Shown: positions 1-64,000, counted from the stretch's first letter. The stretch: 64,000 nucleotides of DNA from Armatimonadota bacterium (GCA_041690135.1 JAWLHY010000004.1:64001-128000), one strand, 5' to 3'. Notes: generated by a model not told the origin, from the letters alone. Made by a program: numbers and translations.

Positions 1-1
1 G

Positions 2-586
2 ACCGCCCTGATCGAAAAGTTTCAGCCAGCGGAAATCGTGCTCACCGGAACGGCGGGAGCGCTGAAGGCGGCGCTTGCGCCGGGCGACCTGTTGGTTGCG
101 GAGCGGACTGCGTTCTTTGATATTGGCCTGCTGGGTCCGGACGGTCTCCAGCCCCAATCGCCCCTCGATTCCAGCGGGGACGAATTGCCGATGCACTTTA
201 CAGCCGACCGGCGGATGCTCGCCGCTGCCGCCGCCGTTGCCCGGGAACTCTCCGCAACGCGGAGCAAAGCGAGTGTCCCCAGGATTGTTCGCGGTCTCCT
301 CGTCTCCGGAGATTCCTTCATTGCGTCAACCCGTCACCGGGACGAGATCGCCGCCCGCACCGGCGGTGAAGCCGTGGACAGTGACGCCGCCGCTGTCGCC
401 CAAATATGCGCGCAAGAGCGCCTGCCACTCCTGATCGTCCGGGGAATCAGTCATCGTGCCGGTGAGCAAGCGGTAGAGGAACACCGCCGCAATCGCTCGG
501 TAGTGGCGGGAAACTGCGCGCGTTACGTGGCGGCCGTGCTCCAACGGCTGAAGGCGTCCCGCGTGACGTCGTCCCCCAATCGCTGA
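2..586 (+). CDS. MTA/SAH nucleosidase (MtnN)/purine phosphorylase-fold protein, 5'-truncated by window edge
   Basis: Frame open from base 2 (TALIEKFQPAEIVLTGTAGAL..GDLLV, SGDSFI, AAAVAQIC, IVRGIS). Catalytic motifs are divergent (see findings). Confidence 0.75.
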   Translation, partial: TALIEKFQPAEIVLTGTAGALKAALAPGDLLVAERTAFFDIGLLGPDGLQPQSPLDSSGDELPMHFTADRRMLAAAAAVARELSATRSKASVPRIVRGLLVSGDSFIASTRHRDEIAARTGGEAVDSDAAAVAQICAQERLPLLIVRGISHRAGEQAVEEHRRNRSVVAGNCARYVAAVLQRLKASRVTSSPNR

Positions 587-781
587 TAGAGTAAGTTACC
601 AATTAAGAAACAAGCACGTCTCCGCACCTCCCCGATCGCTGCCACGATCCGACGGGCGTGCTCAATAGAGACGTTCCCCGCCAGCAGCATCGACCAAAGG
701 TCCCATTGGGGACCGGCAGATTAGGGGCGCCCTCGCAATGCAGGCCCCTGATTGATTCGTCTGCCTGGAGATGGGTTCTTA

Positions 782-1828
782 ATGGCGGTAACCATTCGAG
801 ACGTGGCGAAGCTGGCAGGCACTTCCACCGCCGCGGTGTCGGCCGTCCTCAGCGGCAGCAGTCGGACCAACATACGGGTCAGCGAAGTCACCCGCGCCCG
901 GATCATTGCCGCCGCGCGCGAGTTGGGCTTTACGCCGAACCCCCTGGCGCGCGGGCTGGTAACGGGAAAAACTCGGGTCCTCGGGGCCGTATTCCCCTAC
1001 CTCAGCACGCTGATCTATCAGAACCCGTTCTGCATGAAAGTGCTTAGCGGGGTGACCGAGGAGCTCATTCGGCAGCGGTACAACCTGATGTTTCACACCG
1101 CGCTGGGGGACGATTGGACTCGGGCCGACCCCAATGCGCTGCTCGACCGCCGGGTAGACGGACTGCTCCTCTTCGCACCCCCGCTCGGGAGTCCGCTGAT
1201 CGAGCGCTGCCTGGAATCCCGCTTCCCCGCCGTGGCTATCGTGCATCCCGCCAACCCGCAGGGTTTGCCTTCGGTCAACGCGGAGGACTATACCGGCGGG
1301 AAACTGGCCGCGGAACACCTCCTCGCGCTGGGACACCGCCGGCTGGCCCACTTCACCGGCGACCCGCATGGGGCTGCCAGCGTCCCCCGACGCCTCGGCT
1401 TCACGGAGACTCTCGAGCAGGCGGGGGTGGCGATCCGTCCGGAATGGGTTATCGAGGCCGGCTTCGATTGGAAGGACGGCTATGCAGCCGCGGAACGCCT
1501 CTTCGCGCTCCCGCGGGACCAGAGGCCGACGGCGGTGTTTGCGGCGAATGATCTTTGCGCCAGTGGATTGCTCCGGTATGCCCGCGAGCACGGTATTCAG
1601 GTTCCGGAAGAAGTGGCGGTGGTCGGCTTCGACGATACCTGGTTCGCGGAACGGACCGACCCACCTCTCACCAGCATCCATGTTCCCCTGTACACCATGG
1701 GCATCCTGGCCGCCGATTTGCTGATAAGCCTCATCGAAGGCCGGGAGATCAAGCAACGCCACGCCACTCTGCCCGTTGCGCTCAAAGTACGTGCCTCAAC
1801 GGTGGGGGCCTCGGAACCAGTCTCGTAG
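782..1828 (+). CDS. LacI-family transcriptional regulator
   Basis: N-terminal TIRDVAKLAGTSTAAVSAVL HTH; sugar-binding domain with AVFAAND, VVGFDD, PPLTSI; GGAG upstream of ATG 782. Confidence 0.95.
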   Translation: MAVTIRDVAKLAGTSTAAVSAVLSGSSRTNIRVSEVTRARIIAAARELGFTPNPLARGLVTGKTRVLGAVFPYLSTLIYQNPFCMKVLSGVTEELIRQRYNLMFHTALGDDWTRADPNALLDRRVDGLLLFAPPLGSPLIERCLESRFPAVAIVHPANPQGLPSVNAEDYTGGKLAAEHLLALGHRRLAHFTGDPHGAASVPRRLGFTETLEQAGVAIRPEWVIEAGFDWKDGYAAAERLFALPRDQRPTAVFAANDLCASGLLRYAREHGIQVPEEVAVVGFDDTWFAERTDPPLTSIHVPLYTMGILAADLLISLIEGREIKQRHATLPVALKVRASTVGASEPVS

Positions 1829-1840
1829 GATCCGTACTCG

Positions 1841-2344
1841 ATGCGCACCCGATCCCGCGGTTTCACCCTGATAGAGCTGCTGGTGGTAATAGCGATCATT
1901 GCCGTTCTCGCCGCCCTCCTCTTTCCTGTATTCGCGCAGGCCCGAGAGAAAGCCCGGCAGACCGCCTGTCTCAGCAACCTGAAGCAGGTGGGAACCGCTC
2001 TCGCCCTGTACGTCCAGGACTTCGATGAGGTCTTCCCCAAAGCCGAATTCTGGGGAGGCGGCTCGTTCTCCGAGTACTACTCGTGGAGCAGCCGTCGCTG
2101 TCTCCAGCCCTACCTGAAGAACGTCGGCGTCTATCGCTGCCCCTCGGACACCTTCCCCACCCCGTTCGATGCCGGCTACTACGGTCTCTCGGCGGACCGC
2201 ACGCCCGCGCCTATCTCGTACATGGCCAACACCCCCTTCTATCCGATGTTCGGCGTGGATTCCCCACGGGGGCTTCTCACCTACGGCCCAGAGCACGGCG
2301 GTGTACCGGAAGCCACCTCCATGGCGGCCGTGGATCCAGCCTGA
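1841..2344 (+). pseudogene. Prepilin-type N-terminal cleavage/methylation (DUF1559-type) protein, apparently C-terminally truncated
   Basis: [34 protein letters not shown] and YRCPSD present. Stops at 167 aa without the usual C-terminal H-X9-DG motif. Confidence 0.7.
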
Positions 2345-2781
2345 TGCATGTGGCCGGCACCCTGGAACTCGCTACCACCGTGCAGAACGGCGTCGACCAG
2401 AACGCCTCCAAGGCGATGCAACGCATTACCCTGGAAGTGCGGGAAGCCAAGCGGGTGCAAATCCTCAGCGAGTACCGCTTCCGAGTCTTTTACCCCCTGG
2501 TCGTCAGTGGCGTGTACGACCGCTTCCAGGAGGACAGCGCCCGCTACGTCGAGTTCGTGCAGGGCGATGCGCGAGGCGCTCCGTCCGCGAACGGCAACCT
2601 CCTGTGGCGTAAGACCGATTCCGGCGAGGCTCGGATCCTCGCCCAGGACCTCGATCTTCTCAGCGTGTCGCAGACCTCTCCGCGCAGTATCACGCTCACC
2701 ATTGAAGTCCGGCGTCAGGCCGGGCGGCGCGCGGGGGTCACGCGGCTCACCAACCGCGTGCTGTACCTGCGGAACAGTTAG
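2344..2781 (+). pseudogene. PilW-like minor pilin remnant lacking its N-terminal prepilin signal
   Basis: QNASKAMQRITLEVREAK helix and terminal VLYLRN resemble PilW/GspJ-type pilins; no GFTLxE N-terminus; ATG overlaps the upstream TGA. Confidence 0.5.
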
Positions 2782-2798
2782 GGCAACGGAGCACCCGA

Positions 2799-3169
2799 AT
2801 GCAACTCACCGTCCATGCGATAGCCCGCCTCATGCCGACAACTCCCGGTCGTGCCGGCCCCGCGCCAACCGGAGACCCAAGCGGGGATCCGCGCTGGTTT
2901 CGGCCATGCTGGTCCTGCTCCTGATGACCATCGTGGGCATGGGCATGCCGGCCGCAACGACCCAATCGGTGTTCCTCGCCCGCCTCCAGAAGAACCGTTC
3001 GTACGCTTTCAACAGCGCGGAATCCGGAGCCGAGGCCGCCCTGCTGTACCTGGCCAACGAAGTGGCCGGGGGGAGTGAGACCTCCGCCCGGATGCTCCTC
3101 GCCGCTAAGGCCGGAAGGCTGAAGCGCCCCCCGTCTCCCGCGGGCCGTCCGGCCCCGGCTCCCCGTTAG
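2799..3169 (+). pseudogene. PilX-like N-terminal fragment
   Basis: KRGSALVSAMLVLLLMTIVGMG...AFNSAESGAEAAL is PilX_N-like. Nearby ATGs (2799, 2832) are out of frame and similarity ends near 3070. Confidence 0.55.
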
Positions 3170-3276
3170 ATCGCCGAAAGAGGGCTGGCCGCACCTGCGA
3201 CCCGCCCTCTCACACCGTTTTGCCTCGATCCCGCTTCCCCGGAAACCCCGAGGTGGGGACGGTGCTCGCACGCGAT

Positions 3277-3939
3277 CTACGCGGCCGGCGGGCAGAACCA
3301 CCCCCGCTGCAGCGCGAAGATGGCTGCCTGGGTACGGTCCCGCACGTTCAGCTTCTCAAAGATGCGGTGAAGGTGCGTCTTCACGGTCGTCTCATCGATG
3401 CAGAGCTCCCGGGCGATCTGCTTGTTGCTATAACCGCGCACGACCCATTCGAGCACATCCATCTCGCGGCGCGATAGTACATCGCACGGGGTGGGCGTGA
3501 TGCGCGCCCGGTTCTGCCGGAGTTGCCGGAACTCCGTAAGTAGCTTGCGCAGCAGGTTCGACGGCAGATAAGCGCCGCCGCGGGCCACTTCCCGCAGGGT
3601 GCCGATCAGCTCCTGATGACTGCAGTCCTTCATCAAGTAGGCACGGGCCCCGGAAGCAATCCCCTCAAAGATGAACTCATCTTCGTCGTGCATAGTTAGC
3701 AGCACGACCCCCACGTCGGGCCAACGCGAAGCGATCTGCTGGGAGGCCGCAATCCCCCCGATGCCCGGCATCCGCACATCCACGAGGGCTACATTGGGTT
3801 TCAGACGCTCCACCAGGTTGACGGCCTCTTCTCCATCCGAAGCGACCCCCACGACCTGCACGTCTTTCTCCAGGCTGAGGAGGCGGATGAGACCCTCTCG
3901 CACTAGCTGGTGGTCATCTGCCACTACAAGTCGGATCAC
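3277..3939 (-). CDS. NarL/FixJ-family response regulator (REC + LuxR HTH)
   Basis: VADDH, LVDVRMP, YLMKD; LSRREMDVL..GYSNKQIARELCIDETTVKTH. Confidence 0.95.
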   Translation of the reverse strand: MIRLVVADDHQLVREGLIRLLSLEKDVQVVGVASDGEEAVNLVERLKPNVALVDVRMPGIGGIAASQQIASRWPDVGVVLLTMHDEDEFIFEGIASGARAYLMKDCSHQELIGTLREVARGGAYLPSNLLRKLLTEFRQLRQNRARITPTPCDVLSRREMDVLEWVVRGYSNKQIARELCIDETTVKTHLHRIFEKLNVRDRTQAAIFALQRGWFCPPAA

Positions 3940-4066
3940 GACGCATTCCTTTCTCTATTCGGACACACGACCCCCAGGGTCGCGTGGATTGAGTTCCATC
4001 CTGTGCACCGGACCGGCGGAGAGGTGACACATTCTCTCGCCCGGAACCGGCTTCCACGCCACGTTC

Positions 4067-5281
4067 CTAATCCGTCACCGGCGCTGTCACCCGGATCACG
4101 GTGCCTTCGCCCGGATCCGTAACCACGCTCAGCTGCCCGCCTACCAACTCGACCCGATCCCGCAGCGAGCTCAGCCCCAGGTGTTGCCCTTCCCGTTGCC
4201 CGAACTCTTCGGGATCGAAGCCCTTTCCGTCGTCCCTGATCTCCAGTGCACAGGACCGCTCCCGGAGATCGAGGAGCACCCACGCATGGCGCGCTTCCGC
4301 GTGCTTCCACACGTTGGTAAGCGCTTCCTGGGTGATCCGGTAAAAGCAGGACTCCAATACGGAGGGCAACCTGCGCCGGAGCCCCTGGCGGACGACTTCG
4401 GTGCGAATTCCCGTTCGTTTTTCAAACTGTTCCGCGTAACTCCGCAGAGCGGAGTGCAACCCCATGTCATCAAGGACGGGAGGGCGAAGGTCCAACATGA
4501 GGCCCCGGGTTTCCTGGATGGCGCTGCGGATGATGCGCTCCAGTTCATCCATCACCGTCTGAAACGTGGCGCCGTCCGCCGGATCGACGGCGCGCGCCGT
4601 CTCCAGGTTTCGGAGCACCGCAAACATAGTTTGGGCAGGACCATCATGAATCTGGAGGGCGATCCGCTTGCGTTCTTCCTCCTGCGCGCACGTAACCTCA
4701 TCCAACAGGCGCTCCACGGTCCGGCGCTGACGCCGCATCTCCTCGTAGGAACGGGCATTCCGGATGGCGAGCGCCGCCTGGTGGCCGAATGCCGTCAGCA
4801 ACTCCAGGTCCGCTTCCGTGAAAGGCTGCTCTCCTTCCCGGTTGTTCACGCTTACCACGCCGAGGATCTGCTCCTCCGCCTGGAGTGGCACGCACATGGC
4901 GTCGCGCACGTCGCTGCGGCGGCAAACCCTCCGGAACCGAGGATCCGAAGTAGACCCATGAATCAGTAGAGGCTGCCCCGTGGAGGCCACCCATCCCGCC
5001 ACTCCCTGATCCAACTTTTGCGTGCGGCCCTGGATCCGGCGCGCGCGGGGGCCGAACGCCGCCACCACTTCGAGCTCGGCACCTCCCGGCTTGAGCAGCA
5101 TGATCGAGCCGCTCTCCGCCTCGAGAATACTCTTCGCCTGGCTCAAGATATGATCGAGGACCGCGTTCAACTCCAGGCTGGAATTGACCACCCGCGCCAC
5201 ATCCACCAGACAGCTCAGCCGCCGCGCGACCTGGGCCGAAATTTCGGTTCCGGCAACTACTGCGTCCGGAGTAGGGGCCAT
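4067..5281 (-). CDS. GAF-domain sensor histidine kinase (HisKA_3/NarX-DegS type)
   Basis: GAF domain; EERKRIALQIHDG H-box; QEALTNVWKHA, DDGKGF, GLSSLRDRV. ATG 5281 chosen (GTG 5296 possible). Confidence 0.93.
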   Translation of the reverse strand: MAPTPDAVVAGTEISAQVARRLSCLVDVARVVNSSLELNAVLDHILSQAKSILEAESGSIMLLKPGGAELEVVAAFGPRARRIQGRTQKLDQGVAGWVASTGQPLLIHGSTSDPRFRRVCRRSDVRDAMCVPLQAEEQILGVVSVNNREGEQPFTEADLELLTAFGHQAALAIRNARSYEEMRRQRRTVERLLDEVTCAQEEERKRIALQIHDGPAQTMFAVLRNLETARAVDPADGATFQTVMDELERIIRSAIQETRGLMLDLRPPVLDDMGLHSALRSYAEQFEKRTGIRTEVVRQGLRRRLPSVLESCFYRITQEALTNVWKHAEARHAWVLLDLRERSCALEIRDDGKGFDPEEFGQREGQHLGLSSLRDRVELVGGQLSVVTDPGEGTVIRVTAPVTD

Positions 5282-5701
5282 CGTGCTACAGTCCACCCGT
5301 CAGTTCCTTTCACTTCAGTAATTGTTGCGGGTGGTTCGCAATCCTGTAGGGTAACCCGTCGGGCGGTTGTGCCACGGGAACCGGAACGGTCTCATCCGTA
5401 CGATTTCAACGAATTGCCCAAACTTTCCGGGCTCGACCTCCGTCTAATCGGCGGCTCGCAGTCGGTTCGGCGCCCCTCCACCAAATCTCCGGCACGCTCT
5501 CCGCGAACGGGAGGAAGGAAATCGCCGAGCGGTCGCCGAACTTTCGGCGGAAGCGTTGCCCCCGAGCGCAGAATCGGTGCCCCGCGCCCCCAGCGCCTCA
5601 GGTGTCGCGCACACTCCACAGCCTTTAGAACATTAGCTTTCCTATTGCCCGCTCCCGGCCCGGGTCACCCCGAAACGCCCGGCCGGCCACGGAGGCAGCT
5701 C

Positions 5702-8170
5702 GTGATAGCCCGATTGACCCGTTTCCGCACGGCGGCGGTATCTCTAACACTTCTCGGCCTGGCAGCCCTGTCTGTTTCCGCTGAGCCGCCCATTTCCCTC
5801 GAGCGTGTCAGCGTCTCATCCTCCGAACTGGAAGATGAGAACCCCAGCTACGGCACCCTCGGCCTCAGTTCCGATGGCCGCTACGTGGCCTTCACCTCCA
5901 ACGCCGAGGCGTGGGTGCCGCAGTTCGCCCAGAATTTCCAGCCCGACATCTGGGTGCGGGACCGGAAGACGGGAATCACCGAACTGGTCAGCGTGGCGAC
6001 CTCCACTCTCAACGGTCGCGCCATCGGCAATGGGCGCAGCTACCTGCCCAGCATCAGCGATAACGGGCGGTTCGTCGCCTTCGTGTCCAATGCGACCAAC
6101 TTCGCCGGTGTTGGAATCACCGACGATAACAACGCGAGCGACATCTTTTACCGCGATCGGCGCGGGCGCACCACGCGCGTCAGCGTCGGTCCCGGCTCCG
6201 CGCAGGCCAACGGGGCCAGCACGAACCCGCACATCAGCGGCAACGGTGAGTTCGTGGCCTTCCAATCGGACGCCACCAACCTTGACGGCGCGGATCAAAA
6301 CGATTCGACGGACGTCTTCGTCCACCAGGTCGATACCAGCGGCTTCGGGTTTCTCGGGATCACCACCCGCGTGAGCGAGGATGAGTTCGGCGTCGAGGGC
6401 GATGGACCGAGTAGTTTCCCTTCGATCAGTGCCGACGGCCGGTTCGTAGCCTTCCAATCGCAGGCCACCAACCTGCATCCCGACGACACGGACCCGAATA
6501 CGGACATCTACGTTAAGGACATGACCACGGGGGCCATTACCCTGGTGAGCGTAGACGATGCCGGATTGCCGGGCGATGGGGAGAGCACTCTCCCGGCCAT
6601 CAGCGCGGACGGGCAGTTCGTCGCCTTCGTTTCTACTTCCACCAACCTGGTTCTGGACGATTTCAACGACGTCAGTGACGTGTTCGTCCGGGACCTGGTC
6701 AACGGCATCACCTTGCGGGTAAGCATCGACTCCGACGGCGTGGAATCCCCCGACCTTCCCAGCGGAGAGTACCTGACCGACCCGATCCTGGGCCGGCCCA
6801 CCCTCAGCGCCGACGGCAACCTGGTCGCCTTCATCTCCGACGCCGCCCTGGAGTTCGACGACTCCAACGACGCTCCGGATGTCTACATCCACAACGTGGC
6901 GGAAGCGCTCACGGAACGGTTGAGCATCTCCACGGACGGCTTCGAGAGCGACGGGGCGAGCCTGGCGCCCGTGATGACTCCGGACGGCAGTGTCGTGGCG
7001 TACCAGTCCGATGGGACTGCCCTGGTCGACGACGACTTCAACGACGTCACCGACGTCTTCGTGGCCACCATCGGGGAATCGAGCGTGCTCAACCTGCCCC
7101 CGGTGGCGGATGCCGGGTTCGACCAGGTGGTGACCGAGGGTGATGTCGTGACGCTCGACGCCTCCGGGAGCAGCGATCCGAACAACGATCCGCTCTCGTT
7201 CCTCTGGCGCCAGGTTGACGGACCGACGGTCACGCTGAGCAGCACGACCTCGCAGGTGCCGTCCTTCACGGCCCCCCTGGTGGATCAGTTCGAGGTCATC
7301 GAGTTCGAAGTGGTCGTCTCCGATGGGATCAACGAACCGGATTTCGCCTCGGTGTTTATCGAGGTAAGTGCGGCCCCCCCGGCAGTGCTGACCGGTTCCG
7401 TCCGGGACATCCACGGCAACGGGATCCAGGGGGCGCTGGTCACCGCGGTGCGGTCCGACGGCGTCTCCGCAATCCCCATCGAGACCGATGAAAACGGCAA
7501 CTACATCATGTTCGACCTGCGGGAGGGTCTGAACACAATCACGGCCAGCGCGCCCGGGTATGAGCCGGCCGTTCGGACTATCAACGCCCGCCGCCTGGAG
7601 ATCTACGTCGAACAGTTCGGCCTCCAGGCCGTGACCACCACTCTCCGTGGCGAAGTTCTCCAGCGCAATGGGCAGCCGGTGGGCGAGGCGGCAGTGGAGT
7701 TGCTCGACGTGAACGGCGATGTGCTGGACAGCACCACCACCGACGCCGATGGCACTTACCTTCTGGACAAGATCGACCGCTTTGCCCTGAGCGCGGCCAC
7801 CACCCTGCGTGTCAGCAAAGAAGGCTATATCGATTGGCTGGAGTCCACCGCGGGCATCAGCAGCGGAACGGAGAACGTACGGAATTTCCGGTACGGGGAT
7901 CTGGTGGTCCTGGTGGATACGAAGCCGGCGAAGCTGCGTAAGAACCTGGACGGGACGATGGTGCAGATCCTGATCGGCGACAAGGTGGTGGCCGACAACG
8001 AGGCCACGAAGAAGGTGCGCCGCCTGGTCTTCACCAACGTGCCGGCTACCACGGTGAAGATCCGTGCCGTCAACCCCAACCTGACCGCATCGCAGGTTCT
8101 CCAGCGAGTCGGCTCCGGCCCTCGCCAGACCAAGACGGTCATCAAGCTGCTCCGGAAGGGCGTCTTCTAG
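5702..8170 (+). CDS. Secreted TolB-like (PD40) beta-propeller protein with PKD-like and carboxypeptidase-regulatory-like domains
   Basis: GGAGG before GTG 5702; signal peptide; repeated ISADGRFVAF.S.ATNL..D.N...DVFV; PPVADAGFDQVV..VTLDASGSSDP; two G.V.D..G.PI.GA.V-type domains. Confidence 0.85.
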   Translation: MIARLTRFRTAAVSLTLLGLAALSVSAEPPISLERVSVSSSELEDENPSYGTLGLSSDGRYVAFTSNAEAWVPQFAQNFQPDIWVRDRKTGITELVSVATSTLNGRAIGNGRSYLPSISDNGRFVAFVSNATNFAGVGITDDNNASDIFYRDRRGRTTRVSVGPGSAQANGASTNPHISGNGEFVAFQSDATNLDGADQNDSTDVFVHQVDTSGFGFLGITTRVSEDEFGVEGDGPSSFPSISADGRFVAFQSQATNLHPDDTDPNTDIYVKDMTTGAITLVSVDDAGLPGDGESTLPAISADGQFVAFVSTSTNLVLDDFNDVSDVFVRDLVNGITLRVSIDSDGVESPDLPSGEYLTDPILGRPTLSADGNLVAFISDAALEFDDSNDAPDVYIHNVAEALTERLSISTDGFESDGASLAPVMTPDGSVVAYQSDGTALVDDDFNDVTDVFVATIGESSVLNLPPVADAGFDQVVTEGDVVTLDASGSSDPNNDPLSFLWRQVDGPTVTLSSTTSQVPSFTAPLVDQFEVIEFEVVVSDGINEPDFASVFIEVSAAPPAVLTGSVRDIHGNGIQGALVTAVRSDGVSAIPIETDENGNYIMFDLREGLNTITASAPGYEPAVRTINARRLEIYVEQFGLQAVTTTLRGEVLQRNGQPVGEAAVELLDVNGDVLDSTTTDADGTYLLDKIDRFALSAATTLRVSKEGYIDWLESTAGISSGTENVRNFRYGDLVVLVDTKPAKLRKNLDGTMVQILIGDKVVADNEATKKVRRLVFTNVPATTVKIRAVNPNLTASQVLQRVGSGPRQTKTVIKLLRKGVF

Positions 8171-8270
8171 AGAACAGCCGGACGAACCGGAAGGTTCGGA
8201 CGTAACCTGGATACAATACCGGCAGGTCGAGAGTGCTCGACCTGCCGTTTTCATTCCGGGAGGACCGAAG

Positions 8271-9458
8271 TTGGCACGCCCGCTGCGCACCGGAATCGGG
8301 TTGCTCCTTTCTCTGCTCGCCGCCTCTACCTCGCCGGTCCCCGGACAAGGTCGGGAGACCGGGCGCTGGCAGCCGGCGGGTTCACTTTCGGTGGGCCGCT
8401 ACGCACCGGCGGGCGTCCTCCTCCCCGATGGGCGCTGCCTCATCGCGGGCGGCTATAGCTTCGAGACGAACCGGACCCACCGCAGCTCCGAGCTCTTCGA
8501 TCCCGGACAGGACCCGGATAAGGCCTGGAACTCCGGCCCGGAGATGGCCCTGGATCGTAACTTCCCCGTTGCCGTGCCGCTACCCGGCGGCGGGGCACTC
8601 TTTTCCGCGGGATTCCGGGTCCGTACGGGCACCACGGCCAGCACCGAGCACCTGCAGCTAACGCCGCTGCGTTTCCGAACTGGCGAGCCCTTGCAGCAGG
8701 AGCGGGAGTTATTCAGTGTCACGCGTCTTCACGATGGCCGCTTCCTGCTCGCCGGTGGCTTCTCTACCCGTCGCGGCCGCACCCTCGACAGCGCGGAGAT
8801 CTTCGATCCCCTGAAGGGAAGCTTCGTCCTTACGGAAGGGCCGCTCCTCCACGCGCGCTTCGGCCACACCGGCGTGCTGCTTCCGGATGGCAAGGTCCTT
8901 ATCGTTGGGGGGAAAGTTCTCGGAACCAACGATGACGTGCTGCCCGCCGAACTGTACGATCCCGCGACCGGCCGCTTCACCGAAACCGGAAAGCTGCAGG
9001 TGGGCCGCGACCGCTGCACGGCATGGCCGGTCCAGATGGCCGTGGCGCCGGAGAAGGAGAAGCGCGACTTCGTGCTGATCGCCGGCGGCTCCGCGAAAGA
9101 GGGGGGCACCCTTCCCGCTCGACGCTGCGAGCTGTACGACCCGGTCGCCGGATCCTTCCGACCGGGACCGGAACTGCTGACCGACCGCATGGCCCACACC
9201 GCAACGCCCCTCGCCGGGAGTCGCGTGTTACTGGTGGGCGGCTGGTCCGGCTCCGAGAACCGCACGACCCCGCGCGCCGAGTTGTGGAGCCCCACGGAGC
9301 AGCGCTTCCTTCCGGCCGGAACTCTCCAGGTGGGGCGTCACGATCACGTCAGCATCCTTCTCAAAGGCGGACGGGTGCTCGTTGCCGGGGGCAAGGAAGC
9401 TCCGGCCCGAGCAGGCGTCGAAACCCCCACGCTCTGCGAGCTCTGGTCTCCCGAGTAA
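8271..9458 (+). CDS. Secreted Kelch-repeat (galactose oxidase-like propeller) protein
   Basis: Repeats R..HT..LL.DGRVL..GG....AELYDP; signal peptide; GGAGG before TTG. Confidence 0.88.
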   Translation: MARPLRTGIGLLLSLLAASTSPVPGQGRETGRWQPAGSLSVGRYAPAGVLLPDGRCLIAGGYSFETNRTHRSSELFDPGQDPDKAWNSGPEMALDRNFPVAVPLPGGGALFSAGFRVRTGTTASTEHLQLTPLRFRTGEPLQQERELFSVTRLHDGRFLLAGGFSTRRGRTLDSAEIFDPLKGSFVLTEGPLLHARFGHTGVLLPDGKVLIVGGKVLGTNDDVLPAELYDPATGRFTETGKLQVGRDRCTAWPVQMAVAPEKEKRDFVLIAGGSAKEGGTLPARRCELYDPVAGSFRPGPELLTDRMAHTATPLAGSRVLLVGGWSGSENRTTPRAELWSPTEQRFLPAGTLQVGRHDHVSILLKGGRVLVAGGKEAPARAGVETPTLCELWSPE

Positions 9459-9550
9459 CCGAACGCAGTTCTCGTGACGCAAGACCCCTCGGCATTGCCT
9501 GCAATGGGTGGCGGATACGGGACCCCGGCGTCCTTCGAGGAGAGCCCGAT

Positions 9551-9579
9551 TTGACCCCTGCCGGACCCCCTCATATAAT
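9551..9579 (+). promoter_or_regulatory. Sigma70-type promoter of hisD-ispE
   Basis: TTGACC (9551-9556), 17-nt spacer, TATAAT (9574-9579), 30 nt upstream of the hisD ATG. Confidence 0.75.
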
Positions 9580-9609
9580 GGGGCGGTTCACCCACAAGGC
9601 AGCAGGGCC

Positions 9610-10893
9610 ATGCAATTCCTCAACACCCGCACCGATAGTGCCGAGCGGATCGCCGCCGTACTCACCCAAAGCAACACGATGGACCTTCCCGAGGTCGAGG
9701 CGGCGGTCCGCGAGATCGTCGCTAACGTCCGGGCCCGCGGAGATGCCGCCGTACGCGAGTATCTCCAGCGTTTCGACGGCGTCGCCCTCGACCATCTGGA
9801 GGTCACCGAGGCCGAATTCGCGGCCGCGGAAGCCGCCGTCGACGCGGAATTCGTGGCCGCGGTGGAGACGGCCATCGCTAACGTGCGCGCCTTCCACGAA
9901 CGCGAGCGCCCGCAGAGCTGGATCTGGGAAGAGGACGGCACGCGGCTCGGACAACTCGTGCGACCCCTCGAGCGCGTGGGGGTGTGCGTGCCGGCCGGTA
10001 AAGCCCCCCTCCCCAGCACGGTGATCATGGCGACGGTGCCGGCCCGCGTGGCGGGGGTGCGGGAGATCGTGGTCGCCTCGACCCCACAAAAGGACGGCAG
10101 CGCCAACCCCTACACCCTCGTGGCGGCGCGCCGCGCGGGTGTGGACCGCGTCTTTAAGATCGGAGGCGCGCAGGCCGTGGCCGCCATGGCTTTCGGGACG
10201 GACTCCGTGCCCAAGGTGGACAAGATCGTCGGACCCGGAGGGCCCTACACGGTGCTGGCGAAGCGCCTGGTCTTCGGGTTCGTGGACATCGAAAGCCTGC
10301 CGGGACCCACCGAGGTCCTGGTGATCGCGGATGAAACCGCCAACCCCCGCTGGCTCGCCGCCGACCTGCTCTCCCAGGCGGAACACGGGGCGGACAGCCT
10401 GGCCATCCTGCTCACTCCCAGTGAAGAACTGGGCCGGGCGGTAGCGGCGGAAGTGGAAGTTCAGACCGAGCGGCTCTCCCGCCGGGACACCATCCGGGAA
10501 TGCATCCGCAACAACGGTTGGGTAATCCTGACTCGGGATCTGGAAGAGGCATGCGAGCTCTCGAACCGGTGCGCCCCGGAACACCTGGAGGTGGTCATCC
10601 GGGACCCCGACGCTTACCTGGACCGCCTGCACCACGCGGGGGCCATTTTCGTGGGCGGCTACACCCCCGAGCCGATCGGCGACTACATCGCGGGCCCGAG
10701 CCACATCCTCCCCACGGGAGGCACAGCCCGGTTCTCCTCGCCGCTCCACGTGGATGACTTCGTGAAGAAGACCTCCCTGCTCCAGTACTCCCGCAGCCGC
10801 TTCGAGCGCGAGGCCGGACACGTCATCCGCCTCGCCGAGGCGGAAACGCTGGATGCGCACGCCAACTCCGTCCGCGTACGCCTTGCCGAGTAG
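9610..10893 (+). CDS. hisD: Histidinol dehydrogenase
   Basis: GGAQAVAAMAFG, DKIVGPG, GPTEV, DLLSQAEH, APEHLE, GDYIAGPSHILPT motifs. Confidence 0.97.
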   Translation: MQFLNTRTDSAERIAAVLTQSNTMDLPEVEAAVREIVANVRARGDAAVREYLQRFDGVALDHLEVTEAEFAAAEAAVDAEFVAAVETAIANVRAFHERERPQSWIWEEDGTRLGQLVRPLERVGVCVPAGKAPLPSTVIMATVPARVAGVREIVVASTPQKDGSANPYTLVAARRAGVDRVFKIGGAQAVAAMAFGTDSVPKVDKIVGPGGPYTVLAKRLVFGFVDIESLPGPTEVLVIADETANPRWLAADLLSQAEHGADSLAILLTPSEELGRAVAAEVEVQTERLSRRDTIRECIRNNGWVILTRDLEEACELSNRCAPEHLEVVIRDPDAYLDRLHHAGAIFVGGYTPEPIGDYIAGPSHILPTGGTARFSSPLHVDDFVKKTSLLQYSRSRFEREAGHVIRLAEAETLDAHANSVRVRLAE

Positions 10894-10962
10894 TCTCGTG
10901 CAAGGCCCTGGCGTTCGGGGCCTCAATTGCACGTGACACCTGATTCTGGGAAGCACCTAGCG

Positions 10963-11877
10963 ATGACACGACTACTCGACAACCCTATTCTCACCGCCGA
11001 CTGCCCACCCAAGATCAACCTCTACCTCCGCATCGTCCGCCGGCGGGAGGATGGCTACCACGAGTTGGAGACGGTGTTCCAATCCGTCGGCGGCGGGGAC
11101 ACGTTGTCCGTAACTGCGGCCGGTTCGCTCGTCCTCACCTGCGATGCGCCCAACGTGCCCCTGGACGAGAGCAACCTGGTCCTCAAGGCCGCACGATTGC
11201 TCCAGGCCAGGCACCCACAAGCGGCGACCAGCGGCGCCGCCTTACACCTGCAAAAGCGGACCCCGATGGGTGCGGGAATGGGTGGAGGGAGTGTGGATGG
11301 CGCCGCCGCCCTGGTCCTGCTGAGCCGCCTCTGGGGTCTTGCCGTCCCCCCGGAAGAGCTGCACGCGATGGCCGCGGAGTTGGGCTCCGACGTTCCTTTC
11401 TTCCTGCGCGGCGGCACCGCCCTCGCCCGCGGGCGCGGAGAGGTGCTGGAGAGCCTCCCGACCCCGCCGCTCTGGCTGGTCCTGCTCCGCCCGCCCGTGA
11501 GTGTCAGTACGCCCTGGGCGTACCGGCAGTGGAGCGCCGGGGACTGCGGCGGCGCCACCCTGGATGAGTTCACGACGGCCCTGGCCTCCAGCGATCCGCA
11601 GGCAGTGGCCGAAACCCTACGCAACGACCTGGAACCCGGCGTGGCGGCCGGCGTTCCCGAGATCGCCGCGGCGCGCGACTGGCTGCTCCGGCAGGGCGTC
11701 CTGGGCGCGCGGATGACCGGCAGCGGCAGCGTGGTGTTCGGGATCTGCGCCAACGAAACGCACGCCCGCGAGATCGCCGCGCGGCCGGGTGCCCCCGGTC
11801 GCCTCTGGGCCGCCCCGGCCCTTTCGGCCACGCAGGCAACACTCGGGGTGGCTGCGGCTGGTACGGATCGGCAGTAG
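10963..11877 (+). CDS. ispE: 4-diphosphocytidyl-2-C-methyl-D-erythritol kinase
   Basis: PKINLYL..DGYHELETVF, PMGAGMGGGS.D, LGSDVPFF, NDLE, MTGSGS. Confidence 0.95.
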   Translation: MTRLLDNPILTADCPPKINLYLRIVRRREDGYHELETVFQSVGGGDTLSVTAAGSLVLTCDAPNVPLDESNLVLKAARLLQARHPQAATSGAALHLQKRTPMGAGMGGGSVDGAAALVLLSRLWGLAVPPEELHAMAAELGSDVPFFLRGGTALARGRGEVLESLPTPPLWLVLLRPPVSVSTPWAYRQWSAGDCGGATLDEFTTALASSDPQAVAETLRNDLEPGVAAGVPEIAAARDWLLRQGVLGARMTGSGSVVFGICANETHAREIAARPGAPGRLWAAPALSATQATLGVAAAGTDRQ

Positions 11878-11894
11878 CCGGGATCAGCGTCGGC

Positions 11895-11922
11895 AGGTTG
11901 AAGGTTGGAGGTTGAGGGTTGG
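11895..11922. repeat. Heptamer tandem repeat (RGGTTGR) x4
   Basis: aggttga aggttgg aggttga gggttgg just after the ispE stop. Confidence 0.7.
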
Positions 11923-12004
11923 GGAACCCCTAAACCGCTGGCGGGTGCGGTTTGGCCGATGTGGGTGCTGAGTTACAGCCCCCCGCAGATTAAAGGTTGG
12001 AACT

Positions 12005-12103
12005 CCTGAATGCCGCGTGCCTGAACACCTGAACGCCCGAACATTTACGCCCCACAGGGGTGCCTGACCACCCCAACACCGGCGGACGGGACGTCCGCGC
12101 TCC
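12005..12103. repeat. Composite intergenic repeat, copy 1 (CCTGAA units + CCCGAACATTTAC unit + REP-like hairpin)
   Basis: Homologous to 34811-34965; 25 bp identical (ccggcggacgggacgtccgcgctcc, 12079-12103). Confidence 0.85.
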
Positions 12104-12110
12104 ATTCCTC

Positions 12111-13652
12111 TCACCTTCTCCGGTAGATCGCGAACTGGTAGTCCGGCAGGAGGTGCTTGGGAACGTCGGGGGTGCCGAACTCGGCCGCCTTCTCGTAGTT
12201 GTGCTCGAACTCGCGACGGTCGTTCTCGTTGGCAAACATCGGCACCTTGGAGTTGAGGGTTGCGTTCTTCCGCAGGAACTCCGGGCGCTCCACGACGTAG
12301 TCGGGACGGTACTTTCGAAGCATTTCCGCGAACCAGCCGGCGCCGGCCCGGTTCAGCGGCACCAACTCCGGAGACACCAGGCCCACCTCATCCAGCACGG
12401 GGCGCCGCGAGTAGTAGCCGATGTAGCCGATCGGCTCCATCGCGATGAGCGCATCCTCGGGAGTATTCTCGCGGAGCCAGACGCCGATCTGCCGCCGGAC
12501 CCCATTTTCCGCTCGCTGAATCCGCCGGGCGCCCAGCCCCACATAGCCCAACCAGAAGACCAATCCCACCCCCAGAATCACGGGGGCCAGAACGCGACCG
12601 CTCTCGGGTAGTCTCCACCGCCCCCACGGCTCCCGCATCCAGGCGGCAAACCCCAGAGCCGCCAGCACAAAGGGGGCCAGGAGGAACGGTGGGTAATACC
12701 AGGTGAAGAGCAGCGTCTTCGGTAAGACAAGATAAGCCCACCAGGCGAAAAAGAGGAGCGGCAGGGCGCGGAGCCGGGAATCGCGCCAGGCTTCCACGAC
12801 ACCACGCAGCAGACACGGAAGCAGCACCAGGGTCACCAGCCACCGGGACCACGGGCCCCGGATGGGCGCCAGTTGCGAGAGGGTGTCCCAGAGGTTCGGC
12901 AGCGGGCTCGGCCGGTGGAGGTTGTAGGCGGCCGCCTTGGCGGGAATGCTGTGGGGAACGGGCGTGCCGTAGTAGAGTGTCGCGCTTACCAGCCAGGGTA
13001 GCACCAATAGCCCCGCGATCAGAGCCGTGCGCCAGGGCAGGCGACCCGTGTTCCGGAAATGCAAACCCACGACCACTAAACCCGCCAGCGCGCCCTCCGG
13101 ACGCACCAGGGCCAGCAGTCCCAGCGGGATTCCCACCGCCAGGGGGCGCTCTTCCGCTCCGGCCTCGATCCCCCCCAACAGCACCAGCGTGAGGAGCAGG
13201 AGGGCGAACGCCGTCTCCATACCGCTCACTCCCACCTGCACCATCAGCGGCGATAGACCGAACAAAAGACCGAGAAAGAGGACCGCCTCCGCTCTTCCCG
13301 TGCGGCGCAGGAGAAACCGGCCCCACAGCCAGAGGGTAGCCCCATCGGCCATCACGGCGAAAAACTTGGCGACTGTGAGCGCGGGCGCTCCGATATAGGT
13401 CAACCCCGAGAGGAAAAGCACGTATAACGGTGTAGAGGCGCCGAAGACCCTCTGCCCGGGGTTGTAGACGAGTCCCAGCCCGTTTGCCAGGTTCTCCGCA
13501 TAGCGGAGCGAAATATAGGCGTCCTCGAAGGTGGCGCCGGTGACGGCCCAGAAACAGCCGCGCACCAGCACGGCCAGGGCGACCAGGGTGGCCAGCAAGA
13601 CTACCGGAGTATTATTTCCGGACTTCTGGGGAACCGAAGGGGATGCAGGCAA
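12111..13652 (-). CDS. Polytopic membrane glycosyltransferase (GT-C fold; RgtA-D/arabinofuranosyltransferase-like)
   Basis: EDAYISLRYAENLANGLGLVYNPG, SGMET, RPEG motifs; many TM helices. Start uncertain. Confidence 0.75.
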   Translation of the reverse strand: MPASPSVPQKSGNNTPVVLLATLVALAVLVRGCFWAVTGATFEDAYISLRYAENLANGLGLVYNPGQRVFGASTPLYVLFLSGLTYIGAPALTVAKFFAVMADGATLWLWGRFLLRRTGRAEAVLFLGLLFGLSPLMVQVGVSGMETAFALLLLTLVLLGGIEAGAEERPLAVGIPLGLLALVRPEGALAGLVVVGLHFRNTGRLPWRTALIAGLLVLPWLVSATLYYGTPVPHSIPAKAAAYNLHRPSPLPNLWDTLSQLAPIRGPWSRWLVTLVLLPCLLRGVVEAWRDSRLRALPLLFFAWWAYLVLPKTLLFTWYYPPFLLAPFVLAALGFAAWMREPWGRWRLPESGRVLAPVILGVGLVFWLGYVGLGARRIQRAENGVRRQIGVWLRENTPEDALIAMEPIGYIGYYSRRPVLDEVGLVSPELVPLNRAGAGWFAEMLRKYRPDYVVERPEFLRKNATLNSKVPMFANENDRREFEHNYEKAAEFGTPDVPKHLLPDYQFAIYRRR

Positions 13653-13769
13653 AGGCTCAGCCAGGGTTGGGGAGAGTAGGACCGGCTCCCGCGCCGGCCC
13701 GGCTCCCTGATTGTAGGATGGGAGGGTTCCGGCGTCAACGGATTCACCAACTGGAAGGAGTGCCGCGCG

Positions 13770-14471
13770 ATGGAGACTCGACGGATTCCGCTATTCCCGC
13801 TGAACGTAGTCCTATTTCCGGGGATGCTGCTGCCACTGCACATCTTCGAGCCGCGGTACAGGGAGATGGTCCGGGATTGCCTGAATGCGGATCGCCGTTT
13901 CGGAGTGTGTCTCATTGCCTCGGGAGAAGAAGTGGGCGGACCCGCGGAGCCCTGCCGGGTCGGCACCCTCTGTGAGATTCTCCAGGTTACTCCCGCGGAA
14001 GGCGAAAACCAGGAAGCGGTCGAGATTACAGCGGGTCGGATGAATCTCCTTACGGTCGGCCGGGAGCGGTTCGAGGTACTTGCCCTCCACCACACCGCGC
14101 CCTACCTCGAAGCGGATATCCGCCTTCTGCCCGACGACCCGCAGGACTCCGGCCCCGAAGAACTGGCGGCAGCCGTGCATGCCGCTGCCAGTGACCTCCT
14201 TAACGAGCTTCTCGCCCTGCAAGGCGAAACCCGCCAGAAGGTGCAACTGCCGGGAGATCCGGAGGCCCTTTCGCATGCGGTGGCAGCCATCCTTCCCAGT
14301 CCGCTGCCTGTCCGCCAGCAACTCCTGGAAATGCGCACCGCCCGAGAGCGCCTATCCCGCCAATTGGAGTTACTGGCTGCCGAGGCAGAGCAACTGGCCG
14401 TGTTGAAGGAGAACATGCCTATCGTCGCCCGCCCGTTCGAGTTCCAACCGGATAATTTCAATCCCAACTAG
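13770..14471 (+). CDS. LON peptidase substrate-binding domain protein
   Basis: IPLFPLNVVLFPG..LPLHIFEPRY; GGAG RBS. Confidence 0.92.
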   Translation: METRRIPLFPLNVVLFPGMLLPLHIFEPRYREMVRDCLNADRRFGVCLIASGEEVGGPAEPCRVGTLCEILQVTPAEGENQEAVEITAGRMNLLTVGRERFEVLALHHTAPYLEADIRLLPDDPQDSGPEELAAAVHAAASDLLNELLALQGETRQKVQLPGDPEALSHAVAAILPSPLPVRQQLLEMRTARERLSRQLELLAAEAEQLAVLKENMPIVARPFEFQPDNFNPN

Positions 14472-14589
14472 CATGCGCAGAATTCTTCTCTCCCGATAGG
14501 TTTTAGACACGGGCATCCCTGGTAAATACCCGTAGGTTTACCGCCTGTCTGCAAGCTGAATGCTTGACTACGAGAAGGAGAGAATTCCG

Positions 14590-15180
14590 ATGACGCTTCG
14601 ACTCACTGGGGCGCTTCTTACCGCTATGGTGGGACTCGTGCTGGCCACTCCGGCCCAGTCGCAGCAGCGAAGGCTACGCGTCGCTGTAATGCCGGCCCTG
14701 TACTTCTCTGCCGACGAGCAGAGCGCCGTCAACCTCACCCAGGGTCTCGTCGCCCAGTACGAACAGCAGGGCTACGAGGTCATTCCGATGGACGACGCGC
14801 GCACCAAGTTCCAGGGCATGGGCCTCAGCCGCACCACGCACTACCCGGATATGACTGCTCTGCGTTTCGGCCGTGAACTCGGCGCCGACCTGGTCGCCTA
14901 TCCTCGCCTCCTGGCCGTGGGTATCCCGATCAACGACGAGCCGAATGAGAACTCGCTGTTCCAGCCGTCCGCCGTCGTGCACCTCCGCGTGCTCAACGTC
15001 CACAGCCGTCAGCCGATCTATTTCCGGCAGGTTGGCCATAACTTCAACGTAGCCGGCGAATTCAACGCCGCCGAGTTCTCGCTGCCGCAGCCGGTCGCCA
15101 CGGCCGCCGCCGGCGATGTGATGCAGAACTACTTCGACCGCGTGGCGGGCAGCCGCCAGGAGATCCGCACCACCCGATAA
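14590..15180 (+). CDS. Secreted hypothetical protein
   Basis: AAGGAG RBS, signal peptide ending ATPAQS, typical codon usage. Confidence 0.75.
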   Translation: MTLRLTGALLTAMVGLVLATPAQSQQRRLRVAVMPALYFSADEQSAVNLTQGLVAQYEQQGYEVIPMDDARTKFQGMGLSRTTHYPDMTALRFGRELGADLVAYPRLLAVGIPINDEPNENSLFQPSAVVHLRVLNVHSRQPIYFRQVGHNFNVAGEFNAAEFSLPQPVATAAAGDVMQNYFDRVAGSRQEIRTTR

Positions 15181-15222
15181 GGGAGCGCAGCGCCCGCTCA
15201 TGTGAGCGAGTGTAGGAATCCG

Positions 15223-15254
15223 AGCGGGGACGAGGCGGCGGCCTCGTCCCCGCT
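15223..15254 (+). terminator. GC-rich hairpin, probable terminator
   Basis: agcggggacgaggc-ggcg-gcctcgtccccgct (14-bp stem), weak T tail. Confidence 0.55.
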
Positions 15255-15336
15255 TCGCTTGTACGCCCTTTGCGGGAAGTGGCAGGAAGGGATGTACCGT
15301 CTCCCGGGAGAACCGCTCCGGTAGTGAGGTACTGAA

Positions 15337-16113
<777 letters not shown>

Positions 16114-16114
16114 T

Positions 16115-16153
16115 GGATCAGGATCGAGAGGATCAGGATCGAGAGGATCAGGA
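16115..16153. repeat. 15-bp tandem repeat (GGATCAGGATCGAGA) x2.6
   Basis: Read directly after the SDR stop codon. Confidence 0.75.
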
Positions 16154-16222
16154 AAGGGAGCGAGGTACCCGGTGCAGGTTCCCAGCCTGACGGGGGATTA
16201 TGCCGGAGCACGCGGCCGTGCA

Positions 16223-16254
16223 AACCGGGCCGGCGCAATTGCGCCGGCCCGGTT
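16223..16254. terminator. Perfect 32-bp palindrome between convergent genes
   Basis: aaccgggccggcgcaattgcgccggcccggtt. Confidence 0.65.
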
Positions 16255-16283
16255 AGCTCCTTGCCGTTGCCGGCAACCGCTGC

Positions 16284-19200
16284 TTACCTGAGCTGAAGGC
16301 CCAGGCGGTTGGCCTTCTTCGCCATCGGCAACACTACGATGCTGCCATCCGGGCGCGCACCGTCCGCGCCCGTCGAGGTGCTGTCCGGACGGAAAATCCG
16401 AATGCGCCGCCTTCCGGTTACCTGTATGGAGAAGAGCCCGCTGGCCCGCGGGATGGGTGTGCTCGTAATGCTGAAGAGCAGCACCCGGACTCGCCCGTCC
16501 GGCTGCGGGTTTTGCGCGATCTGGAGATCGCTGCGGTTAAGTCCCAGGCTGACGGCGTTCAACTGGCCTCCCGCCAGGTCCAGATCGAAGGCCATGGCCG
16601 AGATCGACTCCCGGGCGGGATTGAAGTTCAGCCGGTAGGTTTTCGGCCTCACCCGCGCGTCGGGACTTATCCCCGCAGCTTTGCTTTCCCCCGTGACGTT
16701 CAGGAACAGGTTCACGAGCTGTTGGATGTCGCCCACGTCGATCCCACCGTTGCCGTTGAGATCATGCAGGGCCGGCACAAAGGTGGCCGTGCCCAAGAAA
16801 ACGTTGACGATCATCTGAACGTCCCCGACGTCGACCGAGCCATTGCCGTTCAGATCGCCGCGCAAGCCGAACTGGATCGTAGATGCCGTCGCCGTGGAAT
16901 TGAAGATGCTGCCGCCGGGATCGGTGACCTGAACGCCGGCGCTACTGGTGTCCGGAAGCACGACCCGGACCTGCGTACTGGTGCCCGCAATGCCGGCGGC
17001 CGCCGTGACTGAGACATTGGCAACATTGCCGGAACTGAAGGACGTGCGGTTGGCGACCCCAAAGATCAGACACCGCAAACGTCCGGGACTCACCAGGCTC
17101 GTTTGGACATCCACCCCACTGGGGAGAGCACCGCGTGCCGCGGAAAGGGTGGTGATCTTCGTGGTGTCGTAGAGCAGGTCGAAGCCGGCCGCCGTCACCT
17201 GGCCGCCGTTCGCCGCGAACTGCAGCGGGATCGAGCCCGTGCTTCCAGGGGAGAGTGTTCCATTCGCCAGCACAAATGCGGGCGAACCGCCGCCCGGCGC
17301 GGGAATGGTGAAGTTGCCGTTGCTGGTATCCCGGCAGGTCGCGTTGTTGACGGCACTTACCCGGACACGGCACTGATTGCTCGCTTGGCCTGGGACAGTG
17401 ATGCTCTGGCTGCCGTCGTTAGGCGTATTCGCCAGAAGCGTCGTGTAAGAGGTGCCGTCATTGGTTGACAGCTCGATTTTCACCTCGCCCACGACATTCT
17501 GGCTCGTCCAGGTAACCGCCTGCGTGGAGCCCTGCTGCCAGGTTTCTCCGCCGTTCGGCGAGATGACCGTGATCGTCCATTCTGGCTCACCGATGATGAA
17601 GTTCGCGTTGCTGATATCTGCTGCGCCCGAATTGTCGACCGCACTGACCCGGACTCGGCACTGGTTGCTCGGCGTATTCGGGACGGTCACGCTCTCCGAA
17701 CCGTCGTTGGGGGTGCTCGGCGCCAACGTGGAGTAGGTCGTTCCTCCATTGGTGGACAGCTCGATCCTCACTCCGCCGCCCACGTTCTCACTCGTCCAGG
17801 TGACCGCCTGGGTGGTTCCTGGGACCCAGGTCTCGCCGCCGTTTGGAGAGGATACCGTCACGCTCGCATCGGGGACGATCGGCACCAGAGCGGGTCCGCA
17901 AATGCGGATGTCATCCAACCAGACGCCGTCATGAACGACGCTGCCGTCCGTAATAAGGCGGAAACGCACTTTCAGGTTCTGGCCGAGATAGTCATGTAAC
18001 GGTATCAGGTACTCGCGCCAGTCCGATGTACCAGTGAGGCGGAGCGACTGGCGCTGCCAGGTGCTTCCATTGTTGCTGGAGACTTCCACGTACAGGTAAT
18101 CGTACTGGACCTCGAGGTCCGTCTTCGCGCGGAACATCAGAGATGGGATCATCCCAGTCAGGGCCGGCGAGGCGTTGGTGCTCAGCGAGAGATCGACGCT
18201 GTCGGCGTACGACCCACTCGGACTGTCCGTGTAGGAATGCGTCGGACTGAAGCTCTCCGTCGTTGTCACGGCCCAGGGCGAGCTCCCCGAAAGTTGGGGG
18301 GCGCCTTCCACGGTCTCCTCGAATACGCAGGGCGTCTCGGCGATGCAGATCTTGATATCGTCGAGGTAGACGCCGTCCAGGGTGACGCTTCCGTCGGTGA
18401 TGAACCGGAACCGCACGCGGATACTCTGACCCTGGAAGCTCGCGAGCGGCACGGTGTACGCGGTCCAGTTCGCGGAGCCGTTCAGCACGAGGCTTTGCCG
18501 CCGCCAGGTGGTCCCGTTGTCCGCGCTCACCTCGATGTAGACATAGTCAAAGCCGGATTCCAGATCGTATTTCGCTTTGAAGTTGAGGCTCGCGTCTCCC
18601 GTGATCGCGACCGCGGCACTCTGCGTCAGCGAGAGGTCGATGTTGTTGCCATAGGCACCCGCGGGGCTGTCCGTGTAGGAGCGAGTGGGACTTACACTCT
18701 GGGAAGTAGTGGTTCCCCAGGGAGACTGGCCGGTGAAGCGCAAGGCGCCCTCGACATTATCGTCGAGCGGGCAGAGAACGGTAAGCGTGCGGAACGGGCC
18801 GGCCGTGGCGATGGCGGACGGGTTGCCGACGTTATCCAGGGCTCGGATGGCGAAATGGTAGCTGGTGTTCGGGTCCAGCCCGGAAACGAAGTACGCTTGC
18901 GCAGACCCCGAAGGGAGGGGTGCGGGTGCACCCGCGGCCAGCGTGGCGGACGCGAAGTTACCGGGCGTAATGACCTGTGTACTGTAGCGGATCTCCAGGC
19001 GGCTGGCTGCGCCGGAGCTTCCGTCATCACCGGAGGTGGTCCACGCCAGCAGCATGCCGTTGACAGCCTGGTGAGTAGCGCGAAAACTAATCGGGGCGCC
19101 GGGAGCGAAGGTGTCGTTCTCCACGGCATTGTTGACGTTCAGGCGTCCCCCGGTAACACAAAGTCCATTGAATCCGGCGGGCCGGTCCACCCCTCCCAGG

Positions 19201-20411
19201 ATGCGCCCGATGAGTTGCGACACACTTGCGGTGGGGAACTGGGCAAGGACGAGCGCCGCGGCTCCGGCGACATGCGGACACGCCATAGACGTCCCGTTAA
19301 ACGACGCATAGGCGTTGTTTGGGATGGTGCTTAAAATAGAATCTCCCGGTGCGAACAGGTCGACCGACGCTGCTCCGAAGTTGGAGAACGATGCCGGCTG
19401 GTCATTGCGATCGGAAGCGCCAACGGACAGAACGTTCTCGACTGCGTACGAGGAGGGGTAGTGGGGGGAAGCATCCGTGTTTTCCGTGTTATTTCCTGCA
19501 GCCGCCACGAACAGGATGTTCGCGTTGCGCGCACGCTGGATCGCTTCCAGAAGCAACTGGCTGTAACCACCGCCTCCCCAGCTATTGCTCATCACGCGGG
19601 CGCCGTTGTTCCGGGCGAAATCGATGCACTGGATAGCGGCGGAGAGATTCCCAAAACCATCGGCAGCAAGGAACTTCAAGGGTATGATCTTCACGCGCCA
19701 GTTCACGCCCGTCACTCCCGAGGCATTGTTTCCCCGACCTCCGATGGTGCCGGCACAGTGGGTGCCGTGATCATGGTCGTCCATCGGATCGGCGTCTCCG
19801 TTCACGTAATCGAAGCCGACAACCCGGTTATTAGCGTCCCGTAGAATATTTTGCGTGAGGTCCTCGTGGTTGTAATCCACGCCCGTATCGATCACCGCCA
19901 CGACGATGGTGTCGCTTCCCTGGACCCGGTCCCACGCCTCCGGCGCATCGATGTCCGCATCCGGAGTGCCGCCGTTCTGACCCGTGTTGTGAAGGCCCCA
20001 CAACTCGTCGAAACGGGTATCGTTTGGGATCGCGAGCACTCGCTGGATATAGTCCGGCTCCGCCACCCGCACGGCAGGGTCGCTTCGGAGCTGCCGGAGG
20101 ACTGCCTTGGTGTCGAGTCCTGCTGCCCGGGCGCCGGGCGTCAGCACCACGCGGGAGAAGAAGGGACTCTCAACCTTGCGATCGAGCATCACCCCAGCGC
20201 GCGAGAGAGCATTCATCCGGGCCACCCGTGGCGCGGGCTGCTTGAAGGCTACCAGGATACCCGATGACTCGGGCGGTGCAGCCTTTGCTGCCGGAGCGTT
20301 ACCTGCTGCTTCCCGGCTGGAAATCAAACCGCTACTCGCGCAAATAACAAGCGCTGTAGTGGCAAGCGCCCGGCGCCAAAACATGCGTGCCGGAGGGCAA
20401 GTCTGCGTCAT
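16284..20411 (-). CDS. Secreted S8 subtilisin-like protease with FN3-like, two jelly-roll, two Ig-like, cohesin and dockerin domains
   Basis: Triad VIDTG / HGTHCAG / GTSMACP; duplicated SYTDSP.G.Y..N.D domains; duplicated V.SPNGGETW domains; GDLNGNGSVDVGD x2; AAGGAGG RBS. Confidence 0.93.
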   Translation of the reverse strand: MTQTCPPARMFWRRALATTALVICASSGLISSREAAGNAPAAKAAPPESSGILVAFKQPAPRVARMNALSRAGVMLDRKVESPFFSRVVLTPGARAAGLDTKAVLRQLRSDPAVRVAEPDYIQRVLAIPNDTRFDELWGLHNTGQNGGTPDADIDAPEAWDRVQGSDTIVVAVIDTGVDYNHEDLTQNILRDANNRVVGFDYVNGDADPMDDHDHGTHCAGTIGGRGNNASGVTGVNWRVKIIPLKFLAADGFGNLSAAIQCIDFARNNGARVMSNSWGGGGYSQLLLEAIQRARNANILFVAAAGNNTENTDASPHYPSSYAVENVLSVGASDRNDQPASFSNFGAASVDLFAPGDSILSTIPNNAYASFNGTSMACPHVAGAAALVLAQFPTASVSQLIGRILGGVDRPAGFNGLCVTGGRLNVNNAVENDTFAPGAPISFRATHQAVNGMLLAWTTSGDDGSSGAASRLEIRYSTQVITPGNFASATLAAGAPAPLPSGSAQAYFVSGLDPNTSYHFAIRALDNVGNPSAIATAGPFRTLTVLCPLDDNVEGALRFTGQSPWGTTTSQSVSPTRSYTDSPAGAYGNNIDLSLTQSAAVAITGDASLNFKAKYDLESGFDYVYIEVSADNGTTWRRQSLVLNGSANWTAYTVPLASFQGQSIRVRFRFITDGSVTLDGVYLDDIKICIAETPCVFEETVEGAPQLSGSSPWAVTTTESFSPTHSYTDSPSGSYADSVDLSLSTNASPALTGMIPSLMFRAKTDLEVQYDYLYVEVSSNNGSTWQRQSLRLTGTSDWREYLIPLHDYLGQNLKVRFRLITDGSVVHDGVWLDDIRICGPALVPIVPDASVTVSSPNGGETWVPGTTQAVTWTSENVGGGVRIELSTNGGTTYSTLAPSTPNDGSESVTVPNTPSNQCRVRVSAVDNSGAADISNANFIIGEPEWTITVISPNGGETWQQGSTQAVTWTSQNVVGEVKIELSTNDGTSYTTLLANTPNDGSQSITVPGQASNQCRVRVSAVNNATCRDTSNGNFTIPAPGGGSPAFVLANGTLSPGSTGSIPLQFAANGGQVTAAGFDLLYDTTKITTLSAARGALPSGVDVQTSLVSPGRLRCLIFGVANRTSFSSGNVANVSVTAAAGIAGTSTQVRVVLPDTSSAGVQVTDPGGSIFNSTATASTIQFGLRGDLNGNGSVDVGDVQMIVNVFLGTATFVPALHDLNGNGGIDVGDIQQLVNLFLNVTGESKAAGISPDARVRPKTYRLNFNPARESISAMAFDLDLAGGQLNAVSLGLNRSDLQIAQNPQPDGRVRVLLFSITSTPIPRASGLFSIQVTGRRRIRIFRPDSTSTGADGARPDGSIVVLPMAKKANRLGLQLR

Positions 20412-20629
20412 ACCGACCTCCTTGGAACGTGAGCCGCATTTCTGGAGTGCTACCGGGCAGCCGGCTTACTACAAAGGTTGCAACCCGTAACCCAGATAAC
20501 ATCCCATCGGCATAATGCCAGCAGGTCAGATTTTGGATGCTGATTGACTAGTTTTTTCCTACGCCACAGTATCGGGACTTACGGACGATTCCTTGGTACC
20601 TGCTCCCAGGGCGTCTTTCTGGGCCCGTA

Positions 20630-20995
20630 GCCATCGAGCGCCACCCCCGCTGGGTCCCCACGAAACTTGCCAACCGGCAGCGGTCCGGCGCCTCATACTC
20701 GGCCGCAGCCATCCAGGCCCGGAGTTCCGTTTCCAGCGCTTCCCACGGCAGGATCTGCAGGACCTTAAAGAGGGTACCGACCGCCGGGGTCCGCCCGTGA
20801 TTGAAGCCGAGTTTCTTGCGCTCCCGCTTGGAGAGTTTCCGGACCCATTGGGCGACCGGGGGGGTAGCCGTGGATCCCCGAGAGCATCGCCAAACACAGC
20901 AGTATCAGGATGGCGACCAGCGGATGACGCCGCCCCCGTGGGTCCCGTGGGTCGGGGACCTGCGCCAGATAAACGCGGAGCGGTGATAGGGCGAC
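20630..20995 (-). mobile_element. ISAs1-family transposase remnant (frameshifted, truncated)
   Basis: Minus strand reads LAQVPDPRDPRGRRHPLVAILILLCLAMLSG; after a shift in the G7 run at 20858-20864 it reads VAQWVRKL..LGF..GRTP..GTLFKVL..LETELRAW; after another shift GVALDG. In-frame TAG at 20996-20998. Confidence 0.8.
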
Positions 20996-21242
20996 CTACC
21001 GGCGTCGCGGCCTGGCGACCAACTCGGAAAAGTGCCGCGTTCCGGACGGCGAACTCTGGGACAGCGGAGCGAGGGGCAGCGGAGGTCTTTTCTTTTCACT
21101 TTCACTCTCGAAAGAATCTTCGGCCGTCACTCCGCTTCCGATTCAGCTCCGTGTCGTACCCAACCTTCCCTCTTCAGCCCGGCCGAGAATCGAAACACCC
21201 TGCGGATGGGACGAATGAACACGGATGATTGTACGTTCGCCG

Positions 21243-21281
21243 GATTTGCCGGGGGCAGCGCTAGGCCCACCCCGGCAAATC
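21243..21281. terminator. Inverted repeat downstream of the patatin gene
   Basis: gatttgccgggg ... ccccggcaaatc, 12-bp perfect stem. Confidence 0.4.
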
Positions 21282-21343
21282 TCCGGTCGCCCCTCTGGGG
21301 CTGCCAATCCGATCACACCGATATCTCCCCCCCGCCTCTACGA

Positions 21344-22384
21344 TCAGGGACGGACTCTGGCGGAGCGAGAATGAGCCGGTGCACTGCGATACCGCTCTTT
21401 CCACTGGCTGAAATCGAAGCTCTCCCAGAACTGTCTTCCGGCGGTCAGCCCGGACTGGTAGAGAGTTGCCACTTGCTGCGGTGAAAGTCCGAAATCAGTG
21501 CCTGAAACCCCATCAGTGGGGATCGGGATGGTTCGTGCAAACTCCCGATCTTCGATGTACCGCGCATCGTTCGCCTCCAGCATCGTGGAAATCAAGGCAC
21601 CAAACATACTGATTGGCCCGTTGATTTCCCACCGCCGCTGCCATTGGTCTTGGGGAACTTTGCGCTGGTCACCTTCGACCAGCTTGAATCCGATGGTTGG
21701 CCATTCGGGCTCATGGCCCTTGGGTGTATCAAAAAGCCAGACGGGGAAGCTGCTTACTACTCCACCATCAACGATATAGCAGGTGCGGCCCTGCTGATCC
21801 TGAAGTGTCACTGGTTCAAAGAAGAAGGGAATACTCATGCTCATACGAACCGCGAAGGCAACATCCAGTTGATCCGGATCGCGACCAAAACGCTTAATAT
21901 CGTGAGGCAATCGCAGCATCCGGCAATGTGTTACGTCGGTTGCGATTACTTGAAGCTTATACCGGTACCTCTCATCGTTGGCGTACGGTTGCAGAATCAG
22001 ATCACTAAACGTATGGACATTCTTTCTTGCCAGGAGTTCACGAAGCCATTCTTCGAAGTAATCTCCCTCATATAGCCCTTTTTCCAGACCAACACTGAGG
22101 ATAGGTCCGAGTCCAGGTATGCCACTGAAAAAATCTCGCTGCAGGAACTTCCTGAAGTTCAGGCCCTTTAGAATCAGTTCTAGCTCGTCGGCCGAATATC
22201 CGGCTGCCACGAGCGCGGCAACAATGGCACCCGCGGAGGTACCCGCAACATTGACAAAGGTGCAATTCTGTTCCTCTGTGGCCCTTACCGCGCCAACTAG
22301 ACCGATTCCCTTCACCCCGCCGCCTTCGAAGACGGCATCAATATTCCCGGAGTAGTGATGGACGTTCGCTGTTTGGTCGGTCAT
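21344..22384 (-). CDS. Patatin-like phospholipase
   Basis: GGGVKG, GTSAG and DGG motifs; AGGAG RBS before ATG 22384; visibly lower GC than the flanks. Confidence 0.93.
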   Translation of the reverse strand: MTDQTANVHHYSGNIDAVFEGGGVKGIGLVGAVRATEEQNCTFVNVAGTSAGAIVAALVAAGYSADELELILKGLNFRKFLQRDFFSGIPGLGPILSVGLEKGLYEGDYFEEWLRELLARKNVHTFSDLILQPYANDERYRYKLQVIATDVTHCRMLRLPHDIKRFGRDPDQLDVAFAVRMSMSIPFFFEPVTLQDQQGRTCYIVDGGVVSSFPVWLFDTPKGHEPEWPTIGFKLVEGDQRKVPQDQWQRRWEINGPISMFGALISTMLEANDARYIEDREFARTIPIPTDGVSGTDFGLSPQQVATLYQSGLTAGRQFWESFDFSQWKERYRSAPAHSRSARVRP

Positions 22385-22475
22385 GGTCGTGATCTCCTGA
22401 TGTGATAAGTTGGTCCGAACTGTAAATCCGGAACCTGTGGCTAGAACCATTGCATTCTTGGTCGGCAGCTTCTCC

Positions 22476-23171
22476 TCAAACGCGGCGGCATCGCTGCAGC
22501 ACAGCCACTACGCCCAGAGTCGGTAGGAACAACAATACCGAAGTGGGCTCTGGAACAACCGGCTCCGACCCTTGGGCAACCAATTGCATCCCGGAGAGCC
22601 CTCCGCTTCCTGATGTACTGGAGGAGGCAACCAGTAGTGTGCCGCCAGTGACTTCCACAGCCACCTTCGTCCAGTCGCTTCCCTGGTTCAGGCTATCGCT
22701 GTTGGCGCCCGTGAGATTGGCGACGGGTGTTCCGTTGACCGTAAAAGGGCGGGTGGGAACTGCCGTGTTTGTCGGCGCATACAAATAGACCTGATAGAGT
22801 CCGTTCTCAAGATTGGAAAGGGTGACGGACCAGTGTCTCCCATTGAAGGCGAACATGTTATCGCCGCGCAACTTGGCGGGCTCGCTGGTGCCCACAAAGC
22901 TGTTACCGTCGAACGAATCGGCAACGACATTTACACCGACGGCGGTCGTCGCCCCGCCAACGTTCAGAAGGTGGCTGGTGGTGGCCTGGACGATTGGATT
23001 CCAGTGTCCCGGGCTTGCCGCGGCCGCCCCGAAGGTATTCGCTGGCAATCCGCTTGCGTGCCCAAAGTCAATGTTGATCGTCTGTGCATCCGCGGACTGC
23101 GCATCTCCAGGCAATCCGAGAGCCAGAACGGCACCCGTGAGAGCAATGCGGAGTGAGTTTCCGGTCTGCAT
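22476..23171 (-). CDS. PEP-CTERM sorting-domain protein
   Basis: Signal peptide, INIDFG start of the mature domain, C-terminal VPEPTS + hydrophobic segment + RCRR; AGGAGAGG RBS. Confidence 0.88.
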   Translation of the reverse strand: MQTGNSLRIALTGAVLALGLPGDAQSADAQTINIDFGHASGLPANTFGAAAASPGHWNPIVQATTSHLLNVGGATTAVGVNVVADSFDGNSFVGTSEPAKLRGDNMFAFNGRHWSVTLSNLENGLYQVYLYAPTNTAVPTRPFTVNGTPVANLTGANSDSLNQGSDWTKVAVEVTGGTLLVASSSTSGSGGLSGMQLVAQGSEPVVPEPTSVLLFLPTLGVVAVLQRCRRV

Positions 23172-23405
23172 TGAGCCTCTCCTAGCTGTTAACCCGGGGG
23201 CACCGTATTGTTCCGGTCCGGGACTTGATAGATGGCTGGCGTTTTGATACCACCCCGCTCTACACGAAATCTCCCGGGTCCGTCACAAGTTCATCAAACA
23301 GCCTCTTGACGTCCATGACGGGCAGGCGACGCTGCCCCAAAGCGGTAACCTAATCCTGACGAAACCGATTGGTGGAGCGAACGGGTGACGGCAGGTGAGG
23401 TGCAA

Positions 23406-25250
23406 ATGAACCGGCTCAGGATCAACCTGCTCGGAGGGTTGCGGGTCGATTGCGGCGACCAGGTACTCTCGCGCTTCCGCACGCATAAGACGGCGATGCT
23501 GCTGGCCCGGCTCGCTTTCCATCACCCCCGCCCTCAGCACCGGGAGTTGCTGGTAGAGCTCCTCTGGCCGGACGACCCGCCTGATGCCGGTCGCCGCAGC
23601 CTGAGCACGGCCCTCTGGTCGCTTCGCCACGACCTGGAGACGCTTGGGCTAAACGGGGAGGACGTTATCAGCAGCGACCGTGCCACCATCAGCCTGCGCC
23701 CGGAGAGCGTCCAAATCGACCTGCGGGAGTTTGAGGAGGCACTCCGGGAAGCACAGCGATGCGGCAACCCGGCCGACCGTGCCGCCTGGTTGAGTTGCGC
23801 CGCGGATCTTTACCGGGGCGAACTGCTGCTGGGTTATGCGGAGGACTGGATCTACCCGGAGCAGACCCGCCTGGAAGTCCTTCACGGGGAGTGCCTGCTG
23901 GCCCTGGTGGACGCGTGGGAAGGGGCGGGCGACCCACACCAGGCGCGTGAGGCCGCCGTGCAAGCCGTCCGGGTATCTCCTCTCTCGGAGGAGGCCTGCT
24001 ACCGGTTGATGCGGCTGTATGCGGCCACCGGGCAGCCGGCCGCCGCTCTGCAACTCTACCGAGAACTGGAGCGAAAGCTGCGTGAAGAACTCGACACCCG
24101 CCCCAGCCCCCTCCTCCAGCAACTGGCTCGGGAACTGACCGCCGCGCCGCGGCCCCAACTGTCGGCCCCTGCGGTGTCCGCTACGGTAACCGCACCCTCT
24201 CCCAATCCGATCCAGGGGGACGAACTTCCGCTAGAATCGACGGGAGCGATGCCGGTCAACTCCATGTTCTATGTGGAGCGACCTGTGGATGGCGCTTTTC
24301 ACCAGGCGGTGATACGCCGGGAGAGCACGCTCCTTCTTACGGGTCCGCGGCAAACGGGCAAAACCTCTCTCCTGGCGCGCGGTCTCCGGACGGCGCGCGA
24401 TCATGGCTGTTTGACCCTGCTGACCGACTTCCAGGCTTTGAACCCCGCGCAACTGAACGATGCAGGATCATTCACACGGGCCCTGGCCGAATCACTTGCG
24501 GACCTGGATGAGGTGACCGCCGATCCGCGCGAGAGCTGGAGTGAGAGTCGCAGTTCGGCCTTCAACCTGCGCCGCTTTCTCCACCGGCAGGTGCTGGGAA
24601 GCCTGGACCGCCCGCTCGTCTGGGCGATGGACGAAGTCGACCGCCTCTTCCTCTGTCCCTTCGCCGCAGAGATCTTCGGGCTGTTCCGCTCCTGGCACAA
24701 CGAGCGGGCGGCGGACCCGGCCTCGCCCTGGAACCGGCTGACCCTGGTCCTGGCCTATGCCACGGAGGCGCATCTCTTCGTTTCGGACCTCAGCCAGTCC
24801 CCCTTCAACATAGGCATCCGGTTCGAGCTCGCCGACTTCACCGGACAGCAGGTGGAGGACTTGAACCGCCGCTACGGCTCGCCGCTTGGGGATGAGCGGA
24901 GCCTGGCACGCTTTCAGGGGCTCGTCGGCGGTCATCCCTTTATGGTCCGCCGCGGACTGCAGGAGATGGTCCGGCAGGGGATTACCCCGGCGGAGCTCGA
25001 ACAGATGGCCGGGCAGGACGGCGGCATCTTTCGCGACCACCTCCGCCGGCTCGTCCATGGCCTCGCCGGAGATTCCGCTCTGTTGGCAGCCGTCCGCGGG
25101 CTCCTTTCCGGCACACCCCCTCCCGACGAAGCGTTTTATCGGCTGCGAAGTGCGGGCGTGTTGAAGGGAGAGGAACCGGGGAGTGCAGAATTCCGATGTG
25201 GGCTTTACCGGCTCTACCTGCGAAAGCACCTGCCTTCGGTGCCGGAATGA
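23406..25250 (+). CDS. SARP-like wHTH-BTAD regulator fused to an AAA_35-type P-loop ATPase
   Basis: LRINLLGGLRV..RELLVELLWPD..SLSTALWSLR; AADLYRGELL, PLSEE..RLMRLYA; Walker A GPRQTGKTS, Walker B MDEVD, SPFNIG, GGHPF. Confidence 0.88.
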   Translation: MNRLRINLLGGLRVDCGDQVLSRFRTHKTAMLLARLAFHHPRPQHRELLVELLWPDDPPDAGRRSLSTALWSLRHDLETLGLNGEDVISSDRATISLRPESVQIDLREFEEALREAQRCGNPADRAAWLSCAADLYRGELLLGYAEDWIYPEQTRLEVLHGECLLALVDAWEGAGDPHQAREAAVQAVRVSPLSEEACYRLMRLYAATGQPAAALQLYRELERKLREELDTRPSPLLQQLARELTAAPRPQLSAPAVSATVTAPSPNPIQGDELPLESTGAMPVNSMFYVERPVDGAFHQAVIRRESTLLLTGPRQTGKTSLLARGLRTARDHGCLTLLTDFQALNPAQLNDAGSFTRALAESLADLDEVTADPRESWSESRSSAFNLRRFLHRQVLGSLDRPLVWAMDEVDRLFLCPFAAEIFGLFRSWHNERAADPASPWNRLTLVLAYATEAHLFVSDLSQSPFNIGIRFELADFTGQQVEDLNRRYGSPLGDERSLARFQGLVGGHPFMVRRGLQEMVRQGITPAELEQMAGQDGGIFRDHLRRLVHGLAGDSALLAAVRGLLSGTPPPDEAFYRLRSAGVLKGEEPGSAEFRCGLYRLYLRKHLPSVPE

Positions 25251-25274
25251 TGCCGGACGGAAGAACTGACGATC

Positions 25275-28200
25275 TTGCGATCCCAAGACCCGGATAGCAC
25301 TCCACGACTACCCTTTTACGTGAGCGGCGGTACGCTGCGAGCCGATGCCCGCTGCTACGTCCACCGCGAGGCGGATGAGGTGCTCTTCCGAAGCCTCTGC
25401 GCGGGAGAATACTGCTACGTCCTTACCTCGCGGCAGATGGGGAAGAGCTCGCTGATGGTGCGCACGGCCCTCCGACTCCGCGAAGCCGGCATCACCCCCG
25501 TGCTCCTTGACCTCACCGCCCTGGGACAGAACCTCACGCCGGACCAGTGGTATCGCAGCCTGCTCGACATGGTGGGCGAGCAACTGGCCCTGGAAGACGA
25601 ATTGGAGGCCTTCTGGGAGAGCCATCTCCACGTGGGCCCCATCCGGCGCTTCGTCGAAGCCCTCATCCAGGTCGTTCTGCCACTTCTACAGGATAAGGAC
25701 AGTGGGCAGCGGGCAGAAGTCAGCAGGCAGACGGTAGAAGGCAGTGGGCGGAAGCTCGTGTTGTTCATCGATGAGATCGACACGGTGCAGGCACTGCCGT
25801 TCTGCACGGACGAGTTTTTCGCCGCCATCCGCGAGTGCCACAATCGCCGGAGCGACACCCCGCTGCTGGAAGGCCTCACCTTCTGTCTGTTGGGCGTAGC
25901 CACCCCCAGCGACCTGATCCGCGATCCCCGCACCACCCCCTTCAATATCGGACGAAGGGTGGAGTTGACCGACTTCCGCTCCGCCGAAGCGGCGCTTCTG
26001 GCGCATGGATTAGAACCCCTGCGCCTCGACCCTGCCGCGGTGCTGAAGCGGGTCCTTCACTGGACCGGCGGCCACCCGTACCTCACCCAACGGTTCTGCC
26101 AGGCCCTGGTGGAGCAAGGGGGTGTCCAAAACCTCCGGGATGTCGATGCCGCCTGCGAAGCGCTGTTTCTCAGCAAGCAGGCGCGGCTCCGGGACAACAA
26201 CCTTCTCTTCGTGCGGGAACAGGTTCTCCGCTCCCAACTGGCCGACCGTTCCCTGGAAGAGACGCGGTCGGCGGCCCTGGACCTTTACCTCCAGGTATGG
26301 CGGGGACGGAAGGTGGCGGAGGATCCGGCGGACCCCGTGACCGGCCTCCTCCGCCTGGCGGGATTGGTCCGGAGCGAGCGAGGACGCCTGTACCCACGCA
26401 ACCGCATCTACACCCGCGTGTTCGACGGGGAGTGGGTCCAGAGCCAGTTACCGGAGGCGGAAGTGCTGCGCCAGCGCACTGCCTTTCTCCGGGGCGTGCG
26501 GCGCACGGCATCTGTTGCCGGCGTGGTGCTGGTCGTGGTCGGCGGCCTGGCTGTTTCCCTGGTCGTGACCTTAAAGGAGAAGGACGCGGCCCTCAGCCGT
26601 CTCCGGCTTACACTCGGCAACCTGGAGCGGCAGACCGCGCGGGCCGAACAGGAAGCCCACCGCGCGGAACAGGCGGGGCGCCGGGCCGCACTGGGCGAGC
26701 GGCTGGCGGAGCAGCGCCGGGCAGAGACCGAGCGGGAACGACAGGGCGCCCGCGCACTGCAACAGATAGCCGAAAGTGCTCGCGACCAGGCTCAATGGCG
26801 CCTGGCACAGATGCATCTGACAGAGGGCTGGCGTAAGATCGAGGAGGCCCAGCCGGCCATTGGCCTGCTCTGGTTCGTGGAGGCACTCAAGCTTCTAGAA
26901 GGCAAAGCGGCGGAGGAGCAGCGCGTTCTTATCGCTACCCTCCTCCGCCTGACGCCCCACCCCCGCCTTACCTGGAGCCATTCGGGGCAGGTCCAGTTCG
27001 CCCGGTTCAGCCCGGACGGAAGTCGGGTACTGACCGCGGCTAACAACGGTTCCATCGAAGTCCGGAACGTCGAGACGGGCGAACGGGTGGGGAAGGCCCT
27101 ATGTGGAATAGGGTTGCCCAGGGACGCGAGTATCCAGCAGGGCGGAGTCGTCCGGGTAGTCTGTGTCCAGGGCAAGGAGGCCCGTGTCTGGGATGCCCGC
27201 CGGGGCCTGCCGGTAAGTCCGCCTTTGCGTCACCCTGCGGGAGTAACTTACGCGGCCTTCAGCCCGGATGGCCGCCACATCACCACCTCCTGCGATGACG
27301 GAATGGCAAGGGTCTGGGATGCCTACACCGGTGCCTCGGTTGTTCCGCCGCTGCGACACGAGGCGAGCGTCTGGCATTGCACCTACACGCCGGATGGGAA
27401 GAAACTGCTGACCCAGGACGCCAACCGGCAGCTCTTCCTGTGGGAACTGGGAACCGCTTCTTCCTCTCGCAGGAGACATCTTGGGGCGGCCGAGACCTGG
27501 GGAATCTGTGCCGCTACCGGTGCCCTGGTCGCGGGAATGCGAGGCACGGAGCGCTCCGTTCTCCTGCATTCCCTCCGAACCCAAGGGGCCGTCGCGCAAC
27601 CGCTGGACCATCACGGAACCATCTTCCAGGCTGCATTCAGCCCGGACGGCCGCTGGGTCGCCACGGCCGGCTCCGATCATTTCGCCCGGGTGTGGAGTAC
27701 GGCAACCCGCCGCCGGGTCAGCGTACTTCCTCGTCACACCGCACCGGTGGCGGGAGTGACCTTCGGCCCATACGCCTCTCAACTCGTGACTACCTCCGTC
27801 GACCGCACCGCCCGGGTCTGGAGTACGAGCACGGGAGTACCCCTCTCCCCACCCTTGCCGCACGGCGGTCCCGTTCTCACCTCCGTCTTCGCTCCCAACG
27901 GGCAACACCTGGTCACGTTGGGAAAGGATGGCCTCGTACGGCTCTGGGATCTGGCCACAGTTGATCGCGCCGCCGCGGAGGTCTACTCTCGCGAGGAGGA
28001 ACAAGTAACTTCGCTGCACCCCGACCGCGATCGGTGGATCACCGCCGGTCCTCTCGGAGCGGGAATCTGGAAGATCAGCGACGGCACCGCCATAGCGAGC
28101 GGGTTGCCGCATGCGGATCCCGAACACTTCGCACTGCCCCAGTTGAGCCCGGATGGAAGGCGTCTGGTTACCCGGTCCCACAAACCTGCGGGGCTCCATT

Positions 28201-29843
28201 TCTGGCAGAAAGATGGAAGGCTGACGACGGGTCGGAACAGCGAACTCCACCGCTACTACGTGCTCGCGGTCGACCCGACGGGGCAGCTCATGGCGGCCGG
28301 CACTGGGGGAGGCGGTATCGAGGTACGCCGAATGCGGGACACGGAACTGATCACTCTGATCCGCAGAAACGGACCTGTGCTCAGAGATTTGTGCTTCAGT
28401 CCGGATGGCAAACTCCTACTCGCTTCGGATGCGGAGGGCAAAGCCCGCCTCTGGAGCGCTCACAGCGGCAAACCCGCGGCGCCCCCCTTATCCCACCTGG
28501 CGGATATCCGGTTTGGACAGTTCAGCCCCGACGGTCGCTGGGTCGCCACGGGGAGTGAGGGCAGCAAGGCGCAAGTCTGGGAGACGGCGACCGGCCATCC
28601 CGTGACGCGTCCGCTCCCCCACGAGGCAGTCGTTACCTCGCTGCGCTTTCATCCTACTGGAAAGACCCTCGCCACGGCGGGGCGTGACCGGGTCGCGCGG
28701 GTCTGGCGCTTGCCCGAGGGCACGCGCCTCGGCTCTGCGATGCACCACCGGGAAACGATCACCGACCTGGCCTTCAGTCCGGACGGTCAGTGGCTGGCAA
28801 CCGGCAGTGAGGACGGCACCGTGCGCGTGTGGGATGCGCGGACGGGTCGTCCGATTACCCCCTATCTTCCCGTCGGCGAAGGGGTCAGCCGGGTCGCTTT
28901 CGGATTGGATGGTAAGAAACTGTATGTCGGGACGGATAAGGGTGCCGTGCAAACCTGGAACTTGAACCCCGACAACCGTTCGGTCAGCGACCTGAAACGC
29001 CTGGCGTGGTATCTTTCGGGTCACCAGCTGAATGCGGCAGGCGGCCTGGTCCCCCTGGAGGCCGACACCCTGGCCCGGCTCTCGCGCGAGCTTCGCGAGT
29101 TTTCGCCCTCTCCCCTGCGCTCCGGGACCCCTCAGGTTCTCGCCTGGCACCGTCGCGAGGCCGCGGTGGCCGAGCGCGACGGGATGTGGGTGGCGGCGGC
29201 CAGGCACCTCGACCCCCTGCTGAAGGAGTACCCGACGTCGCGCTGGCTGCGCGTGCGACGAGCTCACGCCCGATCCGAGGCGGAGCTCTGGTCCGGAGCG
29301 GCCGAAGATTGGATGCGCCTGCGGAAGCGGGAGCCGCATGACCCGATCTTCTGGTATCAGGAAGCCCTTTGTCGCCTGGGCGCGGACGATCTCGGAGGGT
29401 ACCGAGCGACCTGCCGCGGGATGTTGCGTCAATTCGAAGATGCGTCCGATCCCCGATCTCGCGACCTCACTGCCTGGACTTGCGCTCTGGGTGACTGTTC
29501 ACCGGACGCCCGGGCGCGAGCACTGGCCCTGGTGGAAGACCTGCTGAAGGGCCAACCGGAGCACGAGAATCACCTCAACACCCGGGGATTACTTCTTTAT
29601 CGCGCCGGACGGCATCACGAGGCGCACGTGACCCTCCAGCGGGCCATCCGGCTCCGAGGCGAGAACGGCTCTCCCGTCGACCGCCTCTTCAGCGCTCGCG
29701 CCCAGGCCAGGCTGGGCGACACCCGCGCCCTCGCGGGAGCCCGCGAGGACGTGGAAGAGGAGGCCTCTCGCCTGGTCGCCGCCCTCAAATCTGCCTGGGC
29801 GGACCGGCTGGAGATGCGGTTGTTCCTGCGGGAACCGGACTGA
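25275..29843 (+). CDS. AAA_35-type ATPase + single TM helix + coiled coil + WD40 propellers + TPR-like C-terminus
   Basis: FYVSGGTL..YVHREAD, SRQMGKSS, FIDEID, TPFNIG, TGGHPYLTQ; TM VAGVVLVVVGGLAVSLVVTL; many H...V..AFSPDG..ARVWD repeats. TTG start uncertain. Confidence 0.88.
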   Translation: MRSQDPDSTPRLPFYVSGGTLRADARCYVHREADEVLFRSLCAGEYCYVLTSRQMGKSSLMVRTALRLREAGITPVLLDLTALGQNLTPDQWYRSLLDMVGEQLALEDELEAFWESHLHVGPIRRFVEALIQVVLPLLQDKDSGQRAEVSRQTVEGSGRKLVLFIDEIDTVQALPFCTDEFFAAIRECHNRRSDTPLLEGLTFCLLGVATPSDLIRDPRTTPFNIGRRVELTDFRSAEAALLAHGLEPLRLDPAAVLKRVLHWTGGHPYLTQRFCQALVEQGGVQNLRDVDAACEALFLSKQARLRDNNLLFVREQVLRSQLADRSLEETRSAALDLYLQVWRGRKVAEDPADPVTGLLRLAGLVRSERGRLYPRNRIYTRVFDGEWVQSQLPEAEVLRQRTAFLRGVRRTASVAGVVLVVVGGLAVSLVVTLKEKDAALSRLRLTLGNLERQTARAEQEAHRAEQAGRRAALGERLAEQRRAETERERQGARALQQIAESARDQAQWRLAQMHLTEGWRKIEEAQPAIGLLWFVEALKLLEGKAAEEQRVLIATLLRLTPHPRLTWSHSGQVQFARFSPDGSRVLTAANNGSIEVRNVETGERVGKALCGIGLPRDASIQQGGVVRVVCVQGKEARVWDARRGLPVSPPLRHPAGVTYAAFSPDGRHITTSCDDGMARVWDAYTGASVVPPLRHEASVWHCTYTPDGKKLLTQDANRQLFLWELGTASSSRRRHLGAAETWGICAATGALVAGMRGTERSVLLHSLRTQGAVAQPLDHHGTIFQAAFSPDGRWVATAGSDHFARVWSTATRRRVSVLPRHTAPVAGVTFGPYASQLVTTSVDRTARVWSTSTGVPLSPPLPHGGPVLTSVFAPNGQHLVTLGKDGLVRLWDLATVDRAAAEVYSREEEQVTSLHPDRDRWITAGPLGAGIWKISDGTAIASGLPHADPEHFALPQLSPDGRRLVTRSHKPAGLHFWQKDGRLTTGRNSELHRYYVLAVDPTGQLMAAGTGGGGIEVRRMRDTELITLIRRNGPVLRDLCFSPDGKLLLASDAEGKARLWSAHSGKPAAPPLSHLADIRFGQFSPDGRWVATGSEGSKAQVWETATGHPVTRPLPHEAVVTSLRFHPTGKTLATAGRDRVARVWRLPEGTRLGSAMHHRETITDLAFSPDGQWLATGSEDGTVRVWDARTGRPITPYLPVGEGVSRVAFGLDGKKLYVGTDKGAVQTWNLNPDNRSVSDLKRLAWYLSGHQLNAAGGLVPLEADTLARLSRELREFSPSPLRSGTPQVLAWHRREAAVAERDGMWVAAARHLDPLLKEYPTSRWLRVRRAHARSEAELWSGAAEDWMRLRKREPHDPIFWYQEALCRLGADDLGGYRATCRGMLRQFEDASDPRSRDLTAWTCALGDCSPDARARALALVEDLLKGQPEHENHLNTRGLLLYRAGRHHEAHVTLQRAIRLRGENGSPVDRLFSARAQARLGDTRALAGAREDVEEEASRLVAALKSAWADRLEMRLFLREPD

Positions 29844-29939
29844 TTCACAGCGCCAGGACATCGAACTGAACCTCCACCCTGGCCCGCCGGGTGATGGAGC
29901 CCGCGCTGGGATGCGAGCACCCTTAAGGTCAGGCGCGGC

Positions 29940-30698
29940 TTACTGCCCGTATCCGTAGGGAGAGGGCTGGTTGGGATCCAACTCTACCCGCGCGGCAGCC
30001 TCCTGATCCAGGGCGAACACCTCCGCATAGCCCACGGCCATCATCAACAGGCTGACCGGCAGCGTGATGAGCATACCAAACCCTGCCAGGAGCCCGCCCA
30101 GGCTCGCCACGATCTGGATCACCAGGGCCCACAGCACGTACATCCCCAGGAACGGCCGCGTGGCCCGCGCGCTGGCCGACATCGCGTCGCTCATCGACAT
30201 CCCGCGGTCCACCACCAGGATCGGCACGTACAGCCAGAGCCCGGCGAGAATCAGGCCCGGAACCAGGCAGAAGAGGGAGGCCACACCCACGGCCAACCCC
30301 ACCACCAGCATCGTGCCGAACAAACGGATGGCGGTGTCGGCCGGCACCATAATGTCCCGGTAGTCCACCGTCTGCCCTCGCACCTGCCGGGCGGCGATGT
30401 GAATCATTCCGGCATAGAGATAGCTGGTCGGGACCCAGGCCACCACCACCGCAAGGATAATCGTTCCGATGAGCACCAGCACACCGGTAATGTCGCCCCC
30501 TCCGGCTGCCACGGACACGAACCCGAGCGCTAATCCAACCATCACTACCAGGGTCACGAGCAACCCGGGCACAAAAAGTAGGATCAGGGAGTGAACGACC
30601 CACACCGCCCACGCCTCGCCGAACAGGTTGAAGGCCCGCGACGTCCAGTCACCAAACCGGGGACTGATCTCCCGGATGTCGTAGCTTCCCATCATCAT
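29940..30698 (-). CDS. Integral membrane hypothetical protein
   Basis: Five to six hydrophobic segments; CLVPGLIL..VPILVVDR..AMSAS pattern; overlaps the upstream stop. Confidence 0.75.
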   Translation of the reverse strand: MMMGSYDIREISPRFGDWTSRAFNLFGEAWAVWVVHSLILLFVPGLLVTLVVMVGLALGFVSVAAGGGDITGVLVLIGTIILAVVVAWVPTSYLYAGMIHIAARQVRGQTVDYRDIMVPADTAIRLFGTMLVVGLAVGVASLFCLVPGLILAGLWLYVPILVVDRGMSMSDAMSASARATRPFLGMYVLWALVIQIVASLGGLLAGFGMLITLPVSLLMMAVGYAEVFALDQEAAARVELDPNQPSPYGYGQ

Positions 30699-31483
30699 CT
30701 GGTCCTCCGCGGATAGGGAGTAGTCCCTGGACTACATTCTCCCTCCATCAGCCGTGAGCCTCCAACAGTTTTGCCTTCGGCTTCCAAGGCGGATCTCAGC
30801 ATGGCTACGTACTCCTCCAGAACCTGCCGCTGGCAGGGGTGCAAATCCACGCCGGAGCGCTTTTCCCGCACCCGGCGCACCGCTTCATCCGCCGTTGCGG
30901 CGTGCCCGGCGGCCACCAAATACGCCGCCACGAACAGGGCGCTCCGCCCATGCCCCAGGGCGCAGTGCACGTAGACACTCCCTTCCGCCAGGCGCCTCCG
31001 CATGTAATCGACCCCGACGATCAATTGCTCCAGCGAAGGCGCGCGGGTGTCCAGCAAGGGAATGCAGTGGTAGTGAAGCACCCGCTTCCCAGTTCCCGGC
31101 GCGGGAAACTCGCTGGTCAGGTCGAGCACCCCAGAGATCCGCAACCGGCCAAAGAGCTCGGGTTCGAAAGCGGTGGGCTTGCGGCCCAGGTAGAGACCCG
31201 GAACGATTTCGTGGAAACCGGAATCCCGCGCCCAGCGCAGCGCAGCCAGGAAACCACCATTGATGAGCAGGTAAGGCCAGAAGACGGCATAGGCTACGGG
31301 CGCGAACTCTCCCGTCACCCTCTTACCGAACACCCGCGGCCCGAGCCATCCATACGCCAGCCCCACCCCCGTGAAAGCGAGGGCCGTGCAAACGAGGACC
31401 AGGCGCTGCCAAAACGGACCCTCCTTCGCAGCGTAGAGAGCACAGGTCGCTCCAAGAGTGAGAAAAGCCAAAGCGTACTTCAT
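30695..31483 (-). CDS. Membrane-anchored dual-specificity protein phosphatase
   Basis: VYVHCALGHGRS (CX5R), EIVPGLYLG, N-terminal TM helices. Confidence 0.9.
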   Translation of the reverse strand: MKYALAFLTLGATCALYAAKEGPFWQRLVLVCTALAFTGVGLAYGWLGPRVFGKRVTGEFAPVAYAVFWPYLLINGGFLAALRWARDSGFHEIVPGLYLGRKPTAFEPELFGRLRISGVLDLTSEFPAPGTGKRVLHYHCIPLLDTRAPSLEQLIVGVDYMRRRLAEGSVYVHCALGHGRSALFVAAYLVAAGHAATADEAVRRVREKRSGVDLHPCQRQVLEEYVAMLRSALEAEGKTVGGSRLMEGECSPGTTPYPRRTR

Positions 31484-31517
31484 CTGGCGGACACCGCGGC
31501 GGAACCGGCAGAACGTG

Positions 31518-32000
31518 CTATTGTAACGGCGCGCGCCGGCCGCGGGTTACGGTCGCCCAGAGGCCCAATACCAGTCCGATGAGGATGCCGACCGCTCCAC
31601 AGAGCGGTCCGAAAAGGATGGCGAGGATGACGGCGACGTAGAACGGCTGTCCCCCGGCGCCCACCGAAAGGGAACTCCCGAAGGCGATCAGGAGACCGAT
31701 CACGGCGCCGACCAGAATCCCGGCCACCACCCCGGCCGCCCCGCCGACCCACGCACCACGTAAAGCTGGGGAGCCACCCTCGGAAACCTCCCGCAGGGCG
31801 TGACCGACGATGCCGCCGGTGGCGCCGCCGGCCGTGACGGTAATCAGCAGCACCAGGCCGGGGGCGAGACGGAACTCCGGAGCACTGAAGAAGAGGGCAT
31901 GAATCACCAGACCGCAGAGCCAGCCGATCAGCCCACCCGTGATCCCCGCCCGGAACGGTGGGCCCAAATGGGATACGCTCCAGTTTCGCCGCTGCGCCAT
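31518..32000 (-). CDS. Gly-rich membrane hypothetical protein
   Basis: Four hydrophobic segments; AAGG-rich RBS; co-oriented in the operon. Confidence 0.65.
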   Translation of the reverse strand: MAQRRNWSVSHLGPPFRAGITGGLIGWLCGLVIHALFFSAPEFRLAPGLVLLITVTAGGATGGIVGHALREVSEGGSPALRGAWVGGAAGVVAGILVGAVIGLLIAFGSSLSVGAGGQPFYVAVILAILFGPLCGAVGILIGLVLGLWATVTRGRRAPLQ

Positions 32001-32028
32001 CCGGTTACACCCTTCCTTCTACCCCTAT

Positions 32029-33003
32029 TCAGGCCACGAACAGTAACCGGCGAGCGGGTGGCACCCGGCCCGCGCTCGTCCAGTGATCCCCGCAATCGCG
32101 GCTCTCATAGACATTCCCTTCGGCATCGGCCAGGGCGAGGTGCCCGGGATCGCCCGGTTCTACGTCCAGCGCATCGATGTAGGGCTTGAAGTGCGTGGGA
32201 ATCCCCTCGGTGAGCCGTTCCCAACTGCGACCGGCGTCCTCACTCCGGAACACCCCCGCCTCGGAGCCGCTCTTGCGCCGGAACCCACCCGGACCGGTGG
32301 TTGCCGCCACCGTGTAGACCCGCTGCGGCTCGCGCGGGTCTACGGCCAGTGGTCGGCAATAGCCCTGCCCTTCGAACCCATTAACCGCGTGCCAGGTGCG
32401 GCCGTAGGTGTGGCTGATGCCGAAGCCGTGCCGGGTGGCGGCGTAGAGGGCGCTGCCGTTCCGGGGGTTGACGGCCACCGCGTGCACGTCGTCGTGAATA
32501 CCCCCGTGGACGTTCTCCCAGGTCTCGCCGCCGTTCTCCGTGCGGACGATGCCGCCCACCTCGATTGCCAGGTAGACCCGGCGCGGGTCGTGCGGGTCGA
32601 TCGCGATGGAGCGGACGTGGCCGCGCGCATGCCCCCACGGCACGCTCCAGCCCTGTTCACCCGACATCCGCCGGATCACAGCGTCCTCTTCCCACGAGCA
32701 GCCTCCATCCCGGCTGCGCAACAGGGCGGAGGGTTCCATTCCCGCCAGCAGGTGGTCGGGATCCTCGGGATGGACGGCCAGGGCGGAAAGCTCGTCGAAG
32801 CCGCCCGCCACGCCCCGCTCCTTCCACTTCCGACCGCCGTCCGTCGAGCGGTAGACCGATCCGGTGCTGGTCGCCGCGTAACATACCGACGGCTCGCCGG
32901 GTGCGCGGGCGAGCGCCAGGAAATCGACCCCTTCGCGAAAGAGGGTCTCCTTCTCGCCATCGCGAACTACTAACCCCTCGCGGGTGGAGATCAACATCGT
33001 CAT
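32029..33003 (-). CDS. BNR/Asp-box repeat beta-propeller protein
   Basis: RSTDGGRKW, RSRDGGCSW, RTENGGETW, RSEDAGRSW, ESRDCGDHW. Confidence 0.85.
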   Translation of the reverse strand: MTMLISTREGLVVRDGEKETLFREGVDFLALARAPGEPSVCYAATSTGSVYRSTDGGRKWKERGVAGGFDELSALAVHPEDPDHLLAGMEPSALLRSRDGGCSWEEDAVIRRMSGEQGWSVPWGHARGHVRSIAIDPHDPRRVYLAIEVGGIVRTENGGETWENVHGGIHDDVHAVAVNPRNGSALYAATRHGFGISHTYGRTWHAVNGFEGQGYCRPLAVDPREPQRVYTVAATTGPGGFRRKSGSEAGVFRSEDAGRSWERLTEGIPTHFKPYIDALDVEPGDPGHLALADAEGNVYESRDCGDHWTSAGRVPPARRLLFVA

Positions 33004-33148
33004 GTCTCACCAATCCTTTCGCTCCACTCCTACGTTACCCAGGACGCGCGAGGCTATTCCCGCTCGCGCTACGGGTGTGAAGACTTAAGGAGAAGGGAAA
33101 GCGTGGGGAGAGTGCATAGGAGACAAAGAAAACCACGGAAGGAGAGCG

Positions 33149-34498
33149 ATGATGCTGCGACAACCCACAGCGACGCCGGAAGCCCGACGGCTTGGCGAAT
33201 TCATCCATCCTCTAGGCGGGTCGGTGGGAGATTACGATGCCCTGATGGACCTGGTGGGAGACGCCCGTTTCGTGCTGATAGGCGAGGCCTCGCATGGAAC
33301 GCACGAATTCTACCAACAGCGCGCTCTGATCACCCAGCGCCTGATTGAGGAGAAGGGGTTCAACGCGGTCGCGGTGGAGGCCGACTGGCCGGACGCCTAC
33401 CGGGTGAACTGCTACGTGCGGGGCCGGAGCAGCGCCCCCGATGCGGACGCGGCCCTCCGTGGCTTCGAGCGCTTCCCCACCTGGATGTGGCGGAACACGG
33501 TGGTCCGGGACTTCACGGAATGGCTGCGCCGCTACAACGCCGCGCGCGACCCGGGAGATCCCGAGGTGGGATTCTACGGCCTGGACCTCTACAGCATGCA
33601 CACGTCCATCGAGTCGGTGCTCGGCTATCTCGAGAAGGTGGATCCCGAGGCCGCAGCCCGAGCCCGGTATCGTTATAGCTGTTTCGACCACGTGGGCGAG
33701 GACCCGCAGGCTTACGGTTACGCCGCAAGCTTCGGCATGTCTCCTTCCTGCGAGGAGGCCGTTACCCAGCAGTTGGGCGAACTGCGCCGGCGAGCAGAAG
33801 AATACATGCACCGAGACGGCCGGGTGGCCGAGGACGATTTTTTCTATGCGGAACAGAACGCCCGGCTGGTCAAGAACGCCGAGCGCTACTACCGCTCGAT
33901 GTTCCGCGGCCGGGTCTCCTCCTGGAACCTGCGCGACCAGCACATGGCGGAAACCCTGGATGCGCTCGTCGCCCACCTGGAGCGACACGGCGGGATGGCT
34001 CGCGTTGTAGTGTGGGCGCACAACTCGCACCTGGGAGACGCCCGCGCCACGGAAATGGGCGACGGCGGCGAGTTGAACATCGGCCAGCTCGTGCGGGAGA
34101 AATACGGCCGGGAGTCGGTGCTGGTCGGCTTCAGTACCTACACCGGCACGGTCACCGCCGCTTCCGACTGGGGCGCCCCGGCGGAGCGGAAACGGGTCCG
34201 GCCCGGCCTATCCGGCAGCTTCGAGGAACTGTTCCACCAGCAGGACATGCCGGATTTCCTGCTGCCGCTGCGTGATTCCCCGGCAGCCGGACTGCTGCGC
34301 CAGACCCGCCTCCAGCGCGCCATCGGGGTGATCTACCTTCCCCAAACGGAGCGCCAGAGCCACTACTTCCACGCGCGGCTCCCGAACCAGTTCGACGCCA
34401 TGATCCACTTCGACGAGACCCGCGCCGTGGAGCCGCTGGACCGGACCCAGCACTGGGACGAGGGAGAACTGCCGGAAACCTATCCGTTTGGAGTGTAA
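33149..34498 (+). CDS. Erythromycin esterase-family protein
   Basis: [47 protein letters not shown]. Confidence 0.93.
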
Positions 34499-34567
34499 TG
34501 CGTGAGGCGTAAGGGCACGTGCGGGGGGTAGGATTTGGTTTCAGGGGGGATGCACCTCGGGCAGTTG

Positions 34568-34682
34568 CGTGAAACGTGAAGCGTGAAACGTGAGGTCTGG
34601 GGCAGAACGGGATACCGTGTCAAAAGGGTTCAGAGTGGGCCTCGGGATGGCGCTCTTGCCTGGATGGGCGTGAAACGTGAAA
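34568..34682. repeat. Heptamer repeats CGTGAAR (x4 at 34568-34595, x2 at 34669-34682)
   Basis: cgtgaaa cgtgaag cgtgaaa cgtgagg, read directly. Confidence 0.7.
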
Positions 34683-34810
34683 TGGGAAGCACGAGATAGG
34701 CGTTGTGCTTCGGCAAGGTGCTCATCCGATTCGGAGAAGTTAGTGCGGATCTATCGCTTCTCCGTACGGCCCGTACGGGCGCAATGACGATCTTGGGCAG
34801 GGCCCGAAAA

Positions 34811-34965
34811 CCTGAATGCCCGATCGCCTGAATGCCGAAGGCCTGAACACCCGAACATTTACCCCCCACAGAGGGGCCCGAACATTTACCCCCCACAGGG
34901 GGGCCCGAACATTTACCCCCCCACAGGGGGGCCCGAACACCCGGCGGACGGGACGTCCGCGCTCC
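34811..34965. repeat. Composite intergenic repeat, copy 2, with three tandem 27-28-bp units and a REP-like hairpin
   Basis: cccgaacatttacccccc(c)acagRgggg at 34850, 34877 and 34904, then ccggcggacgggacgtccgcgctcc (34941-34965). Confidence 0.9.
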
Positions 34966-35981
34966 TAAACCACTCTCCCACTCTCTGCCGCCTCATAGGC
35001 GCTGAAGACCAGCTCCAGAGTCCGCAGGTTGTCCTCGCCGGAGGTTTCGGGGGTGGCGCCGGACCGGAGGCAGTCGATCCAGTGCTGCTGGATGGCGACT
35101 ACGCTCTCCTGGATAGCGTGGAACGGCGGGGTGGCCCACGCATACCGGTGCGGCTCGACGTGGGGGCGGATGATCCGGCCCTGGCGGTTGAGGGTAAGGC
35201 GGTAGTCGAGATCCAGGCTTGCCGACCCGGCGGTGCCTTCCAGCAGGACCCGGGTCCGCGGGAACGGCTCTTGCTCGGGGTGGGAGGCATAGCTGAGCTC
35301 CACCACGCAGGCGGCGCCGCTCCGCATCCGCAGCAGCAAGGTAGCCACGTCCTCCCCGCGAATGCCCGGCCGCACACGGGAGGTCACGCAGGAGAGCTGG
35401 TCCACCTCGCCTAGGAAGTAGCGGGCGAGGTCCAGCAGGTGGACCCCCAGGTCGGTGAGTATGAACCGCGGCTCTTCCGCCAGGTAGGGCTGGTCACGAT
35501 ACACGTCGTAGCCGCTGCGCCAGGTGATGCGGCCGAAGAACAGCTCCCCCAGTTCCTCCGCGGCGGCCTTCAATTCCCGCATCGGCCGCTGCCAGCGGAA
35601 GTTCTCGTGGACCATCAACGGCACACGGGCCTCGCGGCAGGCGCCCACCATCGCTCGCGCGTCATCCAGCGACAGGGCCAGCGGCTTCTGACAGATGACC
35701 GGAACCCCGTGACGGGCCGCCAGCTCCACCAGGGGACGATGGCCGGCCGGTTGCGTGACGATGTCGAAGAAGTCGAGGGAGCCCAGCTGGAGCATGGTCT
35801 CCGCGTCCGCGTAGACTTCGGGAATGTCGAACTCCGCGGCGGTGGCCTCCGCCCGCTCGAGGTCCACGTCGCAGACCGCGGTGATCGCACCGCCCTTCAC
35901 CTCCCGCCAGGCATGCAGGTGGTTGCGTGCGAAGAATCCGCAGCCGATCAACCCGCCCCTCAGTATGGACGCATCTGCCAT
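34965..35981 (-). CDS. apsD: D-apiose dehydrogenase-like Gfo/Idh/MocA oxidoreductase
   Basis: LIGCGFFA.N..HAW, CQKP, VHENFRWQ, QPYLAE..RFI..DLG.H, GEDVAT, EPFP.T, IQESV.AIQQHW, TSG.DNL.T match rhizobial ApsD as I recall it; adjacent to an apnL-like gene. Confidence 0.8.
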   Translation of the reverse strand: MADASILRGGLIGCGFFARNHLHAWREVKGGAITAVCDVDLERAEATAAEFDIPEVYADAETMLQLGSLDFFDIVTQPAGHRPLVELAARHGVPVICQKPLALSLDDARAMVGACREARVPLMVHENFRWQRPMRELKAAAEELGELFFGRITWRSGYDVYRDQPYLAEEPRFILTDLGVHLLDLARYFLGEVDQLSCVTSRVRPGIRGEDVATLLLRMRSGAACVVELSYASHPEQEPFPRTRVLLEGTAGSASLDLDYRLTLNRQGRIIRPHVEPHRYAWATPPFHAIQESVVAIQQHWIDCLRSGATPETSGEDNLRTLELVFSAYEAAESGRVV

Positions 35982-35985
35982 CGGT

Positions 35986-37986
35986 TCACTCCCGATCGAT
36001 CCGGACCACCGCGTGGGGCCGCAGCTCCAGATGAAGGCTTCCGTCCGTGAATCGCCACTCCCAGGCGCCAACCGGCTCCGCATCCTGGGGAACGCGGAAC
36101 GCTTCGGGGTCCCGCGCGGCCAATTCGCTGGTTGTTTCGTCCAGCGTACGCACCCGCACCTTCCCGGCCGGGAAATCGAGGCTCACCAAGCGAGGCGCGC
36201 CGGTCAGGTTGGCCACCAGCACCCGCAGCCGTTCCCCGTCCCCGGACCGGAGATAGACCCCCTCGACTTCCAGGGGTCGACTGCTGCGACACGCCAGCAA
36301 ACTTCCACCCCGGCACTCCTGGAAGTCCCGCAAGACATGATAGAGCGGGAACACGGTTCCCGGCACGCTGGGGAACGGGGCGGGCGATCCGTCATCCGAT
36401 TCCATCACGCCCCGCCAGCCGGTGGTCTCGTAGTAGGTGATGCCGGCCGCGCCGCTCTGCGTGACGTACTTCAGGCTCCCCAGCGTCCAACCTGCCGCGA
36501 ACAGCGACGGCTGCCGGGGATCGACCGCCCACGGCAGCGCGCCGGGATGGGGCGGGGCTTCGGGTCCCGTGGCCACGGCGTTGAAGCGCGGCCGGAGGGT
36601 AACCGGCGAGACGTACACCTCGCGAGCGGGGAACCGGGCCTGCGCACTCCGGACGGCGACCTCCTGCATCGGCAGAGTTTCGACGAGGGAGGCATCATCG
36701 AACGCGTGCACCTGTGGGTTGACGGCAAAGCTCACGAAATCGAGATCCGCAGCGGCCAGGGAGCTCCGGTTCAGTTCGGCGAAATTCGTGTTAGAGCCGC
36801 CGCCGACCACCGGTTCCGGCTGATACGCCGTAAGCACTTCTCGTGCCCACGCCAGCCCTTCCGCATCGGAGACCAGCCGCCCGCCGCGGAAGACGAGCCA
36901 CCGCGCCACCTCGGGCCGAAGCCGCTCCAACTCCGCCACCAGCAGCCCGCGTACAGTCTCCGGGTCCTCCGGCAGGAACCACGCGAGTTCCAATGGCACC
37001 CCGAGTAGCCGGGACTGTTCCGCGGCCAGCTCCAGCGCGACCGGAAAATCCGGGGCGTCCGGCCGCACGTCGGCGCGGAGATGGGAGAGGCGGAGGGCCC
37101 GGAGCAGCTCCACCTCGCGTGGGGAAAGCGGACGACCGTGACCGGCCACCTGCAGGCCAACATCCGGTAGAGGATAGGAACGATCCGGGTCAAGGCGCAG
37201 GCGCACCGGTTCGTCGCCGCTACCTGTACCGGAACCCAGGAGCGGCGGCATCGACGGACGTTCACAGTTCGGCGAGTGCAGGCGCAGGCGGACGGACTGC
37301 CGTACGCGTGTACCCGCCGCGATCTCTACCGGGAACGGCTGGTCCAGTGGAGTGCAGTACGTCTTGAAGGAGGCGTCGGTCCAATTGCGCTGGTCCTCCA
37401 TCTCAAAGGCCTCGTCCTCCATCCGGACCTCGAACCGCCACTTTCCCCAGTCCGCTCCCGCATTGGGGCCCACCGGCTCCGTGAGGACACGGATCTCTCG
37501 GAACGGCTGGTGGGGAGAGATCTGCTCCGGAAAAACTCCCGTTTCCACAGTGCCGTCCACATGCTCCACCCGTACTTCCTGCCCCGCGCAGGTCTCCGCG
37601 GGGTGCAGGACACAAAAGCCTATACGGTTCTTGAGGAACGTGGATCGGGCGACCCCGTCGAGCGAGTAGGTCAGCGTTCCATCCGCCTCACCGGCCAGCG
37701 CCCCACTCCAGGTGAACCAGACCGGATCCCGCCGGCACTCCACCTCAAAGGTGACCTGAAACGATCGCTCCGCGACGGCAACCTTCAGATCCCGGACCTC
37801 GGGCTCGATCGTGTCCCAATTCTCGTTGCGCACGGCGGCGTACACGCCCCGCAGCAGTTCCCGCTCCCCCAGGCGCACGTACCGCAGGAAGCCGGTATCC
37901 GCTTCCAGGACCATGGTCAGGGGGCCGGCACGTAATTCCATCGGTTTGCCCATGTGAGGTTGCGAGTGTGACGGGTCGGTAGACAT
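35986..37986 (-). CDS. apnL: D-apionate lactonase-like protein
   Basis: LRAGPL..LRYVR..ELLR..AVR..NWDT, NRIGFCVLHP, FEMEDQRNWTDASFKTY, FAELNR, VHAFDD, DPRQ. Start 37986 or GTG 37995. Confidence 0.75.
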   Translation of the reverse strand: MSTDPSHSQPHMGKPMELRAGPLTMVLEADTGFLRYVRLGERELLRGVYAAVRNENWDTIEPEVRDLKVAVAERSFQVTFEVECRRDPVWFTWSGALAGEADGTLTYSLDGVARSTFLKNRIGFCVLHPAETCAGQEVRVEHVDGTVETGVFPEQISPHQPFREIRVLTEPVGPNAGADWGKWRFEVRMEDEAFEMEDQRNWTDASFKTYCTPLDQPFPVEIAAGTRVRQSVRLRLHSPNCERPSMPPLLGSGTGSGDEPVRLRLDPDRSYPLPDVGLQVAGHGRPLSPREVELLRALRLSHLRADVRPDAPDFPVALELAAEQSRLLGVPLELAWFLPEDPETVRGLLVAELERLRPEVARWLVFRGGRLVSDAEGLAWAREVLTAYQPEPVVGGGSNTNFAELNRSSLAAADLDFVSFAVNPQVHAFDDASLVETLPMQEVAVRSAQARFPAREVYVSPVTLRPRFNAVATGPEAPPHPGALPWAVDPRQPSLFAAGWTLGSLKYVTQSGAAGITYYETTGWRGVMESDDGSPAPFPSVPGTVFPLYHVLRDFQECRGGSLLACRSSRPLEVEGVYLRSGDGERLRVLVANLTGAPRLVSLDFPAGKVRVRTLDETTSELAARDPEAFRVPQDAEPVGAWEWRFTDGSLHLELRPHAVVRIDRE

Positions 37987-38153
37987 GACTCGCACTGTGC
38001 TCCTCATTGCCGACCCAGTTGCGTTAACTTTGGCGAGGCCGGTGACCAAAGTGACCTCACCCCGCCACCCTGAGGGTGCCCCCTGCCCAAAGGGCACCCG
38101 TCCCACGCAGCGGTAGAGGGGAGTCCCGTCCCCTCTACAGGCGTAAGTTTCAC

Positions 38154-38202
38154 AAAAGCAGAATGGGAGAACGGGGACCTCGCAGCCCCTGTTCTCCCAT
38201 TC
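38154..38202 (-). terminator. Intrinsic terminator after gnd
   Basis: Long stem gaatgggagaac.gggg / cccc.gttctcccattc followed on the minus strand by TGCTTTT. Confidence 0.7.
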
Positions 38203-38239
38203 GCCGTTTCTCTCCGCGTGAGCGGCCCGCGCTATGGCG

Positions 38240-39646
38240 TTAGATCCACTCGGTGTGGAAGACGCCCTCGCGGTCCGTCCGCTGGTAGGTGTGGGCGCCG
38301 AAGTAGTCGCGCTGGGCCTGGATCAGGTTCGCGGGCAGGCGGGCCGTGCGGTACATGTCGAAGTAGCCGAGCGCGCTGGAGAAGGCCAGCACCGGGATGC
38401 CGGACTGGACCGCCAGCGCCACCACCTCGCGCCAGGCGCCCTGGCACTCGTCCACATGCTGGCGGAACTCGTCGTCCACCAGCAGGTTCGGGAGGGCCGG
38501 GTTGCGGCGGTAGGCATGGCTGATTTGATCGAGCAGCCGCGCGCGGATGATGCAGCCGCCCTTCCAGATGCGAGCGATCTCGGCCAGGTCGAGGTCGTAG
38601 TTGTACTCTTCGCCGGCCTGGCGGATCAGCGCCATGCCCTGGGCGTAGGAGCAGATCTTTGCCGCGTAAAGGGCATCGCGGACGAGGCCGATCAGCCGCT
38701 TCCGGTCGATCTCCACGCCACCGAGCTTAGGACCGGAGAGGACCTGGCTTGCCGCCACGCGCTCGCTCTTGAACGAGGAGAGGATGCGCGCCTCGACGGC
38801 GGCGTTGATGGTGGGGATCGCCGCGCCCAGGTCGAAGGCGTTCTGGCTGGTCCACTTGCCGGTGCCCTTCTGGCCCGCGGTGTCGAGGATCAGCTCCACC
38901 AGCGGCTTGCCGGTTTCGGGGTCGGTCTTGCGGAAGATATCGCGGGTGATCTCGATGAGGTAGCTCTGCAGCGCGCCCGCGTTCCATTCCTCGAACACGT
39001 CGCCGAGCTCCTGGGCGGAGAGACCGCCCACGCGGCTGAGGATGTCGTAAGCCTCGCCGATGAGCTGCATATCCGCATACTCGATGCCGTTGTGGACCAT
39101 CTTCACGTAATGGCCCGCACCTCCCGGTCCGATGTAGGAGACACACGGACCGTCGTCCACCTGGGCGGCGATCTTCGTGAGCACCGGCGCCAGGGCTTCC
39201 CACGACTCGCGGGTACCGCCCGGCATGATGCTGGGACCGTGCCTCGCCCCTTCTTCCCCTCCGGAAACGCCCATCCCCACGTACTGCAGGCCGGCTTCCG
39301 CGAACTCCTTGCTGCGCCGCTCGGTGTCCAGGAACCAGGAGTTGCCTGCGTCGATGAAGATGTCGCCGGGCTCCAGCAGCGGCTTGAGGAGGGCCATCTG
39401 CTCATCGACGGCCGGCCCCGCCTTCACCATCACGATGATGCGCCGCGGCCGCTCCAGCGAGCGGACGAACTCCTCGATGCTGTGGGTGCCGACCAGTTTC
39501 TTGCCGGGGTTGCGCTCCAGGAACGCGTCCACCTTCGAGACGGTGCGGTTAAAGACGGCGATCGGGAACCCCTTCTCCTCAATGTTGAGGGCCAGGTTCT
39601 CTCCCATCACCGCCAGTCCGATCAAACCAATATGCGCCTGGCTCAT
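38240..39646 (-). CDS. gnd: 6-phosphogluconate dehydrogenase, decarboxylating (NADP)
   Basis: IGLAVMGENLALN, GVSGGEEGA, VKMVHNGIEY, QKGTGKW, QAQRDYFGAHTY. Confidence 0.97.
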   Translation of the reverse strand: MSQAHIGLIGLAVMGENLALNIEEKGFPIAVFNRTVSKVDAFLERNPGKKLVGTHSIEEFVRSLERPRRIIVMVKAGPAVDEQMALLKPLLEPGDIFIDAGNSWFLDTERRSKEFAEAGLQYVGMGVSGGEEGARHGPSIMPGGTRESWEALAPVLTKIAAQVDDGPCVSYIGPGGAGHYVKMVHNGIEYADMQLIGEAYDILSRVGGLSAQELGDVFEEWNAGALQSYLIEITRDIFRKTDPETGKPLVELILDTAGQKGTGKWTSQNAFDLGAAIPTINAAVEARILSSFKSERVAASQVLSGPKLGGVEIDRKRLIGLVRDALYAAKICSYAQGMALIRQAGEEYNYDLDLAEIARIWKGGCIIRARLLDQISHAYRRNPALPNLLVDDEFRQHVDECQGAWREVVALAVQSGIPVLAFSSALGYFDMYRTARLPANLIQAQRDYFGAHTYQRTDREGVFHTEWI

Positions 39647-39706
39647 GCGCGCGAATCCTTCCTCCATGGGGCCGCGGAATCGTCGCGGCCAACGACAGCA
39701 CCCAAA

Positions 39707-40828
39707 TCATAGCACAGAGGCCAGAGCCGAAAGGAAACGCTCCACATCTTCCGGGGTGTTGTAGGCGTGGAGGGCGATCCGCACGCGTCCCGCGCTGTGC
39801 ATCACGTGGATCTTCTGCTCGGCCAGCGCGGCGTGGATCTCCGCCATGCGCGAGTGCCGGAAAGCCAGGATTCCCGCCAGTGACTCGTCCGCCGTGGGGG
39901 TCAGCACTTCCACCGGGAGCTTTCGCAGCCCTTCCAGACAGGCATGGACCAGCGGCCGGGCGGTCCGATCGATCGCCTCGACGCCCACGCCGCGGATGTA
40001 CTCCAGGGCCGCGCGGATTCCGTAGATCGCCGGGAAGTTCGGCATTCCCACCATATAGCTGGCGGCCCCCGGCTTACTGACGGCTACCTGGTCCGCGCCT
40101 GGCCCGAAGGGGTCTTCCAGGTTGAACCACCCGCCCGCCGGCGACCGGAGCTCATCCGCCCGCGCCGACGGGATGCCGACCAGCCCCCCGCCGTGCGGCC
40201 CGCAGATCCACTTGTGCGTGCTGCTGACGATCAGGTCCACGCCCGCCAGGGACAGCGGGATCCGCCCCAGCGCCTGCGTGACGTCCACGGCCAGGAGCGC
40301 ACCCGAATGGCGGCGGACCGTCTCCAGCACCGCGGGCAGGTCGATGGTGTAGCCGTTGAAGTAGCTGACCAACGACACCGTCACCAGCCGGGTGCGAGGC
40401 GTCAGGAGCGGGGCCAGATCCTCGGCCCGGAGCGCCCCCTCCCGCGCGGACCACATCCGGGTCTCCGCCGGGCAGCTCGCCTGCAGGAACGGGGTCCGAC
40501 CCGCGGGGAAGTCCAGGTCGTTGATCACCACTTCGTCGCCGGGCTGCAGCCGGAGCGCGAGAGCTGCGAGATTGTACGCCTCGGAGCTGCAAGAGCAGAT
40601 GCCGATCTCGTCCGGCGTCAGCCCGTAGAACTCCGCGGTCAGCTCCCGCAGGGCGGTCCACTGCGCCATGTGCTGCTCCCGGCCCGGGGAGCCCAACTGC
40701 TTGTGGCGGAAATACTCCGCCAGGGCCTCGCCTACCGCCAGCGGGGAGATCCCCTCGGCCGCCGTGTTCAAATAAGTCATGCCGGCCAGTGTCGGAAACT
40801 GGCCGCTGCGTTCTACCGGATCGATCAT
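39707..40828 (-). CDS. Class V PLP-dependent aminotransferase-fold enzyme
   Basis: YLNTAA, VDVTQALG, SSTHKW; ATGA-coupled to the M20 gene; no desulfurase Cys loop. Confidence 0.88.
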   Translation of the reverse strand: MIDPVERSGQFPTLAGMTYLNTAAEGISPLAVGEALAEYFRHKQLGSPGREQHMAQWTALRELTAEFYGLTPDEIGICSCSSEAYNLAALALRLQPGDEVVINDLDFPAGRTPFLQASCPAETRMWSAREGALRAEDLAPLLTPRTRLVTVSLVSYFNGYTIDLPAVLETVRRHSGALLAVDVTQALGRIPLSLAGVDLIVSSTHKWICGPHGGGLVGIPSARADELRSPAGGWFNLEDPFGPGADQVAVSKPGAASYMVGMPNFPAIYGIRAALEYIRGVGVEAIDRTARPLVHACLEGLRKLPVEVLTPTADESLAGILAFRHSRMAEIHAALAEQKIHVMHSAGRVRIALHAYNTPEDVERFLSALASVL

Positions 40829-41964
40829 GCTATCCCCCACCACCGGGCAAAGATGCCGGCCAGCTTGTCCAACTCCGAAACTTCCACCCACTCCTCGGCT
40901 CCGTGGGCCTGGTCGATCGAGCCGGGACCGATGACCACGCAGGCGCGCGCCACGTCCGGATAGGCCCAGGCGTTCGTGCAGTACGGAACGACCGCCGGCT
41001 CGCGGCCGGACCACTCCGCCAGACCCGCCACCCACGGGTGCGCCGGGTCCTGCGCGAAGGCGTGGATCTGCTTGAGAATGCGGCTGGTGACCGGCAGCTC
41101 GCAGGTAGCCCGCGCCAGGATCGTGAGGGCCGCCGCCACCTCTTCCGCGCGCTCGCCGTCGATCAGTCGGCGGTCGATCCCGAGCACGCAGGAGTCGGGG
41201 ACCACGTTCATGCCGCGGCCGCCTCGCACGATCGTCACGGTGAGCGTGGGGGCGCCCAGGGTCGGAGACTGGACTTCCCGCTGGAGACGCTCGTTCTCCT
41301 GGGCGAAGGCGAGGCTGAGGCGCGCGCCTTCCAGGACGGCGTTCTTCCCCAGGTGCGGCTGCGACGAGTGGGCGGCCACCCCTTCGATCTCGAACTCCAT
41401 CCGCAGCACGCCCTTATGGCCCACCACGGGGCCGCAGAACGTCGGCTCCGCCACCGCCAGCTCGTCCAGCACCAGGCCGCGCTGCCGCAACCAGGCGGCG
41501 CAGGCCGGGGCGCCGTGGGCATCGACCTCTTCATCCACCGTGGCCGACACGAACAGGTTCGGTTCGGGCCGGGCGCCTCTCCGAACCAACTCCTCCAGCA
41601 GCGCCAGCGTCACCGCCAGGGTGGCCTTCGTGTCTACCGCGCCCCGACCGTGCACCTTGCCGCCGGCCAGCTCCCCGCTGAACGGCTCTCCGGTCATCTG
41701 CTCGACGCCGACCGTATCGAGGTGGACATCGACCCCGGCCCAGCGCTCGGTTTGGCCCTTCCAGAGCCCGTAGATGTTGCTGCGACCCGGCAGCACCTCT
41801 TCGCGATGGACCTCCGCCCCCAACTCGCGGAACCACCCTTCCACTGCATCGCCGATGCGCCCTTCCCCCGGCGTGCCGGCGCGTGGGCCGGCCTGGGAAG
41901 GGGAAACGCTGGGAATCCGTACGAGGCGACTGAGCCAGCCGGCCACCTGCTCTCCTGACACCAT
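40825..41964 (-). CDS. M20 metallopeptidase (ArgE/DapE-like)
   Basis: HLDTV, GRGAVDTK, DEE, AEPT, AHSS, GPGSIDQAH. Confidence 0.9.
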   Translation of the reverse strand: MVSGEQVAGWLSRLVRIPSVSPSQAGPRAGTPGEGRIGDAVEGWFRELGAEVHREEVLPGRSNIYGLWKGQTERWAGVDVHLDTVGVEQMTGEPFSGELAGGKVHGRGAVDTKATLAVTLALLEELVRRGARPEPNLFVSATVDEEVDAHGAPACAAWLRQRGLVLDELAVAEPTFCGPVVGHKGVLRMEFEIEGVAAHSSQPHLGKNAVLEGARLSLAFAQENERLQREVQSPTLGAPTLTVTIVRGGRGMNVVPDSCVLGIDRRLIDGERAEEVAAALTILARATCELPVTSRILKQIHAFAQDPAHPWVAGLAEWSGREPAVVPYCTNAWAYPDVARACVVIGPGSIDQAHGAEEWVEVSELDKLAGIFARWWGIA

Positions 41965-42014
41965 GCAAAGAACCTCCCGGTTTCCGGCCTCGCGCCGAAA
42001 ACCTCCCGAACAGG

Positions 42015-42833
42015 TTAGTCGTTCGAGGAGGGGGGTCCTGCGGGTTTGGCTGCCGGCTTTTGATCGGTGAGAAACCGGCGGATGGCTTGCGCCACGCCCT
42101 CAGGACGTTCCACCGGGGCCATGTGCCCGCAGTCCGGCAGGAGCTCCAGGCGGGCGCCGGGGATGGCGGATCGGTAGGCTTCGCCGTAGAGGGGAGAAAT
42201 GAGCCGATCGTGCTCCGCCCAGAGGGCCAGCGTGGGCGCCTGAATCCGGCGCAGGCGGCGGGGGAGCTTGGGGTTGAACCAGGGGTTCCAGGCGAGCAGT
42301 GCGGCCGTGCTCATGGCGCGGTACAGCTTCAGCCGCTCCCGGGGCCGCTTCCGCTCCTCGAAGTAGGCCTGGGCGGCGGCGGGATCGTGGAAGATCGTTC
42401 GGGAGAGGTCTTCGCCCTTCAGCGCCGCCAGGTCGGGCATCAGTGCTTCGTCCAGGTGGAGACCGGCCGCATTGAGCAGCACCAGAGCCTCGAGCCGGTC
42501 CGGGTAGGTTACCGCGAACTCCGCCGCGATCCAGCCCCCCAGGGAGAACCCGACCAGGGCCGGCCGTTCCAATTCCAGCCGCCGGAGGAGCTCCTCGTAG
42601 TGCAGCACGAGGTCGTCCATTCCCTCCAGCCACTCCGGCCGCTCCGTGTTGCCGAACCCGGGATGGTCCGGAGCGTAAACGGTGAAGTGCCGGGCCAGTT
42701 CGGCGTGGACCGGCAGCCACTCGCCGGAGGGGGCCACGCCGTGGAGATACACCAACGGCGGCCCCTCACCCGCGCGGAACATGTGGGTCTCCACCCCGGC
42801 GACCGCGACCGTCAACGCTTCCGGCTGCACCAT
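42015..42833 (-). CDS. Alpha/beta-fold hydrolase
   Basis: YLHG, DHPGFG, GFSLGG nucleophile elbow, CGH. Confidence 0.9.
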   Translation of the reverse strand: MVQPEALTVAVAGVETHMFRAGEGPPLVYLHGVAPSGEWLPVHAELARHFTVYAPDHPGFGNTERPEWLEGMDDLVLHYEELLRRLELERPALVGFSLGGWIAAEFAVTYPDRLEALVLLNAAGLHLDEALMPDLAALKGEDLSRTIFHDPAAAQAYFEERKRPRERLKLYRAMSTAALLAWNPWFNPKLPRRLRRIQAPTLALWAEHDRLISPLYGEAYRSAIPGARLELLPDCGHMAPVERPEGVAQAIRRFLTDQKPAAKPAGPPSSND

Positions 42834-42837
42834 CCGC

Positions 42838-43530
42838 CTACTTGTTCCCCAGGGGATGCGGTACCTGGCGGTTGCGCGCGGGCACTTTCTGATCCACGAC
42901 CTTGTAGCCCGCGGGCACTTTGAAGGTCGCGGGCGAGAGCTTCGTCGGCACCGCGATCTTGGTCGCAACAGCACTCAGGTCCATCCCCTGCCCGGTCGAT
43001 TGGAGCTTGAGCGGCACGCCTTTCCACAGCCAGACCTTATAGCCCCCGGCCTCGCGAATCTCGCACGGCTTCCCGAGGACCGTCCCCTTGCCGACTACTT
43101 TCCCCTTATCCCCATTGAGTCCGGGAATCTGCATCCCCGCCGAGGCTTGCTTGATGGCCTCGGGAGTGAGCTGGATCCGGGAGACCACCTTCCCCTGGAG
43201 AGGGAGGTGCAGGTAGAGGTATTTCCCGTCCGAGACGGTCCATTGCTTGATGGTCGGCGGCGCACTGCCTTTGGCGTTAGAAGCGGAGGCTCCCAGGGTG
43301 GCTCCGGAGAAGCTCTGCTCCCAGCGGAACTTCTTGCCGCCGTCGGTCCAGGCGAGGAGGCTGGTGCCCTGCATCGTCCCACCGGTCATCCGGTAGGCGA
43401 CCCGACCGGTGGGGACGGAAAACTTCGGCAATTCGGGTTTGCCCTGGGCGATGGCCGGCAGGCAGCACAGGCCCGCGACCCCGGTGAGAGCCGCGCCCGC
43501 GGCGGCCCGGTGATGGAATGAAAGTTGCAT
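42838..43530 (-). CDS. Secreted hypothetical protein (DUF4412/LolA-like beta fold)
   Basis: Signal peptide; G.GTVLGKPC..KVWLWKGVPLK..FKVPAGY. Confidence 0.7.
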   Translation of the reverse strand: MQLSFHHRAAAGAALTGVAGLCCLPAIAQGKPELPKFSVPTGRVAYRMTGGTMQGTSLLAWTDGGKKFRWEQSFSGATLGASASNAKGSAPPTIKQWTVSDGKYLYLHLPLQGKVVSRIQLTPEAIKQASAGMQIPGLNGDKGKVVGKGTVLGKPCEIREAGGYKVWLWKGVPLKLQSTGQGMDLSAVATKIAVPTKLSPATFKVPAGYKVVDQKVPARNRQVPHPLGNK

Positions 43531-43666
43531 AGGCGCCTAGTTTTTCTGCCCGGTCCTGGGAGGGTCTCTCGCGCTTGCGTCCGGTAAGACCCTCCCCAGT
43601 TTATGGGATGGGCGCGCACTTCGAGACGATTCTCTGCGATCGCACCCTCCAGAATACGGAATGCGC

Positions 43667-43978
43667 CTACGCCAGGTTTCGGGTGGAGGCCGACTCGGGC
43701 CTCAACGCCTCCGCCTCTTCATCATCCCACTCTCCGTCTTCCGAGTGCTGCTGCGACCCACCCCCACCGTCGGGACTGGTGTCAAGCAGGCAGCGCTCAC
43801 CCTGCCGGATCTCCACCCACCCGCCATGAGCACGGTCGACCACGGAAAAGAGGCTGATGAAGCATGCCTCCGCCTGCGCGTAGTGGACGTACTCCACCTG
43901 CTGTATCCTGTCACCGGCCGCACCCACCCAGCGGACCTGGAAACGTACTCCCGACTCCTGGTTCACGGACTTCATCAC
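43667..43978 (-). CDS. Small hypothetical protein
   Basis: 103-aa ORF with a plausible globular N-terminal half and an acidic tail; no recognised family. Confidence 0.45.
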   Translation of the reverse strand: MMKSVNQESGVRFQVRWVGAAGDRIQQVEYVHYAQAEACFISLFSVVDRAHGGWVEIRQGERCLLDTSPDGGGGSQQHSEDGEWDDEEAEALRPESASTRNLA

Positions 43979-44513
43979 TGAACGACTCTACAATCTACCC
44001 GGTCGCTGCCGGATGCATAGCTTTTGCGGGTTACCTGCGAAGAGCCCGGGCTCCGATCACTGACGGTTCAACACCCTACGGCGGCCCGGACTTTCCTGGC
44101 GACGCAACGGCCATGGAGGCCCCATTCGCAGCTTCCGGGGTGCCGACGGTGTGTATGGGGATTATGGCGCGGCAAAGGATAACTACCTATGAGGACAGGT
44201 ACGGGTGGGCTGTGAGAGCCGTCACTTCCATCCGTTGAAGGCGACCGTTGTTGTACGGGGGCGTGCCTCGGAGCGCGGCTCCGATAACGTCGCGAAGAAG
44301 GGGTCATCTGACTCCTTCCCCGATCCTCTGGCCCGGAAACTACTCCGAAGGTTGAAGGGGAACTCCCCCTTTCGATGGCCCAAAGTTCCCCACTCGTCAC
44401 CAATGGGGAAGCGGTCCACCCGCCCGGCCGGATCGCGGGATGGGCGGCCCGGCATTCCGGCGGCAATTGTGCGCGCGCCGCGCGGGGTAAAATAGCTCCG
44501 AGGACGCTACCCG

Positions 44514-45677
44514 ATGATTTACCTGGACCATGCCGCTACCACCCGACCCGCACCCGAGGTCGTCGAAGCGATGTTGCCGTACTACCGGGAGGGATACGGC
44601 AACGCCAGCAGCCTCTATTCTCTCGGCAAACAAAGCCGGAAAGCCGTGGAAGAGGCGCGTGAGCTGGCGGCGGCCTTTTTCGGGTGTCGGCCGCAGGAGA
44701 TCGTGTTCACCGGCGGGGGCAGCGAAAGCGACAACCTGGCGCTGCGCGGCGTGATGTGGGCGCTCCGCTCCCGCGGCAACCACCTGATCACCACGCGGGT
44801 GGAGCATCACGCCGTGCTCTACACCGCGGAGGCGCTGGAACGCCAGGGGTTTGAAGTCACCTACCTGGAGCCGGACCGGCAGGGCCGCGTTTCCGCCGAG
44901 CAGGTGGCGGAAGCGATCACGGAGCGCACCGTGCTGATCAGCGTGATGCACGGGAACAACGAGGTCGGGACCTTGATGCCGATCGAGGCGATTGGCCGGC
45001 TCGCCCGCGAGCGGGGCATTCTCTTCCACACCGATGCCGTGCAAACCGTCGGCCAACTCCCGCTCTCCGTGCGGGACCTTCCCTGCGACCTGCTCTCCAT
45101 GTCCGCGCACAAGGTGTACGGCCCGAAAGGCGTGGGCCTCCTTTACCGGCGGATGGGGGTGCCGCTGGTGCCGCACCTAACCGGCGGCGACCAGGAGTTC
45201 GGGCTGCGGGCAGGCACGGAGAACGTTCCGGCCATCGTGGGCCTGGGGAAGGCTTTGGAACTGGCCTATGCCGCCCTTCAGGAGGGGGAACCCCAGCGCG
45301 AGCAAGGCCTGCGCGACCGGCTCATTGCGGGAGTGCTGGCGGCCCTCCCGGACGCGGAGCTTACCGGCCATCCCACGGAGCGGCTCCCGAACCACACCAG
45401 CTTCCGCTTCCCCCTGATCGAAGGGGAGCCGCTGCTGTTGAACCTGGATATGCGCGGCATCTGCGGCAGCAGCGGGGCCGCGTGTGCCAGTGGCGAGATC
45501 GAACCCAGCCACGTCCTCCTGGCGATCGGCTACACCCGCCAGGAGGCACACGGAGCCCTTCGCCTCACCGTCGGACGCGAGAACACTTCGGAGGAGATCG
45601 AGGAGGTTGTGCGCGTACTACCGCCGCTGGTCGAAAGCCTGCGCAAACTCCGCACCCCTGCCCCGTCGCGCACCTGA
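44514..45677 (+). CDS. iscS: Cysteine desulfurase (IscS/NifS group I)
   Basis: IYLDHAATT, EHHAV, NNEVG, HTDAVQ, SAHKVYGPKG, RAGTEN, SSGAACASG. Confidence 0.92.
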   Translation: MIYLDHAATTRPAPEVVEAMLPYYREGYGNASSLYSLGKQSRKAVEEARELAAAFFGCRPQEIVFTGGGSESDNLALRGVMWALRSRGNHLITTRVEHHAVLYTAEALERQGFEVTYLEPDRQGRVSAEQVAEAITERTVLISVMHGNNEVGTLMPIEAIGRLARERGILFHTDAVQTVGQLPLSVRDLPCDLLSMSAHKVYGPKGVGLLYRRMGVPLVPHLTGGDQEFGLRAGTENVPAIVGLGKALELAYAALQEGEPQREQGLRDRLIAGVLAALPDAELTGHPTERLPNHTSFRFPLIEGEPLLLNLDMRGICGSSGAACASGEIEPSHVLLAIGYTRQEAHGALRLTVGRENTSEEIEEVVRVLPPLVESLRKLRTPAPSRT

Positions 45678-45750
45678 GAACCCGTCTGCGAGCCTGTCAA
45701 AGAGGTGGAATACCGTCGCGGAACGCCGCGGCCGGCCCGGTACCGAGTCT

Positions 45751-47418
45751 TCAGTGGCCGTTGGGCGAGATCAGCGACTGCTGTGTGCGCTCGGGAGGCG
45801 TGTCCGAGAGGGCGGCCCGGGGCAGGTAAATCCGGATAGCCGTACCCCGGCCGGGCTCGCTGTCCACTCGCACGTAGCCCCCACTCTGTGCGAAGAACCC
45901 GTACACGGCAGCCAGGTCCAACCCGGCCGGTCCCCGTGACGGACCGGCCCCATAGAACGGCTCGAAGAGGCGCGCGCGCTCTTCGGTGCTCATGGCCGGC
46001 CCGGTGTCCGCGATGGTCAGTGAAACATGGGGCACGGCGGTCGCCACTCCCTGCGGCGCCTCACGAGGTCCGAGACCACGCACCGTAAGCGTGAGCGTGC
46101 CGCCCTTCGGCATGGCCGTACAGGCGCGTTGAACCAGCGTGAGGATCGCCTCCCGCAGGAGTTGGGGGTCGATACACACGGTCTCCGGATTCGCATCGGG
46201 AACCACAATGACACGGATGGACGGACCGGCCAGACCGGTTATCTCCGGCTTCAACCGGTTAATGAAGGCACTCAGATCCGTGAGGCGTGGATCGAGAAAC
46301 TGCCGTCGGCCGAAAGCGAGCAGTTGGCGGGTCATCTCCGCGGTGCGCTCGCCGGCGCGCTGGATGCTCTCCACCGCCTGACGCATCGGATCTCCGGCCT
46401 CGAGACGCTCCAGCAGGAGTTCGCTCTGTCCCAGGATGACGGCCAGCATGTTATTGAACTCGTGAGCCACGCCCCCCGCCAGGGCGCCCACTCCCTGAAG
46501 GTGCTGTGTTTGGCATTCCTGAGACGACCAGGGGCAGTCCGCCGACGTCCGGGCTCCCAGCAGCAATGCGGTAATCGCGGAGAACGCAGCCAGGCCGGTA
46601 ACCGTCTCCTCTCGAAATGGCTGCTGTCCGAATACCGCAAGTACCCCCCGCAACGTGCCCCCCTGATAGAGCGGGAAGGCTGCCACGGAGTCCACTCCCT
46701 GTTCAACCAACCACTCCGGATTAAATAGCGGGTTGCTCTGCAGCCGGCTGCCCAGATAAGGTCGCCCCTGGTTCGCGGCCTCACGCACTTCCGGAGGAAG
46801 CTCGGCCTCGACGAACGGACGAGAGTTCCGCTCCCAGGGGTCCTCTCCGCAGCCAACGCTCAAGTGCAGGCGCCAGATACTTTCTTCCGCCTCAATCAAC
46901 CAGAGGCGCACCAGGGCGGCGCCGAACTCCGCCGTAGGTACGCGCAGGAGGTCGACGGGGGTGTCGGATCCGGCCGCGGAAGTGTTGGCCCGGACTGCCG
47001 GGTCGATCGCCGCGCGCAAGCAGGTACTGAGGGTCACCTGCCGCAGAAGAGCAGGGGCAACGCGGCTCTCCTGCAATGTAAGTAAGAACTGCGTCTCACC
47101 CGAATCCGCTGTAAGCGCCGTTACGGTCAGAGAAGCGTCCAGTTCGGCGGCATGACTCCGAAGCAACCGAACGGCGATCGGTTGGGGCAGCAGTGCACGT
47201 TCCGTCTCGGACAGGTGGCGGCTCAACCAAACGGTGTTAAGGGTTCCGCTCTCCTCGCGCAGAATTCTCGTAACCGGCTGGGCAACCAGTGCCTCCCGGG
47301 TGCTCCCATACAACCGTTCGGCCGCCTGGTTGGCAAAGAGAACGCACCGGGCCTCATCCACCAGGAGGGCTGCAGTGGGCAGTGCATCGAGTGCCTGCCT
47401 AAGAAGTGGGGATGCCAT
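45751..47418 (-). CDS. PAS/GAF sensor histidine-kinase-like protein with degenerate HATPase
   Basis: H-box GVAHEFNN intact; N, G1 and G2 boxes altered. Confidence 0.85.
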   Translation of the reverse strand: MASPLLRQALDALPTAALLVDEARCVLFANQAAERLYGSTREALVAQPVTRILREESGTLNTVWLSRHLSETERALLPQPIAVRLLRSHAAELDASLTVTALTADSGETQFLLTLQESRVAPALLRQVTLSTCLRAAIDPAVRANTSAAGSDTPVDLLRVPTAEFGAALVRLWLIEAEESIWRLHLSVGCGEDPWERNSRPFVEAELPPEVREAANQGRPYLGSRLQSNPLFNPEWLVEQGVDSVAAFPLYQGGTLRGVLAVFGQQPFREETVTGLAAFSAITALLLGARTSADCPWSSQECQTQHLQGVGALAGGVAHEFNNMLAVILGQSELLLERLEAGDPMRQAVESIQRAGERTAEMTRQLLAFGRRQFLDPRLTDLSAFINRLKPEITGLAGPSIRVIVVPDANPETVCIDPQLLREAILTLVQRACTAMPKGGTLTLTVRGLGPREAPQGVATAVPHVSLTIADTGPAMSTEERARLFEPFYGAGPSRGPAGLDLAAVYGFFAQSGGYVRVDSEPGRGTAIRIYLPRAALSDTPPERTQQSLISPNGH

Positions 47419-49195
47419 CCGAGTTCCTAACGGTGCCGCAGAGGGTTAGCGTTTGCCGGGTTTCCGTAAATCCGTTCCCCTCAGGACGGAGCGAAGGGTG
47501 GTTTCCCTCGAGCACCTGGCGGATGGTTCCACAAAGAGCCGCCGCGGAGAACGGCTTCTGCAGGAACGGAACCTCCATCGGCCGTACGCCGTGGCGGAGA
47601 AGACACTCATCCACGTACCCGGACATGTAGACCACCCGAACATCCGGCTGCAGTTTCCGGATCTCCTCAGCCATTTCCCGGCCGCTCATTTCAGGCATGA
47701 CCACGTCCGTCAACAAAAGATGGAGCGGACCCCGATGCTCTTTGCACAGTTCGACCGCCTGCGAGGGAGACTCAGCTTCCACTATATTGTATCCGCTTGA
47801 CCTAAGTATATCGGCAACAAGTCCCCGCACCATCGGCTCGTCTTCCACCAGGAGCAGTGTCTCGCTGCCGGTTGAAGCAGCCTCGGGCTCTTCGGGCGCC
47901 GCTGTGGACCGCGGGGCACCGGTCACCGCCGGCAGGTAAACCTCGAAGGTGGTCCCCAGGCCCGGTTCGCTTTTCACCCGAACCGTACCCCCACTCTGCT
48001 GGACAATTCCAAGGACCACGCTCAGCCCCAGGCCGGTTCCCTCTCCGGGTTGTTTCGTGGTAAAGAAAGGCTCAAAGATGCGCGAAAGGTGGGCGGGATC
48101 GATCCCGCAACCCGTGTCGGTGACGCGCAAGAGCACACAGGGCTCCGGCTCGCGGGTCTCGGATCCTTCAACGCCTGGTACATTGCCGTATGTGGCGATG
48201 TGGACCGTTCCGCCCAGCGGCATCGCGTCTCGGGCGTTGACCACCAGGTTCATCAGCACCTGTTCGAGCTTCCCCGGATCCACCGAGACCAGGACGTCCG
48301 ACGCCCGCAGGTCCACTATCAACTGCACGTCTTCACCCAGGAGCCGGCGGAGAATGGTAAGGAAGTCACGGATGACGTCGTCCAGGCACAGGACCTGTGG
48401 CGAAAGTGACTGCTTGCGACTGAAGGCCAGCAGCTGGCGGGTCAGCACGGCGCTCCGAGCTGCGGCTTTCACGATTTCCCCGGCAGCCGCCCGCAGCGGA
48501 TGAGTGCTTTCCAACTGGCTCAAGAGGAGGTCGCCGTAACCCTGGATCACGGCCAGCATGTTGTTGAAATCGTGCGCGAGGCCTCCCGCGAGACGCCCGA
48601 TCGCCTCCAGCTTCTGGGACTGCTGAAGCTGCTCCCGCAGTAACGCATCGGCCTGCTGCCGGGTGGCGCTTTCCAGCAGGAGAGACGCCAATTGCGCGAG
48701 CACCTCCAACACCGGCGCGTCTCGCTCGGCATCTTCTCCCGTTCCCCGGACGATCCCCAGGCAGCCGATCCATTTCGTATCCCGCGCCAAGGGAGCGATC
48801 CGCAGTGAGAGCGTCGTCCCGTCGGAATCCCGCAGGGGGGTCTCCTGCCCGGTCGATAAACCCAACTCCGCACCCTCCGACAACCTCTCGGAGAGTAAGG
48901 CGTGGAATTGCTCCGCCAGGACCTCGAACTCCCGGTCTCCCGACGCCGGTGCGAGCGGATGGTGTCCCTCTCCGCCCTCTACCCGTCCGATATCGGCCCG
49001 CGGGCGGATGAGAAACACCGGGTTCGGTGCAGCCAACCAGATGAACGCGTAGCGACCGCCGGTGAGTTGCAGGGCACCTTCGAGCAGGATGCGCGCCGCA
49101 TTCTCCCACACCTGGCCCTCGGCTCCCCCGGGCACAACCGGGCATACCTGCGAAGAAGGTGCTTCGCAGAGGTCGGTTTGTGAAGACGTAGCCAT
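47399..49195 (-). CDS. Hybrid sensor histidine kinase/receiver (CckA-like)
   Basis: GLAHDFNN, NLVVNARDAM, DTGCG, FEPFF, GTGLGL; REC VEDE, LTDVVMP, QKP. Start 49195 inferred. Confidence 0.92.
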   Translation of the reverse strand: MATSSQTDLCEAPSSQVCPVVPGGAEGQVWENAARILLEGALQLTGGRYAFIWLAAPNPVFLIRPRADIGRVEGGEGHHPLAPASGDREFEVLAEQFHALLSERLSEGAELGLSTGQETPLRDSDGTTLSLRIAPLARDTKWIGCLGIVRGTGEDAERDAPVLEVLAQLASLLLESATRQQADALLREQLQQSQKLEAIGRLAGGLAHDFNNMLAVIQGYGDLLLSQLESTHPLRAAAGEIVKAAARSAVLTRQLLAFSRKQSLSPQVLCLDDVIRDFLTILRRLLGEDVQLIVDLRASDVLVSVDPGKLEQVLMNLVVNARDAMPLGGTVHIATYGNVPGVEGSETREPEPCVLLRVTDTGCGIDPAHLSRIFEPFFTTKQPGEGTGLGLSVVLGIVQQSGGTVRVKSEPGLGTTFEVYLPAVTGAPRSTAAPEEPEAASTGSETLLLVEDEPMVRGLVADILRSSGYNIVEAESPSQAVELCKEHRGPLHLLLTDVVMPEMSGREMAEEIRKLQPDVRVVYMSGYVDECLLRHGVRPMEVPFLQKPFSAAALCGTIRQVLEGNHPSLRPEGNGFTETRQTLTLCGTVRNSDGIPTS

Positions 49196-49403
49196 AACTA
49201 TCCAGACGGTCGATTGAGGGGCTTGCCTGATCCTACTTTGGGATGGAATAGCTCTGCACCCCCCAAATAAGGTGAGAGTGTGACCCTTCCGAGCTCCTTC
49301 GCTTGCTGAGTTTCCGGGGAACTTGAGCCAACGGAAGGAGTAGCAGCCCGGCTTGCGGAATACCTTACGGATAGTCCAATTGCTAATGAGGAGTCCGCTG
49401 TCA

Positions 49404-51056
49404 GTGCAGACCGAGACTAAAAGTGCCCCTGAATTAGAACCCTCTAGTGAGCAGAAACTCCCCGATCCCGGCGCCCTACCGGCCTGGGAGGTCGGTGAGA
49501 TGCCCGCTCCCGTCCCCTTCGGCTGGCGCACCGTACTGCAATCGATCGGTCCCGGCATTGTGGTGTTGGGGGGAAGCATCGGCACCGGCGAATGGCTGAT
49601 GGGTCCCGCCGTCACCGTGAAGTTCCAGGGCCAGATGCTCTGGATCGCCACGCTGGCCATCCTCCTGCAGAGCATGCTGAACTGCGAGGTGGTGCGCTAC
49701 GCACTCGCCACGGGCGAGCCGATCTTCACCGGCTACCTCCGCAGCAAGCCCGGTCCCCGCTTCTGGTCCATCATCTACCTGATGTGCGACTTCGGAATCT
49801 TCTTCCCCGCCTTTGCGGGTGCGCTCGCACAGTTGCTGGTAGCGGCCTACCTGGGAGAAGGGAATTCGGTCACCAAAGAGCACACCACCCTGATCATGAT
49901 GGTGGGCGTCTCGGTCAGCCTCATCAGCTTCGTTCTCACCCTGTTCGGCGGTAAGATCTACAACACGATGCTCGCCTGTATGACCTTCAAGGTCATCTGG
50001 GTGCTGGCGTTCCTCCTCTTCGTTGACGTTTTGCTGGTGAGCCCCGAAAACTGGAGTCGGCTCTTCCGCGGTTTCTTCTTCCCCTTCGATCAGAACGGCC
50101 TGATGCTCCCGAAGGACCTGAAGATCGAAGACTTCGCTACCATCGCGGGCTTCGCCGCCTTCGCGGGCGCGGGCGGCCTCAGCAACGCCACCGTGAGCAA
50201 CTACGCGCGGGAGAAGGGCTGGGGCATGGGCGCCCATGTCGGCTGCATTCCCAGCGCGGTCGGCGGGGCGGCGGTCGAACTCTCCCCCCTGGGAACCATT
50301 TTCCGGCCTACCGAAGAGGCAATGCGCCGCTGGAAGGCCTGGTGGGCGCATATCCACTTCGATCAGTATGTGGTGTGGGTGATCGGCTGTTTTGCCGGCG
50401 TCATCCTGCCGGCCGCTATGTCGCTGGGCGTCCTCTCGCTCGGACCGGACGGCAAACTGGACCAGATGCAGATTGCGTCGATGCAGGCCCAGGGAATCGC
50501 GGATACGGTCGGCGGGCGCTGGCCCGGCCTCCGGATGCTGTTCTGGTATCTCACGCTGTTCACCGGGTTCCTCATCATCTGGTTCACCCTGCTGCAGGCG
50601 CTGGACCACACCACCCGGCGCTGGACCGATATCCTCTGGACCGGCAGCAGCAAGGCGCGCGACGCGGCCGGGGGCGCCGGAGTGCGGAAAATCTACTACG
50701 GGATCGCCTTCGGCTACGCCATCGTGAACTGCGTGGTCCTCATCGCCAACACGATGATCGGCGCCACCCCCATGGCGATCGTGTTGCTGACCGCGGTCAG
50801 CCAGGGTTTTGCCACGGGTGTCACGGCCATTCACACCCTCTACGTCAACCGCCGTTTCTTGCCGAAGCAACTCCACGCCCCGGCGTGGCGCGAGGTGGGA
50901 TTGGTGCTCTGCGCCCTGTTCTACTTCAGCATGACGACGCTTGCCGTTTATCCCAAGATCCGTGACTTCGTGGCTCCGAAAACGGCCCAGGCGGCGGCGG
51001 CGCCGGCCCCCGCGGCGCCGGCCGGTGGCACCGTCTGGCCTCTGGGGCGGAAATAA
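49404..51056 (+). CDS. Nramp/YcsG-like (APC superfamily) membrane transporter
   Basis: IGPGIV..GSIGTGEWL.GP, RYALATGE, about 11 TM helices; GAGGAG before GTG 49404. Confidence 0.8.
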   Translation: MQTETKSAPELEPSSEQKLPDPGALPAWEVGEMPAPVPFGWRTVLQSIGPGIVVLGGSIGTGEWLMGPAVTVKFQGQMLWIATLAILLQSMLNCEVVRYALATGEPIFTGYLRSKPGPRFWSIIYLMCDFGIFFPAFAGALAQLLVAAYLGEGNSVTKEHTTLIMMVGVSVSLISFVLTLFGGKIYNTMLACMTFKVIWVLAFLLFVDVLLVSPENWSRLFRGFFFPFDQNGLMLPKDLKIEDFATIAGFAAFAGAGGLSNATVSNYAREKGWGMGAHVGCIPSAVGGAAVELSPLGTIFRPTEEAMRRWKAWWAHIHFDQYVVWVIGCFAGVILPAAMSLGVLSLGPDGKLDQMQIASMQAQGIADTVGGRWPGLRMLFWYLTLFTGFLIIWFTLLQALDHTTRRWTDILWTGSSKARDAAGGAGVRKIYYGIAFGYAIVNCVVLIANTMIGATPMAIVLLTAVSQGFATGVTAIHTLYVNRRFLPKQLHAPAWREVGLVLCALFYFSMTTLAVYPKIRDFVAPKTAQAAAAPAPAAPAGGTVWPLGRK

Positions 51057-51188
51057 ACCTCAAAACGGCCCCTCATGCGCCCGGTTGCTCGCATGCCGCG
51101 GGCGTCCGGGCGCGATACCATATCCGGGGCAGGGAGCCGGAGGCGCCGGCCCCCAGACTTTCAGTTCCTGATACCGGAAGGAGACGAA

Positions 51189-51593
51189 GTGGTCGAGCGG
51201 AGTTTCGTAATGGTTAAGCCGGACGGCGTCCGGCGGGCTCTGGTGGGCGAGTGCATCCGCCGCTTCGAACAGCGCGGTCTTCAGATCACCGCTCTCAAAA
51301 TGTTGACCCCGAGCCGCGAGCTCGCGGAGAACCACTACGGCGCGCACCGGGGAAAGCCGTTTTTTGACGGCGTGGTGGAGTTCATCAGCTCCGGGCGGGT
51401 CGTGGCCATGGTCGTGGAAGGTGAGAGCGCTATCGCGGCGATTCGCCAGATGGTCGGCGCGACTCGCCCGCTGGAAGCGGCGCCCGGCAGCATCCGCGGC
51501 GATTTCGCGCTGGACGTGGGCGAAAACATCATCCACGCCAGCGACGGACCGGAAACGGCCGCAGCCGAGATCCAGCTCTGGTTCGGCGAGTAG
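51189..51593 (+). CDS. ndk: Nucleoside diphosphate kinase
   Basis: [27 protein letters not shown]; AGGAG RBS. Confidence 0.97.
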
Positions 51594-51616
51594 CTCGCCG
51601 GCCACCCACTGGTTCC

Positions 51617-51652
51617 GGAAACGGGGTGCGGCGCTTGCCGGACCCCGTTTCC
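51617..51652 (+). terminator. Hairpin after ndk
   Basis: ggaaacggggt ... accccgtttcc (11-bp stem). Confidence 0.5.
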
Positions 51653-51688
51653 ATTGTCAGTGGCGACCGGGCTATGAAAGGGAAAACC

Positions 51689-52984
51689 ATGCAGACTTCG
51701 ACCTCACGGTCGCTTTTCGAGCGCGCGTCCCGGATCATTCCGGGTGGGGTGAACAGCCCGGTCCGCGCGTTCAAGAGTGTCGGCGGCAACCCGCTGTTCA
51801 TTCAGCGAGCCTACGGATCCCGGCTCGTGGACGCCGACGGGAACGAGTACATCGATTACGTCGGCTCCTGGGGACCCATGATTCTCGGACATGCGCACCC
51901 GCGGGTCCTGGAAGCGGTCCACGCCGCGGTCGACCGGGGCACCAGCTACGGCGCGCCGACCGAACTGGAGGTGCAACTCGCCGAGAAAATCATATCCGCC
52001 GTGCCTTCCACGGAGGTGGTGCGCCTGGTCAACTCGGGCACCGAGGCGGTAATGTCGGCGATCCGGTTGGCGCGCGGGTTCACGGGACGGGAAAAAATCG
52101 TCAAGTTCAATGGCTGCTATCATGGCCACTCGGACGGCCTCCTCTCGAGTGCCGGATCCGGCCTGGCCACGCTGGGAATCCCGGATTGCCCCGGGGTGCC
52201 GGCATCGTTCGCCGCGTTGACGATCAGCGTGCCGTTCAACGACCCGGAGGCCGTGGAAGCCGTATTCCGCCAGGATGGCGATCAGATTGCCTGCGTCATC
52301 GTGGAGCCCGTCGCGGGCAACATGGGCTGTGTGCCGCCCGAGCCCGGCTTCCTCGAAGGCCTCCGCGAGGTCACCCAGCGGCACGGGGCGCTCCTGATTC
52401 TGGACGAGGTGATGACCGGCTTCCGGCTCGCCTATGGGGGCGCCCAGGCCCGGTTCGGAATCACCCCGGACCTCACCACCTTCGGCAAGGTCGTGGGGGG
52501 CGGTTTCCCACTGGCTGCCTACGGCGGGCGTCGTGACATCATGGAGAAAATGGCGCCGGCCGGACCCGTCTACCAGGCGGGAACCCTTTCCGGCAACCCC
52601 GTCGCGGTAAGCGCGGGATTGGCCCAACTGGACCTGCTGGAAGACGGTCAGGCCTACGAGATCCTGGAAGCGCGCGGCGCGCAACTGGAAGCCGGGCTCC
52701 GGACTGCGGCCCAGGAAGCCGGTATCCCCTGCACCGTCAACCGCGTGGGCAGCATGATCACCGGTTTCTTCACCGATCGCCCGGTGCGCAGCTATGAGGA
52801 CGCAAAGACCAGCGACACGGCGCGTTTCGGAACCTTCTTCCGCGCGATGCTCGAACGGGGAATCTACCTGGCGCCGAGCCAGTTCGAAGCCGCCTTCCTC
52901 AGCACTGCCCACAGCGAAGCGGATGTTGATAAGACCGTAATGGCCGCGCGGGAATGCCTGCAGGCGCTCGCCGCAGGAAGCTAG
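51689..52984 (+). CDS. hemL: Glutamate-1-semialdehyde 2,1-aminomutase
   Basis: [54 protein letters not shown]. Confidence 0.97.
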
Positions 52985-53081
52985 CTCGGGGGCGGCTGGC
53001 CGACTCCGCCTGCTGCCCCATGAACGATGAGCCGTTCCGGTGCGCTCCAAGACGGACCGGAACCATCCTGGAGGAATTCCG

Positions 53082-53345
53082 ATGGCAAACGAACGGAAGT
53101 GGACTTACGAAGGACCGGCCTCTCCCCGGGACGCGAATGGCCAGACTTGCATCTTCTGCGGCAAGGCCCTGGTCGATGAGGCGCAGCCCGCGCGTTGGGT
53201 GGTGAAGGTGGACGAGGACTATGCGGACGCCGACTTTCCGACCGAGGTCGGTTACAGCCACCACGCCTGCGCGCAGGCCCACGGCGCCGAACAGCGCAAG
53301 AGCCGGTTCTCTCTTCCGGAAGTACCGGACCTACCGAAGCGATAG
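53082..53345 (+). CDS. Small putative zinc-finger protein
   Basis: GGAGG RBS; CIFC...HHAC; fills the gap between hemL and the next gene. Confidence 0.7.
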   Translation: MANERKWTYEGPASPRDANGQTCIFCGKALVDEAQPARWVVKVDEDYADADFPTEVGYSHHACAQAHGAEQRKSRFSLPEVPDLPKR

Positions 53346-53357
53346 CGAACGAGCAAC

Positions 53358-54263
53358 ATGACTAAGCCCCGAATTGGATTCATCGGCCTGGGCATCATGG
53401 GCAAGCCCATGTGCGCCAACCTGATCAAGGCCGGCTACTCCCTGACTGTGTGGAACCGCAGCCAGCCCGGTATCGATACCGTCGTTGGCTACGGCGCGAC
53501 GGCGGGTGAAAGCCCCGCCGACGTCGCCGCCAAGAGCGACATCATCATCACCATCGTCACCGACTCTCCGGATGTGGAGAAGGTGATCCTGGGACCAAAC
53601 GGCGTCCTCGAAGGTGTACAGCCAGGCTCCGTCGTCATCGACATGAGCACCATCTCCCCCTCGGTCACCCGGGAAGTCGCGGCCGCACTCCTGGAGAAGG
53701 ACGTGGAGATGCTCGACGCGCCGGTGAGCGGCGGCGACGTGGGCGCCAAGGCGGGCACGCTCTCGATCATGGTGGGCGGCAAAGACGAGGTCTTCGAGCG
53801 CTGCCTGCCCGTCTTCCAGGCGATGGGCAAGAACATCGTCCACATCGGCCCCAACGGCGCCGGGCAGACCTGCAAGCTCTGCAATCAGATCGCGGTAGCG
53901 GTCAACATGCTGGCCGGCTGCGAGGCGATCATGTTCGCCGCCAAGAACGGCATCGATCCGAAGAAGATGCTGGACGCCATCTCCGCGGGCGCTGCCGGCT
54001 CCTGGATGATCTCCAACCTGGGCCCCCGCATCGTGAACGGCGATTTTGCGCCCGGCTTCATGATCAAGCTCGCCCAGAAGGACCTCCGCCTGGTCCTGGA
54101 AACCGCGAACGAGATCCAGCTTCCCCTCCCCGGCACAGCCCTGATGAACCAGGTGTGGCGCGCCGTGGAAGCCGCGGGCGGCGGCGACCTGGGCACTCAG
54201 GCCGCCATCCAACCACTGGAGAAGTGGGCCGGGTTCGAGCTGCCCCGCCCGGACAGCGAGTAA
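53358..54263 (+). CDS. 2-hydroxy-3-oxopropionate reductase / beta-hydroxyacid dehydrogenase
   Basis: IGFIGLGIMG, DMSTI, DAPVSGG, LSIMVGG, KLCNQ, KDL. Confidence 0.92.
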   Translation: MTKPRIGFIGLGIMGKPMCANLIKAGYSLTVWNRSQPGIDTVVGYGATAGESPADVAAKSDIIITIVTDSPDVEKVILGPNGVLEGVQPGSVVIDMSTISPSVTREVAAALLEKDVEMLDAPVSGGDVGAKAGTLSIMVGGKDEVFERCLPVFQAMGKNIVHIGPNGAGQTCKLCNQIAVAVNMLAGCEAIMFAAKNGIDPKKMLDAISAGAAGSWMISNLGPRIVNGDFAPGFMIKLAQKDLRLVLETANEIQLPLPGTALMNQVWRAVEAAGGGDLGTQAAIQPLEKWAGFELPRPDSE

Positions 54264-54457
54264 CCTTACGGGTAGGGCTATCCAACCGATCACCAACGAC
54301 AAGACCCCGGTGCTCCCGCGCCGGGGTCACGTTTCCGTCCCCCGCTTACCCGGAAACCCTGTTCTGGAACGTAGCCCTGGATCGGCGGTGACTACCTCGT
54401 GCGTTCGGGCAGTCTGCCGCTTCCGCTGCCTTTCTGGTCAAACGGCGCAGGTCGTGA

Positions 54458-54777
54458 ACCCTTACGGAGTCCCGTCCACAGACGGTCAACTCGCGATCCT
54501 GGCTTCGGTTCCCGTCCTCGTCCATCGCGCGAAAGGCCGTCGTGCCGTGCAGCGTTCGCGATCCAGGCAAGAGTCATCAGACGGTCTGCTTGCTATCGCG
54601 GAGGCGGTTCCCCGCCAGGCTCAGCAGTTGCGGTCAGGAGAGCTTTTGCGAACCCGTGGGAGGATCCCTTCATCCAAACGCACAAGCCGCGGTCGTCGCA
54701 CTTCGTTCGCCCACCCGCGGCAGGATCCCGCCTCCAATCTCGCTAATCACCGCCAGAAGGCGGGACTCCGTAAAGGT
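54458..54777 (-). ncRNA. Candidate structured RNA (or MITE) defined by nested inverted repeats
   Basis: Closing stem 54462-54474/54761-54773 plus internal stems; no credible ORF; no family recognised. Confidence 0.3.
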
Positions 54778-55024
54778 ATCGGACCTTTCTCCGTTGAGAC
54801 AAGACCCCGTGATGACACCCTAGGGCTCCGTCGTTCCCGTTCCCGTACAGGCATCCTCTCTGATTCCGCATGCCCCGCACGCAACATCCTGCCGGTGAAA
54901 ATTCTCCAACCTCCCTGGAGATGCCCGCATTCAAGAGTGTGAAGCGGCGGGGAGGAAGTAGGGAGCCCCGTAAGCGAAGGACCCGACGGCGGGCTCGCCG
55001 TCCACAGGAGTCAGGAATACGCTG

Positions 55025-55735
55025 ATGCAGGATCCGGATCGATCGCTGCTGCGGGGTATCGAGCGGGGAGAAACCGCGGCGCTGGAGGCCCTGGCCCGGC
55101 ACTACGCGGCGCCCATCTATCGCTACCTGGTGCGCCTGTGCGGCGACGCGACCCTGGCGGAAGATCTGTCGCAAGAGGTCGCCGTCCAGATGTGGCGCGC
55201 CCTACCCGGACGGAATTTTCCAAATGCGCGGGCGCTGAACTCCTGGGTCTACACCGTCGCGACCAACGCCTACCGGATGCACGCGCGGCGCAAGCGGGCC
55301 GCGGAGATCCCCTGGGACAGCGAGCTCGACCTCCCTACCGGCGAGGAGAGTGACCCCAGTTATTCGGCCGAACGCCAGGACCTGGCCCGGCGCGTGCGGG
55401 CAGCCGTCGCATCACTGCCCGAAGCCGAACGCCAGGCACTCATGTTGAAGGCCTTCGGCGACTTGAAGTATCAGGACATCGCGCAGGCGACCGGAGAGCC
55501 GGTGGGTACCGTGAAATGGCGAATCTCACGGGCTTACGAACGACTGCGGCGCATCCTGCAACCCGGCGGCCAGGCCGGCGATTTGAATGAAGCAACTCGA
55601 GACTCGGGAGAGGTCCATGAACCTGTGCGAGCAACTGCGGCCGTATCTGGACGGCGAGATGAGCCTGCTGGGGCGCTGGCGCATGCAGCGTCACCTGCGG
55701 GCGTGTCCCGCCTGCTCAGCTCGAAAGGCCGCTGA
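55025..55735 (+). CDS. ECF RNA polymerase sigma factor
   Basis: AEDLSQEV, SWVYTVATN, LPEAERQAL..LKYQDIA..GTVKWRISRA. Confidence 0.92.
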   Translation: MQDPDRSLLRGIERGETAALEALARHYAAPIYRYLVRLCGDATLAEDLSQEVAVQMWRALPGRNFPNARALNSWVYTVATNAYRMHARRKRAAEIPWDSELDLPTGEESDPSYSAERQDLARRVRAAVASLPEAERQALMLKAFGDLKYQDIAQATGEPVGTVKWRISRAYERLRRILQPGGQAGDLNEATRDSGEVHEPVRATAAVSGRRDEPAGALAHAASPAGVSRLLSSKGR

Positions 55736-56579
55736 GACTTCGCTCCGGCCTCTGCTGGTCGGAGAGTTTACCGCGGATACCCCGGAGGAGCGCGCGGCCA
55801 TCGAGCGGGTCACGCAGTCCTGGCTGGCGGCTCTCCCGGAGCAGCCGGTGGGGGGAGCGCGTTCCGCGCGCCGACCCCGGACGCGCTCGTGGATGACGGC
55901 CTCCGTCGCGCTGGCCGGCGCCGCGTTCCTTCTCGCCGCGGGCCTGCTGACGGCGCCCACGCGCGCCCTGGCTGCCGTAGCCGACGCCATGGCGAAGGTG
56001 CCGCGTTTCCACGTGCGGATGGAGATCCCAGGCCTGCCCACGCGTTACGAGGCTTGGGGGGAGCGTGGGGTCGCCACGCGGGTTGAGGAGTGGGAGGGCG
56101 ATCAACGGACGGTCGTGGTGCTCGACGATGGCCACAAGCTGCGGCGCTATTACCCCGAGGAACAGATGCTCCGGGAGAGCGGCACGAAACTGGAAACGGT
56201 CTTCCGTCACGCCGCGAACTTCAACGCCAGCCGCATGCTAAGTGAAGCGGCGCGAGGTCGCCTCTTCGAAGGCCAGGAGTGGCTCGGAGAGGCGCGGGCC
56301 CGCGAGGTCGCGGAGGTCCACCGCGAGGGGCGCCGGCTTCGCAAGATCCGCGTCGACTTGAAAGACGGCTTCTTTGAAAAGATGATCGTCTACGCCGACG
56401 CGCGCACCGACCTGCTGGCCCGGGCCCACCTGTATACGGATAGCCGCTTGCCCGAAGAAGCACCCTTTGCCGTGGTCCGTTTCGACTACCCGGAGAATAT
56501 CGACCGCAACCTGTTCCGCCTCAAGACACCGCGCGGCACGCGGGTCCGCCAGACCGAAGCGGATCTCATGCTACCATAA
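55617..56579 (+). CDS. Zinc-finger (HxxxCxxC) anti-sigma factor with TM helix and LolA-like extracytoplasmic domain
   Basis: C..LRPYLDGE..HLRACPAC; TM segment; C-terminal FDYP..IDRNLF. Confidence 0.85.
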   Translation: MNLCEQLRPYLDGEMSLLGRWRMQRHLRACPACSARKAAETSLRPLLVGEFTADTPEERAAIERVTQSWLAALPEQPVGGARSARRPRTRSWMTASVALAGAAFLLAAGLLTAPTRALAAVADAMAKVPRFHVRMEIPGLPTRYEAWGERGVATRVEEWEGDQRTVVVLDDGHKLRRYYPEEQMLRESGTKLETVFRHAANFNASRMLSEAARGRLFEGQEWLGEARAREVAEVHREGRRLRKIRVDLKDGFFEKMIVYADARTDLLARAHLYTDSRLPEEAPFAVVRFDYPENIDRNLFRLKTPRGTRVRQTEADLMLP

Positions 56580-56582
56580 CGT

Positions 56583-57842
56583 ATGTCGAAACCGCTTCTG
56601 TTGGCCGCCGAGTGGATCCTCCCCGTCTCCGCGGGGCCGATCCGGGATGGGGTGGTCGCCATCGAAGGCGACCGGATTGCGTGGGTGGGAAGCCGCCGCG
56701 AACTTCCGTCTCGTTACCTGCAGGTGCTGCCGCGGGTTTTCCCCCGCGCCGTTATCCTCCCCGGCTGGGTCAACGCCCACAGCCACCTGAACCTCACCGC
56801 CGCGTTGGGCATGCTGCAAGGCAGCGCCGAACAGTTCGCGGATTGGATTCGGAGCGTCATCCGGCTGCAGCAGAGCCTGCCGGCGGAGATCGTCTCGCGG
56901 TCGGTACTGGCCGGCCTCGATCTCCTGGCCAGTACCGGAACCACCACCGTGGCCCATGTCTCCACGCTGCCGAACCTCGACCCGTTCCTCACGCACCCGA
57001 TGCGTTCCGTGGTCTTCCACGAGCCGATCGGCTTCTCCGCCGGACGGGCGCCGGATCTGATCCGGCAGGCCGAGGAGTGGCTCGAAGCGGCCGAGAACGC
57101 GATCCGGGCGGCTCGCAACCCCAGGATCACCCTCGGGCTGGCGCCACATTCTCCCTACTCCGCCTCCCCCCAGTTGATCCGAGGGGTCGTCCGGCTGGCG
57201 GAGATGCATCAACTCCCGTTGTCGGTCCACCTGGCGGAGACGCTCGCGGAAGCGGAGTTCGTGGCGACCGCGACCGGACAGCTGCGCGACCTGCTCGTGG
57301 AACGCGGTGCCTGGGAGCCGGCCTGGGCCCCTCCGGGTGTTTCGCCGGTGCGCTACCTCTATGACCTGGGAGTGCTCGCTCGGCCCGGCGTGGCCGCGCA
57401 CTGCAACTACCTCTCGGACGCGGACATCCGGCTGCTCGTCCAGGGGCAGTTGACGCCGACCTGGTGCCCGGGCAGCCATCGCTTCTTCGGGCACCACGAC
57501 CATCCCGCCGCACGGCTCATGGCGGCGCGGGCGCCGGTGGCGCTCGGGACAGATAGCCCCGCGAGTAACGTGGCTTTGAACATGCTGCACGAGGTCCGCC
57601 TGGCGGCGCAGGACCGCCCCGAAGTGGACCCTTCCGTCTGGATTCGATCCGCCACGCTCACGGCGGCGGAAGCACTGGGGTTGGGGGCCGTTACCGGATC
57701 GCTGGAGGCCGGAAAAGCCGCGGACCTGCAGGTGCTCGACGGTCTCCCCGAATCAGCGACGGACCCGCTCCCGCCCCTGTTCGAGGAGCGTTTGCGGGTC
57801 CGCCTGGTGCTGGTGGATGGAAGGGAAGTGCGGATCAAATAA
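56583..57842 (+). CDS. Amidohydrolase (aminodeoxyfutalosine/MTA deaminase-like)
   Basis: PGWVNAHSHL, APHSPYS, HLAE, LGTDSPASN, GSLEAGKAAD. Confidence 0.88.
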   Translation: MSKPLLLAAEWILPVSAGPIRDGVVAIEGDRIAWVGSRRELPSRYLQVLPRVFPRAVILPGWVNAHSHLNLTAALGMLQGSAEQFADWIRSVIRLQQSLPAEIVSRSVLAGLDLLASTGTTTVAHVSTLPNLDPFLTHPMRSVVFHEPIGFSAGRAPDLIRQAEEWLEAAENAIRAARNPRITLGLAPHSPYSASPQLIRGVVRLAEMHQLPLSVHLAETLAEAEFVATATGQLRDLLVERGAWEPAWAPPGVSPVRYLYDLGVLARPGVAAHCNYLSDADIRLLVQGQLTPTWCPGSHRFFGHHDHPAARLMAARAPVALGTDSPASNVALNMLHEVRLAAQDRPEVDPSVWIRSATLTAAEALGLGAVTGSLEAGKAADLQVLDGLPESATDPLPPLFEERLRVRLVLVDGREVRIK

Positions 57843-57867
57843 AGGGATCCGCGTTGTAGGATTGCAT

Positions 57868-58290
57868 TTACGACACCAGCCGCAGTTCTTGCGGTTGGTG
57901 GTCCCAGGCCCGGCGGCTCGTCAGGGCCCGATGGAGCGTGGCCAGAATGTCGGCCTCTCCCTGCGAACGGGGGATACACAGGTCGGCGCCGGCCGTCCAC
58001 CCCTTAACCAGTTCTTCCTGGCTGTTTCCGTCCGTGATCAGGATCACGGGCAGGTCTCGCGTGGCCTGCTGGCTGCGCAGGGCATCCAGCATCCGGTAGC
58101 CGTCCAGGACGGGCATATCCGTCACGGCGACCACCGCTTCCGGGCGCAGTTCGTGAGCTTTGAGCAAGCCCACGGCTCCGTTATCCGCGATCTCGATGTC
58201 CATCTCCAGGTGAGCGAGCCGGTGGGCCAGCCGCTCCGCCCGGTGTAAGTCCCCATCCACCAGCAGCAGTACGCCTCGTTGCCGGTGCAT
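57868..58290 (-). CDS. Single-domain atypical receiver protein
   Basis: REC fold (LLLVDGD, ADNG, DMPVLDG, LPVILIT, AGAD) with substituted active-site residues. Confidence 0.8.
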   Translation of the reverse strand: MHRQRGVLLLVDGDLHRAERLAHRLAHLEMDIEIADNGAVGLLKAHELRPEAVVAVTDMPVLDGYRMLDALRSQQATRDLPVILITDGNSQEELVKGWTAGADLCIPRSQGEADILATLHRALTSRRAWDHQPQELRLVS

Positions 58291-58618
58291 CTGTAACCCT
58301 CGTTGATATAGATTTAGGCGGATGACGCTACTCATTGCCGGAATGCTCCGGTTCTTTGGTGTGCCCATTTTTGTCCCGCCGGGAGGCCGGTATCGCCTGT
58401 TGGACGAACCGGAACGCCGGAAGGTTCGGGTGGATATTAGCGTTGCTGTTAAGGTGAGCACTCCCACGCCACAAGGTATATACGGCCTTCCGCCGGAATC
58501 CGAAAGCCCCAATTACGACGGATTGTCAGACTTTTCAAGAAATTAGCTTAAGCCGACACCGGTTTCCCCAGTCTCTCCGCCTCCTAACCCGGCGTAGCCG
58601 GAACCAAGGGGAAAACGG

Positions 58619-58896
58619 CGTCATTGCGAAGGAGCCTTAGCGACTGCGGCAATCCCCCTGTGCACTGCGCCGCCGCATTCGCCACCCTTCGCCCGCTTTG
58701 CAGAATCCGCTGCGAAACTCCGGGCCGGAGGGCGACCTCCGGGGAACGAAACCCGCTGCGGTCACCAGGGGGATTGCCCTATGCTACGCCGGGTAAACTC
58801 GCGCCCCGCAGAGGGCGGACCTCGCACCCGCAAGCGACACCCACCCAAGCACGGCACGCTTACCTACCGACGGTTCGGTCGGGGCTCGCAATGACG
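58619..58896. mobile_element. REP/MITE-like palindromic element of the GTCATTGCGA...GCAATC...GATTGC...TCGCAATGAC type
   Basis: Terminal IR cgtcattgcga/tcgcaatgacg (11 bp); inner IR ggcaatccccctg/cagggggattgcc (13 bp, 58648-58660/58766-58778). Confidence 0.75.
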
Positions 58897-59037
58897 TGCG
58901 TTACCTTTCCGTAGCTACTCCACTTGCGCGCTTGGAGAGCAGAAGTGAACTGGCGAGAAACTCTCATCCCCGACAACACCCACCAATACCTCCCTCATCC
59001 TTCCGAAATCCTCATCCGCCGCAGGCCCGTCATCCTT

Positions 59038-59085
59038 CCTCATCCTCATCCTCATCCTCATCCTCATCCTCATCCTCATCCTCAT
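59038..59085. repeat. Microsatellite (CCTCAT) x8
   Basis: Read directly; cctcatccgccgcaggc is also duplicated at 59011 and 59080. Confidence 0.9.
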
Positions 59086-59150
59086 CCGCCGCAGGCACAG
59101 GAGGGATCTCACCCCATCCTGCCACACTCTAAGCGGGATAGGGGGCGAGG

Positions 59151-60146
59151 ATGCGCTGGCAGTGGTGGGGTGTTTTCGGATGCATAACCGGCAGCCTGGC
59201 GTTAGCAGGTGGGAGCTCCTGGCTGCCATGGCGGGGACGGGTACCCGCGGGCACGGCCGTGGCGGCACAGCCCGCCTCCGCCCGCATAGTGGAGAAGCTG
59301 CCGGTCCGCTTGGTGGCCGTGGGAGACCTGATGCTGGGCAGCGCCGGCCGCAGCTCCGCCCTCGCCCGTTCTCCCCGGTCGCTGTTCACCCGTCATCGCG
59401 GCCGGATCCAGGGAGCGGATCTCGCTTTCGGCAACCTGGAGACCCCGCTCTCGGAGCGCGGCACGCCGACTCCCGGCAAGAGTAAGGAGAGCCTGCGGAA
59501 GCGGACCAACTTCCTCTTTCGCGCCCCGACCGCAGCCGCGGAAGGCCTGGCGTGGGCCGGCTTCGACGTAGTTTCTCTGGCGAACAACCATGCCATGGAC
59601 TACGGCGCCGTCGCCCTGGAGGATACACTGGACTGCCTGCGAGAGGCCGGGGTACACGCGGTGGGTGGGGGTCCCGACCGGGAGGCCGCCCTGGCGCCGG
59701 TGATCCTGGAAAGGAACCACCAGCGCTTCGCCTTCATCGGTATCTCCGATGTCTTACCCCTGTACAGCGCCGCCGGCGAGCACACGCCGGGTGTGGCACC
59801 GGGCCGCGGCGCCTGGTTCGAAGAACGGATGCCCGAAGCCATCGCCGCAGCCAAACAGCAGGCCGATTGGATCCTCGTTTCGGTGCACTGGGGAAGGGAG
59901 AAATTCACCGGCGCAACCGAGAAACAGAAGCGCCTGGGGCACCGCCTGGTGGACTGGGGCGCGGATGTCGTTATCGGACACCACACCCACGTTCCCGGCC
60001 CCGTTGAGCATTACGGCGACGGGATTATCCACTACAGCCTGGGGAACTTCATTGGCCCCCGCTCGCGCAGGGCCCCCGCCCCCGCCTGGGAGGTGGTCTT
60101 CCGACCCGGCGAGCGGCCGACGGAACGCACGTTGATGCTCCCGTAG
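59151..60146 (+). CDS. CapA-family (PGA_cap) metallophosphoesterase-like protein
   Basis: VGDLML, NLETP, SLANNHAMDYG, HWG.E, GHHTHV, YSLGNF. Confidence 0.92.
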   Translation: MRWQWWGVFGCITGSLALAGGSSWLPWRGRVPAGTAVAAQPASARIVEKLPVRLVAVGDLMLGSAGRSSALARSPRSLFTRHRGRIQGADLAFGNLETPLSERGTPTPGKSKESLRKRTNFLFRAPTAAAEGLAWAGFDVVSLANNHAMDYGAVALEDTLDCLREAGVHAVGGGPDREAALAPVILERNHQRFAFIGISDVLPLYSAAGEHTPGVAPGRGAWFEERMPEAIAAAKQQADWILVSVHWGREKFTGATEKQKRLGHRLVDWGADVVIGHHTHVPGPVEHYGDGIIHYSLGNFIGPRSRRAPAPAWEVVFRPGERPTERTLMLP

Positions 60147-60149
60147 CCG

Positions 60150-60620
60150 TCACGGCTTCTTCAGTACCAGGCGCCCTTTCATCGCGGTAGCTACATAAAC
60201 GGTCCCGGGAGCGCCCGGAAGACTCACTTTCTCACCCGGCAGTTTCTGGCGGCGCACCTCGAGCGAGCCGTCCGGACGCAGGGGAACAAACAATTTGGGA
60301 GCCGCGCGGTACTGGGCGTGCCCGCACTCCGGACCGTGCGTGTGAGCTTCCGCGACAGCGACTGCCGGCTTACGGGCCGCCTTCGGCGTGGGCTTGACCT
60401 TAGCAATTGGTTGAGCCGGGATGGGGAACTGTACCGCGACCATCCCGTCGCGGGAGCCAACCCCCAGGCTGCGCAGTGTCGCTTTGGAGAGCCGCAGCAC
60501 ACCTTTTCGGTCCACGGTGATCCGAGCGGAGCGGGCGGCGGCGGCCGGCCCAGCGACTCCGGCCAACAGCCCGAGCCCGGCACTTAAGCAAAGGTACTGA
60601 CGGAAAGTGGATACGTTCAT
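60150..60620 (-). CDS. Secreted basic hypothetical protein
   Basis: Signal peptide; internal H-T-H-G-P-E-C-G-H motif. Confidence 0.6.
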   Translation of the reverse strand: MNVSTFRQYLCLSAGLGLLAGVAGPAAAARSARITVDRKGVLRLSKATLRSLGVGSRDGMVAVQFPIPAQPIAKVKPTPKAARKPAVAVAEAHTHGPECGHAQYRAAPKLFVPLRPDGSLEVRRQKLPGEKVSLPGAPGTVYVATAMKGRLVLKKP

Positions 60621-60681
60621 CTCATGCTGTCGAACGCAAAGCCGAACTTCCTGAGTTCCCGCGGCGGGATATCATACGCGT

Positions 60682-61134
60682 ATGAAACTATCGGATGACG
60701 AACGTGAACTGTTGCTGGCGGAGGTCGCCCAGGCGCTCGACCAGGTCCGAAGTCCTGAGTTGAAAGTGGCCTATGGAGAACTGCTGACGGCGGCCGATCA
60801 GGGCGAGATCGGAGAGGACCTCCAGGAGCCGCTCCAGAACCTGTTAGAGATCGGACTGGAGAGCGGACGGATTCGCAAGATTCACACCGCTCACGGCGAG
60901 ATGGCTGCCCTGCGCGTTTTCCAGCGGACCCCGCGAGGGCGAGCGCTGGCAGCCTCGGCTTCCGAAGTGAACGAGGCACTGAAAGCCCTTCAGGGCCAGG
61001 TCCTGGAGGAGATTTCCGTGTCCGCCAGCGGTCCCGGAGTTTTCTCCTTTTCGGTGGGGACGGACCAGGGACGCCTCCTGATTCGGGTCAGCCGCCACGG
61101 CGTCCGCCTCCAGAGCGTGGAAGTCGGCGGATAA
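60682..61134 (+). CDS. Hypothetical protein
   Basis: 150-aa ORF with protein-like composition (amphipathic helices, C-terminal beta strands). Confidence 0.75.
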   Translation: MKLSDDERELLLAEVAQALDQVRSPELKVAYGELLTAADQGEIGEDLQEPLQNLLEIGLESGRIRKIHTAHGEMAALRVFQRTPRGRALAASASEVNEALKALQGQVLEEISVSASGPGVFSFSVGTDQGRLLIRVSRHGVRLQSVEVGG

Positions 61135-61166
61135 TCAGGTCTCTGTGCTCCGAAACTGCGGCTGGC

Positions 61167-62213
61167 GTGAAATCAATGAGGATGGGAATGTCTAGCAGAA
61201 CAAGACAAATGTTGGTCCGGACGGCCGCACTTTCGGCGGGTCTTATCGCCTGTACACTTGCAAGCCACGGCCAGGCGGCGCCGCGCGCGCAAAAGGGCGA
61301 CCTGACCCTTTCCGTACTGACGCGAGAGGGGCAACGGCTGGAAGGCCGTACCCGCCCCTCACAGCTCTCCTTCCTGGTTGATGGGAAAGAAAAGACCCTG
61401 AAGCTGCGAGACGTGCTCTCCCTTCATCTCGCGGATGCCGCCTCATCCTTTGAAACGGAGGCCATCCGCGCCGGCCTGACGGCGGTGGCGGGAACGGACC
61501 GGAAGGCACGCGACCTGGCCGTGGAACGCCTGACCGACATCGGCCTGCCGGTGTTGAGCCCGCTCCTGGCCACCTACAAGGATATCGACGCCCGCGAGCC
61601 CAAGCCGCTCTACCGCCTCTTCTCGCGGATCATTCCCGCGGCGGCGGATGGCTTCGACCGCAATCTCGACCTGGTTCGCCTGACGGACGGAAGCAGCCTT
61701 CGGGGCGACGTGCGAAGCGCCGCACTCACCTTGACCGGTGCGGACGGCAAGGAGGTGAAGCTGGACCTCGGGCAGGTGCGTCGGGTCGCGGTGCGACAGC
61801 CGGCGATCGAGCGATCGTTCGACATCCACACGCTCTATCACTGCTCGCAGATCGAGTACCTGGATGCCGGAGTGGGGGTCTCGCCTTCCTCCCGGCTGAC
61901 CTCCGATGCTCACGGCTTCGCGCGCCTGGCATTCGACGGCGACGGCTGGGCCTGCGATCCGGATGGTCTCAAGAAGCCGGGGCCTAACTACAAGTCGAAC
62001 CTGTTCGACGGTTTCCCGTTTGGGGCCCTGGTCGCGCGGGTAGGTGCGGGTGGGTCGCGCTGGTTCGCGGGCAAGCACGCCGAAAAGACCAACCTGGGTA
62101 CCGGTCGCCTTTACTTTGCGGTCAACGATAACCCGCACTGGCAGAATAACCTCGGCAGCTACCGCATCCGCCTCCGCGTGACGGACGCCTACGACCTGGG
62201 AGACCCGCAATAG
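61167..62213 (+). CDS. Secreted hypothetical protein with C-terminal PA-IL/LecA-like jelly-roll domain
   Basis: Signal peptide (start may be a later ATG); GALVARVG..GRLYFAVND..NNLGSYRIRL. Confidence 0.7.
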   Translation: MKSMRMGMSSRTRQMLVRTAALSAGLIACTLASHGQAAPRAQKGDLTLSVLTREGQRLEGRTRPSQLSFLVDGKEKTLKLRDVLSLHLADAASSFETEAIRAGLTAVAGTDRKARDLAVERLTDIGLPVLSPLLATYKDIDAREPKPLYRLFSRIIPAAADGFDRNLDLVRLTDGSSLRGDVRSAALTLTGADGKEVKLDLGQVRRVAVRQPAIERSFDIHTLYHCSQIEYLDAGVGVSPSSRLTSDAHGFARLAFDGDGWACDPDGLKKPGPNYKSNLFDGFPFGALVARVGAGGSRWFAGKHAEKTNLGTGRLYFAVNDNPHWQNNLGSYRIRLRVTDAYDLGDPQ

Positions 62214-62228
62214 GATCGAGGACCGCCG

Positions 62229-64000
62229 ATGCCTTCACGCACCTTCACTCGCTGCACCCTGGCTACCTCCGCGGCCCTGGCCCTGGTGAGCCCCGCCTTC
62301 CTGCAAACCACCGGCAGGGCGGCGCCGGCCCAGGCCTCCCGGAAGGAACGCCGGCCCGTTGAGGTCAGGAAGGAGAAGGCATCGCCCCCCGTCGATGTAG
62401 CGTTCTTCGAGCGGGAGGTGCGCCCCATCCTGGAGAAGAGCTGCCTCGGCTGTCACGGGGTCGGCTCCCAGTTGGGCGGTCTCGATCTGCGTTCCCGGGA
62501 GTCAGCTCTCAAGGGCGGCGTGCGCGGGGCGGCCTTCGCTCCCGGTAAGGCCGACCAGAGCCTGCTCTACCACTTCATCACGGGCCGCCGCACCCCGGTC
62601 ATGCCCCCGACCGGCAAACTGCCCCCCGCACAGATCGAAGTGCTCCGCCGCTGGCTCGATGGCGGCGCCCCCTGGCCGTCGGGCCGCATCGAGGACGCGC
62701 AGAAGCAGGTCTGGTGGTCCTTCAAGCCGCCGGCTCGCCCCCCGGTCCCGCAGCTGAAGCACGCGGAGTGGGTGCGGAACCCGATCGACGCCTTCGTGCT
62801 CCGGAAGCTCCGCGCCGAGGGACTGCGCCCCTCCCCACCCGCGACCCGCCGGGAGTTGATCCGCCGGGCCTATCTCGACCTCATCGGTCTGCCGCCCACG
62901 CCGGAGAAGATCGCCGCCTTCGAAAAGGACCCGGACCCGCGGGCCTGGGAGAAAGTGGTGGACCACCTCCTCGCGTCGCCGCACTACGGCGAGCGGTGGG
63001 GGCGCCATTGGCTGGACCTGGTCCGCTATGCCGATAGCTCTGGGTTCGAGGGGGACAAGGACCGCCCCAATGCATGGCGCTACCGCGATTATGTGATCCG
63101 GGCCTTCAACCAGGACAGGCCCTACGATCAGTTCATCCGCGAGCAGATTGCCGGCGACGAGATCCGCCCCGGAGATACGGAAGCCTTGATCGCCACGGGC
63201 TACCTGGCCTGCGGGGTCGAAGACTTTGCGATGGTGAAGCTCCCGCAGACCCGCGCCGACGAGCTGGACGACCTGGTCTCCACCACCGGCTCGGCATTCC
63301 TGGGACTCACCGTTGGCTGCGCCCGCTGCCACGATCACAAGTACGATCCGGTCACCCAGAAGGACTACTACCGCCTGCAGGCGCTGTTCGCCCCGACCGA
63401 GCGGAAAGAGGTCGACATCCCCACTCCCGAGGAGCGCCGGGCCGCCGACGAGCGCAACCGCGAGATCGACCGCGAGCTGGCCCCCCACCGCGAACGCCTC
63501 GAGGCCCTTCGGGTCAAGGGCACCCAGGCGGCCATACAGGGCGGGAACGCCAAGCCGAACGACGAGCAGATCGCCGCGGCGCTCCCCGAAGCGGAGCGGA
63601 AGACCTGGAACGAGCTGCAGGCCACCATCAAAGGCATCGAGGCCAAACGCCCCGTCCTCCCCAAAGCGCTGATCGTCACCGACAAGGCACCCAAGTGGGA
63701 GCCGGTGCACCTCCACATCCGCGGCGACGCCAACCACAAAGGCGAGGTGGTGCCGCCCGGGTTCATCGTCTCCCTTCCCGGAGGCGCCCAGGTCGTCACC
63801 GCCGAAGCGGCCACCCCCGCCACCACCGGTCGCCGCCGCGCCCTCGCCGATTGGCTGGCCAGCCGCGAGAACCCCCTCACCGCGCGCGTGTGGGTCAACC
63901 GCGTCTGGCGCCAGCACTTCGGCCGAGGCCTGGTCAACACCCCCAGCAACTTCGGCGTAAACGGGGAACTCCCCAGCCACCCGGAGCTTCTGGACTACCT
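62229..64000 (+). CDS. Planctomycete cytochrome c + DUF1549/DUF1553 (PSD1) protein, 3'-truncated by window edge
   Basis: Not in the ORF track (no stop). FFEREVRPILEKSCLGCHG, NPIDAFV, HYGERWGRHWLDLVRYADS, GCARCHDHKYDP, NPLTARVWVNRVW. Confidence 0.93.
   Translation, partial: MPSRTFTRCTLATSAALALVSPAFLQTTGRAAPAQASRKERRPVEVRKEKASPPVDVAFFEREVRPILEKSCLGCHGVGSQLGGLDLRSRESALKGGVRGAAFAPGKADQSLLYHFITGRRTPVMPPTGKLPPAQIEVLRRWLDGGAPWPSGRIEDAQKQVWWSFKPPARPPVPQLKHAEWVRNPIDAFVLRKLRAEGLRPSPPATRRELIRRAYLDLIGLPPTPEKIAAFEKDPDPRAWEKVVDHLLASPHYGERWGRHWLDLVRYADSSGFEGDKDRPNAWRYRDYVIRAFNQDRPYDQFIREQIAGDEIRPGDTEALIATGYLACGVEDFAMVKLPQTRADELDDLVSTTGSAFLGLTVGCARCHDHKYDPVTQKDYYRLQALFAPTERKEVDIPTPEERRAADERNREIDRELAPHRERLEALRVKGTQAAIQGGNAKPNDEQIAAALPEAERKTWNELQATIKGIEAKRPVLPKALIVTDKAPKWEPVHLHIRGDANHKGEVVPPGFIVSLPGGAQVVTAEAATPATTGRRRALADWLASRENPLTARVWVNRVWRQHFGRGLVNTPSNFGVNGELPSHPELLDY

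Follow-up and report, generated by a model that had tools for sequence, protein, structure and literature searches.

The 64-kb window (the whole stretch of DNA that was analysed, 64,000 nucleotides) contains two co-oriented genes, here called A and B, which lie 24 bp apart and encode proteins that each carry an AAA_35-type ATPase module (Table 1). This arrangement had been proposed in an initial annotation, along with Walker A, Walker B, PFNIG and GGHP motifs in both products, and both open reading frames and all of the quoted motifs were recovered in the translations. Gene A can be read from the ATG at 23406 or from an alternative GTG at 23385, which would yield 621 aa; a database entry (P0003) that is 100% identical to the gene A product is 614 aa long, in agreement with the ATG start. 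For gene B, the TTG listed in the table is the sole ATG, GTG or TTG candidate located 5' of a nearly invariant residue, F14. Other genes of the window near the pair encode a patatin-like protein, a PEP-CTERM-like protein, a membrane protein and a phosphatase.

Table 1. Features of the gene A and gene B locus; residue numbers for gene A are counted from position 23385.
Feature	Position	Strand	Basis
Gene A, SARP-AAA_35 regulator	23406..25250	+	ORF, translation, Pfam; 614 aa from ATG 23406
OmpR-type winged-helix DNA-binding domain of the gene A SARP (predicted)	23409..23699	+	About residues 9-105; Trans_reg_C (weak), AF2, Foldseek
BTAD of gene A	23715..24137	+	Residues 111-251; PF03704, 77.1 bits (cut-off 22.1)
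Flexible linker, SARP to ATPase, gene A (predicted)	24153..24239	+	Residues 257-285; AF2 pLDDT below 50
A-type AAA_35 module: P-loop NTPase, helical lid, winged helix	24240..25223	+	Residues 286-613; PF14516, 231.7 bits
Gene B, AAA_35-TM-WD40 membrane protein (predicted)	25275..29843	+	1522 aa; TTG start 24 bp past the gene A stop
B-type AAA_35 module: NTPase, lid, winged helix	25314..26450	+	Residues 14-392; PF14516, 81.5 bits; AF2
Single predicted TM helix of gene B	26514..26570	+	Residues 414-432; Kyte-Doolittle 19-residue mean 2.64
Charged A/E/R/Q-rich helical stretch after the TM helix, possible coiled coil	26580..26834	+	Residues 436-520; sequence inspection
WD40 beta-propeller region, two blocks	26967..29003	+	About residues 565-1243; PF00400, E 4e-71
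C-terminal helical tail, weakly TPR-like	29004..29840	+	TPR_2 E 8e-4, TPR_19 E 1.7e-3, all below cut-off

The product of gene A has the composition first suggested for it, a wHTH-BTAD unit followed by a C-terminal P-loop module, the winged helix being recognised by way of structure. The sequence score of this domain alone is below the Pfam cut-off (Trans_reg_C, residues 33-87, 17.5 bits against 26.2), and its assignment as the N-terminal OmpR-type winged helix of a SARP is drawn from an AF2 model in which its pLDDT is above 90. Foldseek ranks EmbR first among structural matches to the SARP part (2ff4_B, E 4.7e-11 over 249 columns that include the wHTH), and AfsR structures match this part at a TMt of 0.73-0.76 (0.76 for 8k60_I); residues 4-370 also match AfsR by sequence (phmmer, E 5.9e-8). 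The BTAD that a SARP should have behind its DNA-binding domain is identified by its sequence profile. The PF14516 match of the A module extends over profile positions 3-330, i.e., the full AAA_35 (cut-off 27), and takes in Walker A at residues 320-328 (GPRQTGKTS) and Walker B at 416-419 (within MDEVD), as well as an FRSWHNER helix (R435, R441) and the PFNIG motif (473-477), both of which lie on a predicted contact face. Pfam detects no sensor domain in gene A, genes of this type are named in databases just "DNA-binding SARP family transcriptional activator", and a search of the upstream region (23100-23420) for direct repeats resembling SARP boxes found none.

The architecture of the gene B product was borne out for the N-terminal AAA_35 module, the TM helix and the WD40 region, and more weakly for the coiled coil and for the TPR-like repeats that had also been assigned to it, the latter giving sub-threshold matches only (TPR_2, 19.8 bits against a cut-off of 27); a B paralogue on contig 8 matches TPR_2 with an E of 1.5e-8. 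PF14516 matches residues 19-280 of gene B (profile positions 4-245 of 331; cut-off 27), with Walker A at 52-59 (SRQMGKSS) and Walker B at 166-169 (within IDEID); the module was modelled by AF2 with a pLDDT of 87.2 and a pTM of 0.83, and it is 52-61% identical to B proteins from other phyla. The hydrophobic segment at about 26510-26575, earlier read as a TM helix, agrees with the helix predicted here, and a segment at the matching position occurs in all six B paralogues of this genome and in 42 of 43 B proteins from elsewhere (48/49 overall). Because its N-flank is arginine-rich, an N-in, C-out topology is suggested, for which hydropathy and K/R counts are the only basis; across the 43 B proteins, K/R residues are more numerous on the N side of the segment in 28, equal in 13 and fewer in 2. 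No family matched the charged stretch that follows the TM helix in a profile search. The WD40 profile scores 232.9 bits in 7 stretches, propeller families match residues 657-895 and 1019-1243, and WD40 is found in the tails of 29 of 43 B proteins scanned (E<=1e-30); Pfam detects no output domain in gene B. Among the B paralogues the sensor parts are 34-36% identical as compared to 55% for the ATPase module, a difference that fits diversified ligand specificity.

The ATPase modules of A and B are 29% identical to each other over 289 columns (E 1e-18) and have the PFNIG and GGHP motifs in common, while the Walker A and B motifs, the latter reading DE(V/I)D in both modules, are invariant across both families. 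By sequence, both modules are members of AAA_35 (PF14516), with B the diverged one. The closest folds are those of archaeal Walker-type ATPases, followed by ORC/Cdc6 and NLR/STAND proteins, with ORC/Cdc6 scoring about the same as the NLRs. In VIA comparisons the B module aligns with 2qen_A (Z 20.5, rmsd 4.3, 315 aligned) and 2fna_B (Z 20.0, rmsd 4.3, 316 aligned), then with a plant NLR (9h2l_A, Z 15.6, rmsd 4.9, 308 aligned), MalT (8bob_D, Z 13.5, rmsd 3.4, 231 aligned), Avs3 (8dgc_A, Z 12.2) and NAIP/NLRC4 (8fvu_B, Z 12.1); the A module matches 2qen and 2fna in Foldseek at E 1.4e-8 and 1.0e-7, respectively. Since these neighbours (2qen/2fna, NLRs, ORC/Cdc6, MalT) are oligomerising switches, they were counted in favour of a switch. 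As modelled, the P-loop NTPase, helical domain and winged helix of each module make up a NOD-like unit of the STAND/NLR kind. The effector, NTPase and repeats that a STAND protein would carry on one polypeptide are divided here between two, with the SARP on A, the WD40 repeats on B and an NTPase module on each.

The proposal that the two architectures are conserved as neighbours was upheld at each level that was surveyed. The 9.1-Mb source genome, whose nearest relatives are Armatimonadota (Chthonomonadales), contains five A-then-B pairs, of which three carry SARP and two TIR, as well as one TIR-AAA_35 tandem and one solo B gene. Of 41 genomes searched, 12 related ones have AAA_35 matches, and adjacent pairs are present in no fewer than 8 of these. 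In a wider survey of 80 related loci from other genomes of Armatimonadota, Acidobacteriota and Verrucomicrobiota, 46 have a B gene on the same strand no more than 1 kb downstream of A, and 3 more have one within 3 kb; the rest have a second A-type gene (3), have no B (19) or end too early (9). Among the 71 evaluable loci, the 19 in which A has no neighbouring B are for the most part TIR-only genes from Verrucomicrobiota; of the 22 SARP-type loci, B is adjacent in 18 and absent in 2, while the remaining 2 are too short, i.e., 18/20 evaluable. Order and tight spacing are kept across the three phyla, and in several loci the conserved B core starts merely 21 nt past the A stop, which means that A and B abut or overlap there. 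As their N-terminal output, the A genes of the 80 loci encode SARP (22), TIR (24), kinase (14), kinase plus TIR (13), cyclase with or without TIR (5), wHTH alone (1) or no output (1), in keeping with the expectation that AAA_35 pairs would occur with other partner domains. The A and B core trees are congruent for 46 pairs (Mantel r 0.882; none of 2000 permutations was as high, the largest being 0.406), a comparison in which kin among the pairs are not independent and in which congruence is also expected if the two genes are inherited and duplicated as a unit; the SARP-linked and TIR-linked pairs of the source genome separate in both trees. B-B tandem fusions in 17 of the best 150 representatives and the existence of one B-A fusion indicate that AAA_35 modules do work side by side. 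On this sequence evidence the A/B pair is a conserved module and not a local accident, and the family to which it belongs is large: a B-module profile finds 12,074 representative clusters at E<=0.001 (5,711 at E<=1e-30), and there are at least 3,744 SARP-AAA_35 proteins at E<=1e-10 among 7,999 candidates scored.

An interface between the two ATPases, also foreseen in the initial annotation, was predicted by co-folding A(283-621) with B(1-405), which reached 0.65 in each of three runs as compared to 0.01 for the best of three controls. As a benchmark, 116 of 157 solved complexes and 2 of 215 mismatched pairs attained such a score, counts that apply only roughly here since own alignments were used. 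The runs share at least 75% of their contacts, with partner pLDDT of at least 81, and bring A residues 388-400, 426-445 and 470-477 against B residues 18-24, 77-103, Walker A (53-62) and Walker B (166-170), so that the conserved arginine-bearing face of A is placed onto the ATP site of B; the invariant columns of both families are among the contact residues. The two faces are retained in A and B alike, and the co-fold therefore leaves A-B contacts unseparated from A-A or B-B contacts and does not tell hetero- from homo-oligomers; head-to-tail AAA+/STAND packing is well represented in solved structures, such that the result may reflect this likeness rather than specific binding.

Taken with the models, the sequence comparisons support the coupling of a receptor ATPase to a regulator ATPase that was proposed at the outset, and we put at about 0.6 the probability that the pair is a two-protein, STAND/NLR-like transmembrane signalling switch with B as sensor and A as output, that is, most likely an AfsR-like SARP switch that has been split in two, with a sensor half that spans the membrane. 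Of the three findings that the initial annotation said would refute its idea, which concerned neighbourhood, interface and TM helix, none was obtained. We infer how B is oriented in the membrane, which way information passes, whether regulation is positive or negative, and a role for target genes as follows. The NTPase, lid and winged helix of B would be cytoplasmic, joined by one helix through the membrane to WD40 propellers and a helical tail that would bind a ligand outside, and A would be the output half, with a paralogous NTPase module that a flexible linker connects to the DNA-binding SARP activator. Ligand on B would alter the nucleotide or oligomeric state of its NTPase module, whereupon the arginine-bearing face of A could complete the ATP site of B head-to-tail, and A would be recruited to B and possibly polymerised on it, as with NAIP/NLRC4. 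Inhibition of the SARP by the ATPase would then be lifted, or SARP domains brought side by side, and the SARPs would dock on direct repeats in the promoters of target genes and bring in RNA polymerase, in the manner of the AfsR SARP dimer. The accompanying claim that no phosphotransfer is involved is confined to SARP-type pairs, since there are sister modules whose output is a protein kinase.

The pairing, interface and TM data would apply equally if the sign were reversed, with B keeping A inactive at the membrane in an anti-sigma-like hetero-complex until a signal frees A as a soluble oligomer. A DNA-bound activator that is tied to a membrane complex is sterically awkward, and in AfsR the NOD is reported to inhibit the SARP until ATP binds (PMC10936776), both of which speak for release. 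Domains such as the TIR and kinase outputs found on the same scaffold are activated by induced proximity and not by release; the sequence itself gives no indication of the sign, and we rate the reversed sign as unlikely. The pair might instead be two tandem paralogues that work independently, A a self-contained ATP-gated SARP and B an unrelated membrane ATPase, or B might be a cytosolic STAND protein with no membrane span. The A genes without B, the solo B gene and the possibility that the co-fold is generic AAA+ packing are in line with such independence, which nonetheless seems very improbable given that old and distinct types (29% identity) have kept their order and tight spacing across three phyla, that their trees are congruent, that A has no sensor domain and B no output domain, and that the hydrophobic segment recurs at one position in nearly every B protein.

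TIR domains on sister pairs, two of them in the source genome, plant NLRs and Avs proteins among the structural neighbours, and the patatin-like phospholipase gene, which is divergent and upstream of the pair and matches PADLOC phospholipase effector models (E 2.3e-9), raise the question of whether the module serves mainly in conflict or immunity (NLR-like, abortive infection) and not in environmental signalling, with the SARP version turning on defence genes. An outward-facing sensor is ill-suited to intracellular phage proteins, however, and scans against PADLOC-DB 2.0 gave no match for B or for one TIR-type A and one TIR-type B, and for gene A only PDC-S01 (E 1e-4, 19.1 bits), which is not significant. 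A flanking family, third gene or target gene shared among the SARP-type loci was sought and none was found, the patatin gene not being conserved there. In 5 loci kinase-type pairs adjoin an ECF sigma factor, an indication of signalling to transcription. A primary role in immunity is improbable in our estimation.

For the transmembrane switch that we favour, a literature search found no published description of a split membrane-sensor/SARP AAA_35 pair. We suggest, tentatively and at somewhat less than even odds, that the pair is an instance of a large unnamed class in which a repeat sensor that faces outward transmits its signal to the cell interior when paralogous NTPase modules co-assemble in a nucleotide-dependent manner, with neither phosphotransfer nor proteolysis as the means, while the soluble partner bears any output that can be activated by proximity (SARP, TIR, kinase, cyclase). 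Such a class would be a bacterial equivalent of NLR sensor/helper pairs and Toll-type receptor-adaptor signalling, and would place NLR sensor-helper co-assembly in bacteria in a split, membrane-spanning form. If the mechanism holds, two-component systems, ECF/anti-sigma pairs and receptor kinases would be joined by a further, modular means of transmembrane signalling, and the pair, being simple and read out through transcription, would lend itself to testing sensor-helper co-assembly.

Among known systems, the vWA-MoxR/iSTAND ternary conflict system was set aside, as the neighbours in the window include no MoxR AAA+ or vWA components; the text of the paper on that system (Kaur et al. 2020) contains no AAA_35, SARP or BTAD. 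AfsR and other large Actinomycetota SARPs (SARP-NOD-TPR) likewise fuse an N-terminal wHTH and BTAD to a P-loop oligomerisation NTPase and use repeats as the sensor. According to one report, the AfsR SARP works as a side-by-side dimer that is inhibited by NOD and TPR and relieved by ATP binding (PMC10936776), and another treats AfsR as an NLR-like switch (10.64898/2026.09.02.748808). Unlike AfsR, the pair described here has an AAA_35 and not an NB-ARC NTPase, its sensor repeats are on a second protein with a paralogous NTPase of its own, that protein is predicted to span the membrane with its WD40 repeats outside, and the host is Armatimonadota-like and not an actinomycete. NAIP-NLRC4 and the plant sensor-helper NLR pairs also consist of two paralogous NOD proteins of which one senses and the other bears the effector, and activation by hetero-oligomerisation through NTPase modules is a likeness that we infer for A and B; those pairs act in the eukaryotic cytosol as immune receptors and use NACHT or NB-ARC modules, whereas this one is bacterial, with a putative membrane-spanning sensor and a transcriptional output. 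The archaeal Walker-type ATPases PABY2304 (2qen) and SSO1545 (2fna), which we take to belong to Pfam PF01637, are the best structural match of both modules over NTPase, lid and winged helix, but they stand alone, free of effector, TM or repeat domains, and their sequence identity to the modules is 14-18%. In EmbR-PknH of Mycobacterium tuberculosis, too, a SARP regulator is governed by a separate membrane receptor protein; there the two are coupled by means of an FHA domain and Ser/Thr phosphorylation, whereas the coupling modules of A and B would be their paralogous NTPases.

Two ORFs in the same orientation, designated here genes A and B, were found by ORF search to fill positions 23385-29843 of the window, which corresponds to positions 64001-128000 of contig 4 in a source genome of 9.1 Mb (25 contigs, G+C ~65%). 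We take the ATG at 23406 as the start of gene A since it fits the length of an identical stored protein; residues of A are numbered here from a GTG at 23385. Database sources label gene A merely as a SARP activator. In its product Pfam detects a BTAD domain (residues 111-251, 77.1 bits) and a complete AAA_35 domain (residues 286-613, 231.7 bits), together with an OmpR-type wHTH that at 17.5 bits stays below the cut-off of 26.2. Gene B has a shorter AAA_35 match (residues 19-280, 81.5 bits, covering profile positions 4-245 of 331), and its WD40 repeats score 232.9 bits. The ATPase modules of A and B are 29% identical (E 1e-18), and the ATPase motifs quoted for both genes in the initial annotation were all found in the translations; the TPR-like C-terminal part that it ascribed to B yielded TPR matches below threshold only.

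Genes A and B, their neighbours in the window, and two further AAA_35 loci of the source genome
Feature	Location	Strand	Remarks
Subtilase (Peptidase_S8), 1375 aa	16284-20411	-	InhA-like MAM, Kre9/KNH-like Ig and dockerin domains
Patatin-like phospholipase	21344-22450	-	E 4.3e-33; PADLOC phospholipase effector models E 2.3e-9
231-aa protein	22476-23171	-	weak PEP-CTERM end, E 0.0028
Gene A, SARP-AAA_35 regulator	23406-25250	+	stored database copy 614 aa, 100% identical
Gene B, AAA_35-TM-WD40 protein, 1522 aa	25275-29843	+	TTG start 24 bp past A's stop, the sole start codon upstream of nearly invariant F14
Dual-specificity phosphatase-like protein	30695-31483	-	just downstream of gene B, opposite strand
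Erythromycin-esterase family protein	33149-34498	+	E 2.5e-145; further past gene B
Tandem of two TIR-AAA_35 genes, 699 and 508 aa	contig 16, L002:4163-7797 with L002:1937-4105	-	without B-type partner
Solo B-type gene, 1083 aa	contig 7, L003:12205-15456	+	12 WD40 stretches; 2 kb from the TIR-type pair and divergent to it

The pair is one of several in its own genome, where a scan with the PF14516 profile gave 14 matches that were then fetched and annotated. Five adjacent, co-oriented pairs were recognized among them, each consisting of a gene with a full AAA_35 domain and then a gene of 1230-1580 aa with a short AAA_35 match and WD40 repeats. The upstream gene encodes a SARP-AAA_35 protein in three of these pairs (contig 1, the window and contig 8) and a TIR-AAA_35 protein in the other two (contig 7, and contig 4 at 242 kb). 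The scan also matched the TIR-AAA_35 tandem on contig 16 and the solo B-type gene on contig 7; directly downstream of the tandem, on the same strand, lies a HisKA_3/HATPase_c histidine kinase gene. A single output protein may serve several sensors, to judge from the solo B-type gene on contig 7 and from A-B-B clusters, which occur on that contig and at two loci elsewhere (L038 and L080).

The initial annotation supposed that the two architectures would recur as neighbours, and the gene-neighbourhood survey bears this out, with adjacent pairs in at least 8 of the 12 genomes that have an AAA_35 match and at 46 of 80 loci from other genomes. The 12 genomes come from 41 searched, the source genome included, and include all six other genomes of its family. 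The 80 loci are the best of 581 relatives recovered from a species-representative genome collection with a profile built from 21 SARP-AAA_35 proteins, and were sorted by our own HMMs of the A and B cores; these best 80 belong to Armatimonadota (Chthonomonadales, Fimbriimonas), which are the closest, Verrucomicrobiota and Acidobacteriota, with a few bins otherwise named. Downstream of A, a B gene follows on the same strand within 1 kb in the 46 cases and at 1-3 kb in three more, a second A-type gene follows in three, the contig ends within 1.2 kb in nine, and none is present in 19, of which the 17 with 2.5 kb or more sequenced downstream were looked at closer and three proved to have a B-type gene immediately upstream of A instead. 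For SARP-type A loci the corresponding counts are 18 with B adjacent, two with none and two too short to tell. At several loci the conserved core of B starts 21 nt past A's stop, so that A and B abut or overlap there. Another kind of AAA_35 pair occurs at L032, L037 and L073, where the gene next to a TIR-AAA_35 gene, on its downstream side, encodes a bare A-type AAA_35 protein of ~380 aa without an N-terminal domain.

The N-terminal part of A varies among the 80 loci: TIR (24), SARP (22), protein kinase (14), kinase plus TIR (13), cyclase, by itself or together with TIR (5), wHTH alone (1) or none (1). WD40 repeats were detected in 29 of the 43 B tails scanned (E<=1e-30), the remainder being short (e.g., TPR_12 in L043) or ended by a contig edge. 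The B module is unusually conserved, at 52-61% identity between phyla, and the sensor parts of the SARP-linked paralogues in the source genome share only 34-36%; these sequence identities fit a fixed transmission module joined to diversifying, putatively ligand-binding parts. In five loci, kinase-AAA_35/B pairs have an ECF sigma factor gene as their immediate upstream neighbour (the one example scanned, L039:5151-5744, matches PF07638 at E 2.1e-52), and these neighbours of kinase-type pairs point to transcription as the end point. In six kinase+TIR loci (Pyrinomonadaceae/Blastocatellia), a conserved gene of 540-630 aa (L043:5818-7626 is one example) follows a short B of ~700 aa that has a TPR tail and no WD40 repeats; Pfam gave no match for this gene, which may be a third component at such loci.

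Among SARP-type pair loci neither a conserved third gene nor a conserved neighbouring target gene was found, and for that reason the patatin-like and PEP-CTERM-like genes, which lie divergently upstream of gene A and are unconserved beside other pairs, were not counted as members of the system. A scan of 23100-30100 gave an uninformative yield of no promoter-like sites and five terminator-like sites against 3.9 expected, and a repeat search of 23100-23420 gave no SARP-box-like tandem repeats, only short two-copy repeats at chance level.

The hydrophobic segment of B that the initial annotation placed at ~26510-26575 corresponds to residues 414-432 (nt 26514-26570), the one strongly hydrophobic stretch of the protein, with a Kyte-Doolittle (KD) mean of 2.64. 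Its position is kept across B proteins: all six B paralogues in the source genome have a segment of KD at least 1.6 at the same place, just past the winged helix, and in other genomes 42 of 43 have one too, a count that skips six further proteins with truncated cores. By hydropathy, none of the SARP-type A proteins has a segment of this kind. Lys+Arg counts in the 15 flanking residues favour the N side in 28 of the 43, are equal in 13 and favour the C side in two. Given a single span and an NTPase that needs cytoplasmic nucleotide, the WD40 region would face outward. In tandem B-B fusions (P0125-P0130 and others), two or three B-type modules stand ahead of the TM segment, and a B-A fusion of 818 aa (P0154) has no such segment.

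AF2 models A (pLDDT 88.4) as a SARP half and an ATPase half with a disordered linker (257-285) between them. In Foldseek searches, EmbR (E 4.7e-11) and AfsR (TMt up to 0.76) matched the SARP half; for the ATPase half, 2qen and 2fna came first, ahead of CED-4, ORC/Cdc6, Apaf-1, Avs3, plant NLRs and MalT. For B(1-410), the model (pLDDT 87.2, pTM 0.83) comprises an NTPase, a lid and a winged helix, and a structure search independent of Foldseek returned 2qen_A (Z 20.5, rmsd 4.3, 315 residues aligned), 2fna_B (20.0, 4.3, 316), the plant NLR 9h2l_A (15.6, 4.9, 308), ORC2 1w5s_A (15.2, 5.8, 304) and MalT 8bob_D (13.5, 3.4, 231). On this ranking of modelled structures, AAA_35 is placed between ORC/Cdc6-type AAA+ and STAND proteins, with archaeal Walker-type ATPases nearest.

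The proposal that the two ATPase domains associate is supported by co-folding of A(283-621) with B(1-405), each supplied with its alignment, which scored 0.65 in three of three runs against 0.01 for the best of three controls; among solved complexes 116 of 157 attain that mark, and among mismatched pairs 2 of 215, counts that hold here only roughly because the alignments were our own. The three runs share at least 75% of their contacts, with partner pLDDT of at least 81, and predict a head-to-tail interface between helix 427-443 (FRSWHNER; invariant R435 and R441), the PFNIG loop 470-477 and residues 388-400 of A, and, on B, the GGTL strand at the N-terminus (18-24), Walker A (53-62), residues 77-103 and Walker B (166-170). 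The predicted contact residues coincide with the invariant columns of the two families. Packing of this kind is frequent in solved AAA+/STAND oligomers, so that the co-folding result speaks for likeness more than for specificity, and contacts of A with A or of B with B are just as plausible since both faces are kept in both families.

Independent support for AAA_35 modules working side by side comes from fusions (17 tandem B-B and one B-A among the best 150 B-type representatives), from the A-B-B clusters and from congruent trees. Core trees of A and B from 46 pairs (41 loci and the five pairs of the source genome, five adjacent loci with truncated B cores being left out) agree with a Mantel r of 0.882 that none of 2000 permutations reached (largest 0.406); for 18 of the 46 pairs, the closest A and the closest B belong to one and the same other pair. 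Congruence of this kind is also expected from A and B inherited as one unit.

A description of AAA_35 pairs was not found in the literature searched, in which no paper found names PF14516. AAA_35, AAA-like, SARP and BTAD are absent from the main text of Kaur et al. 2020 (PMC7159879), and AAA_35 from that of a 2026 STAND census preprint (10.64898/2026.01.04.697583); the supplements of either could list AAA_35. PADLOC has no model for such pairs, and neither A nor B matched it significantly.

By analogy, A and B together can be read as an AfsR-type SARP switch divided between two proteins. In the most economical reading, binding of an outside ligand would alter the NTPase state of B, A would dock onto the ATP site of B and might polymerise from there, like NLRC4 on NAIP, and the tethered SARP domains would be released or paired for promoter activation. 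TIR, kinase or cyclase outputs on the same scaffold fit induced-proximity activation; as to the sign of control, sequestration and release would both use the same parts. According to PMC10936776, the AfsR SARP acts on direct repeats as a dimer whose members lie side by side, its NOD and TPR domains inhibit it and ATP binding releases it; a 2026 preprint (10.64898/2026.09.02.748808) views AfsR as an NLR-like switch. The A/B pair is akin to STAND/NLR-like switches and to AfsR-like SARP regulators. STAND proteins hold their architecture in one polypeptide, however, and the A/B pair does not; relative to AfsR, A retains the SARP and a NOD-like module without the sensor, whereas B holds a NOD-like module and the sensor, without an output, and is predicted to span the membrane.
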